Position numbers and translations under genes: made by a program
IMG/VR virus record: IMGVR_UViG_3300023172_000016
Location: 1-64,000 of that record
Reading direction: 5' to 3' (one strand)
Origin: a virus
DNA length: 64,000 nucleotides
Shown: in pieces, positions 1-64,000 of the stretch
Layout: every line of letters begins with the position of its first letter
Position numbering within the stretch: position 1 is the first letter of the stretch
Notes under the pieces: generated by a model
Seen by the model: the letters and a program-made list of their open reading frames with translations, nothing else
Database searches by the model: none
Told to the model about the DNA's origin: nothing

Positions 1-837
1 ATTTTAGAACAACCGCAACCTATTGCTAATGAATGGGAACCTACTGATGCAAGTGTGGTTGCTTGGATTGATGCAAGCGATACTACTTCTTATACTACAT
101 CAGGTTCAACTTTAACAGCCGTTACGGATAAAGCAGGTACATATACCATGTCAATTGGTAATACACCTACTGTTGTTACTAATGGTCTTAATAGCTTAAA
201 TGTATTTGATTTTGATGGAAGTGGTGAATATTTGCAAAGCACAAGTTATTCAGCACAAACAGATGGTAGTGGAAATCATTGGGCAGTTGGAGTATTTTTA
301 GCAGACTTTGTCGATGCGGATAAAGATTCTTTCTGGTCTTATGAAACAAATACTTCAATAAGTACCAAAAGAGATTATGCAATATCATCAGGCGGTGGAG
401 GTTCAAATACTTGGCCAGGTGAGCTTGACTTAGATACAAACAACGTAACTAACAGAATAAGTTCTACGATTGGTAATTTACAGGATTGGACTTTACAAAG
501 TGTCTCAATTGATAACTGGGTTATTGTTTCATGTTGGTTTAACAAAACAGGTAATCAAATAGGTAACCGGGTCAATGGTAATAACGCATATACTCCTGTT
601 AATGACTATGATAATTCAATTCAGACTAACCAAGAATTAAGGTTAATGAGGAATCGCGCATCTCAAGAATTAGATGGTCGCTTGGCAGAATTTTTTACAG
701 TTGCTGATATACCAGGAACTGGCGGAACGGATCTTACAGATTTAGAAAAAGGTGAAGGGTATCTTGCGTGGAAATGGGGACTAGTTTCTTCTCTGCCATC
801 TGGGCACCCATATAAGAATTCACCTCCAACTGTTTAA
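1..837 (+). CDS. Virion structural/tail protein with LamG/concanavalin-A-like domain (5' truncated by window edge)
   Basis: Frame is open from base 1 (ILEQPQPIANEWEPTDASVVAW...). Ser/Thr/Gly/Asn-rich beta-type sequence ending in EGYLAWKWGL..LP..HPYK..PP, typical of phage lectin-like structural domains. Confidence 0.6.
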   Translation: MLEQPQPIANEWEPTDASVVAWIDASDTTSYTTSGSTLTAVTDKAGTYTMSIGNTPTVVTNGLNSLNVFDFDGSGEYLQSTSYSAQTDGSGNHWAVGVFLADFVDADKDSFWSYETNTSISTKRDYAISSGGGGSNTWPGELDLDTNNVTNRISSTIGNLQDWTLQSVSIDNWVIVSCWFNKTGNQIGNRVNGNNAYTPVNDYDNSIQTNQELRLMRNRASQELDGRLAEFFTVADIPGTGGTDLTDLEKGEGYLAWKWGLVSSLPSGHPYKNSPPTV

Positions 838-876
838 AACAGTTGACATGATATATAGATAAAATAATTTCCACTA

Positions 877-1551
877 GTGGCTTATAGAATAGTACTAAGA
901 CAGGATGTTGCAGCGAATTGGACAACTAACAATCCAGTTCTTCTAAGTGGTGAACTCGGATTTGAAACCGATACCAAAAGAATCAAACTTGGTAATGGTT
1001 CGGATAGATGGAATGCTCTTCCATATTATCTAAGAGCAGGATTCTATGGGCATTTTTATGATACCACCTTTCAGCAAGTGGGTGCTACTGGGGAAGCTTA
1101 CTATATTAGATGTAATACAACAAACATTTCTGAAGGAGTTTATGTAACTGGAGCTACCGCTGGCCCATCTGGTGCTACTGGAAACTTTAGATATGTGGTT
1201 GAAAATCCTGGTGTATATGAAGTAAGCTTAACTGGAAACCTTAAACAAACTTGCGGTACTACTGGATCTACTGGATCGGTTCCGAGTCTAACTTACGTTT
1301 GGTTATCTAAAAATGGTACGGATGTAACTTATTCGTCTCAGAGTATTCAAATGTCTGGCAGTACTTCTAATCCAGACTATATTGATATTAACTTTAGTTA
1401 CCCAGTTAGCATGTCTGCTGACGACTATTTAGAAATCAAATACGGTAGCGATGATTGTACATCAATGGCATTCGAACCTGCTACTGCAGATTCTGCTAGA
1501 CCTTGGGCAAGCGTTCCTTCTGTATCAGTAGCTATCAGTCAACTTGGATAG
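877..1551 (+). CDS. Tail fibre/adhesin-like protein with Mtd/hyaluronidase-type N-terminal domain
   Basis: N-terminus RIVLRQDVAANWTTNNPVLLSGELGFETDTKRIKLGNG..W..LPY matches the fibre N-terminal motif; GATG spacer repeats; GATATATA box upstream. Confidence 0.7.
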   Translation: MAYRIVLRQDVAANWTTNNPVLLSGELGFETDTKRIKLGNGSDRWNALPYYLRAGFYGHFYDTTFQQVGATGEAYYIRCNTTNISEGVYVTGATAGPSGATGNFRYVVENPGVYEVSLTGNLKQTCGTTGSTGSVPSLTYVWLSKNGTDVTYSSQSIQMSGSTSNPDYIDINFSYPVSMSADDYLEIKYGSDDCTSMAFEPATADSARPWASVPSVSVAISQLG

Positions 1552-1848
1552 TCTTTGAACGACTACCGGATCCTTAATAGATTTTCCTGATAACGTATTA
1601 AAGGTTTCTTCGTTAACCATTATTACAGAGGTGTTAATCCCGCTATCATAATTTCTAAATGCACCATTATCCCAATTGGCTTTAAGGTGCATAGACATCT
1701 CATCACCCTCTTTCAGGTAAAGGGTGTCCTTATCGGTTGTGACAATTGAAAATTCAGAAACCTGGATTAGGTTGGACGAAAATACCTTTTGTTGTCCACA
1801 AGCAGCAAGGAGAACTGACGTTGCTGCAATAAAGAATGTTTTTTTCAT
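1525..1848 (-). CDS. Lipoprotein, function unknown
   Basis: MKK + hydrophobic stretch + LLAAC lipobox; TATTTTTG box at 1863-1870. Confidence 0.65.
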   Translation of the reverse strand: MKKTFFIAATSVLLAACGQQKVFSSNLIQVSEFSIVTTDKDTLYLKEGDEMSMHLKANWDNGAFRNYDSGINTSVIMVNEETFNTLSGKSIKDPVVVQRLSKLTDSY

Positions 1849-1909
1849 AACGATGATCTCTTCAAAAATACATCATCAATACGAAAATAATCCGATGAAG
1901 TTTCGATTT

Positions 1910-2614
1910 TTATAGGTTACAGCCTGTTGGATTCTTGAACTTAGCTTCCGTTCCGGCACCTGCAGAGGTATTATATCTGTCTTTCCACCACTTTGCTTGT
2001 CCGTTTAAATCCGATGGAATTGATTTATTGACTACAGTTACCTTGTTTGTCTTCCGGTTGTATTTATAATCCCTCATTTTGATTTCAAGGAAAAGTCTAC
2101 ATGCAAGAGCATTGTATAGTGGTTTTGATAAACTTTCATATGGGGTCATATCCCAATTTAGACCAAGATCTGTTTTAATCTTGTTTTTCCCGTCTTCCAA
2201 AAGTTTCCTGATAACGTGATTTCCTTGTGGTTTTTGCCCCTGATAACCTATCGATCTCAAAGCTGTGTTTTTATCTAATTGGAAAACCCCTTTGGTTATT
2301 CCTGGTCTCCTGTATGTGTTTGGGTTAGTCCCGTAGCAGCTTTCAACAGCGGCCAACCTTTTCATGAATGTCTTCACATTGTTACCGTCTCCAAAGACCT
2401 CAGCAACGACGTCGATTGCTTTTTCAATTAGCGTCTTAGCTTTTTCCCCTTTCAGATACTCTGAATATTTAGTAGCTTCCTTGCTTATTTCAGGATTTGC
2501 CCTCATAGCATTCCACTCGTCATCAGTTATACCTGCTGAAGATTTTATGGATTCCACTTCCGATTCGTTAAGCGAGTTTCCTATAAAGGATCTGAAAGAT
2601 TTGATATTGTCCAT
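1910..2614 (-). CDS. Lysozyme-fold/transglycosylase-like protein with capsid-targeting-like N-terminus
   Basis: AAVES..G and GVFQL motifs, WKDRYNT; N-terminus MDNIKSFRSF..SLNES. Confidence 0.5.
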   Translation of the reverse strand: MDNIKSFRSFIGNSLNESEVESIKSSAGITDDEWNAMRANPEISKEATKYSEYLKGEKAKTLIEKAIDVVAEVFGDGNNVKTFMKRLAAVESCYGTNPNTYRRPGITKGVFQLDKNTALRSIGYQGQKPQGNHVIRKLLEDGKNKIKTDLGLNWDMTPYESLSKPLYNALACRLFLEIKMRDYKYNRKTNKVTVVNKSIPSDLNGQAKWWKDRYNTSAGAGTEAKFKNPTGCNL

Positions 2615-2645
2615 TTTGCTATTTAAGTTTTGCTATATATTCGAA

Positions 2646-3338
2646 TTAATCTATTCTGTATAGATTCATTTGTTTAATTATTTCGTTTGCTATTTTCTTA
2701 TGCCCCTCTATCTCCAAATGGCAAAGAAAATCTGCGCAATCTTCTTTTTCTATAGCCCATCTAGTTTCAATAATAGTAGCTTCTGAGATGCAAGAAAGTG
2801 AATCTTGATAATTCCTCTTTATATTAGCATACATTTTCCACTTAGAGCTAGTTGAATTTAGGACTTTATCTGGTGATGTTCCAGTAATGATTACTGGCTT
2901 TATTCCATATTCTTTGCATAGATCTATCATGACATTGTAGTTAGAAAGAATCTGTGAAGATGGAATTCCAATGGATGCATCGTTTCCCCCACCAAAGATG
3001 AAGCAATAGTCGTAGGTTGAATCTACATTTTCAACAAGTTTCCTTTTCATCCAACCTGTTGTTTTACCCTCAACCGCTGTGTTTGTAATTTTTATTCCAG
3101 TCCATTCAGAAAGGAAGGACTGCCACCCTTTAGAAAATGCTGAGTGTGAATCACCCACTAGGAGTGCTTTTTTGTTAATAAGAATCTCTGGACAATCAGA
3201 CTCGATTATCACAGTATCTGCCAGGGAAATTCCTTCTTGTGGGTCTGAGGGGACTTCAGGTCCGCTCAGTGCAAAAGCTAGAGCTATTCCTCCCATCAAA
3301 GAAGCCACCATGTAAAATAAATCTTTATTCTCAATCAC
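2646..3338 (-). CDS. SGNH/GDSL hydrolase with N-terminal membrane anchor
   Basis: LLVGDSH block I, GGGND block III, DFLCHL..EGH block V. Confidence 0.8.
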   Translation of the reverse strand: MIENKDLFYMVASLMGGIALAFALSGPEVPSDPQEGISLADTVIIESDCPEILINKKALLVGDSHSAFSKGWQSFLSEWTGIKITNTAVEGKTTGWMKRKLVENVDSTYDYCFIFGGGNDASIGIPSSQILSNYNVMIDLCKEYGIKPVIITGTSPDKVLNSTSSKWKMYANIKRNYQDSLSCISEATIIETRWAIEKEDCADFLCHLEIEGHKKIANEIIKQMNLYRID

Positions 3339-3540
3339 TCTCTATATAACCTACTTGAGCTTGGCTAGAGAGTTGTTATTAGTTCTTCTGTGAAATAGCT
3401 TATTTACCGTTGAATTGATCTTTTCACATCTTAATACCTGGAAAGCTCCAAGTACTAATGTAATGAGTGCCCAAATGGTCGGGAAAAGAATCAAGCAACA
3501 AGCCCAAGCTAAAACACCGACTACTCGAGGTAAAAGAAAG

Positions 3541-3744
3541 TCAGGATTTAAGAATCTCATTCTTTTTCTTGTTGTTCAAATAATCCAAGGCTGCTTGTCC
3601 CATCCATTGCATCGGATCAACTGAGTCCGGATCATTTTGTCTACCTCCCTTTGCCATAATAGGCTCGGGGGAACCGTGTGATGCCTTATTTAATCTCTCA
3701 AGTTTGTCCGAAATTGCCTTTAAATACTCTGAATTCTGATGCAT
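3541..3744 (-). CDS. Hypothetical protein
   Basis: 67-aa ORF with GATATATA box at 3763-3770. Confidence 0.5.
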   Translation of the reverse strand: MHQNSEYLKAISDKLERLNKASHGSPEPIMAKGGRQNDPDSVDPMQWMGQAALDYLNNKKKNEILKS

Positions 3745-3903
3745 AATTTTTTCTTAATTATTTATATATCCGTTTTCCTTTAGATATCCTCGTATGACAA
3801 AGAAAACAAATATAAACGAGTAGAGTAAGAGAGTTATACGCATCATTATGGAAAGTCCTCTAAGAATATTATCGACAATCCACATGGCTAATAAAGTGGT
3901 GTT

Positions 3904-4155
3904 TTAGATGTTATTCCTTACAATTTCTATTGCATCTTCGAGGGATTTCCAAATAACCATATCAGGTTCTTCCTCTGACTGGATAGCCAACAGCATTTTT
4001 CCATCGTCGGATTTTCCAACAGCTAAGGTCCCCAAGCCCTCACAAATAATTGGGTAAGCTTGGTTTTTTTCGAGCTTATCGAATATTTCCTGGTAGTCAA
4101 AGTCGTGCCAGTCAAAGTCGAATGCTTCTTGGTATTGTTTGCTAAATTCTGCCAT
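3904..4155 (-). CDS. Hypothetical protein
   Basis: 83-aa ORF on the dominant strand. Confidence 0.55.
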   Translation of the reverse strand: MAEFSKQYQEAFDFDWHDFDYQEIFDKLEKNQAYPIICEGLGTLAVGKSDDGKMLLAIQSEEEPDMVIWKSLEDAIEIVRNNI

Positions 4156-4268
4156 TTTATTTCTTTCCTTTATATGGTTTAACTAGACATGTTGGACATA
4201 TGTACATCATGCTTAAGCCGAGAGGTATTGGCTTACTGCACAATTTGCATTTATTCCAGTCTTCCTTA

Positions 4269-5195
4269 TTATCTTTCATTGATAACGTGCATTTTTTCGA
4301 CCCCCTTGTTTGATATAACTATGTACAGCCCCTTTAGATCTTGGTATGGTATCTCACTGCCTTTATAAACTAGATTTCCCCAGAAATCATAAACCGAATA
4401 ATGGCCGGGTAATTCGTTTTCATCTATGGAGACTGTTGAATTAACTACATTAAAAGTCCACTGAGCCCTCTGGGTTCCTATTAATTGACCGTTCCGATAA
4501 TCGTCAATTTGGAATCCGGTAGCATACTTACCTAACGTGGAAGGTATCCAGCTAATACTGTCATTGTCAACATGCATGGAAAGTTGTGAATACACTTGGG
4601 GAACAAATACACCATTGGCATATCCATAGTGAAGATCGGTTTGGCTTATCTCCACTACATCACCATCCAGCTCGTTTAGAAAACAATTGATAACACCCCA
4701 TACAGGTTTCATTGTATTCCTTGTGCTAACCTGCTGATTAATTATAAAAGGAACCCTAGCAAATGGGGTAGAGTTATTTGGTATATGCCAATAATCTACA
4801 GAGATGATAAATTCTGAATTCATTGAATTTGTGGAATTGTCTAATCCCGCCCAGCAGCAATTTTTGTAAATAAACCTATACTTATTAGAATCTAAGTCAA
4901 GATAGTCGGAGGTGTAGTTCACAATATTCTGTCCTTGGAATGGGATTGGGAGCGAACCCATTGTGAGGGTAACAGTCCCGTTTTGTACATACCAACCCAC
5001 CGAATTCATTTCCCATTTTTCCACCGTGATACTATTGGGTGGTGTTATCCCTTGGCTATCTGCGATAAGCCAAACCCCTATTGCTGTTGAATCTTGTGAG
5101 GTTTGTGCTACCGAGATCATACCCCCCATAAGGTGAGTAGCTTGTGCAGATGTTGTTATGATGATCCCTAGAAGGATCGGGAGTATATTTTTCAT
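4269..5195 (-). CDS. Secreted protein with T9SS-like C-terminal sorting domain
   Basis: Start moved to MKNILPILLG (signal peptide ...SAQA|THLMGG); CCW motif; C-terminal YDFWGNLV...LKGLYIV...K resembles a type A T9SS CTD. Confidence 0.6.
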   Translation of the reverse strand: MKNILPILLGIIITTSAQATHLMGGMISVAQTSQDSTAIGVWLIADSQGITPPNSITVEKWEMNSVGWYVQNGTVTLTMGSLPIPFQGQNIVNYTSDYLDLDSNKYRFIYKNCCWAGLDNSTNSMNSEFIISVDYWHIPNNSTPFARVPFIINQQVSTRNTMKPVWGVINCFLNELDGDVVEISQTDLHYGYANGVFVPQVYSQLSMHVDNDSISWIPSTLGKYATGFQIDDYRNGQLIGTQRAQWTFNVVNSTVSIDENELPGHYSVYDFWGNLVYKGSEIPYQDLKGLYIVISNKGVEKMHVINER

Positions 5196-5205
5196 TGTTT
5201 TTGGT

Positions 5206-6288
5206 TTAGTTGCTAAGGGGAGCTTTAATTGTTTCGTGGCATTCATACCCATCGAGGATGAAATCTTTGGGTCTAAGTATTGGGATAATGCTTCCGAAGT
5301 CTTTAGGATCAACATGGTCCTTAATTAAGATTTTTGGTAATTCATAAGGATTCCTACGGATCTGTTCTTCTGCCTGTTTGATGTGATTTCTATAAAGATG
5401 TACATCTCCCAAATTACCAACTAGTTCATCAGGTACCATATTAACCTCTTTTCCGATGATTATTAGCAATAGGGCGTAACTAGCAATGTTAAAAGGCAAA
5501 CCTAAAAAGGTGTCTACTGATCTTTGATTCCACATAAGGGAGATAGTTCTTCTAGGAAACCCCCTTTCATCCAGATCCTCGTGATAAAGATTTTTTGCAT
5601 AACTTTTATCCTTGCCCTCATTTTTAGACCAAACTTCCCTTCTTTCGTTGAGGTCCATTTCTCTTGTATAAACTTGAAATCCATAATGACAAGGCGGAAG
5701 AACCATATAACCCAGCTCACCTACGTTCCAAGCATTAACCATCAATCGTCTTGAGTCTGGGTTTGTTTTAAGGTCGTTGATTAGGTTTTGGATTTGGTCT
5801 ACATTACAATCTCCACCTCCACAATAGTATTCCCAATCTCTCCATTGTTTACCATAGATAGGTCCTAACTCACCCCACTTCTTAGCAAACTCATCATCGG
5901 TTTTGATTTTGTTGATGAATTCTTCTTTATCTAACTTAACCCTATCTATTTTGGGGTGTGTTGATTTTAATTCCCCAATAGGAATTTCCCATTGATGCCA
6001 GCAATGTTTTTCATACTTTTTATACGCATCACCGTTCCAAATGTTACAGCCATTGTCAACCAAATACTTAATGTTGGTATCTCCCTTCAAGAACCATAAC
6101 AATTCAGTCACCATAGTTTTGAATGCCATTTTCTTAGTGGTTAGCAAAGGAAAACCATCTTGCATGTTATGACGGATTTGTCTTCCAAATACTGAAATAG
6201 TCCCGGTCCCAGTTCTATCTGATTTTTCTACTCCATTTGAAAGTATATCATTCAGTAATTCTTGGTATTGTTTATCTATATTATTCAT
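5206..6288 (-). CDS. thyA: Thymidylate synthase
   Basis: DRTGTGT, ELLWFLKG, LPPCH catalytic Cys, QRSVDTFLGLPFNIASY, GDVHLY. Confidence 0.97.
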   Translation of the reverse strand: MNNIDKQYQELLNDILSNGVEKSDRTGTGTISVFGRQIRHNMQDGFPLLTTKKMAFKTMVTELLWFLKGDTNIKYLVDNGCNIWNGDAYKKYEKHCWHQWEIPIGELKSTHPKIDRVKLDKEEFINKIKTDDEFAKKWGELGPIYGKQWRDWEYYCGGGDCNVDQIQNLINDLKTNPDSRRLMVNAWNVGELGYMVLPPCHYGFQVYTREMDLNERREVWSKNEGKDKSYAKNLYHEDLDERGFPRRTISLMWNQRSVDTFLGLPFNIASYALLLIIIGKEVNMVPDELVGNLGDVHLYRNHIKQAEEQIRRNPYELPKILIKDHVDPKDFGSIIPILRPKDFILDGYECHETIKAPLSN

Positions 6289-6670
6289 CTTGGTATCTTG
6301 ATTTTACTCTTTCCGAAATTGGTATGGGGTCGTTATTTTCGTCTATCCTTACAAATTTTATTTTGGTGGATAGAATAACTGATTGCTGTCCTGAATAAAC
6401 ACTATGTGCTCTGGCCTCCAGATAAAGTGTTAGCGAGGTGTTACCAATATCACTGACTTCCCCATATATTTTAATTAGCTGACCCTCTTTAGCGGGTCTT
6501 TTGAAAATACATTCATCTATTTTAACAGTGACCATTCTTGGGGTATCACAAACTTCCATTGCCATTGCAGCACCAGCTGCATCTAGCCAAGCAAGAAGTT
6601 TACCACCAAAAAGGTTTGCATGAAATCCAAGGTCAGACTTTTTTATTGGGTGTGTTGATATTAATTCCAT
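6281..6670 (-). CDS. Acyl-CoA thioesterase (hotdog fold)
   Basis: DLGFHANLFGGKLLAWLD, VTVKID, IGNTS; start moved to MELISTH. Confidence 0.85.
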   Translation of the reverse strand: MELISTHPIKKSDLGFHANLFGGKLLAWLDAAGAAMAMEVCDTPRMVTVKIDECIFKRPAKEGQLIKIYGEVSDIGNTSLTLYLEARAHSVYSGQQSVILSTKIKFVRIDENNDPIPISERVKSRYQDE

Positions 6671-6930
6671 TAGATTCTTTGTGGGAATTGACCCTTTATA
6701 CAAATAATATATTGCAACTCACTATTGGGGCTTTCTAAAAGAGGAATACTAAATTTCAAATCGCTAGGCAAATCCCTTTCATATTTGACACCTTCTGGCA
6801 ATTCCCTCCCAAGTACTACACCGAGTGCCATATATTCTTTGAACTCCAATTCTCTCCCGTCGCAAGGTAGCCAGTCTTTAGGGGTGTAGTTATTACTAAA
6901 AAGTATTATTTGTCCTAAGTAAGCTTCCAT
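6670..6930 (-). CDS. Phage tail-collar-domain protein
   Basis: YLGQIILFS..YTPKDWLPCDGREL...YIICIKG.FP. Confidence 0.75.
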   Translation of the reverse strand: MEAYLGQIILFSNNYTPKDWLPCDGRELEFKEYMALGVVLGRELPEGVKYERDLPSDLKFSIPLLESPNSELQYIICIKGQFPQRI

Positions 6931-7295
6931 TACTTTTCAAATATTTTAATTTTTGCATCAACCTCAGTTAGCTCCGACCAGGTACCCATATAGGTAACCG
7001 CTCTTACCTTACGATTATCTATCCATACGTATTCCTGTCCATCTTTTATCCTTGGTTTATCCATTACCAACGAGTGATATAGAAATCCATTGTCATGAAG
7101 CCACTTCTCAGTAACTTCTCTGTCCTTCTCCTCTCTGGCTGTAAAGAAGGTGATTGTGTTTCCCTCCTCGTGCCACTTATTGATAATATCCAAAGCATCT
7201 TCATGTGGCTTTGCATATGGGTAGAGGTGACTATCCTCATTTTTAATGTCCTCACAGACGGTTCCGTCTATGTCTATTAAAAAAATTTTATTCAT
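6930..7295 (-). CDS. HAD-superfamily phosphatase-like protein
   Basis: LIDIDGT, FFTAR, MDKPR, WIDN motifs. Confidence 0.8.
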   Translation of the reverse strand: MNKIFLIDIDGTVCEDIKNEDSHLYPYAKPHEDALDIINKWHEEGNTITFFTAREEKDREVTEKWLHDNGFLYHSLVMDKPRIKDGQEYVWIDNRKVRAVTYMGTWSELTEVDAKIKIFEK

Positions 7296-7448
7296 CTTCA
7301 GATTCTTGTCCAGATTGTCTTGCGAGTCTTAATGCTATTCCAATAATCCCTCCCGCAGCAAAATAGCCTGCAAAAGAGTCAAAGACCATTGGTGTCCACA
7401 ATCCTATAATAGCTATGATAATGGAATGACCATATTTTGTGATTTTTA

Positions 7449-7790
7449 TCATTTAAAGATCCTTCCCAGGGTAATTAGCTTTATAGAATCCCAATACCCC
7501 AATTCGTATCCCCATAATTTTCTTTCACTTAGGTCATCATATACTTTCCATAGATAGTTCCTAATCCAAAGAAAATCCCACCAATCAACAGACAGTTCCT
7601 GGATTGTTGTTTTGTTTGGTAACCTAAACTCAAATGCTAAAAGGGAGTAATATCTTAATTTGAAATTGATTGTAAAAATGCTAAACCCCCAACTTTCTTG
7701 CTGGTCACGTAGCAAAAGGGTAAACAGGCTGAAACTTAAGTTCCAATTTCTTGTTTTCCATGAAATTTTCTCTAATAATCTTTGAAGCAT
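7449..7790 (-). CDS. Hypothetical Trp-rich protein
   Basis: 113-aa ORF. Confidence 0.5.
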   Translation of the reverse strand: MLQRLLEKISWKTRNWNLSFSLFTLLLRDQQESWGFSIFTINFKLRYYSLLAFEFRLPNKTTIQELSVDWWDFLWIRNYLWKVYDDLSERKLWGYELGYWDSIKLITLGRIFK

Positions 7791-7843
7791 AATTAAGGAA
7801 GTTGATCCTTAATTTAAACAGCAAAGGGGCCTAAAAGTTTCGA

Positions 7844-8797
7844 TTAAGCTAAGTTAGAAAGATCCTCAATATCAAACTTGCTCGAGTAAGCAAGTGCATT
7901 TCTATATGCTCTGCTACTTCCTATGTTTTTACCCCAACCAGCATTTGCATTTACCGCAGCACCTAATGCTTTATCAAATTCTGTAAAGTCATTAGGATCA
8001 TTATTTCCAAATTTCCTTTTGGAGTGCTTGCTACTAAGACCATTTACAAAATAAAGTGCATTTACTTCAGCAGCAATCTGAGGATCGTTTACTTTTTCTG
8101 GGTTGGCAACAATGTTTACGTTAGTACCATTAGCCTGAAGTAATTTGTTGTATTTCTCGTAATTTCCCTTGAAAGTCAATTGGTTAAAACCTCTTCCTCT
8201 ATATTTAGATCCGTCTCCTGGTCTTGTGTTTCCGTATCTGCCACCGTAAACTTTATCCCAAAAAGCATCTTCGTCCTTCTTTAGTTTTGTTAACTCCGCA
8301 TCGCTTAGTCCAGAAACCCTAGAACCAAATATTTTTCTGATCCTTTGGTTAGATGTGTTTTTATAAGATATTTCATCCTTTGGGATGAAATTAGATTCCT
8401 TTCCAATAACCGAGAGGATAGCTTTTTGGGTAAGCGGGTTTACTATACCATACTTATTAAGTGCATCTACGACAAGTTTTGCGTTTTGGTCTTTAGTGCC
8501 GCTGCCAACTCTTCTAATTTTAACGGTTCCCACTGTAGGGGTATCCACATTTTTACGTGGGGTGATAACAGAAGTTGCTGATGGAGTGCTATTTGTGTTA
8601 CTATTAGGGCTATACGTTGACTGTTTTTTAGTCCAATTTGTCCTATTTTTATAGTAGTCTATGAGGGTTGATCTAAGATCTGATGCTGCGGACGAATCAC
8701 CTTTTGTGATAGGAGCATCCTTTATTTTGTTCAAGAAGTTAGTTACCCGATTGTAATCAACATCTTCAAACACACTAAAAGTTTTGATTCTTCTCAT
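7844..8797 (-). CDS. Glycoside hydrolase family 19 (chitinase-like peptidoglycan hydrolase)
   Basis: IGKES, YGGRYGN..GDG.KYRGRGFNQLTFKGNY; N-terminus MRRIKTFSVFED. Confidence 0.85.
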   Translation of the reverse strand: MRRIKTFSVFEDVDYNRVTNFLNKIKDAPITKGDSSAASDLRSTLIDYYKNRTNWTKKQSTYSPNSNTNSTPSATSVITPRKNVDTPTVGTVKIRRVGSGTKDQNAKLVVDALNKYGIVNPLTQKAILSVIGKESNFIPKDEISYKNTSNQRIRKIFGSRVSGLSDAELTKLKKDEDAFWDKVYGGRYGNTRPGDGSKYRGRGFNQLTFKGNYEKYNKLLQANGTNVNIVANPEKVNDPQIAAEVNALYFVNGLSSKHSKRKFGNNDPNDFTEFDKALGAAVNANAGWGKNIGSSRAYRNALAYSSKFDIEDLSNLA

Positions 8798-8801
8798 ATT
8801 T

Positions 8802-8809
8802 TATATATC
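8802..8809 (-). promoter_or_regulatory. Phage late-promoter-like box GAT(A)(T/A)ATA, representative copy
   Basis: Also at 850-857(+), 3763, 15323, 24042, 28717, 31295, 34414, 41788(+), 43863, 49676, 52271, 57668 and 58504, each a short distance upstream of a start codon. Confidence 0.7.
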
Positions 8810-8818
8810 AAAACCGAT

Positions 8819-9598
8819 TTACCAGGATTCTATACTGGGGTAATATTTTTCTGAGTCTATGAAAGGAAATTGATAAGCGTGCTCCCTGAGTCTTAATTCC
8901 ATATTTCTAACCTTTTTGTGATGGTCTGAGAATGTGACAAATTCCCTAGAAATCATCGGCCAGATTGTGTAGTTATTAGTAGGAATTTTTTCGGAGGTTA
9001 AAAAGTGATCCACATCATCTATGTTAAGTTCATGTCTTAGATGCATATGATCATTTACTTTGTCAAAGCATGTTGGTGAATAAACAGCAAAATTTATTGT
9101 GCTCGCCTGATTCCTTGGCTTTGCTAAATGGTCAGTGATAATTTCAATTTGGGAGTAGAAGTAATGATTACCAATTAAGACATCCCAGTCTTCGGGAATG
9201 TTTCTAAAAACAGATCCTAGTTTTTCTAACCAGCCGGTTGCCATTTCACAATCATCTTCAATAACTATTATGGGTTCACCAATTTCTTTGCTCTTTTTCA
9301 TACACTCTAAATGAGCTAGAAAAATTCCAGTGGGAGGGTCGCTATTTACGATTCCATCCTTTCTAGTTACATGAAAATGGTTTAGAATATCTTGGTTCTT
9401 GCTTTTAAAAATTTCCCACCTATCTTCTCTTTCCGGAAGGTTGATTACTAAAGCCCTCTTGGGCAATGGAATGGATTTTGTTTTGACAGCAAAAGAATCT
9501 CTAGAGTCGATGATTTTTTCAAGGTCTTTAACCTTATTATTCTCAGACATCTGGGAGAAGTGCCCAGGTCCAATTGTTGGTCCTAAGGGATTATTCAT
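8819..9598 (-). CDS. Glycosyltransferase family 25-like
   Basis: VINLPEREDRW, AHLEC, IVIEDD, DWDVL. Confidence 0.75.
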   Translation of the reverse strand: MNNPLGPTIGPGHFSQMSENNKVKDLEKIIDSRDSFAVKTKSIPLPKRALVINLPEREDRWEIFKSKNQDILNHFHVTRKDGIVNSDPPTGIFLAHLECMKKSKEIGEPIIVIEDDCEMATGWLEKLGSVFRNIPEDWDVLIGNHYFYSQIEIITDHLAKPRNQASTINFAVYSPTCFDKVNDHMHLRHELNIDDVDHFLTSEKIPTNNYTIWPMISREFVTFSDHHKKVRNMELRLREHAYQFPFIDSEKYYPSIESW

Positions 9599-9607
9599 TT
9601 CTTTTGT

Positions 9608-10018
9608 CTATTCTTCCCAATCTGGATCCCTCCAGTCGTTATAAGAACCATCCAAATAGATATCTGTTTCCTGGTGAGTTAATAACCATTCATATTTGTC
9701 TTTAACCCAAACTTTCTCGGATAGTGGTATTTCTACCCTGGATTCTATTCTCGATCCGTCGATGAAACCCCCCAAGAGTGATTCAAGAGATTCTAAAATT
9801 TCTACAAGATCTTCGTCCGGTATGATTTTGCTGGATTCAGATTCGCAATAGATCTCTATTCTATTACTTTCATTCACCTCTAAGCAGTTTAGAAAAAGTT
9901 CTCTGGCATCTGGATCGACAATGAGCTTTCTTATCCTTCTTTTAGTACTTTCCAGATAACTTGGATTGAACTTGACTTTTGTTACTAAATCTATATGGTA
10001 AACACAATTTTCTAACAC
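9608..10018 (-). CDS. Hypothetical protein
   Basis: 136-aa ORF. Confidence 0.5.
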   Translation of the reverse strand: MLENCVYHIDLVTKVKFNPSYLESTKRRIRKLIVDPDARELFLNCLEVNESNRIEIYCESESSKIIPDEDLVEILESLESLLGGFIDGSRIESRVEIPLSEKVWVKDKYEWLLTHQETDIYLDGSYNDWRDPDWEE

Positions 10019-10054
10019 TGTTAAACTTTGCTTTTATTTGACTATATAACAAGT

Positions 10055-10624
10055 TTAAAAAATAGAATTTCCACTAATAAATCTCGAGCAAAAAGTTTTT
10101 CTGTGATGTTCAGTGAGTCCGTGTTTTTCAATAGAGTCTGTGTGAGCTTTAGAACCATATCCAGCGTTGCTTTCCCAAAGATATTCCGGGTAGAGTTTTC
10201 CTAATTCCTTCATTAGATTATCTCTTGTTACTTTTGCAATTATTGAAGCAGCAGATATGGATTGGACCTTGCTGTCGCCTTTTATAATGCATTCAAATGG
10301 GATTCCTTTGTGTCCTGGAAATTTGTCACCGTCTATTAATAGCTTAGAAGGTGTGGTATTTAAGTTATCTATGGCCTTTTTCATAGAAACAAAAGTTGCC
10401 TGTAGAATATTGATGCGATCTATCTCTTCCGGATCTGATGATCCAATTCCATAGCTGAGCGCATTTTCTAAAATTATCTGATAAGCCTCTTCCCTCTTTT
10501 TAGGACTTAATTTTTTGCTGTCTTTGATCAGTGGATGGACGAATCCATCCGGGAGAATAACTGCGGCAGAAATGACAGGACCTGCTAGACATCCTCTGCC
10601 TACTTCGTCAATTCCTGCTTCCAT
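10055..10624 (-). CDS. rnhB: Ribonuclease HII
   Basis: AGIDEVGRGCLAGPV, DSKKL, LIDG, KGD, SIIAKVTRD; start moved to MEAGIDE. Confidence 0.95.
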   Translation of the reverse strand: MEAGIDEVGRGCLAGPVISAAVILPDGFVHPLIKDSKKLSPKKREEAYQIILENALSYGIGSSDPEEIDRINILQATFVSMKKAIDNLNTTPSKLLIDGDKFPGHKGIPFECIIKGDSKVQSISAASIIAKVTRDNLMKELGKLYPEYLWESNAGYGSKAHTDSIEKHGLTEHHRKTFCSRFISGNSIF

Positions 10625-10799
10625 TTTTGAGCATCTCCTTCTTAGCTTCACTAAGTGCCTGGTCATAGATAGCATCTCGGTCTATCCATGATTTCCCTTC
10701 CATTCGGAGTTCTTTTTGCCTTTTATTGACTTTCTCCATTACTTGGTCTTTAATTCCAAGTTCCCAAGCTTCCATTAATAGATCTTCGATGTAACTCAT
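10608..10799 (-). CDS. Hypothetical protein
   Basis: 63-aa ORF between rnhB and the phosphoesterase. Confidence 0.5.
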   Translation of the reverse strand: MSYIEDLLMEAWELGIKDQVMEKVNKRQKELRMEGKSWIDRDAIYDQALSEAKKEMLKNGSRN

Positions 10800-10804
10800 T
10801 TTAT

Positions 10805-12349
10805 TTAAACATTTGCCATCAGGGTGGCTTTAATCCCATTCTCTGGATGTACTACATAAGCATGTAATGCTCTGGTAGATCCCTCATACCCGTGATTGTG
10901 GTGCCATCTATCGGATCCAGATAAACTAGGCATTTGGAATACCTTTACACCTTTAAAATCTTTTACCATCTCGTGGTGCAAGTGACCGGTGAAGAAAGCT
11001 CTGTGTTTGGTTTTTGCCCAAAGATCAGCTGCTTCGTTTGCCATCATGTAAGGCAGATCCTGTAACTTCATACCATCACCGTGTGTGAATCCCATCAAGG
11101 TGTTTCCGTAGCTGAAGTATTGGCGGAATTTGTGACATCTTATTACATTTACATCTTCGCAGTCTCTATAGTAAGCCCCCAGGTACTGTAACAAGACGTG
11201 GGAGAGCTTAAAATCATGGTTACCCGCAGTGAGGATAATCTCAACCTCAGCAACTTGTCTTAGCATATCCAAGAATTCAACCATAAGCTGCTGGCCCTCT
11301 ACCATAATCTGGATAAATGTGCCGTCACAATCCTGTGGAGTTCCTTTTGTTGTGGTTCCTCTCATTGTATCTACATGGAAAAAGTCAGAACCAACAGGAA
11401 CAATGATCTTTTCAATGTTATATTTAATGATATCCGGGATAAGCTCTTTTGTCTTTTGTAAGAGCAAGTCCCTTGCCATTTGTCTGTTATATTCTTCTCT
11501 TACCTCTCCAGACCAAGCGTATTTTCCATAATGTAAATCAAAGGGAGACATCACTAAAGCGTGTTTGTCTCCCTTTGGAAGGTCTAGCTTAGGTACTTTA
11601 TATTTTGCAAAAACGTTTTCAAGCTTCTCTGCAAGTGGGTTAAGGGTTAATCCTTTAAATGCCCACCAATTGTTTGCAGCGTCTTTGATAAGTTTTTCTT
11701 CTTGTCTAGTATATTTCTGGAAGAAAGAAAATTTCCTCTTCTGCAAAGCATCTTGAACCATCTCGTCTTCACCCCTTGAAAACATTTCCTCGTCTGTGTA
11801 AGGCTCTGAGTCGTGAGTCCATCCCATGATAGACTTAAGAGCAATGAAGATGTTTCTTGGGATTTCGAAATTTCTACAGATTTCATTGATGGTCTCTGGA
11901 GATCCGTCAAGATTAGAATATCTTGACTTCATATCTCTGACAATGGTTCCGGTGAACTTGTATGGTTTGTTCTTTATGTAAACTATGTAAAGGTCCTTGG
12001 ACTCGTCAAAATAGTAAGCAGAATTGTGTTTGTACTTTTTGTAAGCAGCTTGTGCAAGTTCCTTTTCTTCATTCTCCTCAATTTCTAGTTGCTCGTCGCT
12101 AATTTCGCTTTCCCTTTCAAACTTCTTTTGGATTTCTACTTCCAATTCTATGTTGTCGTCTTCTTGCGGTGTTTGTAGGTGTACTGAAATTGCTCTTCTT
12201 AAGCTGTCAATGTGTGAAGATCCGAGGTCTATTGAATTCTTTGAAACTATTTCTCTGGCTATTTCAGAGTGATTCAATCCTTGTTTAAATAACTGAATTA
12301 TTTGATCCTTAAACTTTTCAACTATTTCTCGGAGGGATAATTTGCTCAT
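10805..12349 (-). CDS. Calcineurin-like metallophosphoesterase with N-terminal HTH-like region
   Basis: DLHYG, GSDFFH, GNHD, FTHGD, GHLHH motifs. Confidence 0.85.
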   Translation of the reverse strand: MSKLSLREIVEKFKDQIIQLFKQGLNHSEIAREIVSKNSIDLGSSHIDSLRRAISVHLQTPQEDDNIELEVEIQKKFERESEISDEQLEIEENEEKELAQAAYKKYKHNSAYYFDESKDLYIVYIKNKPYKFTGTIVRDMKSRYSNLDGSPETINEICRNFEIPRNIFIALKSIMGWTHDSEPYTDEEMFSRGEDEMVQDALQKRKFSFFQKYTRQEEKLIKDAANNWWAFKGLTLNPLAEKLENVFAKYKVPKLDLPKGDKHALVMSPFDLHYGKYAWSGEVREEYNRQMARDLLLQKTKELIPDIIKYNIEKIIVPVGSDFFHVDTMRGTTTKGTPQDCDGTFIQIMVEGQQLMVEFLDMLRQVAEVEIILTAGNHDFKLSHVLLQYLGAYYRDCEDVNVIRCHKFRQYFSYGNTLMGFTHGDGMKLQDLPYMMANEAADLWAKTKHRAFFTGHLHHEMVKDFKGVKVFQMPSLSGSDRWHHNHGYEGSTRALHAYVVHPENGIKATLMANV

Positions 12350-12465
12350 ACTATCTTGTGTGATTTGCCCTTACGGTTTAGGTAAGGAATTTTCTAATAT
12401 ATGGGAGATTCTCAAAAAAATTTCGGCCTGTTTATCATTTATATAACAGAACTATTTTGTATCAC

Positions 12466-12495
12466 AAAAAAACGGGCTCAATTCCTTGAACCCGC
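12466..12495 (-). terminator. Intrinsic terminator
   Basis: GCGGGTTCAA-GGAA-TTGAGCCCGT followed by a T run on the minus strand. Confidence 0.75.
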
Positions 12496-12518
12496 TTAGT
12501 TATTAATCCCTGGAAATT

Positions 12519-12815
12519 TTACTCTTTGTCCTCTTTTGAAATTGCACCAACTATTTCCATTAGTCCTATCTCCTTTTCAAGTTCTTCAAAGTATTCTGTA
12601 ATGTACTTACATTTTTCATATTCCTCCGTGGACTCATAGTAATCAAGCAAAGATGTTCTAATCGCATCCCTTTTCTTGACAAGTCTTGGATGTAAAATTG
12701 CTTTTGTACCCATAGTCTCCATCCTTTGGATTGCGTTTTCGTAGATATTTCTTTCTAATTTTTTAGGTGCTTGGTCCAATTCCATTTTTTTATATTTGGG
12801 TTCCTGTCCGGTCAT
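12519..12815 (-). CDS. Small protein with UVR-like EEYEKC motif
   Basis: YYESTEEYEKCKYI. Confidence 0.6.
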   Translation of the reverse strand: MTGQEPKYKKMELDQAPKKLERNIYENAIQRMETMGTKAILHPRLVKKRDAIRTSLLDYYESTEEYEKCKYITEYFEELEKEIGLMEIVGAISKEDKE

Positions 12816-12987
12816 CTTTTAAAACTTCAAAAAGGTCGTGGCATTTTTCATACTCCTCAAACTCTTCGAGAATTTCTAGACATTCCTTTGAATTTTCAAG
12901 CAAAGAGCTCTTTAACCCAAACTTTACAATATTTGAGTAAATTCCTAGTGCCCAGTTTAATTCATCTATAGTCCGAAGAGTTTTCAT
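12790..12987 (-). CDS. Small protein with UVR-like EEYEKC motif
   Basis: LEEFEEYEKCHDL. Confidence 0.55.
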   Translation of the reverse strand: MKTLRTIDELNWALGIYSNIVKFGLKSSLLENSKECLEILEEFEEYEKCHDLFEVLKDDRTGTQI

Positions 12988-13015
12988 GATTTCCCATTCA
13001 AACTATATATTTCAA

Positions 13016-13240
13016 TTAGCTGAGAAAAGAAAAAGCATTTACTTCCTTCTGGAAAGGAATTCCAGCACGATTTGGTGCATTATATTCAACCATAAGCATC
13101 CTATCTCCATCTTGGTTAGCATAAACGTTTAAAACCTTTACCGTGTTATTGGTTGCATTTTCCCTTAGGATGTCTCCTTTTGTGACCTTAATTCCGTTTA
13201 GCATTGCGGAAGTTGTCAAGAAATATTCTTTTGCGTCCAT
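13016..13240 (-). CDS. Hypothetical protein
   Basis: 74-aa ORF. Confidence 0.5.
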   Translation of the reverse strand: MDAKEYFLTTSAMLNGIKVTKGDILRENATNNTVKVLNVYANQDGDRMLMVEYNAPNRAGIPFQKEVNAFSFLS

Positions 13241-13533
13241 TTTTCAAATTCATTAATTAAAGTTTTAACCTCTGAGCAGGTTTCGTATCTTTCAAGCTCC
13301 TCAGACCAAAGAAGGTAATTTCTCAGGAATGTTCCATAATCTTCTTTCTTTATAATTATGGAATATCCTTCCTCATTCTCAAGGCCATCTTCGTCCAAGT
13401 GGAAAATGATAGAGAATGAATATTTCTTTTTTACCCCCTTCTTAATTTTTTGGTAAATGATCTGCCAAAAGGCATCCTTTTCGCCAAAGGACATTTCATC
13501 GCTAAAAATTAGATGGTCGTTTGGATCTTGCAT
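13216..13533 (-). CDS. Small protein with UVR-like ERYETC motif
   Basis: SEELERYETCSEVK. Confidence 0.55.
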   Translation of the reverse strand: MQDPNDHLIFSDEMSFGEKDAFWQIIYQKIKKGVKKKYSFSIIFHLDEDGLENEEGYSIIIKKEDYGTFLRNYLLWSEELERYETCSEVKTLINEFEKWTQKNIS

Positions 13534-13537
13534 GTTT

Positions 13538-14608
13538 TTATTTTTCTAGTTCCACCTCCTCAACACCAGGAGAAAGAATGATGCCCATAAATGCTGTAAT
13601 TAGATAAGGGTCTGCATTGGAACCTGGCCTTCTATCCTCAAGATATCCTTTCCATTGTTTTGCAGTGTCCATTGGAATTCTAATCGACGCCCCTCTATCA
13701 CTAACACCCCATGAAAATTTCTCAATGTTTTGTGTCTCGTGATTACCAGTAAGTCTTTGATCATTATCTGAGCCATAGATTCTGATGGCTTCTTCGTGCT
13801 TATCTTCCATGTCTTTGAATATAGCCTCGAAGTAATCTTTTCCACCGGCAGTTCTCATCACCTCGTCAGAGAAGTTAACATGCATACCAGATCCATTCCA
13901 ATCTTCCTCTGCTCCCATGGGTTTGGGGTGATAGTCTACCTTTACCCTGTATTTTTCTGCAATCCTATTAAGGATAAACCTAGATACCCAAAGATCGTCG
14001 CCAGCGTTTTTATTTCCTTTAGAAAATACCTGATATTCCCACTGCCCAAGCATTACTTCTGCATTGGTTCCTGTAATGTTGATCCCACAAGATAAACAAG
14101 CGTCCATGTGTTCTTCTACAATTTCCCTTCCAGCACTATAAGGATGTCCTACTGAACAGTAGTATTTCCCTTGTTTTTCTGGTGCATCAAAGTTTTCAAA
14201 ACCTAATGGTCTACTTTCTTTTCTATTATGCCATCTTAGGACATATTCTTGTTCAAATCCAAACCAGTGTGTTTCCTCATCAACACTTACGGTAGATCTT
14301 GTATTGGTTTCGTGAGGTGTACCGTCTGGATTCATTACTTCGCACATTACCAAGTAGGAAAATCCGTTTCTTAACGGATCTTGGTAAAGCTTAACTGGTT
14401 TTAAAACACAGTCTGACGAGCTTCCTTCTGCTTGGTTAGTTGAACTCCCATCGAAAGACCATAATGGAATGTCTTCCAATTTTGGCATCATTAAAGTTAA
14501 TGGATTCTCTATCCCGTCGGGGTTGAAATCCAAGACTTTTACTTTCGACCTTAAATTAGGTTCTGGTTTATAACCATCTAGCCAGATGTATTCGAGTTTG
14601 ATTTTCAT
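13538..14608 (-). CDS. glnII: Glutamine synthetase type II
   Basis: KLEYIWLDG, WSFDGSST.QA, WFGFEQEY, NAEVMLGQWEYQV, DWNGSGMH.NFS, RGASIRIP, YLEDRRP. Confidence 0.95.
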   Translation of the reverse strand: MKIKLEYIWLDGYKPEPNLRSKVKVLDFNPDGIENPLTLMMPKLEDIPLWSFDGSSTNQAEGSSSDCVLKPVKLYQDPLRNGFSYLVMCEVMNPDGTPHETNTRSTVSVDEETHWFGFEQEYVLRWHNRKESRPLGFENFDAPEKQGKYYCSVGHPYSAGREIVEEHMDACLSCGINITGTNAEVMLGQWEYQVFSKGNKNAGDDLWVSRFILNRIAEKYRVKVDYHPKPMGAEEDWNGSGMHVNFSDEVMRTAGGKDYFEAIFKDMEDKHEEAIRIYGSDNDQRLTGNHETQNIEKFSWGVSDRGASIRIPMDTAKQWKGYLEDRRPGSNADPYLITAFMGIILSPGVEEVELEK

Positions 14609-14685
14609 GAATAAGTAATTATTTTTTTGCTCCTTGTTTATATACCAGGAAGCAAAAAAATTTTCGACTTATTTCTTAGAAAATT

Positions 14686-14874
14686 TTATGGCTGTTTTGA
14701 CTGAAGGTCCTCAGCTTTTTTGCTGAAATCTTCATATTGAATGATTTTCCCTGTTGTCCCCCTCTCTAAACCTAGGGATCCCTTCTCTGTGCCGAAGGTT
14801 CTTTCATCAAACCACCTGACAAAGTTGTCTACTGTTTTGAATTTCTTGTTGGGTTCTACTACTGGTAAAGACAT
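14686..14874 (-). CDS. Hypothetical protein
   Basis: 62-aa ORF; internal IIQYEDF motif. Confidence 0.5.
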   Translation of the reverse strand: MSLPVVEPNKKFKTVDNFVRWFDERTFGTEKGSLGLERGTTGKIIQYEDFSKKAEDLQSKQP

Positions 14875-14895
14875 AATGTTTTCTTTTTTATTGCT

Positions 14896-15276
14896 TTATT
14901 TATCAAGGAAAAACATTTTAGTCAAAATACCAACCAAAGCTGAAAATATAATCCAAATGATTTTAGTGACTGTTCCTTTCCATTTTACAAGCTCAACGTG
15001 TTCGAGCATCATCTCTTTAAAATCTTTCTCCTCCTCTTCCTGATTCTCCCTGTAGCGAGTGTTTTCATTGACCCTAACAATGACACCATCATCTGGATCG
15101 AGCAATTTTTTTTTTAGGTCCGATAGATCTTTCTTCATATCGGCCTGAGATTGCTTTAACTCCTCTATGTTCGTTTGAATAACTTTTAGCTCACCGTTCG
15201 GTAGCTGGCTTTTCATCTTAGACAGTTCATCTAAAATGTCCTTCATAAGATCCGTTACTTGATTTTTGTCTGTCAT
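14896..15276 (-). CDS. Coiled-coil protein with C-terminal transmembrane helix
   Basis: Heptad-rich region then KIIWIIFSALVGILTKMFF; probable start MTDKNQV; GATATATA box at 15323-15330. Confidence 0.6.
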   Translation of the reverse strand: MTDKNQVTDLMKDILDELSKMKSQLPNGELKVIQTNIEELKQSQADMKKDLSDLKKKLLDPDDGVIVRVNENTRYRENQEEEEKDFKEMMLEHVELVKWKGTVTKIIWIIFSALVGILTKMFFLDK

Positions 15277-15576
15277 CGCTCTAGTTTGGTTTATTCCCCA
15301 ACAACCCAAAATAAAGCTAATCTATATATCAGGTTATATCCTGACAAAGGAAGACAAAAGAAGGTAATGAAAATTTTATGCAGGCTCTAAATCGACCAGT
15401 GTACCCTCAACAATAATAAAGGAATCTACAGTTTCTTTGGGTGTATTTATAAGAAAAAAACCATAGCAACCCTTTTTATTCACAGAATCCTTCATAATGG
15501 TAGATCCATAGAATCTTATTAAAGCACAGGTTTCCAAATGCGCTTGAGCTGTCATAGTTTTAATAGCAATTTTCAA

Positions 15577-15852
15577 CTATTCAAGGATCTCTCTGGAAAC
15601 ATCATCGATATGAACAACAATATATTCATTTGCCTCCGTTATGTGTAGCAGTACCTCCTCAGATGAAAGACTTCCTATCAGAGTAGAATTTTCTCCCTCA
15701 AAGGAAAAGTTTGTTTCAAGGTGTGAGGCTTCAAGTTTAGATCTCCTCATCCATTTACTTTGATTTCTTACGAAAAGATCAGCATAGTACTTTCTCATGG
15801 AGTCTGTGGGCTTCTTAATTTTTCTTCTCCTTTTTCCTGATAAATTTGCCAT
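15577..15852 (-). CDS. Hypothetical protein
   Basis: 91-aa ORF. Confidence 0.5.
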   Translation of the reverse strand: MANLSGKRRRKIKKPTDSMRKYYADLFVRNQSKWMRRSKLEASHLETNFSFEGENSTLIGSLSSEEVLLHITEANEYIVVHIDDVSREILE

Positions 15853-15853
15853 T

Positions 15854-16801
15854 TTAATTGTAGTAACCTTTTTCTTTTAACGTGTCTAAATGTTGTATGA
15901 TTTTTTCCAGCTCTTGTTCCCTCTTTTCTCCGTGTAGAACTTTGATGAGGTTTTTATCCTTTGGTATTTTATAAAAATCCCCACTTAGCGTATCTTGTTC
16001 TACCTCGGTTTCGAAGAAATGCTTCACCGTGTTATATCCATCGTTGATGTTGATATAGCTCATTGGTAAACCTCCTCCCCCATATTTCCATACAAGTACG
16101 TTGGTTGGGGTTTCGTCTTGGAAAGGAGCATAATAATAAACATCAACAATTCTCCAAAGAACATCCAATAGTTTGTCGAGAACATCTAAGAATTCTTCGC
16201 ACTTTTTATTAGCTAGAAAAATATTGGTGGTCCTATACTCACCTCTGTCTTCTGGTACTAATTGTAAGAACTGCATCAGTGGCCATTCTAGTGTTTTTGT
16301 TAGATCACATTCTGGCCAGCAACCCTCAAAAGGATTTCCCCTCATTTCCCCCTCATCATCTGGTACCATCACAAATTGATGAGGTCCCTTTGTTAATAAC
16401 GGGGTCATTTCTATTTCATTACTGTGATTAAATATCTCATCTATGTTTGGACAAGCTACACTATCCACATCTATAAAGCAAACCTCATCATAGCCCATTT
16501 TGATGGCTTTTAAACAAGCTTCAGACTTTCTAGATAAAACCTGGTAGCTTCTTAATTTTTTACGATTTACATAAAAATTACCACCTTCTACACTTTGGAA
16601 ATCCTCGTCATTTTCGAAAAGTTCGTAATCTATCCGGTGGAATTTTACACCTTCAGGCATCTCTAATCCAGAATCTCCTGGGAAGTAGTTTATGCAAAAG
16701 ATGTTGATGTCATATTCCGAATACTTCTTTAAACTTTTTATTAGCCACAATGTGAGATAGTGGTAATTTTCAGTGGTTATTGAAACGTAGGATCTTCTCA
16801 T
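15854..16801 (-). CDS. Glycosyltransferase-like protein (GT-A fold)
   Basis: CFIDVD DxD motif, PFQDET..N, KVLHG; paralog of 44986-45828. Confidence 0.6.
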   Translation of the reverse strand: MRRSYVSITTENYHYLTLWLIKSLKKYSEYDINIFCINYFPGDSGLEMPEGVKFHRIDYELFENDEDFQSVEGGNFYVNRKKLRSYQVLSRKSEACLKAIKMGYDEVCFIDVDSVACPNIDEIFNHSNEIEMTPLLTKGPHQFVMVPDDEGEMRGNPFEGCWPECDLTKTLEWPLMQFLQLVPEDRGEYRTTNIFLANKKCEEFLDVLDKLLDVLWRIVDVYYYAPFQDETPTNVLVWKYGGGGLPMSYININDGYNTVKHFFETEVEQDTLSGDFYKIPKDKNLIKVLHGEKREQELEKIIQHLDTLKEKGYYN

Positions 16802-18339
16802 TTTATTAAGTACAAAGCGATTTCAGAATTACCCTGGTCATATACTCTAATTATATCTCCAGATTCAAAATTGTCTGAGGATATCCAATAAACCAGTTTT
16901 CTGTTTAGTGGTTCCATATTCCAATGTATTTTCTCTATTCCTTTTTTATATAGTGCAATTCTTGTTTTACCGATTGCTTCACTTAAAGGTTTGTAGAACA
17001 CCTGGTTACCTTTTCTTTCCCACTTTCCTAATTTACCTCCCGAAAACTGTGAAAGTAGACTTAGAATCTCAATTCTTTCATTTTTTGAATACGAAGTAAC
17101 GTGTACAATAAAATCTCCAGGATCCCAAAGATTTTTATTCATATGTGGGAAAGCATCAACAGTAAAAGGATTTTTAGCCGGCCAAAATCTGTTAAGTAAT
17201 TTTTCTTCCAACAGAAGAATACCATCTTTCCATCTATCCTTTTTAGATGAAATCCTTATTTGTCTCATTTCATGATCAAACTCGTTGATGTCCATCCCCT
17301 CCGGCCAATCTGGTGAATTCCAAATCTCATCTAAGAATTCCAAAGAATCTTGACAATTTTTTATTAGGATTTGTGAGCTCATGATATTATCATCGAAGGA
17401 GCTATTTGTTAATTCGTTGTCTGCAGCACCACCCCCACTTGGAAAAACAATAAACTTGTCATTATTCAAAAATGATTCAAGCTTAATTGTTGGGTTCATT
17501 ATTAAACAATCACAGTCTATAAAGAAAAGCCAGTCTGCAGTGTTCTTTTTAAGTAACTCCTTGAGCAATTTTATCTTTCCCCACTGAGCATGTCTACCCT
17601 CCAGAAAATCACTATCTATTTTGAAATCAACAAGACTATAGTTATGTACAGTACAGTAATCTCTGAAATTCTCCTTAATGGTAATTGCAGCCATATCCGT
17701 ATAATTGTCATCATACATAGATACTACCGCTATTCTTTCCTTCTTTTCAAAAGAAAAGTTACCTCCAGGTAGTTGTTTGGTTTTTTGATATCCGAAGTCC
17801 TCTAACCTTCTAACTAAACTTTTAAATTCCTCCTCGGTGGATTCTAAGCTGTGCTCTCGATTGTACTCAAACGTTATCTCTCTTGGTAAAACCTTTTCGT
17901 AGTCCAGAAGGGAATTAATGATTGATAGGTCGTTGCCTTCCAAATCCGTTTTAAGTATTCCTATTTCCGTTATTGAATATTCTTCAATAATCTCCTTTAT
18001 GGTAATGGTTCTTACCCTGTTCTTTTCGTAAAGATGCTCTATATTTTTCTTTCTGAGCTCGTCAAGAACATATGGGTGTGGGGATCCTAATTTTGAACAT
18101 CCCCTTATCCAGTCAGGTAAAGAAAACTCTTTTATGGTTTTTTCCGAGAGCGTATAGATGTAATCCTCTCCGCTTTCTTGGGAAACAACTGCATTTAACT
18201 TTGTTACATTTTCTCTATCTGGAAGGTTGTCTAGGTAATGTTTTATGGCTTCAATACTTAAACCTCTTTCGTGATCTTTGCAAGATTGAAGTAGGGTATC
18301 AAAATCACAAGTGCCTATTTCTACAAAATCGTATTTCAC
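16798..18339 (-). CDS. FkbM-like methyltransferase fused to a galactosyltransferase-like (GT34-type) domain
   Basis: N-terminal FVEIGTCDF...LKTDLEGND; C-terminal WGKIKLL, WLFFIDCDCLIMN, GDFIVH. Confidence 0.7.
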   Translation of the reverse strand: MKYDFVEIGTCDFDTLLQSCKDHERGLSIEAIKHYLDNLPDRENVTKLNAVVSQESGEDYIYTLSEKTIKEFSLPDWIRGCSKLGSPHPYVLDELRKKNIEHLYEKNRVRTITIKEIIEEYSITEIGILKTDLEGNDLSIINSLLDYEKVLPREITFEYNREHSLESTEEEFKSLVRRLEDFGYQKTKQLPGGNFSFEKKERIAVVSMYDDNYTDMAAITIKENFRDYCTVHNYSLVDFKIDSDFLEGRHAQWGKIKLLKELLKKNTADWLFFIDCDCLIMNPTIKLESFLNNDKFIVFPSGGGAADNELTNSSFDDNIMSSQILIKNCQDSLEFLDEIWNSPDWPEGMDINEFDHEMRQIRISSKKDRWKDGILLLEEKLLNRFWPAKNPFTVDAFPHMNKNLWDPGDFIVHVTSYSKNERIEILSLLSQFSGGKLGKWERKGNQVFYKPLSEAIGKTRIALYKKGIEKIHWNMEPLNRKLVYWISSDNFESGDIIRVYDQGNSEIALYLIK

Positions 18340-19130
18340 TAGATGTTCTTTTGTTTTAGTATTTGTTTCTGGCTATTGAAACAATGTAGGGAAACTATGT
18401 GCATTGCATAGTAGCCAGGAACTACATTTTCCCAAGACTTGTCCCTTTTTTTCATTTCTTCAATAACCCATAGCAACTTTCTGCAGGCAAGATAGATGTC
18501 ATCCCTAAAATGTCTCATGATATCACAAGACCTGATAAAATAAGAAACGTGAAGAAAGTCTCCTCTCCTCATGAAATGATATCCGATAGTACATGGAACC
18601 CTTTCCTGGTGGTGAGACCCAGTATCCTCGGGAAACCAAATTGGTAGAAAAGCTTGTCTCGTAAAAGGCTCTCTTTCCAAAAGGTCTAATACATCATTAA
18701 AATCTCCGTACTCGTACCTAATTCCTTGTAATTTCCTTCTTGGTAGTTTACCTGTCTCTAAATCAAAAGGAGCTTTTTTAGGCCAAATCCTTTCTGGATA
18801 GGTGTGGGAAAACTGCTCTTCTTTTTTGAACTCGCTATTTTTGTTTTGATTAAAAGGCCACCATTCGTTTGAGGGTGGTGGATTTAGCGGAATCCCGCCA
18901 ACTCTTTCATCAAAGTGATTATCAGCCCAAGGAAGGTTTGGTTTTACCTCAGATATTAGTTCCTCCAAAGTTTCAGGAATAAACATCTGAAATGAATGAT
19001 TCATTACTTCCCACATGTCATCAGGTGATTCAATCCCTTGCCACCTTTCAGTCTTAACCACGTACCCATGATTTCTTAGTCGGTCTTTTGTCCATTCTAT
19101 TGCTAGGGAGGGCTTGTAAAAGGTTTTCAT
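18339..19130 (-). CDS. Thymidylate-synthase-family enzyme, probable dCMP hydroxymethylase-like
   Basis: TRQA, VPCT catalytic Cys, IRSCDIMRHFRDD, SLH; divergent from the ThyA at 5206. Confidence 0.75.
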   Translation of the reverse strand: MKTFYKPSLAIEWTKDRLRNHGYVVKTERWQGIESPDDMWEVMNHSFQMFIPETLEELISEVKPNLPWADNHFDERVGGIPLNPPPSNEWWPFNQNKNSEFKKEEQFSHTYPERIWPKKAPFDLETGKLPRRKLQGIRYEYGDFNDVLDLLEREPFTRQAFLPIWFPEDTGSHHQERVPCTIGYHFMRRGDFLHVSYFIRSCDIMRHFRDDIYLACRKLLWVIEEMKKRDKSWENVVPGYYAMHIVSLHCFNSQKQILKQKNI

Positions 19131-19187
19131 TACTATTACTCGTTAGTGTCTTTATTATTGTATTTCTGTTTGGTTTCTAATGTTATT

Positions 19188-19724
19188 CTAAACTTCAAAA
19201 ATATTTCTCACTTGACGATTCTTACCCCCTTTTGGTTTTATGGTGCTTTCTTTAATATAAACCTCAGATATAGATATTGACTCATAGTGCTTAAACCCCA
19301 TTTTACCTAAAATAATTTTCTCGCTTTCCTGTCTTTCAAATATGCTAGGATACTCAACACAAATTAGCTCTGTTCCCCACCTCTCTGATGAAAATCCGGC
19401 AAGCACTTTAGATGGTAGATCACTCTCTTTGATCAGAAGGATTTTTATTTCCGGTACATTTGTTGTTTCTAAAAATGCATCAATAGAATTAGATGGATCT
19501 CTTTCACAATCTATTAATTTGCAAAGCCTTCTATTCCTCCTTAAACCATTAAATTTTTCCTCTTTTGGCTGTAAACACAAAACCCTCCAGTTGTTTTTTT
19601 CGTAGGTGTATAGATGATTATCATGAACAGAAGATTCAGTAGCACCATATTCTAAAGCACCAGACTTGCAACTTTTGGGATCTATAATTTCTATTAGTCT
19701 ATCGCAAATAAGTTTTTCTGCCAT
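19188..19724 (-). CDS. Degenerate FkbM-like methyltransferase
   Basis: LEYGA, W..LCLQP, LICVEY; weak resemblance. Confidence 0.4.
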   Translation of the reverse strand: MAEKLICDRLIEIIDPKSCKSGALEYGATESSVHDNHLYTYEKNNWRVLCLQPKEEKFNGLRRNRRLCKLIDCERDPSNSIDAFLETTNVPEIKILLIKESDLPSKVLAGFSSERWGTELICVEYPSIFERQESEKIILGKMGFKHYESISISEVYIKESTIKPKGGKNRQVRNIFEV

Positions 19725-19783
19725 AAAAAAACAAGTTTACCTTTATACAGTAAACTTGCTTTATGTTTTCAGTTATTTGCTTT

Positions 19784-20368
19784 TTAATTACATACTTCTA
19801 GTTTGTAATCAGAATAAGATTTCTTGGTTGGTTTCTCATTAGGAAAGTAATAACATTCTGCTAATTCATCATCGAGGTATATCTTTTTTGTAAATCCACT
19901 TGGAATTGTTGCACCGGAGGGAAGGACTTCTGGATTTTCAAAATGAACCTTTATTGAAACCGTTACTTCACCTTCACTTGCTAGGTTTCTTTCATAAGCT
20001 TCTAAAAGTCTCCAAAGACCCCTATTTAAATCCTGGTGCTGGAGGGCACAGTTTAGATATGAAAATGTTTGTTTAAGCATTTCCCTTGTGCAGTTAAAAT
20101 CAGCAGCAGGAGCCATGTGGCCTTTATCCCACACGTTGGCTCTATAGTCTTTATTATCTGATGTGTGTACTGAATCATTCTTATAGAAATCCATGCCTTT
20201 CCTAGATGCGTTTCCATTAGGACAAAGTACTTTATATTCAACAAAAAGAGGTTGTTCCAGGGATTCTGAATATAACACCTTGTAAATTCCGGCGTCTATT
20301 CTTAGTGTATCTTTTTGTGCAAATACAACGGAAGGTATAAATAGCAGGAGTAAAAAAAATTTCCGCAT
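19784..20368 (-). CDS. DNA/RNA non-specific endonuclease (NucA/EndA-like), secreted
   Basis: Signal peptide; DKGHMAPAAD, TF...N..LQ...LNRG.W..LE. Confidence 0.9.
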   Translation of the reverse strand: MRKFFLLLLFIPSVVFAQKDTLRIDAGIYKVLYSESLEQPLFVEYKVLCPNGNASRKGMDFYKNDSVHTSDNKDYRANVWDKGHMAPAADFNCTREMLKQTFSYLNCALQHQDLNRGLWRLLEAYERNLASEGEVTVSIKVHFENPEVLPSGATIPSGFTKKIYLDDELAECYYFPNEKPTKKSYSDYKLEVCN

Positions 20369-20383
20369 TTTCTATTTTTTCCT

Positions 20384-20641
20384 TTATATAACCTTTACCC
20401 GGTACTTAGTTTCAATCCAAGTCATCTCAATCTCGGCTTTTCTTCTGTCAATTTTCCCGATCGACATAATGGAATTAACCCCAAATTCAACCCATTCTTC
20501 GTAATCTCTCCTACTAAGTGGGCTTTTGTAAAACCAATATGGATCCTTTTGTGCCTTCTCTTCACTGATATCTGCATACAAAAGGTGTCTTTTCTTAAGA
20601 ATAGAGATTACCTCTTCCTGGTTTTTACTGTTTAGACTCAT
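20384..20641 (-). CDS. Hypothetical protein
   Basis: 85-aa ORF. Confidence 0.5.
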   Translation of the reverse strand: MSLNSKNQEEVISILKKRHLLYADISEEKAQKDPYWFYKSPLSRRDYEEWVEFGVNSIMSIGKIDRRKAEIEMTWIETKYRVKVI

Positions 20642-21015
20642 TGTGTTTCTTGATTAAAGGTTTTGATCAGTCTTTTTGCTGTTGAATAGTTTGTCGCTAA
20701 TGGGACGTTGTGGAAATCACAAATTCTTAATAACATTTGTACATCTGGTTCGTGAGGATGTTTCCCCAATGGGTCACGGAAGAAAATAATTAAATCTATA
20801 TGTCCCTGAGAAGCCATTGAAGCTATTTGGGCATCACCACCATGTGGACCCGACAAAAGCTTTTGGACTTTTAAGCCAGCTTGTTCCACATGGGTTCCGG
20901 TGGTACCAGTTGCTACAAGTTCAACATCCTCCCTTTTAAAAAAATCTAAGTTGTGCATGACAAAAGAAACCATCGATGCTTTCTTTCCGTCGTGTGCTAC
21001 GATTGCTATTTTCAT
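20638..21015 (-). CDS. mgsA: Methylglyoxal synthase
   Basis: IAIVAHDGKK, ATGTTG, SGPHGGDAQI, FFRDPL..HPHEPDV, PLATN. Confidence 0.95.
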   Translation of the reverse strand: MKIAIVAHDGKKASMVSFVMHNLDFFKREDVELVATGTTGTHVEQAGLKVQKLLSGPHGGDAQIASMASQGHIDLIIFFRDPLGKHPHEPDVQMLLRICDFHNVPLATNYSTAKRLIKTFNQETQ

Positions 21016-21398
21016 TGTTGTGAATCTCCTCTCCAAACTCTATATGAATCTGAATCAAAATGCTCTGTTGATACTTCGTAAACAACTCCGTCATCTAATG
21101 CCTCGAGCTGATGTGGTTGCCCAGGTCTTTGTCTTACAGAATCCCCTACCCTCAAAATCTGCTCATTTACTTCAGCAGTTTCGGTATCTATCCATCTATA
21201 AACAAATTCCCCCTCTTGGACATACCATGTTTCATCCTTTATCATGTGGTAATGCATTGAGAATTTAGCTCCCTTTTTGAAGCAAAGAAGCTTACCACAA
21301 TATAGCTCGTTGTTTTCGAAAATAATTTCGTGTCCCCATCCTTTAGGTACGTTGCAACCTGGGCACTCTTTTGCATTAATTACTTTAGGTTTTTCCAT
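21012..21398 (-). CDS. Cupin (sugar isomerase-like)
   Basis: KGWGHE, SMHYH..KDETWYV, PHQL, EVST.HFD.DSYR. Confidence 0.8.
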   Translation of the reverse strand: MEKPKVINAKECPGCNVPKGWGHEIIFENNELYCGKLLCFKKGAKFSMHYHMIKDETWYVQEGEFVYRWIDTETAEVNEQILRVGDSVRQRPGQPHQLEALDDGVVYEVSTEHFDSDSYRVWRGDSQQ

Positions 21399-21400
21399 GA

Positions 21401-21832
21401 TTATTTTTTTATGACATCATCCATTAAATCCCTATAGCGTGGAAGTATGCGTACACTTGCTTCTTCGTAATCCATAAACTTAGCATCGTTAACCTCAGCT
21501 AATTGTAGCATTGACTGCGGAAGTATTTCATTACTAATACCAATTTCTTCCAGCGAATCTATATAACATTCAAAAATGTAAACAGTTTTGAAAACCTTTT
21601 TACCACGGGTATAATGGATTGTATGTTTTTTCCCGAGTTGGTGTGGGAATATTTTAATTCCAACCTCCTCATATGTTTCTCTGCATGCAGCTTCTACAGC
21701 ATCCTCCCCAGGTTCAATATGACCTTTAGGAGGCATATAGCTTCCAAACCACTTGCTGTTGGTGCTATGACAAAGAAGCAATTTATTATTGCAAACTATT
21801 GCAATTCCAGAAGACTCTTCTATTTTTCCCAT
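21401..21832 (-). CDS. NUDIX hydrolase
   Basis: Nudix box PKGHIEPGEDAVEAACRETYEEVGI. Confidence 0.9.
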   Translation of the reverse strand: MGKIEESSGIAIVCNNKLLLCHSTNSKWFGSYMPPKGHIEPGEDAVEAACRETYEEVGIKIFPHQLGKKHTIHYTRGKKVFKTVYIFECYIDSLEEIGISNEILPQSMLQLAEVNDAKFMDYEEASVRILPRYRDLMDDVIKK

Positions 21833-21847
21833 GCTCGATAATTTATT

Positions 21848-22693
21848 TTATTTATCGAACACTTCGGAATTAGATACTGCTCTACCTTTCATTTTTTCCC
21901 AATCCCTCTCAGGTCTAATCTCAAGATTGGTTATCCATCCACCTTCAATGCTATTCATCTTAGTTCCATTACTTTCAGCAAACTTTAAGAGTGCATTTAC
22001 ATCTTTAGGGAAACAGGTTCCACCATATCCCATCAACCCATCTGGTCCAGGTACATGAAGGTGCGAGTCTCCAACCCTACCATCCGAAGCAAATCCATGA
22101 AGAGCGTCTTGCCAATTAACACCAATAATTTCCGCCAGTCTATAGAATTCGTTCATAATCGAGACCTTTGTTGCAAAGAATGTGTTGTTCATATACTTGA
22201 TATACTCCGCTGTTTTGGAATCTGTTAAGATAAAATGCCTGTTCATAAATCTAGACTCGAAAAGTTCTTTTACCCTTGAGGTAAGTCTTTCTTCCCCGCC
22301 TAATATGATTCTTGATTGTGTAAGGATGTCTAGTTTAGCAGTCCTCTCTGTAAGAAATTCAGGAGAGAATACAATATCAAACTCAAATCTGCTGGAGAGT
22401 GATTCTGTAGTTCCTGGTAGAACCGTGGATTTTATAATAAACACTTGATCCTTACGTGGGAATATAGATCCAAAGAATTCTTCAACAAAGGAAATATCCT
22501 GTGTACCATCCGTTCTCATTGGTGTTGGAAGACAAACAAAAATAAACTCTTGTTCCAGTGTTTCTTCCAGTGTGTGAGTAGCTTTAAGTGGATCTATATC
22601 ATATATTCTTACGTCAGCAGCAGGAGAGAAAGCAAAAGCTTGTGCCTCACCTACAAATCCATTTCCTACAATTCCTATTTTTTTCCTATTCAT
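21848..22693 (-). CDS. UDP-glucose/GDP-mannose dehydrogenase family protein
   Basis: GNGFVG, CLPTP, KSTVLPGT, SPEFL, GYGGTCFPKD. Confidence 0.9.
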   Translation of the reverse strand: MNRKKIGIVGNGFVGEAQAFAFSPAADVRIYDIDPLKATHTLEETLEQEFIFVCLPTPMRTDGTQDISFVEEFFGSIFPRKDQVFIIKSTVLPGTTESLSSRFEFDIVFSPEFLTERTAKLDILTQSRIILGGEERLTSRVKELFESRFMNRHFILTDSKTAEYIKYMNNTFFATKVSIMNEFYRLAEIIGVNWQDALHGFASDGRVGDSHLHVPGPDGLMGYGGTCFPKDVNALLKFAESNGTKMNSIEGGWITNLEIRPERDWEKMKGRAVSNSEVFDK

Positions 22694-23528
22694 CGTTTAA
22701 TTTTTTAGATCCCTTTCCTTGGAGATATTCTTTATAGTCATTTATCCTATCTTTTATTCCATATTCTGGGAACCAATTAGTTAAAATGTTTTTGGTTTCA
22801 GCTCTTGTGAAAAACTGATATCCCTCAGGTATTGCTGATTTATCTGTGTGAGTGTATGGAATATTAAAGTAATCCATAAAAATTTCAAACCCCACGGGTG
22901 TTGTGGTACCAATATCAAAAGTTCCTCCCTTATCCATTTCCATTGCATGAATGTTAGCATTTACAACATCGTCAACATGAATAAAATCCCTTTTCGGATT
23001 CCCTGGAAATAGCTCCATAAATTTTATGGATTTATCTATGTAATATTTCTTGAATGCTTGATATGCTACAGATGCCATTCTTCCCTTCTCCTCCTCACCA
23101 GGTCCGAAAACGTTGAAATATCTTAGCGAAATTGAATTTTCGTACGTGTTAACATATTTTTCACCAGCGTACTTAGACCAAGCATATAGATTAGCTGGTA
23201 TCTTACCATCGGTTCCATAATTAGCAGCAGAGGAAGAGTAAACTATTCTTTTCCCATATTTTTTAGATAAATCACAAAGGAGTTTGGTGAATTCAAAATT
23301 GAGATACATCATGTAGTTTACATCTTTCTCTAGGGTGTCTGAACATGCACCGACATGAAACACTCCATCAATGCCTTCCTCAAATATGCCAATAAGATCT
23401 ACCTCGCATCTAGTAGATAAAGCATCCTCCTTTTCAAATCCAACAACTAAGTGACCTTCTGATATTAGCTTTTCCCTAAGTCTTTTACCAATAAATCCGT
23501 CTTGCCCTGTAAGCAAATAAGTAGACAT
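22686..23528 (-). CDS. NAD-dependent epimerase, ADP-L-glycero-D-manno-heptose 6-epimerase-like
   Basis: TGQDGFIG, HVGACSDT, YSSSAANYG, YAWSK, LRYFNVFGPGE..KGRMASV, RDFIHVDD. Confidence 0.85.
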   Translation of the reverse strand: MSTYLLTGQDGFIGKRLREKLISEGHLVVGFEKEDALSTRCEVDLIGIFEEGIDGVFHVGACSDTLEKDVNYMMYLNFEFTKLLCDLSKKYGKRIVYSSSAANYGTDGKIPANLYAWSKYAGEKYVNTYENSISLRYFNVFGPGEEEKGRMASVAYQAFKKYYIDKSIKFMELFPGNPKRDFIHVDDVVNANIHAMEMDKGGTFDIGTTTPVGFEIFMDYFNIPYTHTDKSAIPEGYQFFTRAETKNILTNWFPEYGIKDRINDYKEYLQGKGSKKLNDE

Positions 23529-23549
23529 ATTAACTGTTTTAATTACATT

Positions 23550-23578
23550 CTATACTGAACTTGGGCTAAAAAATTTCG
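23550..23578 (-). promoter_or_regulatory. Bipartite promoter-like motif GAAA-N17-19-TATA(A/G), representative copy
   Basis: Similar elements upstream of ORFs near 12400-12425, 14640-14666, 19743-19770, 48598-48624, 57043-57070 and 59878-59904. Confidence 0.55.
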
Positions 23579-23592
23579 TGTAATTTGTTTGT

Positions 23593-24036
23593 TTACCAAT
23601 CCAATTGATCTGGGTCAACCTCTATGTCACCACCCATGCTGCTTTGGGCTGCCATAGTAAACTCATATTTCTCATCATAAGTCGTGGCACTTACAAATCC
23701 ATCCCCTTTATACTCTCCATAACTTCCATCAAAGTCATCGAAGAAAACAACCTCATTCTTTCCATCGGGTCTTATAATTTCAAACCAATGTGTGTCGTAA
23801 GGAACTTTGTAGTTAGGGCTGTCAATATTGTTCAGTTCGAGATGGCGTTCAAACCATCCCTTGTCCTTGTGATACTTTTTAATAAGTTCTATAATTTCCT
23901 CACGATCCTTATCATGGTCAAGAGACCTTAATATTTTAACACCTCTGTAATGCTTTTTCTTTGGCCACCTTGAAAATTTGCCAGTGGGAAATCCCAGATT
24001 TCCAATAGAGTCCTCAAATAGTCGAATGTGTTTCAT
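23593..24036 (-). CDS. Hypothetical protein with capsid-targeting-like N-terminus
   Basis: Start moved to MKHIRLFED, directly after GATATATA at 24042-24049. Confidence 0.6.
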   Translation of the reverse strand: MKHIRLFEDSIGNLGFPTGKFSRWPKKKHYRGVKILRSLDHDKDREEIIELIKKYHKDKGWFERHLELNNIDSPNYKVPYDTHWFEIIRPDGKNEVVFFDDFDGSYGEYKGDGFVSATTYDEKYEFTMAAQSSMGGDIEVDPDQLDW

Positions 24037-24075
24037 TAATTTATATATCTTTAAGAAACTTAACGCCTGGTACAC

Positions 24076-24687
24076 TCATATTAAAAATTTTAGTATTTTG
24101 TCCTTTACCCCAGATTGCTTAACACCTTCCCAGTCTCTTGGGGTCCACACAAAGTTTTTTAGACCCCATTCTCTTTCTACCTCTCCGTAAGCGGTGTTAA
24201 TATTAATTCCCATATTTAGGTCATCAATAGCTACCCAATGGGTAACTGGAGGGTTCTTACTTAGCCATCGTGTGATTTCAAAATATCTTTGTTGTTCCAT
24301 ATCATCAACACGACTCCAAGGGAAGTCTGAATGATCTTCAGGTAAAAATCCCTCTTCTTTCCACATAGTGTAATGAAATCTCTCAGTAACCGCATACGGG
24401 CGTTTTTTGATGCCTTGAGATTCGTAATAATCGCCAAGCTCGTCTAGTGTAGCATGAAATCTCCAGTCAGAACTTACCACAATCTCAGCCCCGGTTTTTT
24501 CTAATATGGAGTTTAATACTTTAACAGCTTTAGGGTCAAAGTTATCAAATCTGAGATTCACAGGGATCTCACTATTCATTGGGCGAGGATTGCTTTTGGT
24601 ATAAATCTTCTTTTGCTTTTTATACCTGCTTCCCCAGTTACTTGCCAAGCAAATAACTCCGTCATTATCTAAAAAAATTACTTTCAT
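24076..24687 (-). CDS. HAD domain protein of the Swiss-Army-Knife RNA-repair type
   Basis: VIFLDNDGVI, IVVSSDWR, WVAIDD. Confidence 0.75.
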   Translation of the reverse strand: MKVIFLDNDGVICLASNWGSRYKKQKKIYTKSNPRPMNSEIPVNLRFDNFDPKAVKVLNSILEKTGAEIVVSSDWRFHATLDELGDYYESQGIKKRPYAVTERFHYTMWKEEGFLPEDHSDFPWSRVDDMEQQRYFEITRWLSKNPPVTHWVAIDDLNMGININTAYGEVEREWGLKNFVWTPRDWEGVKQSGVKDKILKFLI

Positions 24688-24752
24688 ATCTCGAAGGGCC
24701 CTCCAGATTCTGGCTTTGGTCCAGCTACTTCAGTTTGAGATCCAGTTTGTCC

Positions 24753-25121
24753 TTATATTTTTAGTTCTCCATTATTTATTCTTTCCTGGAGTGCTGGGTT
24801 AATTTTTACCTCTCCGCCAGGTGAGAATTTAACAACAAAATTATCAAGGTATGGATTTCTCTCTTTATCGAATCTCCCATCCATCTCAAATAAAATATGA
24901 ATTTCAGATCCTGTTGATTCTGCTAGTTCCTTAAGGTCATTAACAGAATCTGTAACATCTAAATCACCAAACCATATTTTAGTTTTCCCTACAAAGATAT
25001 TAGCATTAAAAACAACAATGTGGTCTGGGAATGTTTGAGCATATCCACTTTTACTTGCAGATATCATTTTGCCTTGAATGCCAAGAATATCTTTTGCAAT
25101 CTGAATGTATAAATCCTCCAT
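24753..25121 (-). CDS. Hypothetical protein
   Basis: 122-aa ORF. Confidence 0.55.
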   Translation of the reverse strand: MEDLYIQIAKDILGIQGKMISASKSGYAQTFPDHIVVFNANIFVGKTKIWFGDLDVTDSVNDLKELAESTGSEIHILFEMDGRFDKERNPYLDNFVVKFSPGGEVKINPALQERINNGELKI

Positions 25122-25178
25122 GGGTAGTTTTAAATTTCTTAAGGTTTTTACCCCATGGAGGATAATTAGTTTCGAGTG

Positions 25179-26276
25179 TTATGAGTTGTGGTTGTGAATA
25201 TCCAATATAAATTTGTAATCAATCTGCTTTAAGAACTCCACATAGAGATTGATAGCGTTGGAGACGTCATTCTTGTGAGCCATCTCCACTGTAGTATGCA
25301 TGTACTTCAGGGGTGTCGCAAGAATTGCAGTAGGAATACTTTCCAAAAAGAAAGCCATTGTGTCGTTGCCATAAGATCCGACCGTTAGTTGAAGAGGGAT
25401 ATTATCATCAGCTGCTACCTGTCTTAGCTTAGCATTGATCTTCCTATGGTTCTGAGCAGTGTATTCAATGCAGGGCCCATCACCTCCTTTGGTATCTCCG
25501 TCCTTTGATTTATCAATCCTTGGAGTGTTTGTGTTGTGACAAACGTCATGTACCAGTGCTAAAGAGGCATCAAGTTTTTTCGCAATCATTTTAGCACCAT
25601 ATAAACCAACTTCCTCTTGAACGGAATTAACTACGATAAGATTAAACGGGAGGCTGATTTTTTCTTCGTGTATTCTTCTAGCTACCTCAGCAATAATGTA
25701 TCCACCGATCTTATTGTCGAGGGATCTACCAACCCAATAATCCCCCATTTCTCTGAGAGGGTCGTTAAATGTTACAAGACATCCAACCTCAATTCCTGAA
25801 GATATAACGTCCTCCTTGCTTTCCATACCTGTATCAATCCAAAGTTCGTGCTGGTCTGGACCTTCTTCAACATAATTTTTTCTGGTGTGAATTGCTGGCC
25901 ATCCAAATACTCCGGGTATTTTTTGTCCTTCGTGGGTATGGATAATTACATCCTTGGAGGGGGCAATCATATTGTCAGACCCGCCGTGTCTTTTTACTCT
26001 AATGTATCCCTCTTTTTCAATATTGGTAATAATCCAAGCAATTTCATCACAGTGTGCTTCAATTACAACATTGGGAGCATCTGGATTTTGTAAACCACCA
26101 CCATTTCTAGAATAAATTGTAGCAACTGCAGTTCCATAAGGATCTAGTTCGACCTTGTCTGCATATTTTTTCATCTCCTGCACCCAGATTGTTTGCCCCT
26201 CTGATTCTTGAGCTACCGGAGCATAGGCATCTAGATATCTGTAAATGAAGGGTCTTTCACCTAGATTGTTTTCCAT
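25179..26276 (-). CDS. M42 family aminopeptidase
   Basis: AHCDEI, GVFGWPAIH, SLDNKIG, QEEVGL, DVCH, LKYMHTTVE. Confidence 0.92.
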   Translation of the reverse strand: MENNLGERPFIYRYLDAYAPVAQESEGQTIWVQEMKKYADKVELDPYGTAVATIYSRNGGGLQNPDAPNVVIEAHCDEIAWIITNIEKEGYIRVKRHGGSDNMIAPSKDVIIHTHEGQKIPGVFGWPAIHTRKNYVEEGPDQHELWIDTGMESKEDVISSGIEVGCLVTFNDPLREMGDYWVGRSLDNKIGGYIIAEVARRIHEEKISLPFNLIVVNSVQEEVGLYGAKMIAKKLDASLALVHDVCHNTNTPRIDKSKDGDTKGGDGPCIEYTAQNHRKINAKLRQVAADDNIPLQLTVGSYGNDTMAFFLESIPTAILATPLKYMHTTVEMAHKNDVSNAINLYVEFLKQIDYKFILDIHNHNS

Positions 26277-26295
26277 TCTTTCTATTATTTGTTAA

Positions 26296-27087
26296 TTATT
26301 CTTTTATCTGTGTGTCCGGCATAATTTGGGAAAGGTACATATTGGAGTCAAGAATAACTTTTTCACAATTTCTCTGTTCAGACATTTCACTAATCCACTC
26401 ATCCCAATATTCATCCAGGAGGTTAATAAACGACTCTGGATTACCCCTCAGCCTGTATCTTCTGATATACTCATCCTTTAAAGACCTTTTTGGGTAAACC
26501 AGAACAAATGGAATATTATATTTTTCTAAAGCATCCCTAACCGTTTTATGAGAGGAAACTAGGATACGATCTATAGAAGGGTCATTAATTTTCTCCTCAA
26601 TATGTTTAATGTAATTTTCTGGGAAATCCTCCTTAGGGAATTTAGAGCTGTCTAAATCTAAAACACCAAGATCGGAAATATCAGAATATGTTGATTTACC
26701 TGTTCCAGGAAATGCTGAATAAACTTTAATCCTGTACTTTGATTCTTTCGGTGGATCGTCATAAAGCCCCATCTCTTGGTCTAGTCTCATCATTTCTGTG
26801 AGTGCTTTTTCTCTGATTGTTTTTTGAATCCCCTCTTCATCAGCTGCTTTTCTAACAGCATCTAGCAACGATTCTCTAAGATCCTCAAACTCTATATCGG
26901 TGTGTGGTGAGTTGTAGCATTCAAACTCAATTCTATCAACAGAGTTATCACGAAGACCTACGACATGGTAGTCATCCATCTTCTTTTGTAAATCCTCGAA
27001 AGCTATTTCTTCTATCTTTCTGGAGTCAATAGATCCAATAGGAAATCTAACTACCAGTATCGGCTTTGCTATTTTCTTTTTCGTCAT
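26296..27087 (-). CDS. Two-domain protein with C-terminal P-loop kinase-like domain
   Basis: SAFPGTGKST Walker A, DLDSS, LVSSH. Confidence 0.65.
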   Translation of the reverse strand: MTKKKIAKPILVVRFPIGSIDSRKIEEIAFEDLQKKMDDYHVVGLRDNSVDRIEFECYNSPHTDIEFEDLRESLLDAVRKAADEEGIQKTIREKALTEMMRLDQEMGLYDDPPKESKYRIKVYSAFPGTGKSTYSDISDLGVLDLDSSKFPKEDFPENYIKHIEEKINDPSIDRILVSSHKTVRDALEKYNIPFVLVYPKRSLKDEYIRRYRLRGNPESFINLLDEYWDEWISEMSEQRNCEKVILDSNMYLSQIMPDTQIKE

Positions 27088-27281
27088 GCGGTTCTTTTTA
27101 ATCCATGTCTTCCTTCGAAGGGTGGTTATTTGGTCTTCCTAGAAAGTCAGTTCTTTCACCCTTCTCCTCCTTATCATAACCCCATTTAAAGATTCTAAAA
27201 ACCATAACTAATCCGGCCAAGCCGAACATTAGGATAAGGGAAAGTAGTGGAAAATCAATCATAGTTTTTAATTTTTGTTAG

Positions 27282-27353
27282 TAGCCCCGCCAGGAATCGA
27301 ACCTGGATCAAAAGTTTAGGAAACCCCCATTCTATCCGTTGAACTACGGGGCC
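27282..27353 (-). tRNA. tRNA-Arg(CCT)
   Basis: GGCCCCG/CGGGGCT acceptor stem, loop TTCCTAA, GGTTCGATTCC; G.U-rich anticodon stem. Confidence 0.85.
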
Positions 27354-27369
27354 AGCATTTATTTGTTAA

Positions 27370-28047
27370 TTAAATATAAGATTTTCTAAACAATGCTATA
27401 ACATCCTTTGCGTCATCAACAGCATCGTGTGTGACAACTTTATCCAAACCTGCTCTTTCCTTGCAAAGGCTTAGACCTGGAAGAGATTCATCATTTTTCC
27501 AATCCGTAAATAATACACTTGGATCTAAAACCCTTTGTCTAATCCTCACTAGTTGTTTCCATCTAGGAAGTCTAACTAAGAACTTCATATCGAAAGTAGC
27601 AAAGTTTTTCCCAGCTGCTGATATGGTAATTGGTCTGGTTTTGTTTGTAATTGCTGGTAGCATTTTGCCATTTTTCCTCGTGACATAACCATCAGACACT
27701 GGATCGTTTAGTTTAACGAAACCATTCTCTGCTAACCAATAATAGAACTCTTCTGCAACATCATCCTCATTCATGAATTTCATGCCTGTGAGTCTTTCAA
27801 GATCAAATATTTCACTATCGTCCTCGGCTGTTTGGTAATGAACAATGGATTCGATGATTTCCTTGTTCATGTTAATTGCATAAGGAGATCCCTCGATTCT
27901 TTTGTGTAAGATAGCTGCATGGAAGGTCGGAAGATCCTCCATGGGTTTAATGTTGTTGGTGTCTTCAATGACTGCACCAATTGTTAGGATCTGACAATTT
28001 TCTGGGTCAAGTCCTGTGGTTTCTAAATCTATGCTTATGTACTTCAT
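27370..28047 (-). CDS. DEDDh 3'-5' exonuclease
   Basis: SIDLETTG, GKNFATFD, HDAVDDA. Confidence 0.85.
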   Translation of the reverse strand: MKYISIDLETTGLDPENCQILTIGAVIEDTNNIKPMEDLPTFHAAILHKRIEGSPYAINMNKEIIESIVHYQTAEDDSEIFDLERLTGMKFMNEDDVAEEFYYWLAENGFVKLNDPVSDGYVTRKNGKMLPAITNKTRPITISAAGKNFATFDMKFLVRLPRWKQLVRIRQRVLDPSVLFTDWKNDESLPGLSLCKERAGLDKVVTHDAVDDAKDVIALFRKSYI

Positions 28048-28057
28048 TTATCTCCTA

Positions 28058-28390
28058 TTATGATCCTACTTTCCTTGAATTTTTGTGATTTGTCCTTATG
28101 ATTATCTCAACCTCACGGTCGTCTAAAATTCCAAAATTAACTTCTTCCTGTTCTTTCCAAGCTTTATACTGTACTACATAGTTTCCTTGTATAACTATTT
28201 CGTACTTGGAAGGCTCGTTTATAACCTCATATCTAATGAGGATACAATATGCGCTTGGGAAAGAAACCGATTTAACATCTACGACACGGTCCTCAGTTTT
28301 TTTGATTTTCTTCTGTGAGAACTTATTTACCCATTTCCAGAATCTATTTTTTCCTGGATTGCCCAATATTTTAAATTGCATAACTTTCAA
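28058..28390 (-). CDS. Hypothetical protein
   Basis: 110-aa ORF. Confidence 0.45.
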   Translation of the reverse strand: MKVMQFKILGNPGKNRFWKWVNKFSQKKIKKTEDRVVDVKSVSFPSAYCILIRYEVINEPSKYEIVIQGNYVVQYKAWKEQEEVNFGILDDREVEIIIRTNHKNSRKVGS

Positions 28391-28452
28391 TGACTGGTGT
28401 ATCTTTCTATCCTCAATAATAGCATTGTTTCCCGTAATAAAAAAACGAGCAC

Positions 28453-28480
28453 AAAAAAGGCCTCAATATTTGAGACCCTT
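28453..28480 (-). terminator. Intrinsic terminator
   Basis: GGTCTCAA-ATA-TTGAGGCC followed by T6. Confidence 0.65.
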
Positions 28481-28503
28481 AATTTTCTGTGAGTTTATAA
28501 CTC

Positions 28504-28695
28504 TTAGATGAATAGAATCAAATCACCAAACGAATCCCAATCACCATTGTCCTTTTCAGATTCTTTATCCGAATCATCATGTTCGTTCTCGGTTATTTCA
28601 GAATAGTAATCCCCGTAGGAATCATAGTGTGGAAGGAAAAAAGGATGGTCGGCTGCAGATTTTTCTGGGTTGTTAGGGGAAGGTGGCTGGTTCAT
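28504..28695 (-). CDS. Small acidic hypothetical protein
   Basis: 63-aa ORF behind GATAAATA at 28717-28724. Confidence 0.45.
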   Translation of the reverse strand: MNQPPSPNNPEKSAADHPFFLPHYDSYGDYYSEITENEHDDSDKESEKDNGDWDSFGDLILFI

Positions 28696-28748
28696 TTTGT
28701 GGATTGGATTTTCTTGTATTTATCTTAGAATTTATTTTTTTTAAACTG

Positions 28749-28821
28749 AGGCACAGACTGGATTCGAACCAGTGAATAACGGATTTGCAGTCCGCTCCCT
28801 TAGCCACTTGGGTACTGTGCC
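28749..28821 (-). tRNA. tRNA-Cys(GCA)
   Basis: GGCACAG/CTGTGCC, loop CTGCAAA, U discriminator. Confidence 0.92.
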
Positions 28822-28984
28822 TTATGCAGGTACAGGAGTTTGTATTTTAGACCCGGTTGGAAGTTGAGCGCTTGCTAATTCTTTTGCAATTATAGAATTT
28901 GGTGCTTCGATATAAAGTCTTAGTGTTCCTCCCCTTTGTAAAATATAATCAACCCTGTATTTCATCTCTTAATTAATTAGTTAG

Positions 28985-29070
28985 TAGTCCGGGCGGGACT
29001 CGAACCCGCACGAGCATTACTGCTCAAAAGATTTTAAGTCTTTCATGTCTACCGATTCCATCACCGGACC
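28985..29070 (-). tRNA. tRNA-Leu(TAA)
   Basis: Loop CTTAAAA, long variable arm GAGCA-GTAA-TGCTC. Confidence 0.92.
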
Positions 29071-29104
29071 AACTCCACAAATCTAAGATATGGCTGGAAA
29101 ATGT

Positions 29105-29974
29105 CTACGATCTTTTTTGGTAAACTTTCAAGTTTTTAACAATCATGCTTCCCTCTGTGGGTGAATTACCATCTTTGGGCTCTTTTAATCCATTATTTAA
29201 GATAATAAATTGTTCAGCAGAATTGCACTTTAGCATTGCATGAATTTTACAAACTTGAACCAGTTGTCCGTCGAAGTAGATCTTTATAAACTTATCAGTC
29301 CAGTGAATTGCATACTGAACAAATCTATCCTGCGGATCTTTGACAAATATTCTAGGCGCTCCGTAATCCTTCTTACCTTCTTGCCAAGTATTCCCTGTTC
29401 CCCAATGGATGTTTGGTTTTAATGAAATATCATTTACATCCTGATCTGTATAAGCCTCAAAAATATCAATCTCTGGTGGCCAGGAGTTAGTACCACTGGT
29501 CCAAAATGCTGACCATTGCATTTCCTCTTTTGGGAGCTGAATCTCAGCTTCTATCCAGCCATACTTAAAAGATCTTTTTGAACTTATCAAACCAGAAGCC
29601 CAAGGAAGCGTAAACTCATCAGGAAGTTCGGGTTTTTGTTGCCATTGGGGTAGATCCTTTTTGTATATGGTTTTTGGTAAATATTTGTTTTCTAAAACCA
29701 AACCCTCCTTCGTGTTTTTAGTAGCTTCACCCGTCCAATACCACCAAAGTTGATCTGTGTGGAAAAATCCCCAGGGCTGGCCATATCTCCATTCATCCAT
29801 GTTGAGTGAAGTGGAGGTGAAATCATCTTCGAAGGCTAATACATATCCCTCGGGCGGAAGAACCTTTCTTTCGCCAGTAACCTCTTTTTTAGAAAGCCTC
29901 CAAGCTTTGTATTGTAACCAAAAATTATAAAGGTTACCCAAGGGGATTCTTTGTAGATAGTGTTTAAGTACCAT
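29105..29974 (-). CDS. Glycoside hydrolase family 16
   Basis: FEDDF, FKYGWIEA, WSAFW, WPPEIDIFE catalytic motif. Confidence 0.88.
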   Translation of the reverse strand: MVLKHYLQRIPLGNLYNFWLQYKAWRLSKKEVTGERKVLPPEGYVLAFEDDFTSTSLNMDEWRYGQPWGFFHTDQLWWYWTGEATKNTKEGLVLENKYLPKTIYKKDLPQWQQKPELPDEFTLPWASGLISSKRSFKYGWIEAEIQLPKEEMQWSAFWTSGTNSWPPEIDIFEAYTDQDVNDISLKPNIHWGTGNTWQEGKKDYGAPRIFVKDPQDRFVQYAIHWTDKFIKIYFDGQLVQVCKIHAMLKCNSAEQFIILNNGLKEPKDGNSPTEGSMIVKNLKVYQKRS

Positions 29975-29988
29975 AGATATATTTTTAT

Positions 29989-30564
29989 CTATATAACCAC
30001 ATTAAGAGACCTGTTGAAAATATATCCCCATATTCTTTCCATCACACAGGGAAAATCATCGTACTCCTCATGCATTTCCATAAGTCTTTCGTAAAATTCC
30101 TTAGACCTAGATTTTATTGAAGATGCAGGAACAACAAACTGAGCTCCAGCAAAAAAGGAATAAAAACCCAATCTAAAACCAAAGATTCTTTTGAAGTATT
30201 CGTCGAGTCTCAGACCTACGTGATCCGGCCATCCATTCCCGGCAGAACCGAAAAAATATCTACCGAAGGGATTGAAATATATAAAATCCTTTCCAGAATT
30301 TTCTTGCTGAACTATCTCTTCAAAGATTGTGTCATGGTTTGCGTGATCGAACGGATTTCCTTGAAGAAAACAATAATTTCCATCTAACCTTTCATAATTT
30401 TCGACTATAAAGGAAATGTATGTATAGGACTCTCTTCCTATATTTGGCATGAATTTGTTGTTTAGGAACTCTGAATTTTCTTCTTTCTTTATAACAAAAA
30501 CTTCCCCAGGCAGGTCTCTTGACCAACTCACATCTTCCAAATATTGGGCTATTACATATTTCAT
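29989..30564 (-). CDS. DUF3431-like protein
   Basis: VIAQY.ED.SW, PNIGRESYTY, FLQGNPFDH, GAQFVV, ERIW. Confidence 0.7.
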   Translation of the reverse strand: MKYVIAQYLEDVSWSRDLPGEVFVIKKEENSEFLNNKFMPNIGRESYTYISFIVENYERLDGNYCFLQGNPFDHANHDTIFEEIVQQENSGKDFIYFNPFGRYFFGSAGNGWPDHVGLRLDEYFKRIFGFRLGFYSFFAGAQFVVPASSIKSRSKEFYERLMEMHEEYDDFPCVMERIWGYIFNRSLNVVI

Positions 30565-30586
30565 ATTGTATTTATTTATTTATTTG

Positions 30587-30659
30587 CACGCCAGGTAGGA
30601 TTCGAACCGGCGAATAGCGGTTTTGCAGACAGATCCATTAACCACTTGGGTACCTCGCC
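30587..30659 (-). pseudogene. Chimeric pseudo-tRNA (Cys-like 5' part with GCA anticodon, tRNA-Trp 3' end)
   Basis: Acceptor, anticodon and T stems mostly mismatched; 3' 14 nt identical to the tRNA-Trp 3' end at 31306-31319. Confidence 0.7.
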
Positions 30660-30660
30660 A

Positions 30661-31290
30661 TTATTTTATCCATCTATGATAATCCATATTTTGCATTTGG
30701 ATATCACTAAACCCAACTCTCTGAAATGCAATTGATGGAGAAAAGCAATATGCCTTACATCCCTTTTGTAAATCAGTAAGCATCACATCCAATGGTGCAT
30801 TCTTTTTAGATATCCGATCCAGAAAATTTCTAAAGAATTTACTGTTAATGCCAACAGCGTGAGTTGAGAATGTGTGATGCACTTGAACTAAATTCTCAGA
30901 TACCTGGATTGGAGCCTTAGCCCCTTTATGAGAGTTGTGATTACCACCAAAATATAAAAGGTCCCAGTCACCCGGAATTTGTTGACTCAATTCACTGAAA
31001 GACTCAATCTCTGGTGTAAAGTAGCAGTCATCCTCAAGGATTAATAGATTACCAGAGTTTCCTTCTATACATTTTTCGACTATATCAATGTTGGAAAGGA
31101 CCAGACCCAGCTCGGATGTTTTAATCGAGGTTTCTTTTGGATTTAGTTTCTTTCCGTCATAAGCAGAAAACCGCTGGACATTTTCTATATCCCATTTTTC
31201 GAACTCCAAAAGAGATTCTTCCCACTTGTCCATCCTCCTATCTAAATTGACACAAAATATGGATTCAAAGAAACTATTAATACCGGACAT
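30661..31290 (-). CDS. Glycosyltransferase family 25-like
   Basis: CVNLDRRMDKW, RFSAYDG, LILEDD, DWDLLYFG. Confidence 0.8.
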   Translation of the reverse strand: MSGINSFFESIFCVNLDRRMDKWEESLLEFEKWDIENVQRFSAYDGKKLNPKETSIKTSELGLVLSNIDIVEKCIEGNSGNLLILEDDCYFTPEIESFSELSQQIPGDWDLLYFGGNHNSHKGAKAPIQVSENLVQVHHTFSTHAVGINSKFFRNFLDRISKKNAPLDVMLTDLQKGCKAYCFSPSIAFQRVGFSDIQMQNMDYHRWIK

Positions 31291-31306
31291 ATGTTATTTA
31301 TCTTAG

Positions 31307-31379
31307 CACGCCAGGTAGGGCTCGAACCCACGGCCCTCGGTTTTGGAGACCGATGCTCTACCAACTGAGCTACTGGCGT
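31307..31379 (-). tRNA. tRNA-Trp(CCA)
   Basis: ACGCCAG/CTGGCGT, loop CTCCAAA. Confidence 0.93.
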
Positions 31380-31385
31380 AAATTG

Positions 31386-31468
31386 TTGGCAGGGACGGAT
31401 TCGAACCGCCGTACTCCGAAGAGAGCAGATTTACAGTCTGCCGCCTTTAACCACTCGGCCACCTACCA
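31386..31468 (-). tRNA. tRNA-Tyr(GTA)
   Basis: Loop CTGTAAA, long variable arm, TGGTAGG/CCTGCCA acceptor. Confidence 0.9.
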
Positions 31469-31479
31469 ATTTTGTACCC

Positions 31480-32160
31480 CTATTTCTTTCTAATTACCAG
31501 TTTAATATTCGGACCAGCGACGTAATGATCACCTAATATCTCCCATTCAGATTCTGGAAATTTACAATAGTGATAAATCATAGAACCCTTTCCCAATATT
31601 TCCTGACTTACTGTGTATTCATCAGTTTTAACAAATTCACCGTTGGAAAAGATGTTCCAGTAAATAATGGTGCCCTGCATGAAATTATCATCTACTGCAA
31701 TATAGGATCCGCTTTTCATTTTATCCTTAATTGCCAAAAACTCTAAAAATCCATGGAGCATTGAAGGTTCAGGGTTATAGATGTCCAGATCCCACGAATC
31801 AAGATGTACAAGATCTGGGGAACCTTCAAATTCCCTTAAAAACTTAACAGAATCCATCTTATAATGGTGAGAATTGTTAAATTCCGGTAAGGTCTCTTTT
31901 AAAAGCGATTCACTTCTTTCTGAGATCTCCTGATCTATATCAACTGAGTGGAATTCCCCTCCGTTCTCAAATGCCAAATGAGCAAAAAGAAAACCGAAGC
32001 ATCCATCTTCTAAATTCTGACTAGCTCCAGTTTCTATTACACGAAGATTATCTACCGTATGTAGATCAATCAGGTTAGAAATAACTTGAGCCTGACCTAT
32101 CCTATAGGAAGGTGGTGAAATGGAATTAAAGAATTCCAAAGATTTTTCCCAATTTTTCAT
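31480..32160 (-). CDS. Class I SAM-dependent methyltransferase-like protein
   Basis: VIETGAS, SVDID, DSVKFL, DLVHLDSWD, IAVDDN. Confidence 0.7.
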   Translation of the reverse strand: MKNWEKSLEFFNSISPPSYRIGQAQVISNLIDLHTVDNLRVIETGASQNLEDGCFGFLFAHLAFENGGEFHSVDIDQEISERSESLLKETLPEFNNSHHYKMDSVKFLREFEGSPDLVHLDSWDLDIYNPEPSMLHGFLEFLAIKDKMKSGSYIAVDDNFMQGTIIYWNIFSNGEFVKTDEYTVSQEILGKGSMIYHYCKFPESEWEILGDHYVAGPNIKLVIRKK

Positions 32161-32174
32161 AATATCCGTATTTG

Positions 32175-32275
32175 TAATCGCGATTGGATTCGAACCAATT
32201 CCAGCTTTTCCATTCAGAGTCAGCCTTACTGTTACTCAACCTTGGGAGGTGCTTCCAACCAATGGACTCGCGATT
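32175..32275 (-). ncRNA. tRNA-like RNA with acceptor stem and T arm but no D or anticodon arm
   Basis: AATCGCG/CGCGATT 7-bp stem, ATTGG-TTCGAAT-CCAAT T arm; TAACTTTG box at 32292-32299. Confidence 0.75.
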
Positions 32276-32332
32276 GTTTTTTATTACTTAGCAAAGTTAA
32301 GCGAATGTGCCGCTAAATAAAAATAGCTTTCC

Positions 32333-32521
32333 TTATTTCTTAAGGACTTTCTTAGATCTCTCTGCTAACCAGACAGCTCCACTTTTTTTGAATTCCTTCC
32401 AGTTATCAAAATCCCGTAGATCCTGTATAACCTCATCTGGAATAAGTGTGAATCCCTCAGGTGCTATGCCCTGATATTTGTAATACACAGAATTCTCGAT
32501 TTTTTCTTGTATGTCTGACAA
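32333..32521 (-). CDS. Hypothetical protein
   Basis: 62-aa ORF within the tRNA region. Confidence 0.45.
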   Translation of the reverse strand: MSDIQEKIENSVYYKYQGIAPEGFTLIPDEVIQDLRDFDNWKEFKKSGAVWLAERSKKVLKK

Positions 32522-32542
32522 TGTATCGTGGGTTATTTTTAG

Positions 32543-32618
32543 AGCCGAAGGCAGGAATCGAACCTATCGCGTCAAGACCAGTTTTGGCTGGCTTGCTCTG
32601 CCACTGAGCTACTCCGAC
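32543..32618 (-). tRNA. Atypical tRNA, anticodon undetermined
   Basis: Canonical TAGCTCAGTGGCAGAGC D arm and GGTTCGATTCC, but anticodon arm GCCAG-CCAAAA-CTGGT has a 6-nt loop without U33. Confidence 0.6.
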
Positions 32619-32620
32619 TT

Positions 32621-32696
<76 letters not shown>

Positions 32697-32701
32697 TTTT
32701 G

Positions 32702-32775
32702 CTCCCCCACCTGGGCTCGAACCAGGGACCTATTGATTAACAGTCAACCGCTCTAACCAACTGAGCTATGGAGGA
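32702..32775 (-). tRNA. tRNA-Asn(GTT)
   Basis: TCCTCCA/TGGGGGA, loop CTGTTAA. Confidence 0.95.
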
Positions 32776-32819
32776 ATAGAAAGGTCCGGGCCCAAAAATA
32801 GCCCTTTTGAAGACCTTAG

Positions 32820-32892
32820 TTGCGGGAGAAGGATTCGAACCTCCGACCTCCAGGTTATGAGCCTGGCGAGCTACCTCTGCTACCATCCCGCG
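32820..32892 (-). tRNA. Initiator tRNA-fMet(CAT)
   Basis: CGCGGGA with C1:A72 mismatch, loop CTCATAA. Confidence 0.9.
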
Positions 32893-32901
32893 ATATAATT
32901 A

Positions 32902-33006
32902 AAGGAAGGGGAATCTGGCGAGTACTTGTATTTGCCCGTTTCACACCGGTACCAAGCCTCCCGTCTTTTTCCAAATCCTTGCCTCTGTGAATAAGCACCC
33001 TTCCTT
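32902..33006 (-). ncRNA. Unknown structured spacer RNA (about 105 nt)
   Basis: Terminal stem AAGGAAGGG/CCCTTCCTT, inner stem GGATTTGG/CCAGATTC, fills the Gln-fMet spacer. Confidence 0.5.
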
Positions 33007-33008
33007 AG

Positions 33009-33080
33009 TTGCCCCTGCTGGACTCGAACCAACACTGACGGAACCAAAATCCGCTGTCCTGCCAATTAGACGAAAGGGCA
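33009..33080 (-). tRNA. tRNA-Gln(TTG)
   Basis: TGCCCTT/AGGGGCA, loop TTTTGGT. Confidence 0.92.
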
Positions 33081-33086
33081 AGATTG

Positions 33087-33160
33087 TGGGCCCAGCAGGG
33101 CTCGAACCTGCGACCTACTGATTATGAGTCAGTTGCTCTAACCAACTGAGCTATGAGCCC
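33087..33160 (-). tRNA. tRNA with CAT anticodon, probably Ile2 (lysidine type)
   Basis: GGGCTCA/TGGGCCC acceptor typical of tRNA-Ile, loop CTCATAA; elongator Met not excluded. Confidence 0.8.
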
Positions 33161-33166
33161 AGAAAA

Positions 33167-33219
33167 CAGGATGCTTTTTTTGAATATTTGCTGTATCAAA
33201 AAGTTGCTGTATGCATCCT
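33167..33219 (-). ncRNA. UACAGCAA-motif small RNA, copy C
   Basis: AGGATGC-ATACAGCAA...GCATCCTG, same architecture as 35788-35971 and 35976-36033. Confidence 0.7.
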
Positions 33220-33224
33220 TTTAG

Positions 33225-33306
33225 TACCGAGGGTCGGACTCGAACCGACACACCGTAAGGCGCTAGATCCTAAGTCTAGTGCGTCTACCAATTTCGCCAC
33301 CCCGGC
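33225..33306 (-). tRNA. tRNA-Leu(TAG)
   Basis: Loop CTTAGGA, long variable arm. Confidence 0.93.
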
Positions 33307-33310
33307 ATTT

Positions 33311-33375
33311 GCAGGATATCGCTTAACCTGCGGTGAGTGTTCCTTTCACCTTGTTCCCTTTCGGTACTACGATTT
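33311..33375 (-). ncRNA. Unknown spacer RNA with loop-E/GNRA hairpin
   Basis: ATCGT-AGTACC-GAAA-GGGAAC-AA-GGTGA..TCACC-...GCGAT. Confidence 0.45.
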
Positions 33376-33378
33376 TTT

Positions 33379-33466
33379 TGGCGGAGAGGGAGGGATTCGA
33401 ACCCCCGGTACGTTGCCGTACGCCAGTTTTCAAGACTGGAGCATTCGACCACTCTGCCACCTCTCC
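33379..33466 (-). tRNA. tRNA-Ser(TGA), CCA encoded
   Basis: GGAGAGG/CCTCTCC, loop CTTGAAA, long variable arm. Confidence 0.95.
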
Positions 33467-33469
33467 ATG

Positions 33470-33554
33470 TTCGGTTTTGTTCCACATTAGCCCTACCACA
33501 CAGTGGACATGGGTAGGATTTTGACTAAGGTGCTCCTAAGAGCTTTACACCGAA
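33470..33554 (-). ncRNA. Unknown structured spacer RNA, possible pseudoknot
   Basis: TTCGGT/ACCGAA closing stem, GCTC-TTAG-GAGC, CCTACC/GGTAGG, loop TCCAC complementary to downstream GTGGA. Confidence 0.45.
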
Positions 33555-33565
33555 AACCTGATCAG

Positions 33566-33638
33566 AGCCACTGGAGGGACTTGAACCCCCGACAGGCTGA
33601 TTACAAATCAGCTACTCTACCAGCTGAGTTACAACGGC
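33566..33638 (-). tRNA. tRNA-Thr(TGT)
   Basis: GCCGTTG/CAGTGGC, loop TTTGTAA. Confidence 0.92.
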
Positions 33639-33654
33639 TTTTAGGCATTTTCCA

Positions 33655-33670
33655 ACATGTCAAAGAACTG
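33655..33670 (-). promoter_or_regulatory. boxA-like antitermination site
   Basis: CAGTTCTTTGACATGT just upstream of the first tRNA of the array, resembling rrn boxA. Confidence 0.55.
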
Positions 33671-33760
33671 TTTGATTATTTGTCTTTTTTACATCCTGTA
33701 GGATATTATGTTTCCATACAAAAACACAAATAATTACATTTTTTCTCCTCTCAGAGTTTG

Positions 33761-34197
33761 TGGAGCTGGTGGGATTCGAACCCACGTCCAGCTAGGCACA
33801 CCCAGAGAATCTCATTCACAGGCTTATCTAGTTTTTATAAACTAGCAAATCTTTGTCACTTATTTTTTTGGACTGAGATGAGTGACGATACTCAGCGGAA
33901 GACGCTAACAGCGATCTTAAGGGTATTGGACAGTAGTCCTCAGGGTTACTGATCGACTTCCTATTGTGGGTACTTCTAACCCTTATTCCCCGATGTAACT
34001 TTCTGTTCCTAGGCAGTTACCGCCCAATGCTTAGGCTGCAAGAGCAACTTCAGCTGTTTCAACAGAACCTAGTCCTGCCAAAACGAAAAATGGATTTTCG
34101 CCATTTGAAGTGTTACATAGGTTATTAAAGAGTTTCCAATGCTAACTCTGCCTGCAATTCAAAGAACGTTCGCCTCCTGTCGATTCCATTCAGCCCC
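33761..34197 (-). ncRNA. ssrA: tmRNA
   Basis: 5' GGGGCTGAATGGAATCGAC, 3' GGACGTGGGTTCGAATCCCACCAGCTCCA with G3.U pair; tag frame 34031-34102 encodes GENPFFVLAGLGSVETAEVALAA*. Confidence 0.95.
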
Positions 34198-34209
34198 ATT
34201 TCTGTTCAG

Positions 34210-34217
34210 CAAATTTA
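34210..34217 (-). promoter_or_regulatory. Bacteroidota-type -7 promoter box (TAnnTTTG)
   Basis: TAAATTTG 13 nt upstream of the tmRNA; other copies at 34450-34457, 32292-32299, 29078-29085, 37831-37838, 1863-1870. Confidence 0.55.
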
Positions 34218-34249
34218 ATCTTTGTAAGGGATTAAAAAAACTGAGATAT

Positions 34250-34285
34250 AAAAAAACCCAAATCTTTTGAGAGATTTGGGTTTAG
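34250..34285 (-). terminator. Intrinsic terminator, probable attenuator
   Basis: AAACCCAAATCT-CTCAAA-AGATTTGGGTTT plus T run; 5' arm also complementary to 34315-34325. Confidence 0.8.
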
Positions 34286-34310
34286 ATATATCTAGACTTC
34301 TTCTAAGTGA

Positions 34311-34391
34311 TCACCTAAACCCAAAGTGATCCTTGCCTGTTGGGTAAAATCCCAGCGTCCAGATGCACGATATTTGATTTAAATGTTTCAT
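34311..34391 (-). CDS. Putative leader peptide MKHLNQISCIWTLGFYPTGKDHFGFR (26 aa, not in ORF track)
   Basis: ATG...TGA frame, 27 codons; last codons overlap the antiterminator strand; promoter boxes at 34414-34421 and 34450-34457. Confidence 0.65.
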   Translation of the reverse strand: MKHLNQISCIWTLGFYPTGKDHFGFR

Positions 34392-34486
34392 TATAGATGA
34401 AGATTACGGTTATTATATATCAAATCAACAAAAAGTTTCTTTTGCAATGCAAATGTAATATCTTTTTCCACCATAAAAAATGAGCT

Positions 34487-35569
34487 CTAAGATTTAACAA
34501 AATTCCTAATCCTCGAAAGGTACTCTAATTGATTACCCTTAACTACATAAGAATCTCCAACTGAAATGTCTTCAGAGGATATTGTATAATCGATAATATA
34601 ATCCTCAGCTTCATCTAATACTACTCTTTCCCAAGACCATTCACCCCTATTTAATATATAATTTGAATGTAGATCCAATCCAGATCCCTTAATACTTATC
34701 CTAAATTCAGCTTTTTGGAAAGGTGAGGTTGTCTTTAAATTTACAAACAATCTTACCGAACTAAGATCTTGCTGGTCAACAAAAAGAGAGCAAGTTGAAT
34801 TTGTATATAACATAAAATCACTCTTACTCCACTGCCACTTGTGAGTATCCCAATTTAATTTAACTTCTCCACCGAAAAATTGGTTTAGATCATTTCTTGT
34901 CTTTACAATAGATTTAGTTCTCGACTCAATCTCGCACAGGAAATCTTCAAAGACGTAGTTTGGGAATTTTTCTATGAAGTCCCTATTAGTATCATATCTT
35001 CCAAAAGGAAGAGTTAAGTATGTACCCAGATCCAATCTTATAATGAACAAATGTCCGTGGAGCCAGGGTGAATTCGGAACACGGTAGAAAAGCGATGACC
35101 TTCCAAGGGAGTTAAGTTCGGTGCAAAGTGAATTAATTTTTATGTCAAACTCTTTAGGGAATATAAAGTCCGCCTCCATATAAACCACAAAATCATGCTT
35201 TCTAGAGAATGCAGAACCTATTGCTGGCATTAAAAGGTTCACAATGGCCGGAGTATAGCCTATCCATCCCTTATAATCCCGGTAAGCTATATCTCCTGTG
35301 TTTATCCAATTAAAATTTGGTAAAGAATTCACATTTTTCAATATAGCTGGATCTAATATATCGGAATCCTTATACGAAATCTCATTCTTAGAATTGTAAA
35401 GATAGAGGTCTACAATATCCTTAATTTCTTGGGAACAATCTAAATGACTGATGAGCGTAACATACCCGCCTAATGACTTTATAGATCCAATGATTTCTAG
35501 AAGATCCTTCTTCTTTTCTGGAGAATCCGGGAATGCTGAGATTATAAAATTGCAATCAAAGTCTATCAT
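34487..35569 (-). CDS. Hypothetical protein, glycosyltransferase-related
   Basis: 360-aa ORF with LISH, YNSKN, YMEAD (DxD-like). Confidence 0.5.
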   Translation of the reverse strand: MIDFDCNFIISAFPDSPEKKKDLLEIIGSIKSLGGYVTLISHLDCSQEIKDIVDLYLYNSKNEISYKDSDILDPAILKNVNSLPNFNWINTGDIAYRDYKGWIGYTPAIVNLLMPAIGSAFSRKHDFVVYMEADFIFPKEFDIKINSLCTELNSLGRSSLFYRVPNSPWLHGHLFIIRLDLGTYLTLPFGRYDTNRDFIEKFPNYVFEDFLCEIESRTKSIVKTRNDLNQFFGGEVKLNWDTHKWQWSKSDFMLYTNSTCSLFVDQQDLSSVRLFVNLKTTSPFQKAEFRISIKGSGLDLHSNYILNRGEWSWERVVLDEAEDYIIDYTISSEDISVGDSYVVKGNQLEYLSRIRNFVKS

Positions 35570-35747
35570 GATCTAAATCATTTCTTTGGGATATTTCTGG
35601 GAATGCTTGTCGAAGATTTCAACCCTAGGTCCTTCTATGAAATTAACCTCGACTTTTATATTTTCAAAATCCTCCATTTATTTTTCTAACATCATCTTTT
35701 GTAAGTTGCTCAGCAATCTTTTTAGTCTAATAGTCAAGGTTGTTTCC

Positions 35748-35782
35748 AAAAAAAATCCCCAAATCATAAGAAATGGGGATTT
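35748..35782 (-). terminator. Intrinsic terminator closing the DUF2828/small-RNA unit
   Basis: AAATCCCCA...TGGGGATTT followed by a T run. Confidence 0.75.
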
Positions 35783-35787
35783 AAAAA

Positions 35788-35971
35788 CAGGATCGTGATT
35801 AGTATTATTCGGCTCTGCAGCTATATCTCTCTTTACGCCAATGAGAAGTTGACGTCGTGATTTTAGTTTTGAACCAGGTCACTGATCTCCGGGTCTCGTT
35901 AGAGAGTAAGCTTGCGCTGTACTACAACTAACTCTTCATCTAGTATAGAATAGGTTTGCTGTACCGATCCT
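35788..35971 (-). ncRNA. UACAGCAA-motif RNA, copy B (184 nt)
   Basis: AGGATCG-GTACAGCAA...CGATCCTG terminal stem around a long insert. Confidence 0.7.
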
Positions 35972-35975
35972 TTCA

Positions 35976-36033
35976 CAGGTTTCTTTTTATATAACACTTA
36001 TTGGATAGTATAAAAAATTGCTGTAAGAAACCT
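35976..36033 (-). ncRNA. UACAGCAA-motif small RNA, copy A (58 nt)
   Basis: AGGTTTC-TTACAGCAA-TTTTTTATA...TATAAAAA-GAAACCTG. Confidence 0.7.
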
Positions 36034-36040
36034 AATATTT

Positions 36041-36316
36041 TCAAAGAACTCTTTGCTCCCTCAAGCTTTTGAATATTTCGTCAATGTGCTTTTGCTCGAT
36101 AAATCTTTTACTGTCCCAAATGGCATTAAATAACCTTACAATTTCTTGCTCAGTGTAAGTTTCAGGTTGAAACAATGAGGTTCCACCCTTTTTAACCATC
36201 TCAAGAAGTAGGTCTGAAATATATCCTTCCTGAACTACCGTTTTTGCTAACTCATCCCTTTCTGATTCGGAGCATGAATACCAATAATCTTCTGGGTCAA
36301 TATCTATATCTGCCAC
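36041..36316 (-). CDS. Hypothetical protein
   Basis: 91-aa acidic ORF between the DUF2828 gene and the small RNAs. Confidence 0.55.
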   Translation of the reverse strand: MADIDIDPEDYWYSCSESERDELAKTVVQEGYISDLLLEMVKKGGTSLFQPETYTEQEIVRLFNAIWDSKRFIEQKHIDEIFKSLREQRVL

Positions 36317-36322
36317 CTTGAA

Positions 36323-37765
36323 TTAAATTATAATGTCTTTATACCTTTCAGAAAGAATAGTTTCGTTCATCACCTGAAGTGGCGATATAATTTCACCTTT
36401 GCAAATGCTTTTAAGAATTGCCGGCGAGAAACCGCTTACCAAAGCTGTACCAGATTCGGTGAAAGAAACCGGCACATTACCACCTCGGGATTGGATATTC
36501 CAGTAGATGATGGAAGGCATTGAGTATCCAGCTTCAGCATACATCCCTCTGACCATTTCCTGTGCAGTAGGATTCCATTCTACCTGATCAGTTTTATTCC
36601 AATAAGAGTAAGACATAAATGTCGCACTGTCGAATTCCATGTCAGAGAGGATCAATATCTTCGTTGGCATTTCAGATGCAGGTACAGAGTTTTTAACTGC
36701 CTGATCCAATATATGCGAAAAGGTCTTTTGGAGATCCGTGTTCATACCCCAAGCAGCTCTAGATAATTGCGAAAACCTCGACTTTAAATCACCCTTCAGT
36801 ATTTGAATCTCTGGGTTAGCAGAGAAAGTTACAAAAGAGTCCTTAAACGCTCCCTCGTTTCTTTCAGAAATGTACATCCCTAAAGAGATTGCAACATCCA
36901 AGCAAGTAACATTAGAATTTCCACCAGCGGGTGTCATCATTGAACCCGAGGTGTCAACGACTGGAAGAATTCTTTCCTCGCTCCCCTCCATGTAATCAGG
37001 AAGTGCTTTCCATTGCTCAGAGGCAAAGTCTGCATCTCCGTGTTTGAGAGTTTTGGTCACATCATAAGGATAGACTGCAGAAGCATTTACTTTTTCCTCG
37101 CCAGACCTTAATTTCTCAAGATATAAATTATATCTCTCCGAATCGTTTTTGTGAAATGCCTTAGTGTATCTTGCTGCTGCTACTGAAGGAAGCTTACCAT
37201 ACTCAATAGACTCCCAATCTTTAGCACACATAGCCTGCTCGACAACATTTGTGAGGCCAACCAGTGTCTTTCTATATTGCTTAGGTGTGAATCCTAAGAA
37301 GTTTCTTAGTCTGTTTGCTACCGGTCCCTTTCTAGGCATCCATTTAGCACAAAGTCCATTTTCGCTTTCGAGACCACTCTTTATTAGATCTAATGCAGGT
37401 GCTTCGAGCTTGGTGCCAATCAAAGTAAGCAAATCGTCCCATCTTCCATATTCTGGGATGAGATGTAGGTTTTTTCCTAGTATCTCTGGGTTGTCGCTTG
37501 CTAAATATGTAATAATGTCCTTGAAGATCTGTCTTTCTCCTGCTCCACCTCTGATGTCTCTTACCCAAAAAAGAATTCTCATGGCTGTAAGTGGATCCTC
37601 GTGAAACGCAAGTGAGAAGTTTGCAATAAGTCTTTGCTTATCCTGTCCCCTCATAGCACCAATCATGAAGAATAAATCTACACAAGCATTCAAAGAAGAT
37701 GAGTTGGTTGTCATCCCATTTTCCGTGGTGATGTTCTTGGTTCTAAGTGCGTCTGCGAGCTTCAT
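36323..37765 (-). CDS. DUF2828 (TROVE/Ro60-like) protein with C-terminal vWA domain
   Basis: TTENG, VDLFF, RDIRGGAGER, YGRWDDL, AKWMPR, then MIDAS motif DTSGSM, MNTD, SDMEFD, YWN, SGFSP. Confidence 0.85.
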   Translation of the reverse strand: MKLADALRTKNITTENGMTTNSSSLNACVDLFFMIGAMRGQDKQRLIANFSLAFHEDPLTAMRILFWVRDIRGGAGERQIFKDIITYLASDNPEILGKNLHLIPEYGRWDDLLTLIGTKLEAPALDLIKSGLESENGLCAKWMPRKGPVANRLRNFLGFTPKQYRKTLVGLTNVVEQAMCAKDWESIEYGKLPSVAAARYTKAFHKNDSERYNLYLEKLRSGEEKVNASAVYPYDVTKTLKHGDADFASEQWKALPDYMEGSEERILPVVDTSGSMMTPAGGNSNVTCLDVAISLGMYISERNEGAFKDSFVTFSANPEIQILKGDLKSRFSQLSRAAWGMNTDLQKTFSHILDQAVKNSVPASEMPTKILILSDMEFDSATFMSYSYWNKTDQVEWNPTAQEMVRGMYAEAGYSMPSIIYWNIQSRGGNVPVSFTESGTALVSGFSPAILKSICKGEIISPLQVMNETILSERYKDIII

Positions 37766-37867
37766 AATAAACGTATTTGGAATCTATATAACTAGTGCAA
37801 TGTTTTGTTTCCGTCTTTTAAAGACAAGTGCAAAACTAATAATCCAAATCGAGCTAAAAAAATAAAT

Positions 37868-39277
37868 TTAGAATTTCTTCAGCACGTACAACTTTTTACT
37901 TGCCCTTGTATATGCTGTGTACTTAATCCTATTTCTCTCAATCACGTCCCAGTTCATATCTATGTCGTCCTCCATAACAAAAGATACTTCATAAGTGCTG
38001 CCTTGGGATTTATGTGCTGTAATACAATATGCGTATGACACGTCCGCGAATTCTCTAAGGAAATCGTAGTATTCTATCCAAGACTTGTCCTTTCCTTTTT
38101 TCTGGATCGCGATATTCTTTAGGATATTAGCAATCTTCCTAAATTCATATTCACTATCCTCATGCAATATTTCTAGAACTTCCTGGTGTTTAGTGTTGTT
38201 GTCATCCAAAAACCAAACCTTTGTCTCATAGTACTTTATATAAAGCTCAAGGTCCTCCGCTTTAAACCTTTTGTGCTTTATCTTGAAGGACTTAACTGTA
38301 AATTCATCATTGGTGTTAAATAGCACCATCCCCATTACTATATAAGGACTATTTACAATAAGCTTTTCTCCTGGGAGTATCTTATCACCAACATTATCTT
38401 CCCCGTAAATTACCCTTCGAACCAGGTTGTTCATTGTGGCGACTGTTTTATTTCTCCAGGCAACTATCTTAGCATATTCTGAATCCTCCTGGAAATCAAC
38501 ACTCTTAAAATAATTGCCGATAATATTGGGTATTGATTTTCTAGTGTCTGGGTCACCAAGATTTAAAAAATCTATGCCCTCCCCAGTATCATTTAAGATC
38601 GTTTCAGCAGGTATGCCTACACTAAGATTCCTCACGTTCTCTCTTATCTTCACAGAAGAGCTAATTATAGGGTTATCCAACTTCTGCCTCATGATGGTTT
38701 TAAGATCTATTGTTACAATCCCATACTCTTCAGCCAGCTCTTCAGTAAAGGGGATACAGTCAGGTTTTCCTACCGGTGGGATTTGTGCAGGATCACCCAT
38801 GCATATTATCTTTATATTTTCCCTGTGCTTAATTATTTTTTCGAAGAGATCATCATTAAGCATAGATACCTCATCTATTATTAGAAGCTTAATTTTGGAT
38901 ATCTTAGGTTGAAATCCAGGGTCATTTACAAACTCTTGCTTTCCCTCCTTTGTTATCTTTTCTTTTAATCCAAGAAGTTTGTGAATAGTTTGGAAAGAAA
39001 CTCGTGGATCACTTATATCCGAGGATCTTCTAATAACCCTTACAGATTTATTTGTTGGCCCAGTAACCGCTATTCTATACCAATTTCTATTGTAATGAAG
39101 CTCTGACAGTAGGTAGTTGACAAGAAGACTGACACAAAAGGTTTTACCTGTTCCTGCCCACCCTCTTAAAACATAAACAGACCTGTCTTTAGGGTTGTTC
39201 AGATATTTAACAAGTTTTCCGAAAGCAGCCCTTTGGTCGCCGTTTAGTACACTAGTATCTACAATGCTTTTTTTCAA
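37868..39277 (-). CDS. SF1 helicase (Dda/RecD-like)
   Basis: GWAGTGKT, TIHKLL, IIDEVSM, GDPAQIPPV, AYCITAHKSQGSTY, YTAYTRA. Confidence 0.92.
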   Translation of the reverse strand: MKKSIVDTSVLNGDQRAAFGKLVKYLNNPKDRSVYVLRGWAGTGKTFCVSLLVNYLLSELHYNRNWYRIAVTGPTNKSVRVIRRSSDISDPRVSFQTIHKLLGLKEKITKEGKQEFVNDPGFQPKISKIKLLIIDEVSMLNDDLFEKIIKHRENIKIICMGDPAQIPPVGKPDCIPFTEELAEEYGIVTIDLKTIMRQKLDNPIISSSVKIRENVRNLSVGIPAETILNDTGEGIDFLNLGDPDTRKSIPNIIGNYFKSVDFQEDSEYAKIVAWRNKTVATMNNLVRRVIYGEDNVGDKILPGEKLIVNSPYIVMGMVLFNTNDEFTVKSFKIKHKRFKAEDLELYIKYYETKVWFLDDNNTKHQEVLEILHEDSEYEFRKIANILKNIAIQKKGKDKSWIEYYDFLREFADVSYAYCITAHKSQGSTYEVSFVMEDDIDMNWDVIERNRIKYTAYTRASKKLYVLKKF

Positions 39278-39286
39278 ATGACCTTA

Positions 39287-39781
39287 TTATGAGAATTCTG
39301 TTGATGATGAAACTCTCAATTCATCAATTATCTTATCGTAATGTTTAGGGTCGTTGAAAAGCGAGGACCTTTCATTGTTTTTATAATATTCAGCATCCCC
39401 TATAAAACCATCAGGTTCACCCCATGTAAGAGCCATTTTGATGAACTCTTCAACCTCAATTTGAGTACCATATTCATCAACAACTCTTCCTTTACGAATA
39501 AACTCAAGTAATTCTTGTTTATTACTGTAAAACTTTCCGTCATGGAAGTTCCAACAGAATTTCCAACCCATACTTCGTTTACCCAGATGTACAACTGTAT
39601 CTGCTGTAAATTCATCCCAAGGAGAAAGACCATCCCAAGAATGCTCGTTATTTTTAATATACCTAAAACCCCTTTCGATAAGATCCGGGGTAAGCTTTAA
39701 GCCAATTAGTCTTACCTGGAGTCTCTCTTTTCGGTCTTCCATTTCCTGTTCACAAGGTATCCTATAGTAATTTGTTCCCAT
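39287..39781 (-). CDS. Hypothetical phage protein
   Basis: MGTNYY, HLGKRSMGWKF, VDEYG motifs. Confidence 0.6.
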   Translation of the reverse strand: MGTNYYRIPCEQEMEDRKERLQVRLIGLKLTPDLIERGFRYIKNNEHSWDGLSPWDEFTADTVVHLGKRSMGWKFCWNFHDGKFYSNKQELLEFIRKGRVVDEYGTQIEVEEFIKMALTWGEPDGFIGDAEYYKNNERSSLFNDPKHYDKIIDELRVSSSTEFS

Positions 39782-39787
39782 TCGGGT

Positions 39788-40456
39788 TTATGTTTTCTTG
39801 GAAGATATAATCTCGTCAATAATACCATACTTAACAGCCTCGTCAGCATCCATCCAAAAATCACGGCTGGCGTCTTCTTTTACTTGTTCGGGATCCTTAT
39901 CACAATATCCACCAAGAAGTTCAAAAAGAATTTTGTTATACTTTTCCCATTCCTGGAAATCAATCTTAGCATCCTGTATGTTCCCAGAGAATCCTCCAGA
40001 TGATTGGTGAAGCATTACTTTAGAGAATCTTAATGAATATCTTTTCCCTCTTGTACCCGCTCCTAAAAGAATAGATCCCATTGAGGCTGCCATCCCGGTA
40101 TTAACCGTTATAATGTCGGATTTTACATAATCCATTACATCCACCATAGAAAGGCCGGATTTAACGGATCCACCGGGTGAATCGATATGCATTGTAATGT
40201 CTTTTTCTTGAACTGAATCTAAGAACATCAGCTGTGCTTGAACTATCGTGGACATTTTATCATTAACCGGACCAGCTACCCAAAGTAATCTATCCATCAT
40301 CAATCTTGAGAAAATGTCCATCTGTGTAACTCTCAATTCCCTCTCTTCCAAAATGTAAGGTGTTAGCGAACTTTCAATTAAGTTGGTGTAGTTGTGAACG
40401 TCAAGCGATCCAATATTATGCTCACTCAATGCATATTTTTCGAATTCTTTCTTCAT
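39788..40456 (-). CDS. clpP: ATP-dependent Clp protease proteolytic subunit
   Basis: DIFSRLMMDR, IDSPGGSV, GMAASMG (Ser), MLHQ (His), RDFWM.A.EA..YGIIDEI. Confidence 0.96.
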   Translation of the reverse strand: MKKEFEKYALSEHNIGSLDVHNYTNLIESSLTPYILEERELRVTQMDIFSRLMMDRLLWVAGPVNDKMSTIVQAQLMFLDSVQEKDITMHIDSPGGSVKSGLSMVDVMDYVKSDIITVNTGMAASMGSILLGAGTRGKRYSLRFSKVMLHQSSGGFSGNIQDAKIDFQEWEKYNKILFELLGGYCDKDPEQVKEDASRDFWMDADEAVKYGIIDEIISSKKT

Positions 40457-40467
40457 ATTTGTTTCTA

Positions 40468-40707
40468 TTAGAATTTCATATCAAAAGGTTCCTTCATTCC
40501 AGTTTCCCTATTAACGAAGTCTCTCTCTGTGTTGCTATTAATATTACCCTGTAAATGGTAAATTATTTCCCTAGCTGCTTTTAATTCCTCAAGGACATCC
40601 AGAATATTTACCCTGTGATTCTTTGATATTGTCAAATCTTCAATATCCCCAATAGCTGAATTTACTTTTGCTCCTGCTTCTTGGAGCATATATTTTGTGT
40701 TTTCCAT
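40468..40707 (-). CDS. Hypothetical protein
   Basis: Probable start MENTKY. Confidence 0.45.
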   Translation of the reverse strand: MENTKYMLQEAGAKVNSAIGDIEDLTISKNHRVNILDVLEELKAAREIIYHLQGNINSNTERDFVNRETGMKEPFDMKF

Positions 40708-40763
40708 TTTATACAATTTTGGATTATACCACAAAACTACCAGGAAGCAACGAATAAAAAAAA

Positions 40764-41087
40764 TTAAATAAGAGAATTATTAACAGTTCTGTGAGCTACA
40801 CCACCGACTCCTGCTATTCCACTATATAGAGAATGGACGCTCTTTATGGTACTGTCCCACGGAAATTGGGACTCTGAAAGCCTTACCATTGGCTTAACCG
40901 AAATTAGTTTTGTCTCACCCATTACTTGGTTAAATTTACACCTTAATGTTCCTCTTCCGTGAACAGGACAATTACAAACAACGTAAACTACAGCTTCGCC
41001 GGAGGGCTTCTGTGAAAAATCAGAGAAGTGGGTTTGGAAACCCTCCTTCTCTTTAAGATATTTTTCAAGCTCTTGCAAAAATTGCAT
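40764..41087 (-). CDS. Hypothetical protein
   Basis: 107-aa ORF with CNCPVH. Confidence 0.5.
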   Translation of the reverse strand: MQFLQELEKYLKEKEGFQTHFSDFSQKPSGEAVVYVVCNCPVHGRGTLRCKFNQVMGETKLISVKPMVRLSESQFPWDSTIKSVHSLYSGIAGVGGVAHRTVNNSLI

Positions 41088-41395
41088 TAGGATTTAACGA
41101 TATTTTCATCGACCCATTCCTGCACTTTTACCTTAGGCAATGCTCCTGTTTTCGTAGCAATTCCTTCTTTGCTTTTAAAGATCATCATAGTTGGTATACT
41201 TCTTATCCCGTATTTTGAAGCAAGCTCCATAGATTCGTCTACGTTTATTTTTATAACTTTCAATAGTGGATTTTCTTCCTCTATTTGGTTAATTATGGGT
41301 CCTAGCATTTTACATGGGCCACACCAAGGTGCCCAAAAATCCGCAAGTATGTTTTCGCTGTTTTCTAGTTCTAGATCAAATTCTTCTATTGTCAT
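41087..41395 (-). CDS. trxA: Thioredoxin
   Basis: DFWAPWCGPCK, SIPT. Confidence 0.96.
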   Translation of the reverse strand: MTIEEFDLELENSENILADFWAPWCGPCKMLGPIINQIEEENPLLKVIKINVDESMELASKYGIRSIPTMMIFKSKEGIATKTGALPKVKVQEWVDENIVKS

Positions 41396-41441
41396 AATTT
41401 GAGTTTTGTTTTATTATAGATTTATTTTTCTAATTATTCCG

Positions 41442-41762
41442 CTATATCAATATAGTTTGTACCATATCAGGCTGGGTTCTATATATGAGTTGTGGGTCTG
41501 GAGACATTATTACTGAAATTCCGTCCGACATATCGTGGAGTCCAGTTATGTAATTTTCTACATCTTGCCTTTTTTCAGGGGGAAAGGAATACTGACTCAT
41601 TACGTCGTCCACAATCTTTTGTAGTGAGCTTTCAAATTCACTGGGGTCGTGGAATTTAAAGTACTTCTCATACTTTTTAACAAAATTCCTTATCATAGCC
41701 TGCTCAGGCTGAGTTAGCGAGAGATCTGACATAAAGTCGTCAAATTCCTGTATAAGATCCAT
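41442..41762 (-). CDS. Hypothetical protein
   Basis: 106-aa ORF, N-terminus MDLIQEFDDF. Confidence 0.55.
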   Translation of the reverse strand: MDLIQEFDDFMSDLSLTQPEQAMIRNFVKKYEKYFKFHDPSEFESSLQKIVDDVMSQYSFPPEKRQDVENYITGLHDMSDGISVIMSPDPQLIYRTQPDMVQTILI

Positions 41763-41821
41763 AATCGAAACAGTTTTTATTTTAGATGATATATATTCAA
41801 TAACTTTAAAACATAATTGAA

Positions 41822-42151
41822 ATGTCCACAGAAGAAAAAGATATCAAGGTCGAAGATCAGGTCGATTTTGAAACACAGGAAGAAACAAACACAGACGAAC
41901 TTACCCCCGAGGTAAGCGATTTTGAGAACAGCGAAGAAAGCGATTCAGAAGTTGCTGATATCAGCACAGAAACGCCATCCATTGAAACATCAAGTCCAGA
42001 AGCAACTGGAGATGTTATGGATACACCAGAACCCGCTGCTGAAATTACTAGCCATCAGGAGGATATTTCTTCAGAAACACCGCAACCACAAGAAACCTCA
42101 TCACCTGGTAGAGTAATGAGGTTTGAAGATTTTGTAAATAACAGGGATTAA
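41822..42151 (+). CDS. Acidic disordered protein
   Basis: Glu/Ser/Thr-rich, ends GRVMRFEDFVNNRD; GATATATA at 41788-41795. Confidence 0.65.
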   Translation: MSTEEKDIKVEDQVDFETQEETNTDELTPEVSDFENSEESDSEVADISTETPSIETSSPEATGDVMDTPEPAAEITSHQEDISSETPQPQETSSPGRVMRFEDFVNNRD

Positions 42152-42324
42152 TCCTTATCTGCAGATCTTCCCAGGTCCCTTCTAATCAACCCTCTCACAT
42201 AGTGAGATATTGAAACTGGGGGTTCTCCTGTGGTTAAAGCTTTCTTAGAAATCTTTTTGCTAAGCTCTTCCAGGTCTTCCGTTGATAGTAAGACCTGGAT
42301 TTTTTCTGTTTTATCTTCTGCCAT
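42148..42324 (-). CDS. Small ribbon-helix-helix-like protein (58 aa, not in ORF track)
   Basis: MAEDKTEKIQVLLSTEDLEELSKKI...SISHYVRGLIRRDL. Confidence 0.5.
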   Translation of the reverse strand: MAEDKTEKIQVLLSTEDLEELSKKISKKALTTGEPPVSISHYVRGLIRRDLGRSADKD

Positions 42325-42351
42325 AATTGGTTTTATTTCTATTCTATATAT

Positions 42352-43842
42352 TTAATCCTTTTTGTATAAAATTTCCATAAATTCTATTCCACCATATGGA
42401 TCTCCTTTTGCTTGCATTGGTGAATAGCCATCAACTTGGTCAGAAACCACGAAAGCTTTGTGAGGGTTAACCATAACACCAAGCTTTTTCATTAATGGCC
42501 GGTTGGCTAAAAACGGGGTGCTTTTAGATATCCTGTCTGTTGGTGCAACTTTTACTTTAGGAATCTTGACGCCATTGAAAACTATATCCATTTCTATAAT
42601 GGGTCTTTCGTCTGTATCCCTACCTATTTCAGTTTTGGTTCTGCCAACAATTTTTCCTTCAATCTCATTTTCACCAATCTTGAATTTGAGAGTGTCTCCA
42701 TTTTCTTCAATTTCATCAGCATGGATAGAAGATGCTGTGGAACCGTTTCCTGTATCAAATTTAGCTACCATTTTTCCGATGGATGGAATTTCTAAAGTTT
42801 CAAGATATCCTACCTCCAACTTAGTCTGAGACCAATTCTTCTTGTCTACAATATAATCCAAGACATCTCCTACGATCGGTTTTCCGATAGCTTCAGATAT
42901 TCCTTCCGTTCCTGGTGATGAATTTACCTCAAGTATAAATGGCTTGCCAGTTTTAGAGTCAATCATAATATCAACGCCACACCAGTTACAAGATACACTG
43001 TTTGCTGCTTCACAAGCTATTTTTTCAATCTCCTCATTAGTTTCATAAGCTGAAACCTCTCCACCTAAGGTATAATTAGTCCTAAAGTCTTTCTCTACTG
43101 CTTGCCTTTTCATTGCTCCTAGGACTGTGCAGTTTTCTACACCCGGGTTTAAAGGATCGAATTTTTTAACTATTACCTGAATCCTTACATCGAAATCAGA
43201 ATCGATCTTTTCCTGCAAAAGTATTTCACCATCAGGATCAAGTTTTTGAATTGTTTGGTAGACTGACTTAAGAGATGCATAAGAGTCTACAATTGAAACT
43301 CCAATACCTTGTGAACCAGACAACAGCTTCATCACTACCGGAAATTCTCCCCCAACTTCTTCAAGAGCTCTATCCAATCCCTTTGTGCTATTAACTAAAG
43401 CATATTTTGGTGTTGGAAGCCCTTCCTCATCAAGGACTTTTGATGTGAGGTATTTACTTTCACATATTTCTATAGATTCCAAAGAATTAACACAGAAATA
43501 TCTAGATGCTTCAAGATCTCTCATAATTTGCTTTGTGTAGGAGTTAGTAGTGACTCCTCCCCTTGGAACAATAGCTGTAGTCTCTGGTCTTATTAAGATC
43601 TCTTTAGCCTCTTCTCCGTCAGTGTACTTAACCACGTGTCCATTATAGACCTTCTCTAGTACCACATTATTGACGTTAACAACATTAAATGTTAAACCTC
43701 TTTTCTCACACTCCTCTGCGAAAGACTTAGCAGTTTTGCTGGGTTTTGATTCCCCACTAAGCATAAGAATATCTACGGATTCGTTATTCTCGGCTTCATT
43801 TAGAAAAGATTGAAAATTAAGTGCAGGGGAAATCCTTTGCAT
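42352..43842 (-). CDS. RimK-like ATP-grasp ligase fused to a retropepsin-like (RimB-type) protease domain
   Basis: FPVVMKLLSGSQGIGV, LLQEKI, FRTNYTLGG, GVDIM, LEVNSSPG; C-terminal AKFDTGNG, ERPII, DR...TPFL.NR. Confidence 0.88.
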   Translation of the reverse strand: MQRISPALNFQSFLNEAENNESVDILMLSGESKPSKTAKSFAEECEKRGLTFNVVNVNNVVLEKVYNGHVVKYTDGEEAKEILIRPETTAIVPRGGVTTNSYTKQIMRDLEASRYFCVNSLESIEICESKYLTSKVLDEEGLPTPKYALVNSTKGLDRALEEVGGEFPVVMKLLSGSQGIGVSIVDSYASLKSVYQTIQKLDPDGEILLQEKIDSDFDVRIQVIVKKFDPLNPGVENCTVLGAMKRQAVEKDFRTNYTLGGEVSAYETNEEIEKIACEAANSVSCNWCGVDIMIDSKTGKPFILEVNSSPGTEGISEAIGKPIVGDVLDYIVDKKNWSQTKLEVGYLETLEIPSIGKMVAKFDTGNGSTASSIHADEIEENGDTLKFKIGENEIEGKIVGRTKTEIGRDTDERPIIEMDIVFNGVKIPKVKVAPTDRISKSTPFLANRPLMKKLGVMVNPHKAFVVSDQVDGYSPMQAKGDPYGGIEFMEILYKKD

Positions 43843-43870
43843 GTGTAAAATTTACTTTGATGTATATATC

Positions 43871-44983
43871 CTACTTGGTGACGCTTATTTCCCTCTTGGA
43901 TCTGGCAAGAGCACTTCCGATTACGTGGTGCATATCGTAATATTTGTACTCAGCTAATCTTCCACCAAATATATACTTATCAGAAATTTGTTCAGCCAAT
44001 TTCTTGTAGGCTGAATAAATGTTTTTATTCTTTTCGTCAGATACTGGATAAAACCTCTCTTTGCCTAATTTCCACTCGGAGGGAAACTCTTTGGTAATGA
44101 CTGTCTTATCTGATTTTACCCAATCAAAATGCTTGTGTTCACATATCCTTGTCCAAGGTATATCGGCTTCAGTGTAGTTTATTAAAGCATTTCCCTGAAA
44201 GTCTTCAATATCTAAAATTTGTGAATTGAAGTCTAGACTTCGATATTCTAAGATACCCTCTGAATAATCAAAGAATTCGTCGATAGGACCGGTGAAAACT
44301 ATTTTTTTGGCTTGAGATTCCCAATATTTTCTGTCCTCTAAGAAATCAACATTAAACTTTACCGGGACATCACCTTGGATATTCTCTATCATTTTGGTGT
44401 AACCACCAATAGGTATTCCTTGGTACTTATCGAAATAATAATTATCGTCGTATGTTAACCTTATCGGTAGTCTCCTTATGATGAAAGAAGGCAATTCTTT
44501 AGGGTCTCTTCCCCATTGCTTAGTAGTGTATCCCCTTACAAACTTTTCGTAAATCTCTTCTCCAACCTCATTAAGAACCCACTCTTCGAGGTTTGAGGGT
44601 TTCTTAATTTTTATCCTAACCTCGTCTAATTTTTTCTTTGCCTCTTCGGGAGTATTAACACCAAAAAGCTGATATAATGTCATGAGGTTAATCGGGAATG
44701 AAAATATTTTTTCCCCGTACTTAACTTTGGGTCTATTCACATAATTATTAAACTTAGCAAATCTGTTTACATAGTTCCAAATGCCATCATCAGATGTGTG
44801 GAATATATGGGGTCCATATTTATGAACCTCTATACCATGCACATTTTCGGTATAGCAATTTCCACCGCTATGATTCCTCCTCTCGAGGATAAGGCAACTC
44901 TTACCGGACTCTGTAAGTTGTTGTGCAAATACACTACCAAAAAGACCGGAGCCAACTACGATATAGTCATAAGTATCATTCAT
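43871..44983 (-). CDS. glf: UDP-galactopyranose mutase
   Basis: GSGLFG, GGNCY, HKYGPHIFHT, GYTTKQWG, YQGIP, GRLAEYKYYDMH. Confidence 0.96.
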   Translation of the reverse strand: MNDTYDYIVVGSGLFGSVFAQQLTESGKSCLILERRNHSGGNCYTENVHGIEVHKYGPHIFHTSDDGIWNYVNRFAKFNNYVNRPKVKYGEKIFSFPINLMTLYQLFGVNTPEEAKKKLDEVRIKIKKPSNLEEWVLNEVGEEIYEKFVRGYTTKQWGRDPKELPSFIIRRLPIRLTYDDNYYFDKYQGIPIGGYTKMIENIQGDVPVKFNVDFLEDRKYWESQAKKIVFTGPIDEFFDYSEGILEYRSLDFNSQILDIEDFQGNALINYTEADIPWTRICEHKHFDWVKSDKTVITKEFPSEWKLGKERFYPVSDEKNKNIYSAYKKLAEQISDKYIFGGRLAEYKYYDMHHVIGSALARSKREISVTK

Positions 44984-44985
44984 TA

Positions 44986-45828
44986 TTAAATTTCAAAGGT
45001 CGTTTTATTTTTCATCCATTCAACTAAACTATCCAGATCTTTTCCGGGTTTAAATCCATGGTAGAATAAAATCCGACTACTATCATCACAGGTCTCGTAC
45101 AAACGAGTATCTAAATTATCCAACGAATATTCTCTGAACTTATCTATAACAACGTTTTCTTCTGTCTCTATATTTAAAAAAGAATCAAAAGATGTGGTAT
45201 TAAAAAATACAAGGTCAAAAAAATCTGTACAGCCTCCTTTCCAGAGGGTAATATTATAAGCGGTCTCCTCTCTAAAAGGGAAATATATCTCTTTTTTCTT
45301 AAGAAGATACGGATTAAGTAGGATCGATTTCCACTCCTCCAGGAAATCTAGACAATTGTCGTTATATGAAATCATGCTGGCCCATAAATATTTACAAGAT
45401 CTTTCAGCAATACCGAAATATTCCATGAGCTTAGTTTCATCATAAACAATAGTCTCCTCACCAAAAGATTTCCATATCCAAACGTGGTCTTGTGGTCCCG
45501 AGGATGATATTGGTAATTCAGAGCTTTCGTTGATCAACTTCTCTGGATCAAACCTCTTACTTAATATGATATCACAATCCATATAGAGGATATGACTGTC
45601 ATAATTTAGCCCATCGATGAGAATATCTGGTTTATAGTAAGTAAGGTCCGGTTTTTCCGGATCTAATTCATATCTGATCTTGGTGAAATTTGGATATTCT
45701 AGAGTAGAATCAAAACCAACTGTGTAGTATAGGACATGAACATCCCCAACACTAGCATATTTTCTGGAAACCATAAAAGCATTAACCATGCTTTCGTACA
45801 CAGAATCAGAATAAACCAAAATCCTCAT
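44986..45828 (-). CDS. Glycosyltransferase-like protein
   Basis: YYKP, LYMDCD, PFREET.YN, FYHG; paralog of 15854-16801. Confidence 0.6.
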   Translation of the reverse strand: MRILVYSDSVYESMVNAFMVSRKYASVGDVHVLYYTVGFDSTLEYPNFTKIRYELDPEKPDLTYYKPDILIDGLNYDSHILYMDCDIILSKRFDPEKLINESSELPISSSGPQDHVWIWKSFGEETIVYDETKLMEYFGIAERSCKYLWASMISYNDNCLDFLEEWKSILLNPYLLKKKEIYFPFREETAYNITLWKGGCTDFFDLVFFNTTSFDSFLNIETEENVVIDKFREYSLDNLDTRLYETCDDSSRILFYHGFKPGKDLDSLVEWMKNKTTFEI

Positions 45829-45839
45829 TACTCGTTTAT

Positions 45840-46109
45840 CTACATCCTTGTTACAACCTCACTGAAAAGATGTTCTACCTCCATTGCAGCGTGCAATTTT
45901 TGGAGTTCAGAACATTTTTGGAAATCCTCCTCCAATTCAAAAAAATCTAGCAGCTCTTTCACCCTTTCACATTTAAATAAGGTTGAAAAATATTTATCCG
46001 TAATGAAATCTTTACGGTACTTCATAATCATGGAGTAATTATCATACATGAAATTTCTATATTCCTCAAACCCGTCATCAAACAGGTATTCTAAAAATGG
46101 GTCTGCCAT
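45840..46109 (-). CDS. Small protein with UVR-like EDFQKC motif
   Basis: FFELEEDFQKCSELQK. Confidence 0.55.
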   Translation of the reverse strand: MADPFLEYLFDDGFEEYRNFMYDNYSMIMKYRKDFITDKYFSTLFKCERVKELLDFFELEEDFQKCSELQKLHAAMEVEHLFSEVVTRM

Positions 46110-46489
46110 TACTTATCCTGATTTCTAAGTCTAAGCCAGTTCTTGATGCTCAATATAGCGGTAGTCAAAATAACCATGCCACCAATAAAGAACAGTCCGT
46201 CAAACTCGTCGTATCCGGATTGCAAAATTGTTAACTGCACCAGCCCAAACATATAACCAAACCACATTATCACCCAAACTAAGTCGGGTACCCTTTTTGT
46301 CCTTTTGGTTATTTTTTCAACTTTCTCATCATGTACTACTCTACTTAGAGCATCTTGCAGATCCTTTCCATATGCAGGAACATTTTCTGTCGTTCCATCC
46401 TCATTTAATACAGTGACTTCATACTTAAGCCATTCAGGAAAGGATTCAGATTCCTTTCTATATTCAACTCTAATTGCTTTCTTTCTCAT
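46109..46489 (-). CDS. Membrane protein
   Basis: Two C-terminal hydrophobic helices. Confidence 0.6.
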   Translation of the reverse strand: MRKKAIRVEYRKESESFPEWLKYEVTVLNEDGTTENVPAYGKDLQDALSRVVHDEKVEKITKRTKRVPDLVWVIMWFGYMFGLVQLTILQSGYDEFDGLFFIGGMVILTTAILSIKNWLRLRNQDK

Positions 46490-46661
46490 TTTGGTTATAG
46501 GTTTTTTCTATTGATTTAAGGTACTCCATAGAACTGACTGGACCTAAGATCGCATCAGGGGAGTACAGATAAATGTGTAGGAACATTCTATCATCATTAT
46601 ATCTCTCTCTTATTAATTTTAGGGAGGAGATGTCAGGTAAAAATCTTTTATTAAATCCCAT
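46470..46661 (-). CDS. Hypothetical protein
   Basis: 63-aa ORF MGFNKRFL... Confidence 0.45.
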   Translation of the reverse strand: MGFNKRFLPDISSLKLIRERYNDDRMFLHIYLYSPDAILGPVSSMEYLKSIEKTYNQNEKESN

Positions 46662-47807
46662 TTAAAATAAAGTGTTAATCATGAACAGATTAGGTGATAT
46701 AGGAGTGTGACCCATTACCTCTATGAATCTGTTAATTGGATCCAGAATAGTCTTTGTAAACTGCTGATCAAAATCTATCGGGGGAGCAAATTCATATGGA
46801 AAAGTTCCTTGAGAATACGCAAACACATTGTTATCCCCGGGGTTCTTAACCTTAACAAAATAGAATCTTACCTTTTCTCCACCCCCGATCAAAGGATATT
46901 TGTCCTTGTATTTTGTTGAATTTAATAAGTAATTGTGGTAAGCTGAAGCTCTCACGTGGATGGGACATCCCTTTGCTACCTCTAATGCTGTTGTATCATT
47001 AAGAACGAACTTCTCATAATTATTGAGATTTACAGCAACAGCTATATTCTCAGGCTCTTGAGCTTTAAAATCTGTTTTAATGGATTTTAGCTCCCTGACA
47101 AACTCTCTTAGTTCAAACGACCTACCGCGTTCAAAAATAAACTTAGTTAGGTAGATCAGCTTTTCTCTTACAAAGGAAGGAGTGCCACCCTTAACCATCT
47201 CAACTCCGGTAGTCTTAATTGATGTTAGTGGGTCTGAGTGAACCCCATCGGAGTAAACAATATTTGTTACATACTTTTTTTTACCAAGGAAAATTCCATT
47301 GATGGATAGAGTTTCCATCTCAAAATCTTGGTAATTATCAGTACCCCATTTTTCTGCATAGATATCAAAACATTTCTTAAGATACCCAACAAGCCTGTTT
47401 TCGTTTATAGACAGGATAAGATCTTTATCCGTTCCTTTCCAACCATCGCAAGATGAAACAACCTCCTGGAAGGTAACGTAGTTAGAATCAGTATCTCCAT
47501 ACACAACCATTGGTTTGCGAATCCTCTTAACATTCGTAAGACCAAGTTTTTCGTGCAGCTCTTTATCTTTATGCCAAAACTCGTGGAAGTACTTGTGAAG
47601 TATCTTCTCGGAGTGCTTGATCAAGTCTTGTCCTTGCAGTGTCACAGCTTCAGCAACCTCAGGATTGAAACAAACAAACCAGCTGTTACCAATCGCTCCG
47701 TAGATTGAGTTCATGGTAAGTTTAACTGCTTGCTCCTCGTTCTTCAGCTCATTCTTTAATGCAGTGAGCTTTTCAATTTTTTCCCTTAGCGCTGGTACTT
47801 CAGACAT
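46662..47807 (-). CDS. Family B DNA polymerase, C-terminal subunit of a split enzyme
   Basis: Begins just before motif B (KLTMNSIYG), has YGDTDS, KKKY, GVE; lacks exonuclease and motif A. Confidence 0.9.
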   Translation of the reverse strand: MSEVPALREKIEKLTALKNELKNEEQAVKLTMNSIYGAIGNSWFVCFNPEVAEAVTLQGQDLIKHSEKILHKYFHEFWHKDKELHEKLGLTNVKRIRKPMVVYGDTDSNYVTFQEVVSSCDGWKGTDKDLILSINENRLVGYLKKCFDIYAEKWGTDNYQDFEMETLSINGIFLGKKKYVTNIVYSDGVHSDPLTSIKTTGVEMVKGGTPSFVREKLIYLTKFIFERGRSFELREFVRELKSIKTDFKAQEPENIAVAVNLNNYEKFVLNDTTALEVAKGCPIHVRASAYHNYLLNSTKYKDKYPLIGGGEKVRFYFVKVKNPGDNNVFAYSQGTFPYEFAPPIDFDQQFTKTILDPINRFIEVMGHTPISPNLFMINTLF

Positions 47808-47811
47808 GCTA

Positions 47812-48573
47812 TTATTTTTCTATGATTCCAACTGCTGTTGATGTTTCTGTTTGTTCAGAGAAAAACACTATACGATTTTCGTGAACGTAGCATTCAGAGG
47901 ATTCAGCATCAACGTAGTTTAAGTGGGATTTATAAATGGAAGATTCTAGAGGATCTTCAACCTCTATTTCAGAGGTTCCAATATTTAGCTTATAATCAAA
48001 GGAGTCACCAGTAATCTTTACTTGCTCTTTGTTTACCCTATATACAAGAAGTTCTTCCGAGTTGGACTCTAAACCACAAAGAGACATTACAGATGAAAAA
48101 TCTGAATTATAGATTTTGAATTTAGACATGGCATCTTCCTTTGAATGAACCATTCCTAAGATAGTGTCTTCAACATATGAAAGGAGGGAAAGATCAGCAC
48201 ATCTAATCTTGATCTTCAAAGACGGGGATACCACTTGCATTTCAGAGGCAACACATTCTCCATCAACTTCAGAGATTGTTAGATCCAGGTGTATATCCTC
48301 TTCTGGACGGAAGTGCTTAAAGCAATCCATTAAACGTGTAACATCAATCAATCCAATCTTAACTCGATCACACCCAAGATCATCAAACCCAGGTACCTCT
48401 TCGAACACCTGGTTGATATCAACGGATGAGTATTTCATAACAGCCTTATCTGGCGTGTGTACTTTACAAAACAATTTTTCAGCGTTCAATTCCAAAAGAA
48501 CACTTTTATCAACGACCTTAAGCTTCTTTAGAAAAGCAATCAGATTGCTTGTGCTTGTTACCCTAATCTTCAT
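47812..48573 (-). CDS. Probable DNA polymerase sliding clamp
   Basis: 253 aa, acidic, beta-rich, adjacent to polB as in T4-like phages; no diagnostic motif. Confidence 0.55.
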   Translation of the reverse strand: MKIRVTSTSNLIAFLKKLKVVDKSVLLELNAEKLFCKVHTPDKAVMKYSSVDINQVFEEVPGFDDLGCDRVKIGLIDVTRLMDCFKHFRPEEDIHLDLTISEVDGECVASEMQVVSPSLKIKIRCADLSLLSYVEDTILGMVHSKEDAMSKFKIYNSDFSSVMSLCGLESNSEELLVYRVNKEQVKITGDSFDYKLNIGTSEIEVEDPLESSIYKSHLNYVDAESSECYVHENRIVFFSEQTETSTAVGIIEK

Positions 48574-48633
48574 TTCTTGTGATTTAACTTTAATCTTCTA
48601 TAGTACCTACAGGAATTAATTTCGTCTCTACAC

Positions 48634-48660
48634 AAAAAATCCCGACTATTGCCGGGATTT
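48634..48660 (-). terminator. Intrinsic terminator
   Basis: AAATCCCGGC-AATA-GTCGGGATTT plus T run. Confidence 0.75.
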
Positions 48661-48680
48661 AAATTTGATTGTGGTGATGT

Positions 48681-49658
48681 CTATTGCATACCGGTAGATC
48701 TAATAGTGTCGATAATAACTCTCTTATCTACAGGATTGAGTGTTTCTGCCCATTTTCTCACAGATTGAACATCAGTTGGTATTGATGCATAGCTATTAGT
48801 AGACGAGCTTTCCTTTCCTTTATCACCAGATTCTTCCTTTGGAGATTCTTTAGCTGCAGTAGCATCAAAAGCCTTTTTAGAAAAATCCTCTATATTCTTT
48901 ACAATCGTGTCGAATTCTTTCTTTGATTGTGCTGGAAGATCCTTAGTTTCAACGTCGTCGATCTTGCCTTCAACTTCCTCTTTTCTTGCTACACCAAAGT
49001 CTATCTTAGATCCCTTAATTTTTGAGTTCAGATCGTTTGCGATTTCAATTATAAGATCGTTGCTAAGATTTACTTTCTCATTATTAAACATTTCAGAAAA
49101 AGTCTTACCTAACATATCGTAGAATAATCTCATTTGGTTAGCAATTTCACTTTTATAAGATGCATATGGACTTCCATCGGAAAGAGTTTCACCAAGACCT
49201 TTCATAATCTCATCATAAGTAGTATCCTTCCCTAGAATTGTGAACTTCTCTATTAAACCTCTCTCAATAGCACTGAACTCTTGCCATACCTGAGGCCAAG
49301 CTTCCTTCCAAAAAGATCCTGCATTTGATTTCTTATTTTCTATAATATCCTTACCGTCAAATTCTACAGTTGGGATTATATAGCTAATAAGCGTTGGGAA
49401 AATTTTCTTAGATATTCTATTAAATGCTGCATTAAATATAGCTCTATCAGAAGACTTCTCAATATTATTGGCGGAAACTTCTTTTACATTCTCCAACCAA
49501 GCATCGACCACTCTTGTAGCAACATCATAGGGCTTGATAGATTCACCGTTTATATCGATCTCCTTGTCTAGAGGTAAACCGGATCCACCCCAATTTATTT
49601 TCAGATCCTCGTTTAGTGAGAGGTAGTATCTCTTAGAAAAACTTTGTATGTTATCCAT
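48681..49658 (-). CDS. Hypothetical protein with capsid-targeting-like N-terminus
   Basis: MDNIQSFS...SLNED; GATATATA at 49676-49683. Confidence 0.6.
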   Translation of the reverse strand: MDNIQSFSKRYYLSLNEDLKINWGGSGLPLDKEIDINGESIKPYDVATRVVDAWLENVKEVSANNIEKSSDRAIFNAAFNRISKKIFPTLISYIIPTVEFDGKDIIENKKSNAGSFWKEAWPQVWQEFSAIERGLIEKFTILGKDTTYDEIMKGLGETLSDGSPYASYKSEIANQMRLFYDMLGKTFSEMFNNEKVNLSNDLIIEIANDLNSKIKGSKIDFGVARKEEVEGKIDDVETKDLPAQSKKEFDTIVKNIEDFSKKAFDATAAKESPKEESGDKGKESSSTNSYASIPTDVQSVRKWAETLNPVDKRVIIDTIRSTGMQ

Positions 49659-49674
49659 ACCTAAGATTTTTCAT

Positions 49675-51057
49675 TTATATATCCTCAGAATCCTCGCCTT
49701 CCTCAAGATCAAACACCTCTATCTCTGGATCAACAGAAATGCTCTTGGCGGCTACGGCTTTAGGTATAAGAGATGCTGGTTTAGTTTTCTTGAGTTCTCC
49801 AGTAATCTTCTTAACCACAGCCCTTTGTTTAGTGATAGCTTTTTTGGTCTCTCTGATCTTGGATTTGATCCCTTTGATTAAATCCTCGGTCTCTTTAATA
49901 TGGTCTGATGATAGCTTTACTATTTGAATCTGGGAAAGCTTTTGTGATATCCACTTTACAAACTTGTTGAGAAATTCGACAATTTCACTATTCTGTCTCT
50001 TCTTTTGGCTCATGAATATCAAGAACTTTAGCTTAGCCTCCAAAAAATCGAGATCCATATTCAGATCAACCTCATCCTTCATAAGTCTTTTCAGCCTCAC
50101 ATTCTCTAAATGGACCCGGAAAGAATCTAAATATGATTTGACAGAATCAAACTGAGCAACAGCTCCATCTTTGATAAACACAACGTTTTCCCTTACTACT
50201 ATTTTTGTTTGCTTCTTGATAACCTCAACAGCTTGTTTAAATTCTGCTGGCGATACTTTCTTTAAAGAAATACCAACATCACATTTACTCTGAGAATTGT
50301 TCTGCATGTAGTATTCATACCCGTAATAATCGAGCTTGAATAGAAGCTTCTTCATGAAAGAGTCATACCTCATAATAGGAGGCAGATCAAATATCCTTAT
50401 GGTCTTTTTTCTTTCATTGACTTCAAAACCACTCTCAAGTATCCAAGAATCGTCTGAATCAAGTTTATATATTTTTCCACTGAAGTCCTTAAAGTATGGT
50501 TTCAGAAGTTTGTTTTTACCTTCCAGATATTCCACAATATCTTCCATCTTTCTTGGCAGAATATTGCTTCTATATCCAACAGCAATACCAACTATATGTG
50601 TAAGCAACCCAACCGGAATTTCTAGATGGAGCCAGTCGTGTCCACCCTCCTCATTTTTTTCGTTTAGGTCCTTATGTTTCTCAACAATGTCCTTGACATT
50701 TCTGTTTATTTTAACAGCAGTATATCTTGGGGCTGACGGGTTAGGATTAACTGGGGATCCAAAAAATCCATCTCCCTCAAGTATTTCAAACGAACACCCA
50801 AAAGGTCTAGCAAGTTTTGAAATAGCACCAGCAAGGGAAGAATCCCCATGGTGATATAGTCCGGTTCTAATCACCTCACCCACAAGCCCAATGGTTTTAT
50901 TAAATGAGTTTGGACTATTCTCTATAATTATTCTCTGTACTGGGGTTAAGGAATCATAGAAATTAGGAATTCCCCTTGATTGCAAAACATACAGAGCATA
51001 ATCTCTGTACTTTTGATTTATTTGATCCGCGATCGATAATGTACTAACAGCCACCAA
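49675..51057 (-). CDS. Type IIA DNA topoisomerase, A-type subunit (gp52/GyrA-like)
   Basis: RGIP..DSLTPVQR, YHHGDSS, G.FGS, SAPRYT catalytic Tyr, GIAVGY. Confidence 0.92.
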   Translation of the reverse strand: MVAVSTLSIADQINQKYRDYALYVLQSRGIPNFYDSLTPVQRIIIENSPNSFNKTIGLVGEVIRTGLYHHGDSSLAGAISKLARPFGCSFEILEGDGFFGSPVNPNPSAPRYTAVKINRNVKDIVEKHKDLNEKNEEGGHDWLHLEIPVGLLTHIVGIAVGYRSNILPRKMEDIVEYLEGKNKLLKPYFKDFSGKIYKLDSDDSWILESGFEVNERKKTIRIFDLPPIMRYDSFMKKLLFKLDYYGYEYYMQNNSQSKCDVGISLKKVSPAEFKQAVEVIKKQTKIVVRENVVFIKDGAVAQFDSVKSYLDSFRVHLENVRLKRLMKDEVDLNMDLDFLEAKLKFLIFMSQKKRQNSEIVEFLNKFVKWISQKLSQIQIVKLSSDHIKETEDLIKGIKSKIRETKKAITKQRAVVKKITGELKKTKPASLIPKAVAAKSISVDPEIEVFDLEEGEDSEDI

Positions 51058-51107
51058 TTATTTCTTTTAACGGTAGTTGTATAAATCTTAAAAGGATTTG
51101 TTTCTAA

Positions 51108-52250
51108 TTAAGAAAGCTTTGATCCAACATCATCCATTTGGATAAGGGCAACATCTATTTTTCTTTGTCTTGCTGATTTTAGCTTACCAAGAACCCTATT
51201 CAGATCCGATGCTTTGGCAAAAACCAAACATCCAGCAGACCAAGTATTTACATTTTTAGAAGTTCCTCTAGATCTGGCTCTGTGAATGTTTATGCTGAAT
51301 TTACCACTTTGTGAATTACCAGGGGAGAATGTTTTGAAAGTTGCATCTTTGGGATTAGCAACAGGTACATATCTATCAACGTTTACTTTACCGTCCTGTA
51401 CAAAGGCACTATAACCTCTATGAGTACCTATTTTATAGTCATATACTCCGGGTTGAACAATAGCAAGCCCTTTGGGGTTAATGGTATCTTTTAGACCTGT
51501 TGAAAGGTACCAGTTTCTAAAAGGCCTTACCATAAACATAGGCCCAGGAACAGTAGTTGCCTCGTATGTCCACACCTTCTTTTCGTCCTCTGGAGACATT
51601 AATATAATAAGATCAATGAAGTGATTTCCTGATTTTTTCTTCTCCGAAAGGTAGTTTCTTAGAGCAACCAAGTTGTATTTGCTCTTGTCCATCTCTCTCC
51701 AATAATTTTGGCTCTCAAGAGCTGATTTAAGGGAATCCCAAGTAATCTTGTTCTTATTTCTAAATTTATATGAAGAGCTTCTAGGTAATAAAGATGCATC
51801 AGGCTCAAGCACCGCATTAACGTCATCCTCTGCCGCTCTTATTGCATCACCAACTTCCTCGACTTCTCTCCGGACATTAGGATTCTTGTTTAAAACATTT
51901 ATTAGTTCATTATGTGGTGCTGGTGCATCAGTTGGGGTTCCAAGGTTACTGGAGTTCAGCAACCATTGTTCAAGGGATGATCCAACCTTAGTTGCCATAA
52001 GTAAATCAAGGCCCGTCATTTTTTTAGGATCCATGAAAGAATCAAAATCTACCGGCTCTTGTGTAGGCGGTGCAGTATTGGAAGCAGGTTTATTGGTTGT
52101 TATAGAAACATGAGATTCAGGATCTTTTAAGATATCCATCAGTTTGTTTCTAGTTACTCCTGCAGTCCTACCTAAAAGGGATGAGCTCTCGTAAATGGAA
52201 TCTTCCCTTTCGTTTATAAATTCTTCAAATCCCTTTAAATTCTTTCCCAT
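51108..52250 (-). CDS. Protein with C-terminal L,D-transpeptidase-like (YkuD-type) domain
   Basis: ATTVPG, INIHRA...WSAGC His/Cys pair; N-terminus MGKNLKGFEEFINERE. Confidence 0.6.
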   Translation of the reverse strand: MGKNLKGFEEFINEREDSIYESSSLLGRTAGVTRNKLMDILKDPESHVSITTNKPASNTAPPTQEPVDFDSFMDPKKMTGLDLLMATKVGSSLEQWLLNSSNLGTPTDAPAPHNELINVLNKNPNVRREVEEVGDAIRAAEDDVNAVLEPDASLLPRSSSYKFRNKNKITWDSLKSALESQNYWREMDKSKYNLVALRNYLSEKKKSGNHFIDLIILMSPEDEKKVWTYEATTVPGPMFMVRPFRNWYLSTGLKDTINPKGLAIVQPGVYDYKIGTHRGYSAFVQDGKVNVDRYVPVANPKDATFKTFSPGNSQSGKFSINIHRARSRGTSKNVNTWSAGCLVFAKASDLNRVLGKLKSARQRKIDVALIQMDDVGSKLS

Positions 52251-52282
52251 TCAAGCGAGGATATTTATACTATTTATCCCAT

Positions 52283-52633
52283 CTAACGGGAATTTCTTTC
52301 AAAGGAAAAGAAAAACACTACTAAGCTATTTAAAAGAACGCTAATTCCACTTATTAAAAATCCTATTGCTAGAATATTAAGTGCGTTTACAAATATCGAG
52401 TCCCTATATGCCCAGTTAATCATGAAAGAAAGAGGGTTGTAAATAGTTCCAGAGATGGACAGAAATCCAAGTATAATACCAACCCAAAATCCACTACATT
52501 GAATACATGAAAACAACTTATGTAAAGTTGGTGCTTTTACCAATAGGTAAATTCTCAATGGGTCAAATATAGTTCCATTAACAAGGATGGAAGTTATTGA
52601 CCACCCGATTAGAAGATAAATTAGCTCTTTCAT
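52283..52633 (-). CDS. Membrane protein with CxxC.GFW motif (DUF1360-like)
   Basis: IFDPLR, LFSCIQCSGFWVG, three hydrophobic segments. Confidence 0.6.
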   Translation of the reverse strand: MKELIYLLIGWSITSILVNGTIFDPLRIYLLVKAPTLHKLFSCIQCSGFWVGIILGFLSISGTIYNPLSFMINWAYRDSIFVNALNILAIGFLISGISVLLNSLVVFFFSFERNSR

Positions 52634-52634
52634 A

Positions 52635-53654
52635 TTAAAATTTTTCTTGGTAAGATTCTATAAATTCTTGTTGATCTGGGGTTAGGTTCTTTGGCACTTT
52701 AATTCCCATCTTAACTAGTATATCACCACGATAACTTGAGTTAAATTCAGGAACCCCCTTACCAGCCAATCTGAATATTTTTCCGGGAGGAGTACCACCA
52801 GGAATTGTTATTTTATATTCACCACTAGATACAAGATTCGGGATGTGTACTTCCTTACCTAAGCAAGCCTCAGGAAAAGTAAGATCAACATCACAGATGA
52901 GATTATATCCATCCCTTCGATAGAAATCGTGTTTCTTATCATAAACACTTACAATTAAATCCCCCGGGTCAGATGGTGATTTTGCATGGTCTCCCTTTTC
53001 AGGAACTCTAAATGTAATACCAGTAACAGAACCCTTGGGTATTTTGATTTCTATTCGGTCAGACTTTCTAACTACACCAGATCCGCCACAGGAATTACAG
53101 GATGATTTTGGTAATTTGCCAATACCTTCACAAGCATAACAGGTTTCATCCATAGCCATCTGTCCGAAGTTAGTATTTACTACCCTTCTCTTAACACCCA
53201 TACCAGCACAAACATGACACGTATCAAGGTCACCATCCTTTGCTCCAGTTCCTTTACATTCGGAACATTGCATATTCCTGAACAGGTTTGCATTTTTTGT
53301 AGATCCACTAAGTACCTCCTCTAAAGTAATCTCAACCCTGGCATTGATATTCTTGCCTTTCTTGATTACCTCACTCTCATAAAAGTTACTGTTGTGAAAT
53401 CCACCACCGAATGGATTGAACCCACCACCAAAGGAGCCACCAAATGGATTTGGATTGTCGTACTCCGATTTCTTCTTTGGATTACTTAAAGTCTCGTATG
53501 CTTCAGCAATCTCCTTAAATTTTTTCTCTGATTCTGGATCCCCACCGGATTTATCCGGGTGATACTTTAAAGCTAGTTTTCGATATGCTTTCTTAATCTC
53601 ATCCGCTGAGGAGTTCCGATTAACTCCCAGTATTTTATAATAGTCCGGCTTCAT
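52635..53654 (-). CDS. dnaJ: Chaperone DnaJ
   Basis: J domain with HPD, G/F-rich linker, four CxxCxGxG repeats. Confidence 0.96.
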
Positions 53655-53664
53655 TTAACATCCT

Positions 53665-54012
53665 TTAGAAAGAGGATTTAAGCCATTCCCTGATTACCAC
53701 TTCTTTTCCTCTATCAATCTGAGGAACCTTATTCCATTTAGATTTTAGGGATTTTTTTAACCCAACGATTTCACCACAGATCTCATAATTCTCTTCAGCT
53801 TCCCAATATGAAACCATTCTAAAACAAAAATCATCTATCCTTTCCTCAGAATCGAAAATATAGACGAAGTCTTCCGATTGTAATCTTAAAGCATTGAGAA
53901 AAAGATCCTGTACTGCTCTTTCGACGTGGCATTTCAAAATGGCATATTGAGGATGTTCGTCAAAGGACGAACTCCAGTCAGAAAAATGATAATTGCCAGA
54001 TCCTATATCCAT
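53665..54012 (-). CDS. Small protein with UVR-like ENYEIC motif
   Basis: YWEAEENYEICGEI. Confidence 0.55.
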   Translation of the reverse strand: MDIGSGNYHFSDWSSSFDEHPQYAILKCHVERAVQDLFLNALRLQSEDFVYIFDSEERIDDFCFRMVSYWEAEENYEICGEIVGLKKSLKSKWNKVPQIDRGKEVVIREWLKSSF

Positions 54013-54016
54013 CGTT

Positions 54017-54271
54017 TTATTTAGTGTCTAAAAATTTATATATCTGTATATAAATTTTTTGGTCAACCAAATCCCGAAAATCAACTTTAAGTTTTTCCAA
54101 AACTGTACTTACTCTTTCATTACCAAAGTGTGAAAATAGGACTTGTTTTTTAATTTCCGCCTCCATCTCGTCATCTCTTTTATATTTAACATTGGAATCT
54201 TTAAGATCCAGGATGGATTTTTCAAATTCTTGGAATCGTTGTAGATCTTCTTTACTTAATTGTTCAGGCAT
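54017..54271 (-). CDS. Hypothetical protein
   Basis: 84-aa ORF. Confidence 0.5.
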   Translation of the reverse strand: MPEQLSKEDLQRFQEFEKSILDLKDSNVKYKRDDEMEAEIKKQVLFSHFGNERVSTVLEKLKVDFRDLVDQKIYIQIYKFLDTK

Positions 54272-55203
54272 AGGATTTGTTCGATGTTTTGGTGGTAATC
54301 TAAAAGGGCTTTGTCTTTCTTTTTTACCTCAAGTTCTATATCGAAGTCAAATCCATATGTTTCGATTTTTTCGTGGATCCAATCTGAATGTGCAAGATCC
54401 TTTGCACTGGCATCTTCAAAGAGAGCCCTGGATTCTGAAAAGTGTGTCAGTGGTGTTATTCCAGAAGGCCAAGTGTCTAAGCACACTTTAAGGGATTCAG
54501 CCTCAGTTAATCCCTCTGGAGGATTACATATGTTATGTAGATAATCAAAAGTAATTGGCACTCCAATCACATCATAAACCATCCTCTTCAGATCTACCGA
54601 AGTGTATTGAGATTTTTTGTCATCCACTTCAACGACAAGTCTTTTCTTGACAGAATCCTCAAGTGAATGAAAATTCTCACAAAATCTTGCTGCTGCTTCT
54701 TCCTTGGTTGGTTGTGCTGTGTTAACGTGGATGTTTATTGGATAGTAATGGGTTTGTGGTAGTCCCATGAGATCCATTATCTCAGCATGCTGTCTTAATT
54801 CTTTGCTTGCATTCTGAACCACATCTTCCCTAAGTGATGCAAGAACAGAGTATGGAGACGGATGGAAAGTTAGCCTTTGGTTATTTTTAATTGCTATATG
54901 GCCTGCCTCCTTTAAGTGAAATGCAATCTGTTTAAAGTCTGGAAGTTCAACAATTTCATATTCTGAGCACCAGGGGAACATATCAGAGCTCATCCTATAC
55001 ATGGTGATGTTATTATCTACGTTCCATTGTATAATCTTCTTTAGGTCTTTTACATTTTGGAGAGCAAGTTCGGAAACATATTCTAAACCTCTGTCAAGGA
55101 ATGTTCTTTTTACCATTGACCTATTAGTTGTAACCCTATCTTTCTTACTAACACCCTCACTAAGTGATAGATTTATACAACAGTATCCGAATTTTCTTGG
55201 CAT
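54256..55203 (-). CDS. uvsE: UV-damage endonuclease
   Basis: GYCCIN, YRMSSDMFP, RLTFHP, INIHV, RLVVEVDD, FDYLH, THFSE, AHSD, ELEVKKKD. Confidence 0.93.
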   Translation of the reverse strand: MPRKFGYCCINLSLSEGVSKKDRVTTNRSMVKRTFLDRGLEYVSELALQNVKDLKKIIQWNVDNNITMYRMSSDMFPWCSEYEIVELPDFKQIAFHLKEAGHIAIKNNQRLTFHPSPYSVLASLREDVVQNASKELRQHAEIMDLMGLPQTHYYPINIHVNTAQPTKEEAAARFCENFHSLEDSVKKRLVVEVDDKKSQYTSVDLKRMVYDVIGVPITFDYLHNICNPPEGLTEAESLKVCLDTWPSGITPLTHFSESRALFEDASAKDLAHSDWIHEKIETYGFDFDIELEVKKKDKALLDYHQNIEQILCLNN

Positions 55204-55243
55204 GTGGTAAAATTAAGTCAATGTTGTGCTTTGAAAAAATAAA

Positions 55244-57022
55244 TCAGGATAAAGTTGATAACCAAACTTTCCTAGCATCCGAAGATTTACCAAAAGCCAT
55301 CTCTAGCATTGCACTAGATTTTCTATCCTTAACTATCTTGGTTATTCTCTTGTTCTTCATTACATGATCCCAATCCTCCAGAGACAAAGACCCAAGACCT
55401 TTAAGATACCTTACATTAGAAATTCTTTTCCCCTGCCCCTTATCCTTAAACTCCTCCAAAGAGTAGTAGTACGTTTTAGTTCTATCCCCAACGGAAACCA
55501 AAGGTGTTTCTAGAAAGCTAAGTTTCTTGTTTTCCACTATCCATGGGAACCACTTAAAGAAAAGATTGATAAGTAATGAAGTGATGTGAGCACCATCTGG
55601 ATCCTGATCAGTAGCAATAACTATGTTATCATAAGGACATTTTAAATCCGGTTTTTCTGGGTCAAGATTTAATATCTGCATAAGTTCAAGGATTTCCTTA
55701 TTATCGGCTAAATCAGAAAGGCTCCTTGCATTCTTTATTTTTCCCTTAAGAGCATAGACACCATCTCTGGAAGGATTTCTTTTTTGTAGAATTGAACCCA
55801 TGGCACTTAGGCCCTCAACTATAAAAAGGTTTTCTGCATTTCTAGATGTTGGTGGGAAATACTTGTGGGAGAATTTGACCCTCACGTTTTTCTTCTCCTT
55901 CCTTATCTTCTTTAAGTTAGCATCACGCTTTCTTGCTTCAACCTCTTTTTTGATCTTTTTAAATAGAGGGGTGGTGTAAAACTTTTTAAGGGACCCCGAG
56001 AATGCATTGAGAATTATTTGTTCGACATCTTCTCTCCTCGTAACAAATTTGGTTTTATTCTGGTCCCCAAACTTAACCAAAGCTGGGGGTAAGTTTAATA
56101 TTAAGCAAAAGTCGTAAAAGTGGTGTGCTAGTGAATCATCCAGGGTATCATTTATCTGGTCCATGATGATCTTCTGGTGTATCCCTGTACAAATTGCAGA
56201 GTTCATAAAAGAGAAAGATCCAGACCCTTCCGAGTTTTCCCAGATAAGAAGTTCTCCAATTTTGGTCTTGTAGGAAATTTGTTTAAATATTGAAGTGTTC
56301 ACTGGAATTTCTTTTCCATCCCAAATGAACTTAATTTTAATACCCCTAGTATTAGGCTCAGTTTCTAGCACTCTCTTTTTTAGCAAAAGTTGTGAGAGGA
56401 GTATGTCCTTATTCCACTTGCAATTATCGAAGATGTTAGAAAGTGGTGTGAAACTTACCGAGGTGCCAAGTTTTTTTCTGCCCCTCTTTAGAACTTTAGC
56501 CTTTGCAGGTTTAAATTTATTCCACTCTTGGTAATAATACTCTTTGGGGCTTGTTGTCTCAATAGAAAAGAAGCTAGACATAGCATTAACAAGGCTCACA
56601 CCCATGCCGTTTGTACCAATAAGCGTCTCTTCAACATTATCGTTGTCAAAGTTTGATCCTGCTCTGAGCATAGAAACTGCTGTGGCAATGTTACTAAGTC
56701 CACTTTTCTTGTTAATTGTGGACCCGTTTACGAAACCCTCCCCAGAATCTGTTATCTTTATGTTGTTTGTTTTAGAGTCAACCTCAACAGTAATAGAATC
56801 CATAGATTTCTTCATCCTCTTCGCTTCGTCAACAGAGTTTGAAAATACCTCATCAAAAAGTTTGTACATACCTACTGAAATCTGGTATGTTGAGCTAAGG
56901 ATCTTATCACGCTTAACTATTGGTAACTGCTCTTCGCTTAGCTTAACAGATCCAACATATATGGTTGGCCTTTTAAGAATGTGTTCAAAATCTGAGAGTA
57001 CCTGTATGCTTTTAGTTGCCAT
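55244..57022 (-). CDS. Type IIA DNA topoisomerase, B-type subunit (ATPase + TOPRIM)
   Basis: EHILKRP..YVGS, EVFSNSVDE, GTNGMG, VEGLSA, LKGK, DQDPDG.HI, YLKGLGS. Confidence 0.95.
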   Translation of the reverse strand: MATKSIQVLSDFEHILKRPTIYVGSVKLSEEQLPIVKRDKILSSTYQISVGMYKLFDEVFSNSVDEAKRMKKSMDSITVEVDSKTNNIKITDSGEGFVNGSTINKKSGLSNIATAVSMLRAGSNFDNDNVEETLIGTNGMGVSLVNAMSSFFSIETTSPKEYYYQEWNKFKPAKAKVLKRGRKKLGTSVSFTPLSNIFDNCKWNKDILLSQLLLKKRVLETEPNTRGIKIKFIWDGKEIPVNTSIFKQISYKTKIGELLIWENSEGSGSFSFMNSAICTGIHQKIIMDQINDTLDDSLAHHFYDFCLILNLPPALVKFGDQNKTKFVTRREDVEQIILNAFSGSLKKFYTTPLFKKIKKEVEARKRDANLKKIRKEKKNVRVKFSHKYFPPTSRNAENLFIVEGLSAMGSILQKRNPSRDGVYALKGKIKNARSLSDLADNKEILELMQILNLDPEKPDLKCPYDNIVIATDQDPDGAHITSLLINLFFKWFPWIVENKKLSFLETPLVSVGDRTKTYYYSLEEFKDKGQGKRISNVRYLKGLGSLSLEDWDHVMKNKRITKIVKDRKSSAMLEMAFGKSSDARKVWLSTLS

Positions 57023-57072
57023 AAAAAGAATATGATTTGAGTTTATATGGAACTTCCAAAATATAATTTCAC

Positions 57073-57097
57073 AAAAAAAGCGGGATGTACCCGCTTT
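57073..57097 (-). terminator. Intrinsic terminator
   Basis: AAAGCGGG-TACAT-CCCGCTTT plus T run. Confidence 0.75.
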
Positions 57098-57117
57098 AAG
57101 ATTTTTCTGTTAATTGT

Positions 57118-57654
57118 TTATTCGCCTGCCGGCTCGTAATAAATTTCTTCTACCTTAATTGGGAGAATTTTAGCTTCATAGCCTTTGTCCTTCAAGGAAA
57201 CTGGGATTCCAATAACATAATCCTTTCCTTCAATGTTTTCAACACGGTCTACAAGAAACTCTGAATCAAAGAATATCGTTCTTTTATCACCAAATCTATT
57301 TAGGTCGAAATCAAACTCATCAGCATCAGTATCCTTTTCGATCTCCTTTCCTATGGTTGATTTATACTGTCTGGCAAGTCTTTCCCTTTCCTTAGCTATG
57401 ATATCTTTAACATAATCAGGAGCTCCTTTACCTTGTGTTGGAACTTCCGCAATGACAGTAATGCTTTCAACCTGGCCAGCATCCTTTTGTGCTAACATAT
57501 CCCTCAATTGTGGAATAACTTCAGAATATTTAAGCTCCTTCTCTGGTCTTACATTCACATTCTTTCTGAATTTAGACTCGTCGTAAACTGGTGTTACCCC
57601 CTCATATAGGGATTTGCTAAATTCTTCATATAATTTTAGATTGTTCATTTCCAA
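57118..57654 (-). CDS. Hypothetical protein with capsid-targeting-like N-terminus
   Basis: MNNLKLYEEFSKSLYEG; GATATATA at 57668-57675. Confidence 0.6.
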   Translation of the reverse strand: MEMNNLKLYEEFSKSLYEGVTPVYDESKFRKNVNVRPEKELKYSEVIPQLRDMLAQKDAGQVESITVIAEVPTQGKGAPDYVKDIIAKERERLARQYKSTIGKEIEKDTDADEFDFDLNRFGDKRTIFFDSEFLVDRVENIEGKDYVIGIPVSLKDKGYEAKILPIKVEEIYYEPAGE

Positions 57655-57666
57655 AAATTTGTTTCT

Positions 57667-57948
57667 TTATATATCGCCTGATTCCGGATGTTTAGTAATC
57701 TTTACCTCCAAATTATTTGTTCCTTTTATCAAACGATGCCACACCTTAGCCTTTATAAAAAACGTCCCATGACACCTTTGAGGAAGTTCATTGTCTATCT
57801 GGATTTTCCAGTCATTTTCATTTAGGAATTCAACATTACGATCCTCCCAATCTTGATGCCATTTCAGCTCATCGTCGGGTACATCGTGTCTAAAAACCCT
57901 TAGGAATTGGTTCTTACCTAAGCGAGCTTCAGAATATGGATTTACCAC
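57667..57948 (-). CDS. Small cupin-like phage protein
   Basis: ELKWHQDWEDR, WKIQIDNELP, WHRLIKG. Confidence 0.55.
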   Translation of the reverse strand: MVNPYSEARLGKNQFLRVFRHDVPDDELKWHQDWEDRNVEFLNENDWKIQIDNELPQRCHGTFFIKAKVWHRLIKGTNNLEVKITKHPESGDI

Positions 57949-58499
57949 GGATTATTGGATTTAAGACCCAGGAGTTTGTGGTATCTGTGGACATTGCAAG
58001 ACCAGTATCTCGGTTTCCATTTAGGTCCAGGATCTGTACATCTGTGTCTTGCTCTAAACGATTTAGAAGCCTTTGGATCATCGTTCTTTATTCTTTGGCC
58101 TGGTTGTCCAAACCTAACCTTGACAACCTTACCCTCGCCGTTTTTTGTATAAACAGCAAACTTCCTTGTCTCACCAGGAGTTCTAAAAGGCTTGTTGATT
58201 TTTACCTTTCTACCTTGGTATTTTTCCTCGTTAATTTCGAACGGGACGTCAAGTAAAACTTCTTCTCCCCGATATTTAGCTTTTTGTCCAGCTTCTGTAC
58301 TAATAAGGAAAATGTCATCAAGGTCAAGATCTATCTGCTCATTAATCCAAAGGTTTCTAGATTCATTTATTAAATCCAGCCAAGAATCAGATTCTATTCT
58401 ATAAACACTCTCCATTAGGGAAAGGCCCTCTTCTATATGATACCTTAGGGATTCGCTAATATTTTCAGATGTGAATGATGTAAAGCTTCTTAATTTCAT
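57942..58499 (-). CDS. Phage protein with basic C-terminal domain
   Basis: KFAVY, KVRFG, KSFRARH.C, RYWSC; N-terminus MKLRSFTSF..NISES; GATATATA at 58504-58511. Confidence 0.6.
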   Translation of the reverse strand: MKLRSFTSFTSENISESLRYHIEEGLSLMESVYRIESDSWLDLINESRNLWINEQIDLDLDDIFLISTEAGQKAKYRGEEVLLDVPFEINEEKYQGRKVKINKPFRTPGETRKFAVYTKNGEGKVVKVRFGQPGQRIKNDDPKASKSFRARHRCTDPGPKWKPRYWSCNVHRYHKLLGLKSNNPW

Positions 58500-58564
58500 A
58501 TCTTATATATCGGTTTGGTATCCAACGATAGAAGCTTTTTTGGTAGGGTGTTTAATACCTTTTA

Positions 58565-59851
58565 TTATTGATTTGCAGATTCCTTTTGTTTAATCATTTC
58601 AGCTTTTTGTACAGCGGATTTCCTGAAGTAGTCTAAATTTTTTAAAATCCTGTCCTTTTCTTGGTTTGGCAGTGACGGGAAAAAGTCCATTTTTACTACC
58701 GCTTCAGTCTTTTCAAAAGCTACTTCCGGATTCCCAGTATGAAAAGCTGCAAGTGAGTATTCATCTAAAAGTCTCCATTGCCATATATCGGGCTCAACAA
58801 AAAGTATATCAGAGGTCCCCGGGTTCTTCACTGCCATATTACCGTATGTGAATGACATCACCCACCTTCCACGCTCTCTTAACTTTCTCATTGCATGGAA
58901 AACAGCCTCTAACCTCTCCGGTCTATATTCCCAAGCTCTAGAATATGCTTGGATAACCTCATCCGGATGTCTCCCCAGCTGCTCTTTAATTTTACCAATC
59001 ATGTACATTGAATAGTATACCTCTTCTTCCCATCCACCGGCTTCAATTCTTCTTTCATAAGCGTCAATGGCTTTTAACTTTTGTCCGGAGTCACGGTAGC
59101 TTTGTGCAAGATAGAACATGTACCTTGCGTTATCTGGTTCATCTTCCAATGCTTTCTCAAGAATCTCTGCATCATTAGAGTATTTTTCTTCAAGTGAATT
59201 TGCTCTTTTTAAAGGACTAATATCAGCATCCACATGACATCTATCTGAGGGGATTTGATATTGAACCAGTTGCTCTTTTCCGGGAAGATCTAAATACTCG
59301 TGAAGAACCCCCTTATAAACCCAGTCCTGATCAGATCTCACAATCTGAGCACGGTGGTACTGAAGGTTATTTAACTTATAAAGAATTTGGTAGCAATCCA
59401 CATCTTTAGTAAGTCCGTGAAATGGATTAATCGAGCTATCTGTTGCTTGAAAGGTATCATCAGCATCTATGATCCATCGATAGTCACACTTACCCTTTGC
59501 TAATTCCAAGCTCTCTGTGCGGTTTACTTCAAAGTTTACCCAGGGTCTTTCGTGTAATTCGCCCTCGATTCCGAGCTCTTCCATTGTGGAATTGATTTCA
59601 TCTATTGTATTATCAGAAGAACCTGTATCAACTATAACATAATATGAAATATAAGGAGCAACCTGGGTTAAGCACTTTCTAATAGTATCACCTTCGTCCT
59701 TGACAATCATTACCAAACACATACTAATGCCTTGCAATGAGGTATCTACTGGTTTATTTTCCAAAGTAGGATTGGGTACTGCTTTTAGTTTAGGTGTTTT
59801 CTTTTTACTAGAAAGCTTGTTGGATTTTTTCCTCTTAGTTTTAGGTGCCAT
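58565..59851 (-). CDS. GT2 glycosyltransferase with TPR repeats
   Basis: CLVMIVKDE, VDTGSSD.T, IDADD, GVLHE, RYMFYLAQSY. Confidence 0.88.
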   Translation of the reverse strand: MAPKTKRKKSNKLSSKKKTPKLKAVPNPTLENKPVDTSLQGISMCLVMIVKDEGDTIRKCLTQVAPYISYYVIVDTGSSDNTIDEINSTMEELGIEGELHERPWVNFEVNRTESLELAKGKCDYRWIIDADDTFQATDSSINPFHGLTKDVDCYQILYKLNNLQYHRAQIVRSDQDWVYKGVLHEYLDLPGKEQLVQYQIPSDRCHVDADISPLKRANSLEEKYSNDAEILEKALEDEPDNARYMFYLAQSYRDSGQKLKAIDAYERRIEAGGWEEEVYYSMYMIGKIKEQLGRHPDEVIQAYSRAWEYRPERLEAVFHAMRKLRERGRWVMSFTYGNMAVKNPGTSDILFVEPDIWQWRLLDEYSLAAFHTGNPEVAFEKTEAVVKMDFFPSLPNQEKDRILKNLDYFRKSAVQKAEMIKQKESANQ

Positions 59852-59907
59852 AGAAACTTTTATAATGTAGTTTCTATTTATACTAGATAAACTAGAAAAA
59901 TTTCACC

Positions 59908-60612
59908 TTATCCCCGGGCTAGAGAGGTTATTCTTTCTAGAATTAGCTCGTCGTTTAATGTTAACGAAAAATCACCAACAGCCTTTATGTTCTTCCCACT
60001 TTTTCTAGCAACTAGGTCTATGGTTACATAACCAGTTTCATCATCAGGAAATTCCATAGCTTTTTTTGTCTCTTTGTCACAAATTGGATCAAACGAATTT
60101 CTGCTCATTCCAGAACCATTCCAATAAACTAAGGTAAGGTTGTCAAGCTTTCCGTCTAGCACCTTCACTACCTGATTCTCCCTTAGACATTCTATCTTTA
60201 GCGTAGATCCCTTCTTTTTAAATCTTGTAGAGAAGGTTATTAAGAAATATCCCCTTCCGTGTAGTAATCCAGGAATTGTGTTATTCTTAGCAGAAAATAG
60301 GGGAAGAGAACCCTGGAATCTGTGTCTTTTAAATCTGACTCCCAACTCCATTAATGATTTCTCCATTACTGATATAAGCTTATCAACATCAGTATTTGGC
60401 AGATCAAATACAATATGTGGTTGTTTACCACCTATAATTTTAGGGGACTTTATATTAATATCAGAGAAGTACTTCAAGTAATTTAAAAGAACTTCCCAAA
60501 TGGTATCTAACTGTTCCCTTTCAGACAGGTCTACCTTTTTCCTGTGATCCAATTCAGATTGTAGCTTTGAAAGAAAATCTTCAACTACTTTTTCGTTGTG
60601 GTGGGTACTCAT
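59908..60612 (-). CDS. Hypothetical protein
   Basis: 234-aa ORF. Confidence 0.55.
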   Translation of the reverse strand: MSTHHNEKVVEDFLSKLQSELDHRKKVDLSEREQLDTIWEVLLNYLKYFSDINIKSPKIIGGKQPHIVFDLPNTDVDKLISVMEKSLMELGVRFKRHRFQGSLPLFSAKNNTIPGLLHGRGYFLITFSTRFKKKGSTLKIECLRENQVVKVLDGKLDNLTLVYWNGSGMSRNSFDPICDKETKKAMEFPDDETGYVTIDLVARKSGKNIKAVGDFSLTLNDELILERITSLARG

Positions 60613-60613
60613 T

Positions 60614-61033
60614 TTAATTCTTAATTCTTTTCCAGGAGTAATCTGTATCTAACTTAAAGTGCCCGTAGCATGGGAACTTATTTCCCCACTCTTTGGGTGA
60701 GACCAAACTAGCAAAAGTTTCTCCCTTCTTATTTTCATAGAGATATATCTCAGTTCCGATATGAGCCTCAAAGGACATAGAACAATTCCATACAAGTTCA
60801 TTATCCTCAAACTCTCTCAATAGATCAGAGATTTGTTCTTTTATCTCCTCAGCTCTTTTACCAAATTTATGATTGGAATGGATGGCAGCTCTTTGTTTAA
60901 AAAGAGCTAGACCAGAAACATCTATTTTTGGAGACGATACAGAAGTAGCATAAGGTTTTAGGAAAGCATCATACTTTTCAGTACTTTCATCATAAACAAT
61001 GCTATCAGGAAGCTTTTTCTTTCTTTCCTCCAT
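60614..61033 (-). CDS. DUF2452-like protein
   Basis: PYATSVSSPKI, SFE..IG..IYLYE, SLVSPKEW; probable start MEERKKK. Confidence 0.6.
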   Translation of the reverse strand: MEERKKKLPDSIVYDESTEKYDAFLKPYATSVSSPKIDVSGLALFKQRAAIHSNHKFGKRAEEIKEQISDLLREFEDNELVWNCSMSFEAHIGTEIYLYENKKGETFASLVSPKEWGNKFPCYGHFKLDTDYSWKRIKN

Positions 61034-61658
61034 CTTTAGGCTTATAAGGCAAACCAACTTTTTTTACTAACTGCTTATATACGGTTTCAATTTTCTTAGA
61101 TGCGTTTACTTCAACGAGCTTTCTGCTTTTCTTGTATTTCTTTACCAAAGGAAGCGTTTTTTTCCTATAGTCCATAAACCTTTTGGAAATGATCTCTTCG
61201 TCCTGGTCGTCTTTTCTGCCGCTATCCTTGGATCTTTTTATGATCCTCTCCTTTGACTTAGACTCGTCAACGTCCAAGTAAATAACATGATTTAAACCCA
61301 ATCCCATTTTTCCCAAAAGAGAATCAAGAAGCTTAGCTTGTTTTAAATTTCTTGGAAACCCGTCTATAACAATACCCTTTTCTAAGTCAACATTACTTAA
61401 TGCTTTTCTTAACATCCTAGCCATTATGCGATCGGGTATGAAATCTCCTCCCTCTACTATTTTCTTAAGTTCTTTGTCATCAGAATTCCTGATAAGGGCT
61501 CCAGTAGAAATGTGGCTAAAATCATTGCGGTCAACAAGTCTTTTAGATATGGTTCCTTTGCCCGATCCAGGTGGACCCAGAATCACAAGGATTTCCCCTT
61601 GCTTATCTGGTATTTCCCTTTCGTTTATAAAATTTTCGAAGCTTTCAACTCTTTCCAT
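61005..61658 (-). CDS. adk: Adenylate kinase
   Basis: LGPPGSGKGT, HISTGALIR, DGFPRN..QA, GRKDD; start moved to MERVESFENFINERE. Confidence 0.93.
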   Translation of the reverse strand: MERVESFENFINEREIPDKQGEILVILGPPGSGKGTISKRLVDRNDFSHISTGALIRNSDDKELKKIVEGGDFIPDRIMARMLRKALSNVDLEKGIVIDGFPRNLKQAKLLDSLLGKMGLGLNHVIYLDVDESKSKERIIKRSKDSGRKDDQDEEIISKRFMDYRKKTLPLVKKYKKSRKLVEVNASKKIETVYKQLVKKVGLPYKPKDGGKKEKAS

Positions 61659-61675
61659 TTTAATTGTTGATTTTT

Positions 61676-64000
61676 TTAAGATCCACAAGACAAGCAGTCA
61701 TCAGGATTATCCAAGCTACATGATAAATCATCCATAGTTTGATCGGCTAATGCTTTTAATTCCTCGCTAGCTTGCTTGACTGGTTGCTCGACTACTTTAG
61801 GTTGTATCAATTGGACTTGTTCTGGTTTTTCCTTATACTTGCTTGTATCTATACCAAGACCGGAAAGAGCATCTACTGCAGCTTTAGTCCTTAAGTAATA
61901 CATACCAGTTTTAAGACCCATCTTCCAAGAATGGAAGTGAGCAGCAGTTAGCTTGGCAGCATTTACACCTTCAATAAATAAATTGAGAGACTGAGATTGA
62001 CAAATAAACTTACCCCTATCTGCAGACATCTCAATTAAATCCTTCTGCTTGATCTCCCAAACAGTTTTGTAAATCTCCTTAATATCATCAGGTATGTTTG
62101 GTATATTTTGGATTGATCCTTTATGGATAATAATCATGTTCTTCATGTCCTCATCCCAAAGTTCTAGGGAGATAAGATCTTTCACAAGATGCTTATTAAT
62201 AATGACAAACTCACCGCTTAGAGTTCTCCTAGTATAGATGTTGGAAGTAAACGGTTCAAACGCCTCGTTGTTGCCCATTATCTGTGCGGTAGATGCGGTA
62301 GGCATAGGAGCTAAAAGCAACGAGTTTCTAACACCATGCTTCATTACTTCTTTTCTTAGCTTTTTCCAATCCCATCTTCCAGAAAGATCCTCGTCATTAA
62401 CCTGCCATAGATTAAACTGGAATTTACCTTCACTTAAAGGAGATCCCTCAAATGTTTCATAAGCACCAAATTTCTTAGCAAGATCCTTAGATGCAGTCAT
62501 AGCTGCAAAATAGATAGTTTCAAATATTTCAGAATTTGTTTTCCTAGCCTCCTCCGAAGTAAAAGGAATCCCCATAGATGCAAAAAGATCAGCAAGACCC
62601 TGGATACCTATACCAATGGGTCTGTGCCTCATGTTGGATCTCTTTGTTTCTGGTGTAGGGTAGAAGTTAACGTCTATCACTTTATTCAAATTGATAGCTG
62701 TTTGGTAAGATACATCGTAAAGATAGTCATGGTCAACATCACATTTACCCCTCATGATCTTATTGGTCCTTGCGTCAGTTGATTTCAGGAACTTATTTAC
62801 AGGGATTGAAGCAAGGTTACAAACTGCTTGTTCATCCTTATCTGTATATTCTATAATCTCACAACAAAGATTAGATGATTTAATAGTACCTAAATTTTGC
62901 TGGTTTGATTTTCTATTAGCAGAATCTTTGTAAAGAATGTAAGGTGTTCCAGTTTCAATTTGGGATTCTATAATCTTTCCCCAAAGTTCTCTAGCTTTAA
63001 TTGTTTTCCTGGCCTTACCAGCTTTTTCCGCTGCAATATATTGCTCGTTAAATTCGTTCCCATAAACTTCATGTAGTCCAGGTACCTCTGAAGGAGAGAA
63101 CAAAGACCACATTTCGTCTTTTTCCACCCTTTCCATGAATAGATCAGAAACCCACAAGGCTAAGAATAAATCTCTGGCTCTTCTTTCTTCCTTACCTGTA
63201 TTTTTCCTTAGGTCCAGGAAATCTTCAACATCTGCATGCCATGGCTCTAGGTAGATAGCGAAAGATCCTTTTCTCTTACCACCACCTTGATCCACGTACC
63301 TGGCAGTCTCATTGTACACCTTAAGCATCGGAACAATACCGTTTGACTTACCGTTTGTTCCCCTGATGTAGGATCCTGTAGATCTAACATTATGAATTGC
63401 TAACCCAATACCACCAGCATTTTGTGAGATCATGGCAACATCGGAAAGCGTTTTATAAATACCAGGAATTGAATCTTCCTGAACAGTCAAAAGGAAGCAA
63501 GAGGAAAGCTGTGGCTTCTTGGTCCCAGAATTGAAAAGCGTTGGTGTTGCATGTGTCATCATATGTGTAGAGAGAAGCTCATATGTTTTGAGGGCGTTCT
63601 TAATATCGTATCCCCAAATACCAACTGCAACACGCATGTACATGTGTTGTGGTGTTTCAGAAGGAATGCCATGCATTTTTAAGAGATAACTCTTTTCAAG
63701 GGTTTTGAATCCAAAGTATTCGAAGTTAAAATCACGGTCATGAATAATAGCGGAATCCAGCTTGGTCTTATTTTTCATTACCGCTTGATAGGTATCCTCG
63801 CCTATTAGACCAGCTGGTTTCCCAGTTTCTGGATCTACATAGGAATATAGATCCTCGATGGTCTCTGAGAATTTCTTCTTGGTAGATTTATGCAATCTTG
63901 AGATTGCGATCCTTGCAGCAAGAATTGAATAGTCAGGATGGCTTGGTATCATAGATGCAGCAGTCTCTGCAGCTAGATTATCGAGCTCCCCAGTTGAAAT
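61676..64000 (-). CDS. nrdA: Ribonucleotide reductase class Ia alpha subunit (5' end outside window)
   Basis: [61 protein letters not shown]-terminal CLSCGS. Confidence 0.97.

What the first reader, a model, noticed from the sequence alone, without database searches (positions are those of the whole stretch)
32175..32299. tRNA mimic: perfect acceptor stem and T arm, with D and anticodon arms replaced by a new domain
Seen: a 101-nt element with a 7-bp AATCGCG/CGCGATT stem, A discriminator and perfect ATTGG-TTCGAAT-CCAAT arm. The middle folds as TCCATT/AATGGA closing two hairpins (TTGGAAG-CAC-CTCCCAA and GAGT...ACTC) instead of a cloverleaf. It has its own TAACTTTG box. Intact stems argue against simple decay. 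Inference: a substrate for RNase P and CCA addition that acts as a decoy for tRNA-targeting toxins, or as a tRNA-like module like that of bacterial YrlA RNAs.
Basis: partly seen in the sequence, partly recalled or inferred. Interest (0 to 1): 0.72.

Follow-up and report, generated by a model that had tools for sequence, protein, structure and literature searches.

The report
Phage tRNA look-alike with masked anticodon
This 101-base gene in a T4-like marine phage encodes one member of a widespread, strongly conserved family of tRNA-shaped RNAs that keep all four tRNA arms but carry a 33-base insert that blocks the anticodon, so they almost certainly do not read codons; their job is unknown, like that of the old "stable RNAs" of phages T4 and T5.

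Summary
The element is real: window 32175-32275, minus strand, 101 nt. It has a perfect 7-bp acceptor stem, an A discriminator and a perfect T arm, and lies in a same-strand tRNA array. ARAGORN and Rfam do not call it.

It is not a one-off. I found 80 related IMG/VR loci. A covariance model scores members at 61-124 bits and ordinary tRNAs at 30 bits or less. Covariation supports the acceptor, D, T and GAGU/ACUC helices and a 3-bp junction stem.

- The D arm is kept (N-CCA-UUGGU-UGG-N').
- The anticodon stem-loop is kept but split between nt 41 and 42 by a conserved ~33-nt insert.
- A triplet in the insert pairs with the nucleotides at anticodon positions 34-36.
- Deleting the insert in silico from consensus members gives a clean 70-nt cloverleaf. 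However, it has C33 and A73, and this copy's loop has only 6 nt.

The DUF2828/YrlA link and the TAACTTTG "promoter" are not supported.

The best reading is a non-decoding tRNA mimic, matured like a tRNA, with an unknown partner. The nearest known kind is T4 RNAC/RNAD and T5 RNA1-3, but I detected no homology to them. Earlier runs of this scan found the same family on other DNA.

The parts
32175..32275 (-). Whole tRNA-like RNA gene, 101 nt including the discriminator (element position p = 32276 - coordinate)
   Evidence: Sequence. Covariance model R1 scores it 113.5 bits, E about 5e-24. An identical copy lies on an independent metagenome contig, L019.
32269..32275 (-). Acceptor stem, 5' strand AAUCGCG (p1-7)
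   Evidence: Pairs 7/7 with 32176-32182. In the family, 6 of the 7 pairs show compensatory changes and 99.7% of cells are paired.
32254..32266 (-). D arm UCCA-UUGGU-UGGA (p10-22), preceded by A8 G9
   Evidence: 100% paired in 46 homologs. Pair 10:22 occurs as UA, GC, AU and CG, and all four pairs covary once the divergent members are added. The GG in the loop is invariant.
32251..32253 (-). Junction stem, 5' strand AGC (p23-25; tRNA nt 26-28)
   Evidence: Pairs with 32203-32205. Pair 24:74 occurs as GC 35, UA 8, AU 2, CG 1.
32239..32250 (-). Anticodon-like hairpin ACC-UCCCAA-GGU (p26-37): 3-bp stem with a 6-nt loop here, 7 nt (UCCCCAA) in most homologs
   Evidence: The ACC and GGU strands are nearly invariant in the alignments (A26, C27, C28, G36, G37 at 90% or more; U38 invariant), so the stem is inferred rather than shown by covariation. 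ARAGORN draws this stem-loop once the insert is removed. Loop variants were tallied.
32206..32238 (-). Conserved 33-nt insert between tRNA nt 41 and 42 (p38-70): U, hairpin B and an 11-nt strand
   Evidence: In silico deletion of the equivalent stretch of consensus members yields a 70-nt cloverleaf. Many invariant columns lie inside it.
32217..32237 (-). Hairpin B, GAGU-AA-CAG-UAAGG-CUG-ACUC (p39-59)
   Evidence: About 98% of cells paired. 5 of 7 pairs show compensatory changes, and the top of the hairpin differs between subfamilies.
32209..32211 (-). Triplet GGA (p65-67) that pairs with CCC at 32244-32246 (p30-32, anticodon positions)
   Evidence: In the family, CCC/GGC changes to ACA/UGU, a double compensatory change in 4-5 aligned sequences and 7 loci. 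The middle pair is C-G in 44/46. The outer pair is mismatched in most members (C.A here).
32203..32205 (-). Junction stem, 3' strand GCU (p71-73; tRNA nt 42-44)
   Evidence: See the 5' strand.
32183..32199 (-). T arm AUUGG-UUCGAAU-CCAAU (p77-93), preceded by the 3-nt variable loop GGA
   Evidence: 100% paired, with 3 of 5 pairs covarying. The loop GGUUCGAAUCC is invariant or nearly so.
32175..32182 (-). Acceptor stem, 3' strand CGCGAUU, plus discriminator A (32175); no encoded CCA (CAA follows)
32292..32299 (-). Listed only because it is inside the finding; not shown to belong to the element
   Evidence: Not enriched in the window (58 found, 73 expected). Not conserved upstream of homologs (2 of 40).

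Best explanation
The element encodes a non-decoding tRNA mimic that belongs to a conserved family carried by large T4-like phages of marine and freshwater viromes.

Shown:
- The RNA keeps a full cloverleaf: a 7-bp acceptor stem, A73, a short D arm with GG, a T arm with UUCGAAU and a short variable loop.
- Its anticodon stem is split between nt 41 and 42 by a conserved ~33-nt insert, made of a hairpin and an 11-nt strand.
- Three bases of that strand pair with the three bases at anticodon positions 34-36, closing the loop as a pseudoknot.

Inferred:
- It is transcribed with the neighbouring tRNAs or the downstream methyltransferase-like gene.
- It is released by RNase P and 3' trimming, receives CCA, and folds into an L shape through the D-loop GG and the T loop.
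- It then acts by occupying a tRNA-binding partner through its nearly invariant anticodon-end module.
- Because that module barely changes between otherwise divergent phages, I favour a conserved partner over a fast-evolving one. That means host translation or tRNA-handling machinery, or a conserved phage protein. I also favour it over the Ro-like DUF2828 protein.
For: Family and structure:
- 75 loci were found with one pattern and 5 more divergent ones with a second pattern plus the covariance model.
- The alignment of 42 sequences has 85% mean column identity.
- 95.6% of cells are paired, against 21-45% in the slid controls. 17-20 pairs carry compensatory changes.
- Model scores are 61-124 bits for members and 30 bits or less for ordinary tRNAs.

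tRNA ancestry:
- A divergent member with a normal D loop scores 44.4 bits against Rfam tRNA.
- Deleting nt 39-71 of consensus members gives a perfect 70-nt cloverleaf.
- A8 goes with D-loop U14 in 43 sequences, and U8 with A14 in the two with a canonical D loop.

No decoding:
- C33 in place of U33.
- Loops of 6 or 7 nt.
- The 'anticodon' is CCC, ACA, UCC or CUC with no change of discriminator.
- There is no ARAGORN call even with introns allowed.

Context:
- It always lies on the tRNA strand, often 1-7 nt from the neighbouring tRNA.
- In this phage it fills the slot where relatives carry tRNA-Pro(UGG).
- The insert is part of the gene: no insert-less version exists in 2.9 million viral contigs.
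Against: - There is no evidence of expression. Metatranscriptome contigs from the same marsh did not cover the element (uninformative for a 100-nt RNA).
- No partner has been identified, and no protein is consistently adjacent (at most 12 of 75 loci share a neighbour).
- The element is dispensable within the lineage. The closest relatives have tRNA-Pro or nothing in the slot.
- The three-base pairing has a mismatch at one end in most members and is lost in one subgroup (CCUCAA/UGU, 8 loci).
- The ACC/GGU stem barely varies, so it is unproven.
- Thermodynamic folding of the single sequence is unremarkable (z = -1.2).
Confidence: 0.55

Rival explanations
1. Decoy for tRNA-directed host defence enzymes. 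The RNA soaks up a nuclease, nucleotidyltransferase or acetyltransferase that attacks tRNAs, sparing real tRNAs.
For: - It keeps the tRNA body that such enzymes recognise.
- It lies among phage tRNAs.
- The same phages carry many other tRNA-shaped RNAs on a common AGUCAGG/CCUGACU scaffold with very different middles. That pattern would fit diversification against varied enemies.
Against: - Anticodon nucleases read the anticodon loop, which here is non-standard and paired to the insert.
- The module is nearly invariant across divergent phages, which is unlike a target of an arms race.
- No defence or counter-defence gene is linked to it.
Confidence: 0.2
2. A tRNA gene with a new kind of intervening sequence. 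The ~33-nt insert is cut out and the halves are rejoined, for example by phage RNA repair enzymes, giving a tRNA-Gly(CCC)-like adaptor.
For: - In silico removal of the insert gives a clean cloverleaf that ARAGORN calls Gly(ccc), or Cys(aca) in one subtype.
- The insert pairs with the anticodon, as introns do in eukaryotic pre-tRNAs (established knowledge).
Against: - C33 and A73, where my recollection is that bacterial Gly and Cys identity use U73.
- A 5-nt D loop and A8.
- 6-nt loops in this copy and in other loci.
- The insert holds many of the invariant columns.
- I could draw no bulge-helix-bulge.
- No insert-less allele exists.
- Deletion scans of this copy give no Gly call.
Confidence: 0.07
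3. A cis-acting processing or regulatory signal. The tRNA-like fold only serves to direct RNase P or RNase Z cleavage of the polycistronic transcript, here in front of the methyltransferase-like gene whose ATG lies 14 nt downstream.
For: - It directly abuts the downstream ORF.
- It is embedded in arrays that need processing.
Against: - A plain tRNA would do the same job, and relatives have tRNA-Pro there.
- This reading does not explain the invariant 33-nt insert, or the conservation of the family in many unrelated neighbourhoods.
Confidence: 0.08
4. YrlA-like Y RNA that works with the Ro-like DUF2828/DUF7788 protein encoded 4 kb upstream.
For: - A DUF2828+DUF7788 protein is encoded at 36323-37765.
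- YrlA RNAs are tRNA mimics (PMC4201824).
Against: - No YrlA match at E<=10.
- The termini are in the acceptor stem, not in a Ro-binding stem.
- DUF2828 is not near any of the 75 family loci and is absent from 3 of 4 complete genomes that have the element.
- A relative has DUF2828 without the element.
- A separate YrlA-like hit lies next to a family member in L113, so the two are different RNAs.
Confidence: 0.03
5. Decaying tRNA pseudogene or chance hairpins.
For: Not called by tRNA finders. The single-sequence fold is not significant.
Against: 80 homologous loci with compensatory changes in all the main helices and invariant loops.
Confidence: 0.02

Closest known systems
Phage T4 RNAC (species 1, 139 nt) and RNAD (species 2, 119 nt)
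   Same: - Small RNAs encoded inside the tRNA cluster of a T4-type phage, on the tRNA strand.
- RNAC ends in a CCGGG-UUCGAAU-CCCGG T arm.
- Their roles are still unknown (PMC3014915).
   Different: - No detectable homology. Model R1 gives 15 bits on RNAC, like any tRNA.
- Different length and middle.
- I recognised no cloverleaf-plus-insert layout in them.
Phage T5 RNA1, RNA2 and RNA3, annotated 'tRNA-like stable RNA with unknown functions'
   Same: - They lie in the tRNA region and have tRNA-like ends and T arms with oversized middles.
- RNA1 has a tRNA-Leu-type D arm, like the AGUCAGG scaffold RNAs of these viromes.
   Different: R1 scores are 19 bits or less on them, and they share no module with this family.
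YrlA (Rfam RF02553), bacterial and phage Y RNA with a tRNA-like domain
   Same: A tRNA mimic with a D/T elbow and no decoding function. It is found in phages too (PMC4201824), and a weak YrlA-like hit lies beside a family member in L113.
   Different: - YrlA's ends form the Ro-binding stem and its acceptor-like stem is closed (my knowledge of the family). Here the ends are in the acceptor stem.
- No model match.
- No linkage to a Ro-like gene.
Intron-containing pre-tRNAs of eukaryotes and archaea (anticodon-intron helix)
   Same: A cloverleaf interrupted in the anticodon arm by an extra segment that base-pairs with the anticodon.
   Different: - The insert lies at 41/42, not 37/38.
- I could draw no bulge-helix-bulge.
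- The setting is bacterial and phage.
- The insert is as conserved as the T loop.
- The would-be mature tRNA lacks U33.
tmRNA tRNA-like domain
   Same: An acceptor stem plus T arm with a reduced D region and no decoding anticodon. A real phage tmRNA lies 1.5 kb away.
   Different: No G3:U70 (U3:A70 here), no tag reading frame ending in ...LAA, a length of 101 nt, and no call by ARAGORN or Rfam as tmRNA.

Membership tests
Canonical tRNA (Rfam RF00005) | 7-bp acceptor stem with discriminator, and a T arm with a T-psi-C-type loop | tested here: met
   Perfect 7/7 and 5/5 pairing with a UUCGAAU loop. Both helices covary in the family.
Canonical tRNA (Rfam RF00005) | D arm with GG in the loop | tested here: met
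   A 4-bp stem with a 5-nt loop UUGGU, shorter than usual. It is 100% paired and covaries.
Canonical tRNA (Rfam RF00005) | Continuous 5-bp anticodon stem with a 7-nt loop and U33 | tested here: not met
   The stem is interrupted by 33 nt. The loop is UCCCAA (6 nt) here and UCCCCAA with C33 in most homologs.
Canonical tRNA (Rfam RF00005) | Reaches the family's gathering score, or is called by ARAGORN | tested here: not met
   15.3 bits against a gathering score of 29, and only for the 3' part. No ARAGORN call, with or without introns. One divergent homolog does reach 44.4 bits.
YrlA / Y RNA | Match to the Rfam YrlA model | tested here: not met
   No hit at E<=10 on 31900-32560.
YrlA / Y RNA | 5' and 3' ends form the Ro-binding stem | tested here: not met
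   The ends form a tRNA acceptor stem that abuts the T arm.
YrlA / Y RNA | Linked to a Ro60-type gene | tested here: not met
   The DUF2828 gene is 4 kb away here. None lies near the 75 homologous loci, and it is absent from 3 of 4 complete genomes with the element.
tmRNA | G3:U70 alanine identity pair and a tag reading frame; model match | tested here: not met
   U3:A70 in 44/46 sequences. Not called as tmRNA.
Phage 'tRNA-like stable RNAs' (T4 RNAC/RNAD, T5 RNA1-3), a kind rather than a homologous family | Encoded within the phage tRNA cluster on the tRNA strand, with tRNA-like ends and no decoding arm | tested here: met
Phage 'tRNA-like stable RNAs' (T4 RNAC/RNAD, T5 RNA1-3) | Sequence or structure homology to the T4 or T5 RNAs | tested here: not met
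   R1 scores on these RNAs are no higher than on ordinary tRNAs.
Phage 'tRNA-like stable RNAs' (T4 RNAC/RNAD, T5 RNA1-3) | Accumulates as a stable processed RNA in infected cells | not testable with these tools
   Only assembled contigs of metatranscriptomes were available, and they did not cover the element.
Intron-containing tRNA | Removing the insert gives a functional-looking tRNA | tested here: inconclusive
   Consensus members give a 70-nt cloverleaf called Gly(ccc), while this copy gives none. C33 and 6-nt loops argue against function.
Intron-containing tRNA | Insert-less alleles exist, and the intron is less conserved than the exons | tested here: not met
   No insert-less version in IMG/VR. 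The insert holds many invariant columns.

The most novel reading that the evidence does not exclude
The RNA is a 'self-decoding' tRNA mimic. It carries its own codon-like triplet paired to its anticodon-position triplet, so it presents a ready-made codon-anticodon helix on a tRNA body. It can then enter a ribosomal tRNA site, or another site that inspects codon-anticodon pairs, without mRNA, and so redirect host translation during infection. A second unexcluded reading is that the insert is a new phage-type tRNA intervening sequence that is cut and resealed by phage RNA repair enzymes.
Probability: 0.1. Interest if true: 0.9.

Novelty: new variant of a known kind. Interest (0 to 1): 0.62.

Why it matters
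Phage-encoded tRNA-shaped RNAs with no known job have been on record since T4 and T5 were studied, and are still unexplained (PMC3014915). This family is a much better handle on the problem, for four reasons:
- It is short and occurs as a single copy in each locus I examined.
- It is present in at least 80 viral contigs, some of them complete 250-320-kb genomes.
- It has a well-defined, covariation-backed architecture and a nearly invariant functional module.
- It shows that a whole cloverleaf can be disarmed by an insert that pairs with the anticodon.

The family also belongs to a larger set of RNAs that display very different modules on one tRNA-Leu-like scaffold. Finding its partner would show what large phages do with tRNA mimicry. 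It would also improve tRNA annotation in viromes, where relatives are currently miscalled with odd anticodons.

Tried and rejected
I reached contexts through the search for related loci and pattern scans instead.
- **Single-sequence folding:** the MFE fold does not form the T arm and is not significant (z = -0.9 to -1.2).
- **Exact 27-mer of the 3' half:** no hit in IMG/VR.
- **blastn against 50,697 GenBank phages:** nothing beyond T-arm fragments for this copy, and no match for a consensus member.
- **Scaffold RNA against GenBank phages:** it hit only halves of ordinary tRNAs, including a tRNA-Leu 5' half.
- **Consensus core pattern in 185,579 prokaryote genomes:** no hit.
- **Expression:** three metatranscriptome runs and one DNA run were laid on 30600-34300. 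A DNA contig spans the element at depth 71. The RNA contigs cover the tmRNA and parts of the tRNA array but not 32088-32583. These are contigs, and small RNAs are usually lost, so this says nothing either way.
- **Promoter box:** not enriched and not conserved.
- **DUF2828/Ro link:** rejected.
- **Homology to T4 RNAC/RNAD and T5 RNA1-3:** not detected.
- **Rfam permissive scans of this copy and of three homologous loci:** no family other than tRNA for the element.
- **Archaeal-type bulge-helix-bulge intron:** I could not draw one.
- **Mini-tmRNA:** a short frame starting at GCA exists, but there is no G3:U70 and no ...LAA ending.
- **Anti-Shine-Dalgarno mimic:** CACCUCC matches the 16S 3' end, but this is a post-hoc 7-mer match. 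In the supported fold these bases are paired, and the subtype with UCACAAA breaks the motif.
- **T-arm identity with tRNA-Cys of relatives (18 nt):** the rest of the sequences do not align.
- **Conserved protein neighbour:** none in more than 12 of 75 loci.

Full report
**What is at the coordinates**

On the minus strand, 32275 to 32175 reads AAUCGCG, AG, a 67-nt middle, then AUUGG-UUCGAAU-CCAAU, CGCGAUU and A, 101 nt in all. It lies in a run of 14 minus-strand tRNA genes and a tmRNA gene. ARAGORN does not call it, and Rfam at gathering score does not either. A permissive Rfam scan gives only 15.3 bits to the tRNA model for the 3' part.

I scanned the whole 90.9-kb virus record for a perfect 7-bp stem directly abutting a perfect T arm. 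The scan returned only the known tRNAs and this element, so the tRNA-like ends are not chance. The record is an IMG/VR contig, about one third complete. It carries T4-type replication genes: topoisomerase II subunits, ribonucleotide reductase, and a DNA repair exonuclease (phrog_704), which I read as gp46/47-like.

**Synteny**

The gene just downstream is a 226-aa methyltransferase-like protein at 31480-32160. It has many relatives. Loci fetched through it show the same tRNA order in related marine phages. The slot between a small conserved ORF and this gene holds one of three things:
- tRNA-Pro(UGG) in L002, L024, L025, L028-L030 and L086;
- nothing in L020/L021 and L003/L032;
- this element, only in the window and in an identical 2.2-kb metagenome contig, L019.

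So within its own lineage the element behaves as one exchangeable cassette of the tRNA array.

**A conserved family**

A pattern made of the D-like segment and the T loop found 75 IMG/VR loci, giving 43 distinct full-length sequences. A second pattern plus a covariance model added five more divergent loci, three of them distinct sequences.
- The 42-sequence alignment has 85% mean column identity.
- Model R1 scores members at 61-124 bits (113.5 for the window copy) and ordinary tRNAs at 30 bits or less.
- The window copy is 91% identical to the L134 copy and 68-85% identical to the rest.
- The family is absent from 50,697 GenBank phage records. Its core is absent from one genome each of 185,579 prokaryote species.
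- In 53 distinct contexts, all 545 tRNAs within 5 kb are on the element's strand. Ten elements begin 4 nt or less after a tRNA, and four are followed by one within 3-7 nt.
- Some phages keep the element with only one or two tRNAs nearby.

**Structure**

With the acceptor and T arms fixed, the best fold of the window copy is a cloverleaf with a long irregular third arm, at -25.4 kcal/mol.

On the alignment, my structure is 95.6% paired, against 21-45% when partners are slid. It has 17 pairs with compensatory changes, or 20 once the divergent members are included.
- The D arm (10-13/19-22) is paired in every sequence. Pair 10:22 occurs as UA, GC, AU and CG, and all four pairs covary once L175, L176 and L196 are added.
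Its conserved cores (CCAU/AUGG, UUGG/CCAA) cannot form in the divergent members, whose D arms differ.
- The GAGU/ACUC hairpin is confirmed.

**The cloverleaf-plus-insert reading**

In tRNA numbering:
- Columns 23:75 behave like the 26:44 pair, which is often non-standard.
- Columns 24-25 pair with 73-74 and covary.
- ACC (26-28) can pair with GGU (36-38) around a 7-nt loop, UCCCCAA.
- Between GGU and column 73 lie about 33 nt: one U, hairpin B and the strand UUUAUGGCAAA.

Deleting nt 39-71 from consensus members makes ARAGORN draw a perfect 70-nt cloverleaf with a 5-bp anticodon stem. It calls this Gly(ccc), or Cys(aca) in one subtype.

The three loop bases at positions 34-36 pair with a triplet of the strand. 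CCC/GGC becomes ACA/UGU, a change on both sides at two pairs. The middle C-G pair is kept in 44 of 46 sequences. The pair at position 34 is mismatched in most members.

A8 goes with a D loop that starts with U in 43 sequences. U8 goes with A in the two members with a canonical D loop. I read this as a swapped 8:14 tertiary pair, which is an inference. One divergent member passes Rfam's tRNA threshold at 44.4 bits.

**Why it should not decode**

- C33 replaces U33, and the loop is 6 nt in this copy and in other loci.
- The anticodon-position triplet changes without any change of discriminator, which is A in nearly all sequences.
- A8 and a 5-nt D loop are unusual.
- The insert contains many invariant columns.
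- No insert-less version exists in 2.9 million viral contigs.
- Deletion scans of the window copy give no Gly call.

- TAACTTTG is present, but TAnnTTTG is not enriched (58 found against 73 expected) and is rarely found upstream of homologs.
- The DUF2828+DUF7788 protein at 36323-37765 is real but unlinked. None lies near the 75 loci. It is absent from three of four complete genomes that carry the element. L021 has it without the element.
- No YrlA match was found for the element. A separate weak YrlA-like hit and the start of a GOLLD RNA lie beside a family member in L113.

**Wider setting**

Many loci hold other tRNA-sized or longer RNAs (77-154 nt) that ARAGORN misses or calls with odd anticodons. 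They share the acceptor AGUCAGG/CCUGACU-A, a tRNA-Leu-type D arm and the T arm ACAGG-UUCGAAU-CCUGU, but have unrelated middles, and several occur per phage. Among 1103 ARAGORN calls, no credible tRNA uses that acceptor. Most members of the present family use the same acceptor. This copy has AAUCGCG.

**Known relatives in kind**

- T4 encodes RNAC and RNAD in its tRNA cluster. Their roles are unknown (PMC3014915).
- T5 encodes RNA1, RNA2 and RNA3, annotated as tRNA-like stable RNAs of unknown function. Their sequences show T arms and, for RNA1, a Leu-type D arm.
- Model R1 does not relate them to this family.
- I found no paper that describes this family. A 2026 preprint on bacterial tRNA mimics concerns other Rfam motifs.
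- Earlier notes of this scan flagged the same family on other DNA and reached similar conclusions.

**Expression**

Metatranscriptome contigs from the same marsh cover the tmRNA and parts of the array but not the element, while a DNA contig spans it. This is uninformative for a 100-nt structured RNA.

**Verdict**

This is a genuine, conserved, non-decoding tRNA mimic of a new architecture within the old and unexplained class of phage tRNA-like stable RNAs. Its maturation and mode of action are inferred, and its partner is unknown.

Noticed in passing
window 32542-32618 (-): A second odd tRNA-like gene. ARAGORN calls it Phe(aaa) here and '???(aa)' in relatives, and Rfam does not call it at gathering score. 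By my reading of the sequences, the anticodon loop is 6 nt long and ends in AAAA (CCAAAA here, AUAAAA in L020), and the T stem is weak. It is conserved at the same place in all the close relatives examined.
   Followed up: partly
L022:134-1725, L099, L130, L150, L031-L036 and others: A large set of tRNA-shaped RNAs (77-154 nt). They share the acceptor AGUCAGG/CCUGACU-A, a tRNA-Leu-type D arm and one T arm, but have unrelated middles, with several per phage. Some are miscalled by ARAGORN as Ala(agc), Pro(agg), Glu(ctc) or Val(cac).
   Followed up: partly
window 33758-34197 (-): A phage-encoded tmRNA (85.4 bits). Relatives encode tags ending in ...VALAA. A conserved ~245-nt stretch with a palindrome (34244-34283) lies just upstream, at 34198-34442.
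   Followed up: no
window 36323-37765 (-) and 35786-36037: A Ro-like DUF2828+DUF7788 protein. Two noncoding segments just downstream of it (35786-35858 and 35943-36037) are conserved in relative L021 at 75-90% identity and give weak, sub-threshold Rfam hits. They are better candidates than the element for an RNA partner of that protein.
   Followed up: partly
L113:665-764 and L113:1787-1867: Next to a family member, a YrlA-like match (38.9 bits, below the gathering score of 69) and the first 81 positions of a GOLLD RNA (55 bits, cut off by the end of the locus). These phage RNA islands combine several classes of structured RNA.
   Followed up: no
window 31480-32160 (-) and relatives L002-L098: The slot upstream of the methyltransferase-like gene holds tRNA-Pro(UGG), nothing, an extra ORF or this element in different relatives. 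No tRNA-Pro was found in the 90.9 kb held for this phage.
   Followed up: partly
window 27281-33638 (-): Most of the phage tRNA genes do not encode CCA; only Gly and Ser do. Several have unusual first pairs: A1 in Trp, U1 in Tyr, Asn and Gln.
   Followed up: no
window 42352-43842 (-): A 496-aa protein with a PHROG match to 'ribosomal protein S6 glutaminyl transferase' (RimK-like), a possible translation-related host-takeover gene.
   Followed up: no

Follow-up and report, generated by a model that had tools for sequence, protein, structure and literature searches.

The window analyzed here, a stretch of 64,000 nucleotides, is the opening part of an IMG/VR virus record of 90.9 kb, whose completeness is estimated at 32%, a combination that points to a jumbo phage, and its minus strand carries nearly all of the genes. 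The locus of interest lies between the gene of a 360-amino-acid protein, upstream, and a tmRNA gene followed by an array of tRNA genes, downstream. The searches of IMG/VR, PHROG, and Pfam with the 360-amino-acid protein returned no relatives and no family, so that its gene provides no anchor for synteny. Also upstream of the leader described below, the gene at positions 36323 to 37765 encodes a DUF2828/DUF7788 protein of 480 amino acids, assigned to PHROG 850 ("RNA-binding protein"), which has 260 relatives in IMG/VR and often adjoins tRNA arrays in these relatives. A blastn search with the region from 33600 to 35600 against the GenBank phage collection gave no match.

The tmRNA gene (33758 to 34197, minus strand) is the first gene behind the putative attenuator and starts 50 nt past the terminator end (34247). 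It matches Rfam family RF00023 with 85.4 bits (E = 1.6e-32), and Rfam was needed to recognize it, since ARAGORN misses the tmRNA of the window. Near-full-length contigs of the phage tmRNA occur in the metatranscriptomes of four studies (aquatic, salt marsh, freshwater, and estuary). In the relatives L197, L200, and L206, where ARAGORN does read the tmRNA tag, the latter is long, with 23 residues (GEN...ALAA). The array itself (27281 to 33638, minus strand) consists of 13 tRNAs and one odd tRNA-like gene, with protein genes interspersed, and no further tRNAs were found outside this interval in the 90.9-kb record. The tRNAs of the window phage include two Leu species, Cys, and Arg-CCT, and lack Ala, Asp, Glu, Lys, Phe, Pro, and Ser-GCT. 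Of the two tRNAs with a CAT anticodon, the one at 32819 to 32892 presents the C1xA72 mismatch of the initiator type, and for the one at 33086 to 33160 the sequence does not allow us to decide between Ile2 and elongator Met.

The preliminary description had proposed that a short leader ORF followed by an intrinsic terminator precedes this array, and both elements could be confirmed. The leader ORF occupies positions 34311 to 34391 (minus strand) and contains 26 codons followed by TGA, exactly as had been indicated; codons 1 to 16 are referred to here as sensor codons, and codons 23 to 26, together with the stop codon, fall within the putative antiterminator strand. Enrichment of Shine-Dalgarno sequences is absent in the phage genes, which have A-rich start contexts, and the start context of the leader ORF is therefore normal for this phage. 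The lack of Shine-Dalgarno enrichment and the tmRNA tags of the relatives, which start with GEN and end with ALAA, would fit a host of the Bacteroidota type, which remains an inference. The terminator (34247 to 34283, minus strand) features a 12-bp stem, a 6-nt loop, and a run of seven T residues, with the stem-loop extending from 34283 to 34254 and a predicted energy of -14.9 kcal/mol; its stem begins 27 nt after the stop codon of the leader, where a distance of about 25 nt had been reported. A second ORF of 27 codons (34391 to 34474, minus strand), whose end overlaps the start codon of the leader in a TAATG arrangement, is not conserved in the relatives and spans the promoter-like block described below, and it is probably spurious.

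The codon content of the leader is unusual with respect to the tRNAs encoded downstream. The first 22 codons are all different, as had been noticed earlier, with a P value of 0.0016 under the codon usage of the phage genes, and 12 of the first 16 are each read by a different tRNA of the array according to standard wobble rules. This list of matches stands, with the reservation that the identity of the CAT tRNA at 33086 to 33160 as Ile2 could not be resolved. The match of the last codon, AGG, to Arg-CCT is likewise correct, but this codon is part of the antiterminator strand, and close relatives have AGA instead, so that this match is probably incidental; for the same positional reason, the caveat that a stall on the final AGG would not cause antitermination holds. 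Taken over its 26 codons, the leader covers all 13 tRNA species (13/13), with a P value of about 1.5e-5 under a null model based on gene codon usage and of 3e-5 under a second-order Markov null, and it is the sole window with 13/13 coverage among the 54,926 stop-free windows of 26 codons found in the six frames of the 90.9-kb record. When both CAT tRNAs are left out, the coverage is 11/11 (P = 1e-5). The leader codons matched to array tRNAs occur once each and without runs. Holding the peptide fixed, the synonymous codon choice appears weakly tuned in three lineages (P about 0.01 to 0.02) and not significantly so in the others, which indicates that the correspondence between leader and tRNAs lies mainly at the level of the amino acid, that is, of the tRNA family.

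The same arrangement was found in related phages. In one 97%-identical phage (L003, record G002), the layout of leader, terminator, and tmRNA is the same, and the flanks are about 98% identical, in contrast to the ORF, which shares only about 58% identity at the protein level and carries a 3-nt in-frame insertion. Searching with the tmRNA by nhmmer recovered one relative only among the first 80 loci, and additional loci were obtained through pattern scans of IMG/VR and metagenomes, based on the tmRNA 5' end and on the terminator. Most of the 119 metagenome matches to the terminator pattern were set aside as generic, unrelated hairpins without tRNAs. The loci were filtered only for the presence of downstream tRNA or tmRNA genes, which left 17 loci representing about eight sequence variants. 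In all of them (17/17), an ATG-initiated ORF of 25 to 46 codons is present upstream of the array, as expected from the earlier suggestion that short ORFs should be sought there, and in all of them (17/17) it ends 20 to 33 nt before the terminator stem. The leader peptides of the main groups are unrelated to each other, and the frame is kept across indels. In L164, the conserved stretch TTTGGGTTTAGG is read in another frame, from which we deduce that this stretch is constrained as RNA and that the rest of the leader is constrained as an open frame and not as a particular protein.

The arrays of these phages differ in their gene content; those of the G001 type, for instance, include Ala, Asp, Glu, Lys, Phe, Pro, and Ser-GCT tRNAs and have no Leu tRNA. 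The leaders of the relatives cover 13/15, 13/14, 10/10, 14/16, 13/14, 11/12, 10/10, 15/17, 13/14, and 14/14 of the species in their own sets, with individual P values ranging from 2e-4 to 0.19. To define a comparison, a species was scored as absent when missing from a given phage but present in its relatives. On this basis, with seven lineages pooled, a codon for the species is present in the leader in 83 of 91 cases in which the tRNA is present and in 49 of 98 cases in which it is absent (Fisher's exact P = 2e-10), which bears out the prediction that leader codons track the anticodon set of each phage; permuting the leaders against the tRNA sets gave a P value of 0.003. Furthermore, when a leader lacks an amino acid, the accompanying array almost always has no tRNA for it. 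Relatedness among the lineages inflates the pooled P value, and several arrays are cut by contig ends.

A second family of elements, belonging to more distant phages and found only through the DUF2828 protein, has an unrelated terminator, AACCCTGRAC...GTTCAGGGT followed by a T-run, and is located directly downstream of the DUF2828 gene. In its members (L049, L052 to L054, L059, L060, L062, and L079), the array begins with Gln-TTG, and the element occupies the stretch from about 190 to about 30 nt ahead of this tRNA. Here, a 31-codon ORF covers from 10/11 to 11/12 of the non-CAT tRNAs (P = 0.001 to 0.003 in L052, L053, and L060), and its 3' end, GGTTCAGG or GGTTYGGG, is complementary to the 5' arm of the terminator.

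In the window, the corresponding complementarity involves the antiterminator 5' strand, or region 2 (TTTGGGTTTAGGTG, 34312 to 34325, minus strand), which shares bases with codons 23 to 26 and the stop codon of the leader, and region 3 (TATCTAAACCCAAA, 34275 to 34288, minus strand), which comprises the 5' flank and the 5' arm of the terminator and is common to the putative antiterminator and to the terminator. Within these regions, the complementarity of TTTGGGTTTAG (34325 to 34315) to CTAAACCCAAA (34285 to 34275), noted in the preliminary description, was verified. The duplex of regions 2 and 3 has a calculated energy of -17.8 kcal/mol, compared to a mean of -7.1 for shuffled sequences; among the lineages, the values range from -15 to -21 kcal/mol, compared to about -7 for shuffles, with P < 0.01 in 9 of 11 elements. 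In every lineage, this duplex spans the 3' end of the ORF with its stop codon. Moreover, the helix shows compensatory changes at three positions (A-T/G-C, G-C/T-A, and G.T or A-T/G-C), L119 carrying a further variant, so that the forms AG(G/A)/(T)CT, GTG/CAC, and that of L119 can be distinguished. These pairs were counted by a script in a fixed register, since a MAFFT gap splits the register. The geometry proposed by analogy with trp and his attenuators, in which the stop codon lies in the antiterminator strand, is thus maintained in the relatives with compensatory changes. RNAalifold, applied to a 13-sequence alignment, returned only the invariant terminator, and since the loci had been found by the terminator pattern, the invariance of the helix between regions 3 and 4 is uninformative about covariation.

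Two further pairings may take part in the switch. A candidate region 1 (CATTTAAATC, codons 3 to 6, 34376 to 34385, minus strand) may pair with region 2 as an anti-antiterminator; this pairing occurs in the minimum-energy fold of 181 nt, and an analogous CACAAA/TTTGTG pairing occurs in other groups, but the energies of the duplex of regions 1 and 2 are no better than those of shuffles. The second is a local hairpin, GATCAC...GTGATC, around region 2 (34309 to 34331, minus strand), which would compete with the antiterminator. The hairpin had been pointed out before and is present in the minimum-energy fold; it occurs in this window only and is absent in the closest relatives, L200 and L206. A perfect 12-nt palindrome, TAGATATATCTA (34283 to 34294, minus strand), overlaps the 5' flank of the terminator and is kept in the closest group; it may be a mere reflection of the antiterminator strand or may represent a protein-binding site.

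When the leader of the window was folded with masks representing ribosomes, the expected release of the terminator by a stalled ribosome was obtained for stalls at codons 17 to 20 only and failed at most of the sensor codons, a poor performance at equilibrium that we attribute to the sequestration of part of region 2 by the local hairpin and that makes this copy the least clean of those folded. In a queue model, the ORF 5' of the stalled ribosome is kept covered and the footprint is masked before folding. Under this model, the terminator probability amounts to 0 to 0.3 with the leading A site at codons 1 to about 20 and jumps to about 1 past codons 19 to 22 in L200, L088, L127, L157, and L119; the flip from the antiterminated to the terminated state is partial in L089, L124, and L164. 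With a mask for a single ribosome, the logic of the alternative pairings 1:2, 2:3, and 3:4 works for stalls at codons 1 to 10 in L089, L088, and L127. No switch was obtained by equilibrium folding in L087 or in the second element of L119. The latter locus (L119, positions 374 to 804) contains two tandem units of leader ORF and terminator before one tRNA array, of which the first switches cleanly in the folding model and the second does not. Attenuators act kinetically, and these folding results are equilibrium estimates, which neither prove nor exclude function.

As for the origin of the transcript, a promoter-like block, AAACTTTTT and TTTGATATATAAT separated by about 12 nt, is located at 34412 to 34439 (minus strand), with its GATATATAA core 21 to 22 nt before the ATG of the leader. 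The GATATATAA core shows no variation among 13 aligned homologues, and the leader of the second family is preceded by a comparable ACTTTTT...TATTTATAA block; TTTGATATATAA was not found as a recurrent motif in the window. Downstream of the terminator, the box TAAATTTG (34210 to 34217, minus strand), a -7-like element of the Bacteroidota type and a possible P2 promoter of the tmRNA, lies 13 nt ahead of the tmRNA, and a TAnnTTTG box is found 12 to 18 nt before the tmRNA in most relatives. In the window as a whole, TAnnTTTG is not enriched (58 occurrences versus 73 expected), and sigma-70-like sites are fewer than expected from shuffles. The promoter role of the block at 34412 to 34439 is therefore an inference and, like the other promoter calls, relies solely on conservation and position. 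Further TAnnTTTG boxes occur within the array at 29078 to 29085 (minus strand), 8 nt before tRNA-Leu(TAA), and at 32793 to 32800 (minus strand), 18 nt before tRNA-Asn, and it is possible that these are internal promoters, as had already been suspected.

One metatranscriptome contig has the adapter right after position 34202, 5 nt ahead of where the mature tmRNA starts, which is compatible with a primary transcript initiated from the box. This contig end and the retention of the box in most relatives uphold the earlier caveat about independent transcription and imply that the tmRNA of the window need not depend on read-through. The tmRNA of the window probably has its own basal promoter, and regulated read-through past the attenuator would come on top of it. 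A contig of 151 nt from run X1 covers the leader and the terminator and continues for 14 nt past the T-run, with a depth of 3.7 versus 28 for the tmRNA; it is no more than a weak hint and could be due to DNA carry-over. In general, metatranscriptome contigs cannot give transcript ends or levels, and the lack of coverage from 34424 to 34800 is uninformative.

These observations also favor plain insulation, according to which the hairpin merely ends an upstream unit, be it that of the 360-amino-acid protein or that of a small protein, the TAnnTTTG promoter alone drives the array, and the peptide encoded by the ORF has a function of its own or none. The box following the terminator in most lineages, the contig end at 34202, the greater depth of the tmRNA than of the leader in run X1, and the equilibrium fold of the window, which mostly favors the terminator, all agree with it. 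However, insulation leaves unexplained why an ORF is conserved with an unconserved peptide and with the frame change of L164, why a covarying complement of the terminator arm lies exactly at the stop codon, and why the leader tracks the tRNA set of each phage. It also fails to account for L190 and L194, in which the TAnnTTTG box is deleted and the leader is kept: about 15 nt are left there between the T-run and the tmRNA, and with the box lost, read-through is the only evident route to the tmRNA. We consequently hold insulation to be unlikely. The deletion in question, of about 46 nt, was seen at positions 5040 to 5060 of L190 and at the homologous site of L194, in two contigs from different samples.

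It can also be imagined that the element works without translation, as an RNA switch or a source of small RNA, or as a riboswitch-like element recognized by a protein or a tRNA, with the ORF as a by-product. The alternative pairings are indeed conserved at the RNA level, as is the palindrome at 34294 to 34283, and small RNAs derived from attenuators are known, as in the case of rnTrpL (PMC6614838). On the other hand, a frame of 25 to 46 codons remains open in about eight diverged, AT-rich lineages, for which the chance is about 0.16 per lineage by an estimate from base composition; indels preserve this frame, and its codon content follows the tRNA sets. Furthermore, no Rfam family matches the region: in a scan from 26500 to 36000 at E <= 1, neither the T-box nor any other cis-regulatory leader family was found at 34200 to 34450, the Trp, His, Leu, and Thr leader families gave no match, and the only hit was a chance-level one of NsiR1 on the terminator (22 bits, E = 0.85). 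We regard a translation-independent element as quite improbable on these grounds. As for mere coincidence, in which a spacer would contain an ORF by chance and its codons would have been matched to tRNAs post hoc, partial matches are common because the phage tRNAs, with standard wobble, read about 34% of the codons in the phage genes, but the first rank of the leader among the 54,926 windows of the genome and the replication in lineages with unrelated peptides and in a family with another terminator make this explanation hardly credible.

On balance, we consider it likely, though well short of established, that the element is a ribosome-mediated, leader-peptide transcription attenuator heading the tmRNA and tRNA array. 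What is observed is the architecture with its conservation and covariation, as well as the tracking of tRNA sets by leader codons; that the ORF is translated, in which direction the switch works, and what triggers it physiologically are inferences. The transcript would start upstream, probably at the GATATATAA block, or derive from read-in from the 360-amino-acid protein gene, and would carry the 26-codon ORF. Ribosomes reaching the stop codon would cover region 2, so that the terminator would form and transcription would end before the tmRNA; should the leading ribosome stall earlier, region 2 would be left free, the antiterminator would form, and RNA polymerase would read into the tmRNA and tRNA genes, whose mature RNAs would then be released by RNase P and other processing. 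Since the leader would need nearly each phage-encoded tRNA species, in terms of amino acid, about once, it could report the decoding capacity for those codons, and this readout would feed back on the supply of tmRNA and phage tRNAs. Thus, more tmRNA and tRNA would probably be made when ribosomes read the leader codons slowly, a response that is itself inferred. Phage tRNA genes are usually discussed as an aid to codon usage or as a replacement for tRNAs destroyed by host defenses. The preliminary description named anticodon nucleases as an example of what might be sensed; this specific idea is possible, and the data fit a plain feedback on decoding capacity equally well.

It is possible to hypothesize, much more tentatively, that each gain or loss of tRNA genes leads to a rewriting of the leader, an evolvable "test strip" acting as a sensor for counter-defense: cleavage or depletion of the host tRNAs for any sampled codon, by anticodon nucleases or through host shut-off, would stall the ribosome and open the way to the tmRNA and the replacement tRNAs, in a design recurring in unrelated lineages. 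We look upon this extension as speculative and rather doubtful at present.

The anatomy just described is that of a classical attenuator. Enterobacteria possess several leader-peptide attenuators (trpL, hisL, pheL, leuL, and thrL), and the leader of ilvGMEDA is multivalent. The phage element shares with them a short leader ORF, whose translation is inferred here, an intrinsic terminator, and an antiterminator strand masked by the ribosome at the stop codon, as well as the principle that a ribosome stalled upstream frees this strand and allows read-through into the downstream genes. Different from the enterobacterial leaders, in which the repeated codons specify one to three amino acids and the genes under control encode biosynthetic enzymes, the phage leader contains about one codon each for 11 to 16 tRNA species and would control tRNA and tmRNA genes; in addition, it is phage-borne, has no sequence similarity to them, and may be followed by a second promoter after the terminator. 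In the pheM leader of the pheST operon of Escherichia coli, a leader peptide exerts feedback on the decoding capacity for the sensed codons. The phage element resembles it in that attenuation would act on genes of the translation apparatus serving the sensed codons, with the difference that pheM senses a single amino acid and that the product under its control is a synthetase, with no tRNAs or tmRNA. T-box riboswitches sense tRNA charging through a terminator/antiterminator switch upstream of translation-related genes; they bind one uncharged tRNA directly and need no translation, and no specifier structure was found here. Among the leaders described in the literature, besides the pheL attenuator (PMC3082878), the uORF attenuator of whiB7/wblC in mycobacteria and streptomycetes has a variable coding content that sets which shortages are sensed (10.1101/2023.06.02.543512). 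Knockdown of tRNAs, synthetases, or amino acid synthesis activates it via stalling and antitermination, which makes it a broad sensor of translation stress (10.1101/2023.06.02.543512). It is the nearest functional analogue of the phage leader, from which it differs in that it controls the transcription factor of a stress regulon, is enriched in alanine, is nonviral, and does not mirror co-encoded tRNAs.

In the literature searched, phage tRNA arrays were nowhere described as being under leader-peptide control, an absence that is no proof. Within that literature, what appears new with respect to the known anatomy is the target, namely, tRNA and tmRNA genes, and the use of codons present once each that covary with the gene content. 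To our knowledge, how the expression of phage tRNA genes is controlled is essentially unknown. If our interpretation is correct, this would be the first leader-peptide attenuator described for tRNA and tmRNA genes. It would also be the first to sample a large variety of codons, one occurrence apiece, in keeping with the set of genes it controls. A ribosome rescue RNA placed first behind a stall sensor would be biologically coherent and new. The model of feedback on decoding capacity, possibly including the sensing of defenses that target tRNAs, is directly testable. In addition, the combination of a short ORF, complementarity of its end to one arm of a terminator, and a tRNA array downstream could serve as a signature for annotating such switches in metagenomic phages, and the element would provide a compact natural design for synthetic sensors of "translation health."

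Finally, the odd tRNA-like gene of the array (32542 to 32618, minus strand) adjoins tRNA-Gly and is called "Phe-AAA" by ARAGORN here and "???(aa)" in relatives. It was not counted among the 13 tRNAs of the preliminary description, and three TTT codons occur in the leader ORF. The gene has a poor anticodon stem, a match to the Rfam tRNA family of 28.3 bits, just under the cutoff, and a weak match to YrlA (Y RNA-like) of 27 bits, and it is kept across the clade (L089, L127, L157, L164, L190, L200, and L206). Together with the DUF2828/DUF7788 protein, it could constitute an RNA-protein module instead of a tRNA employed in decoding.
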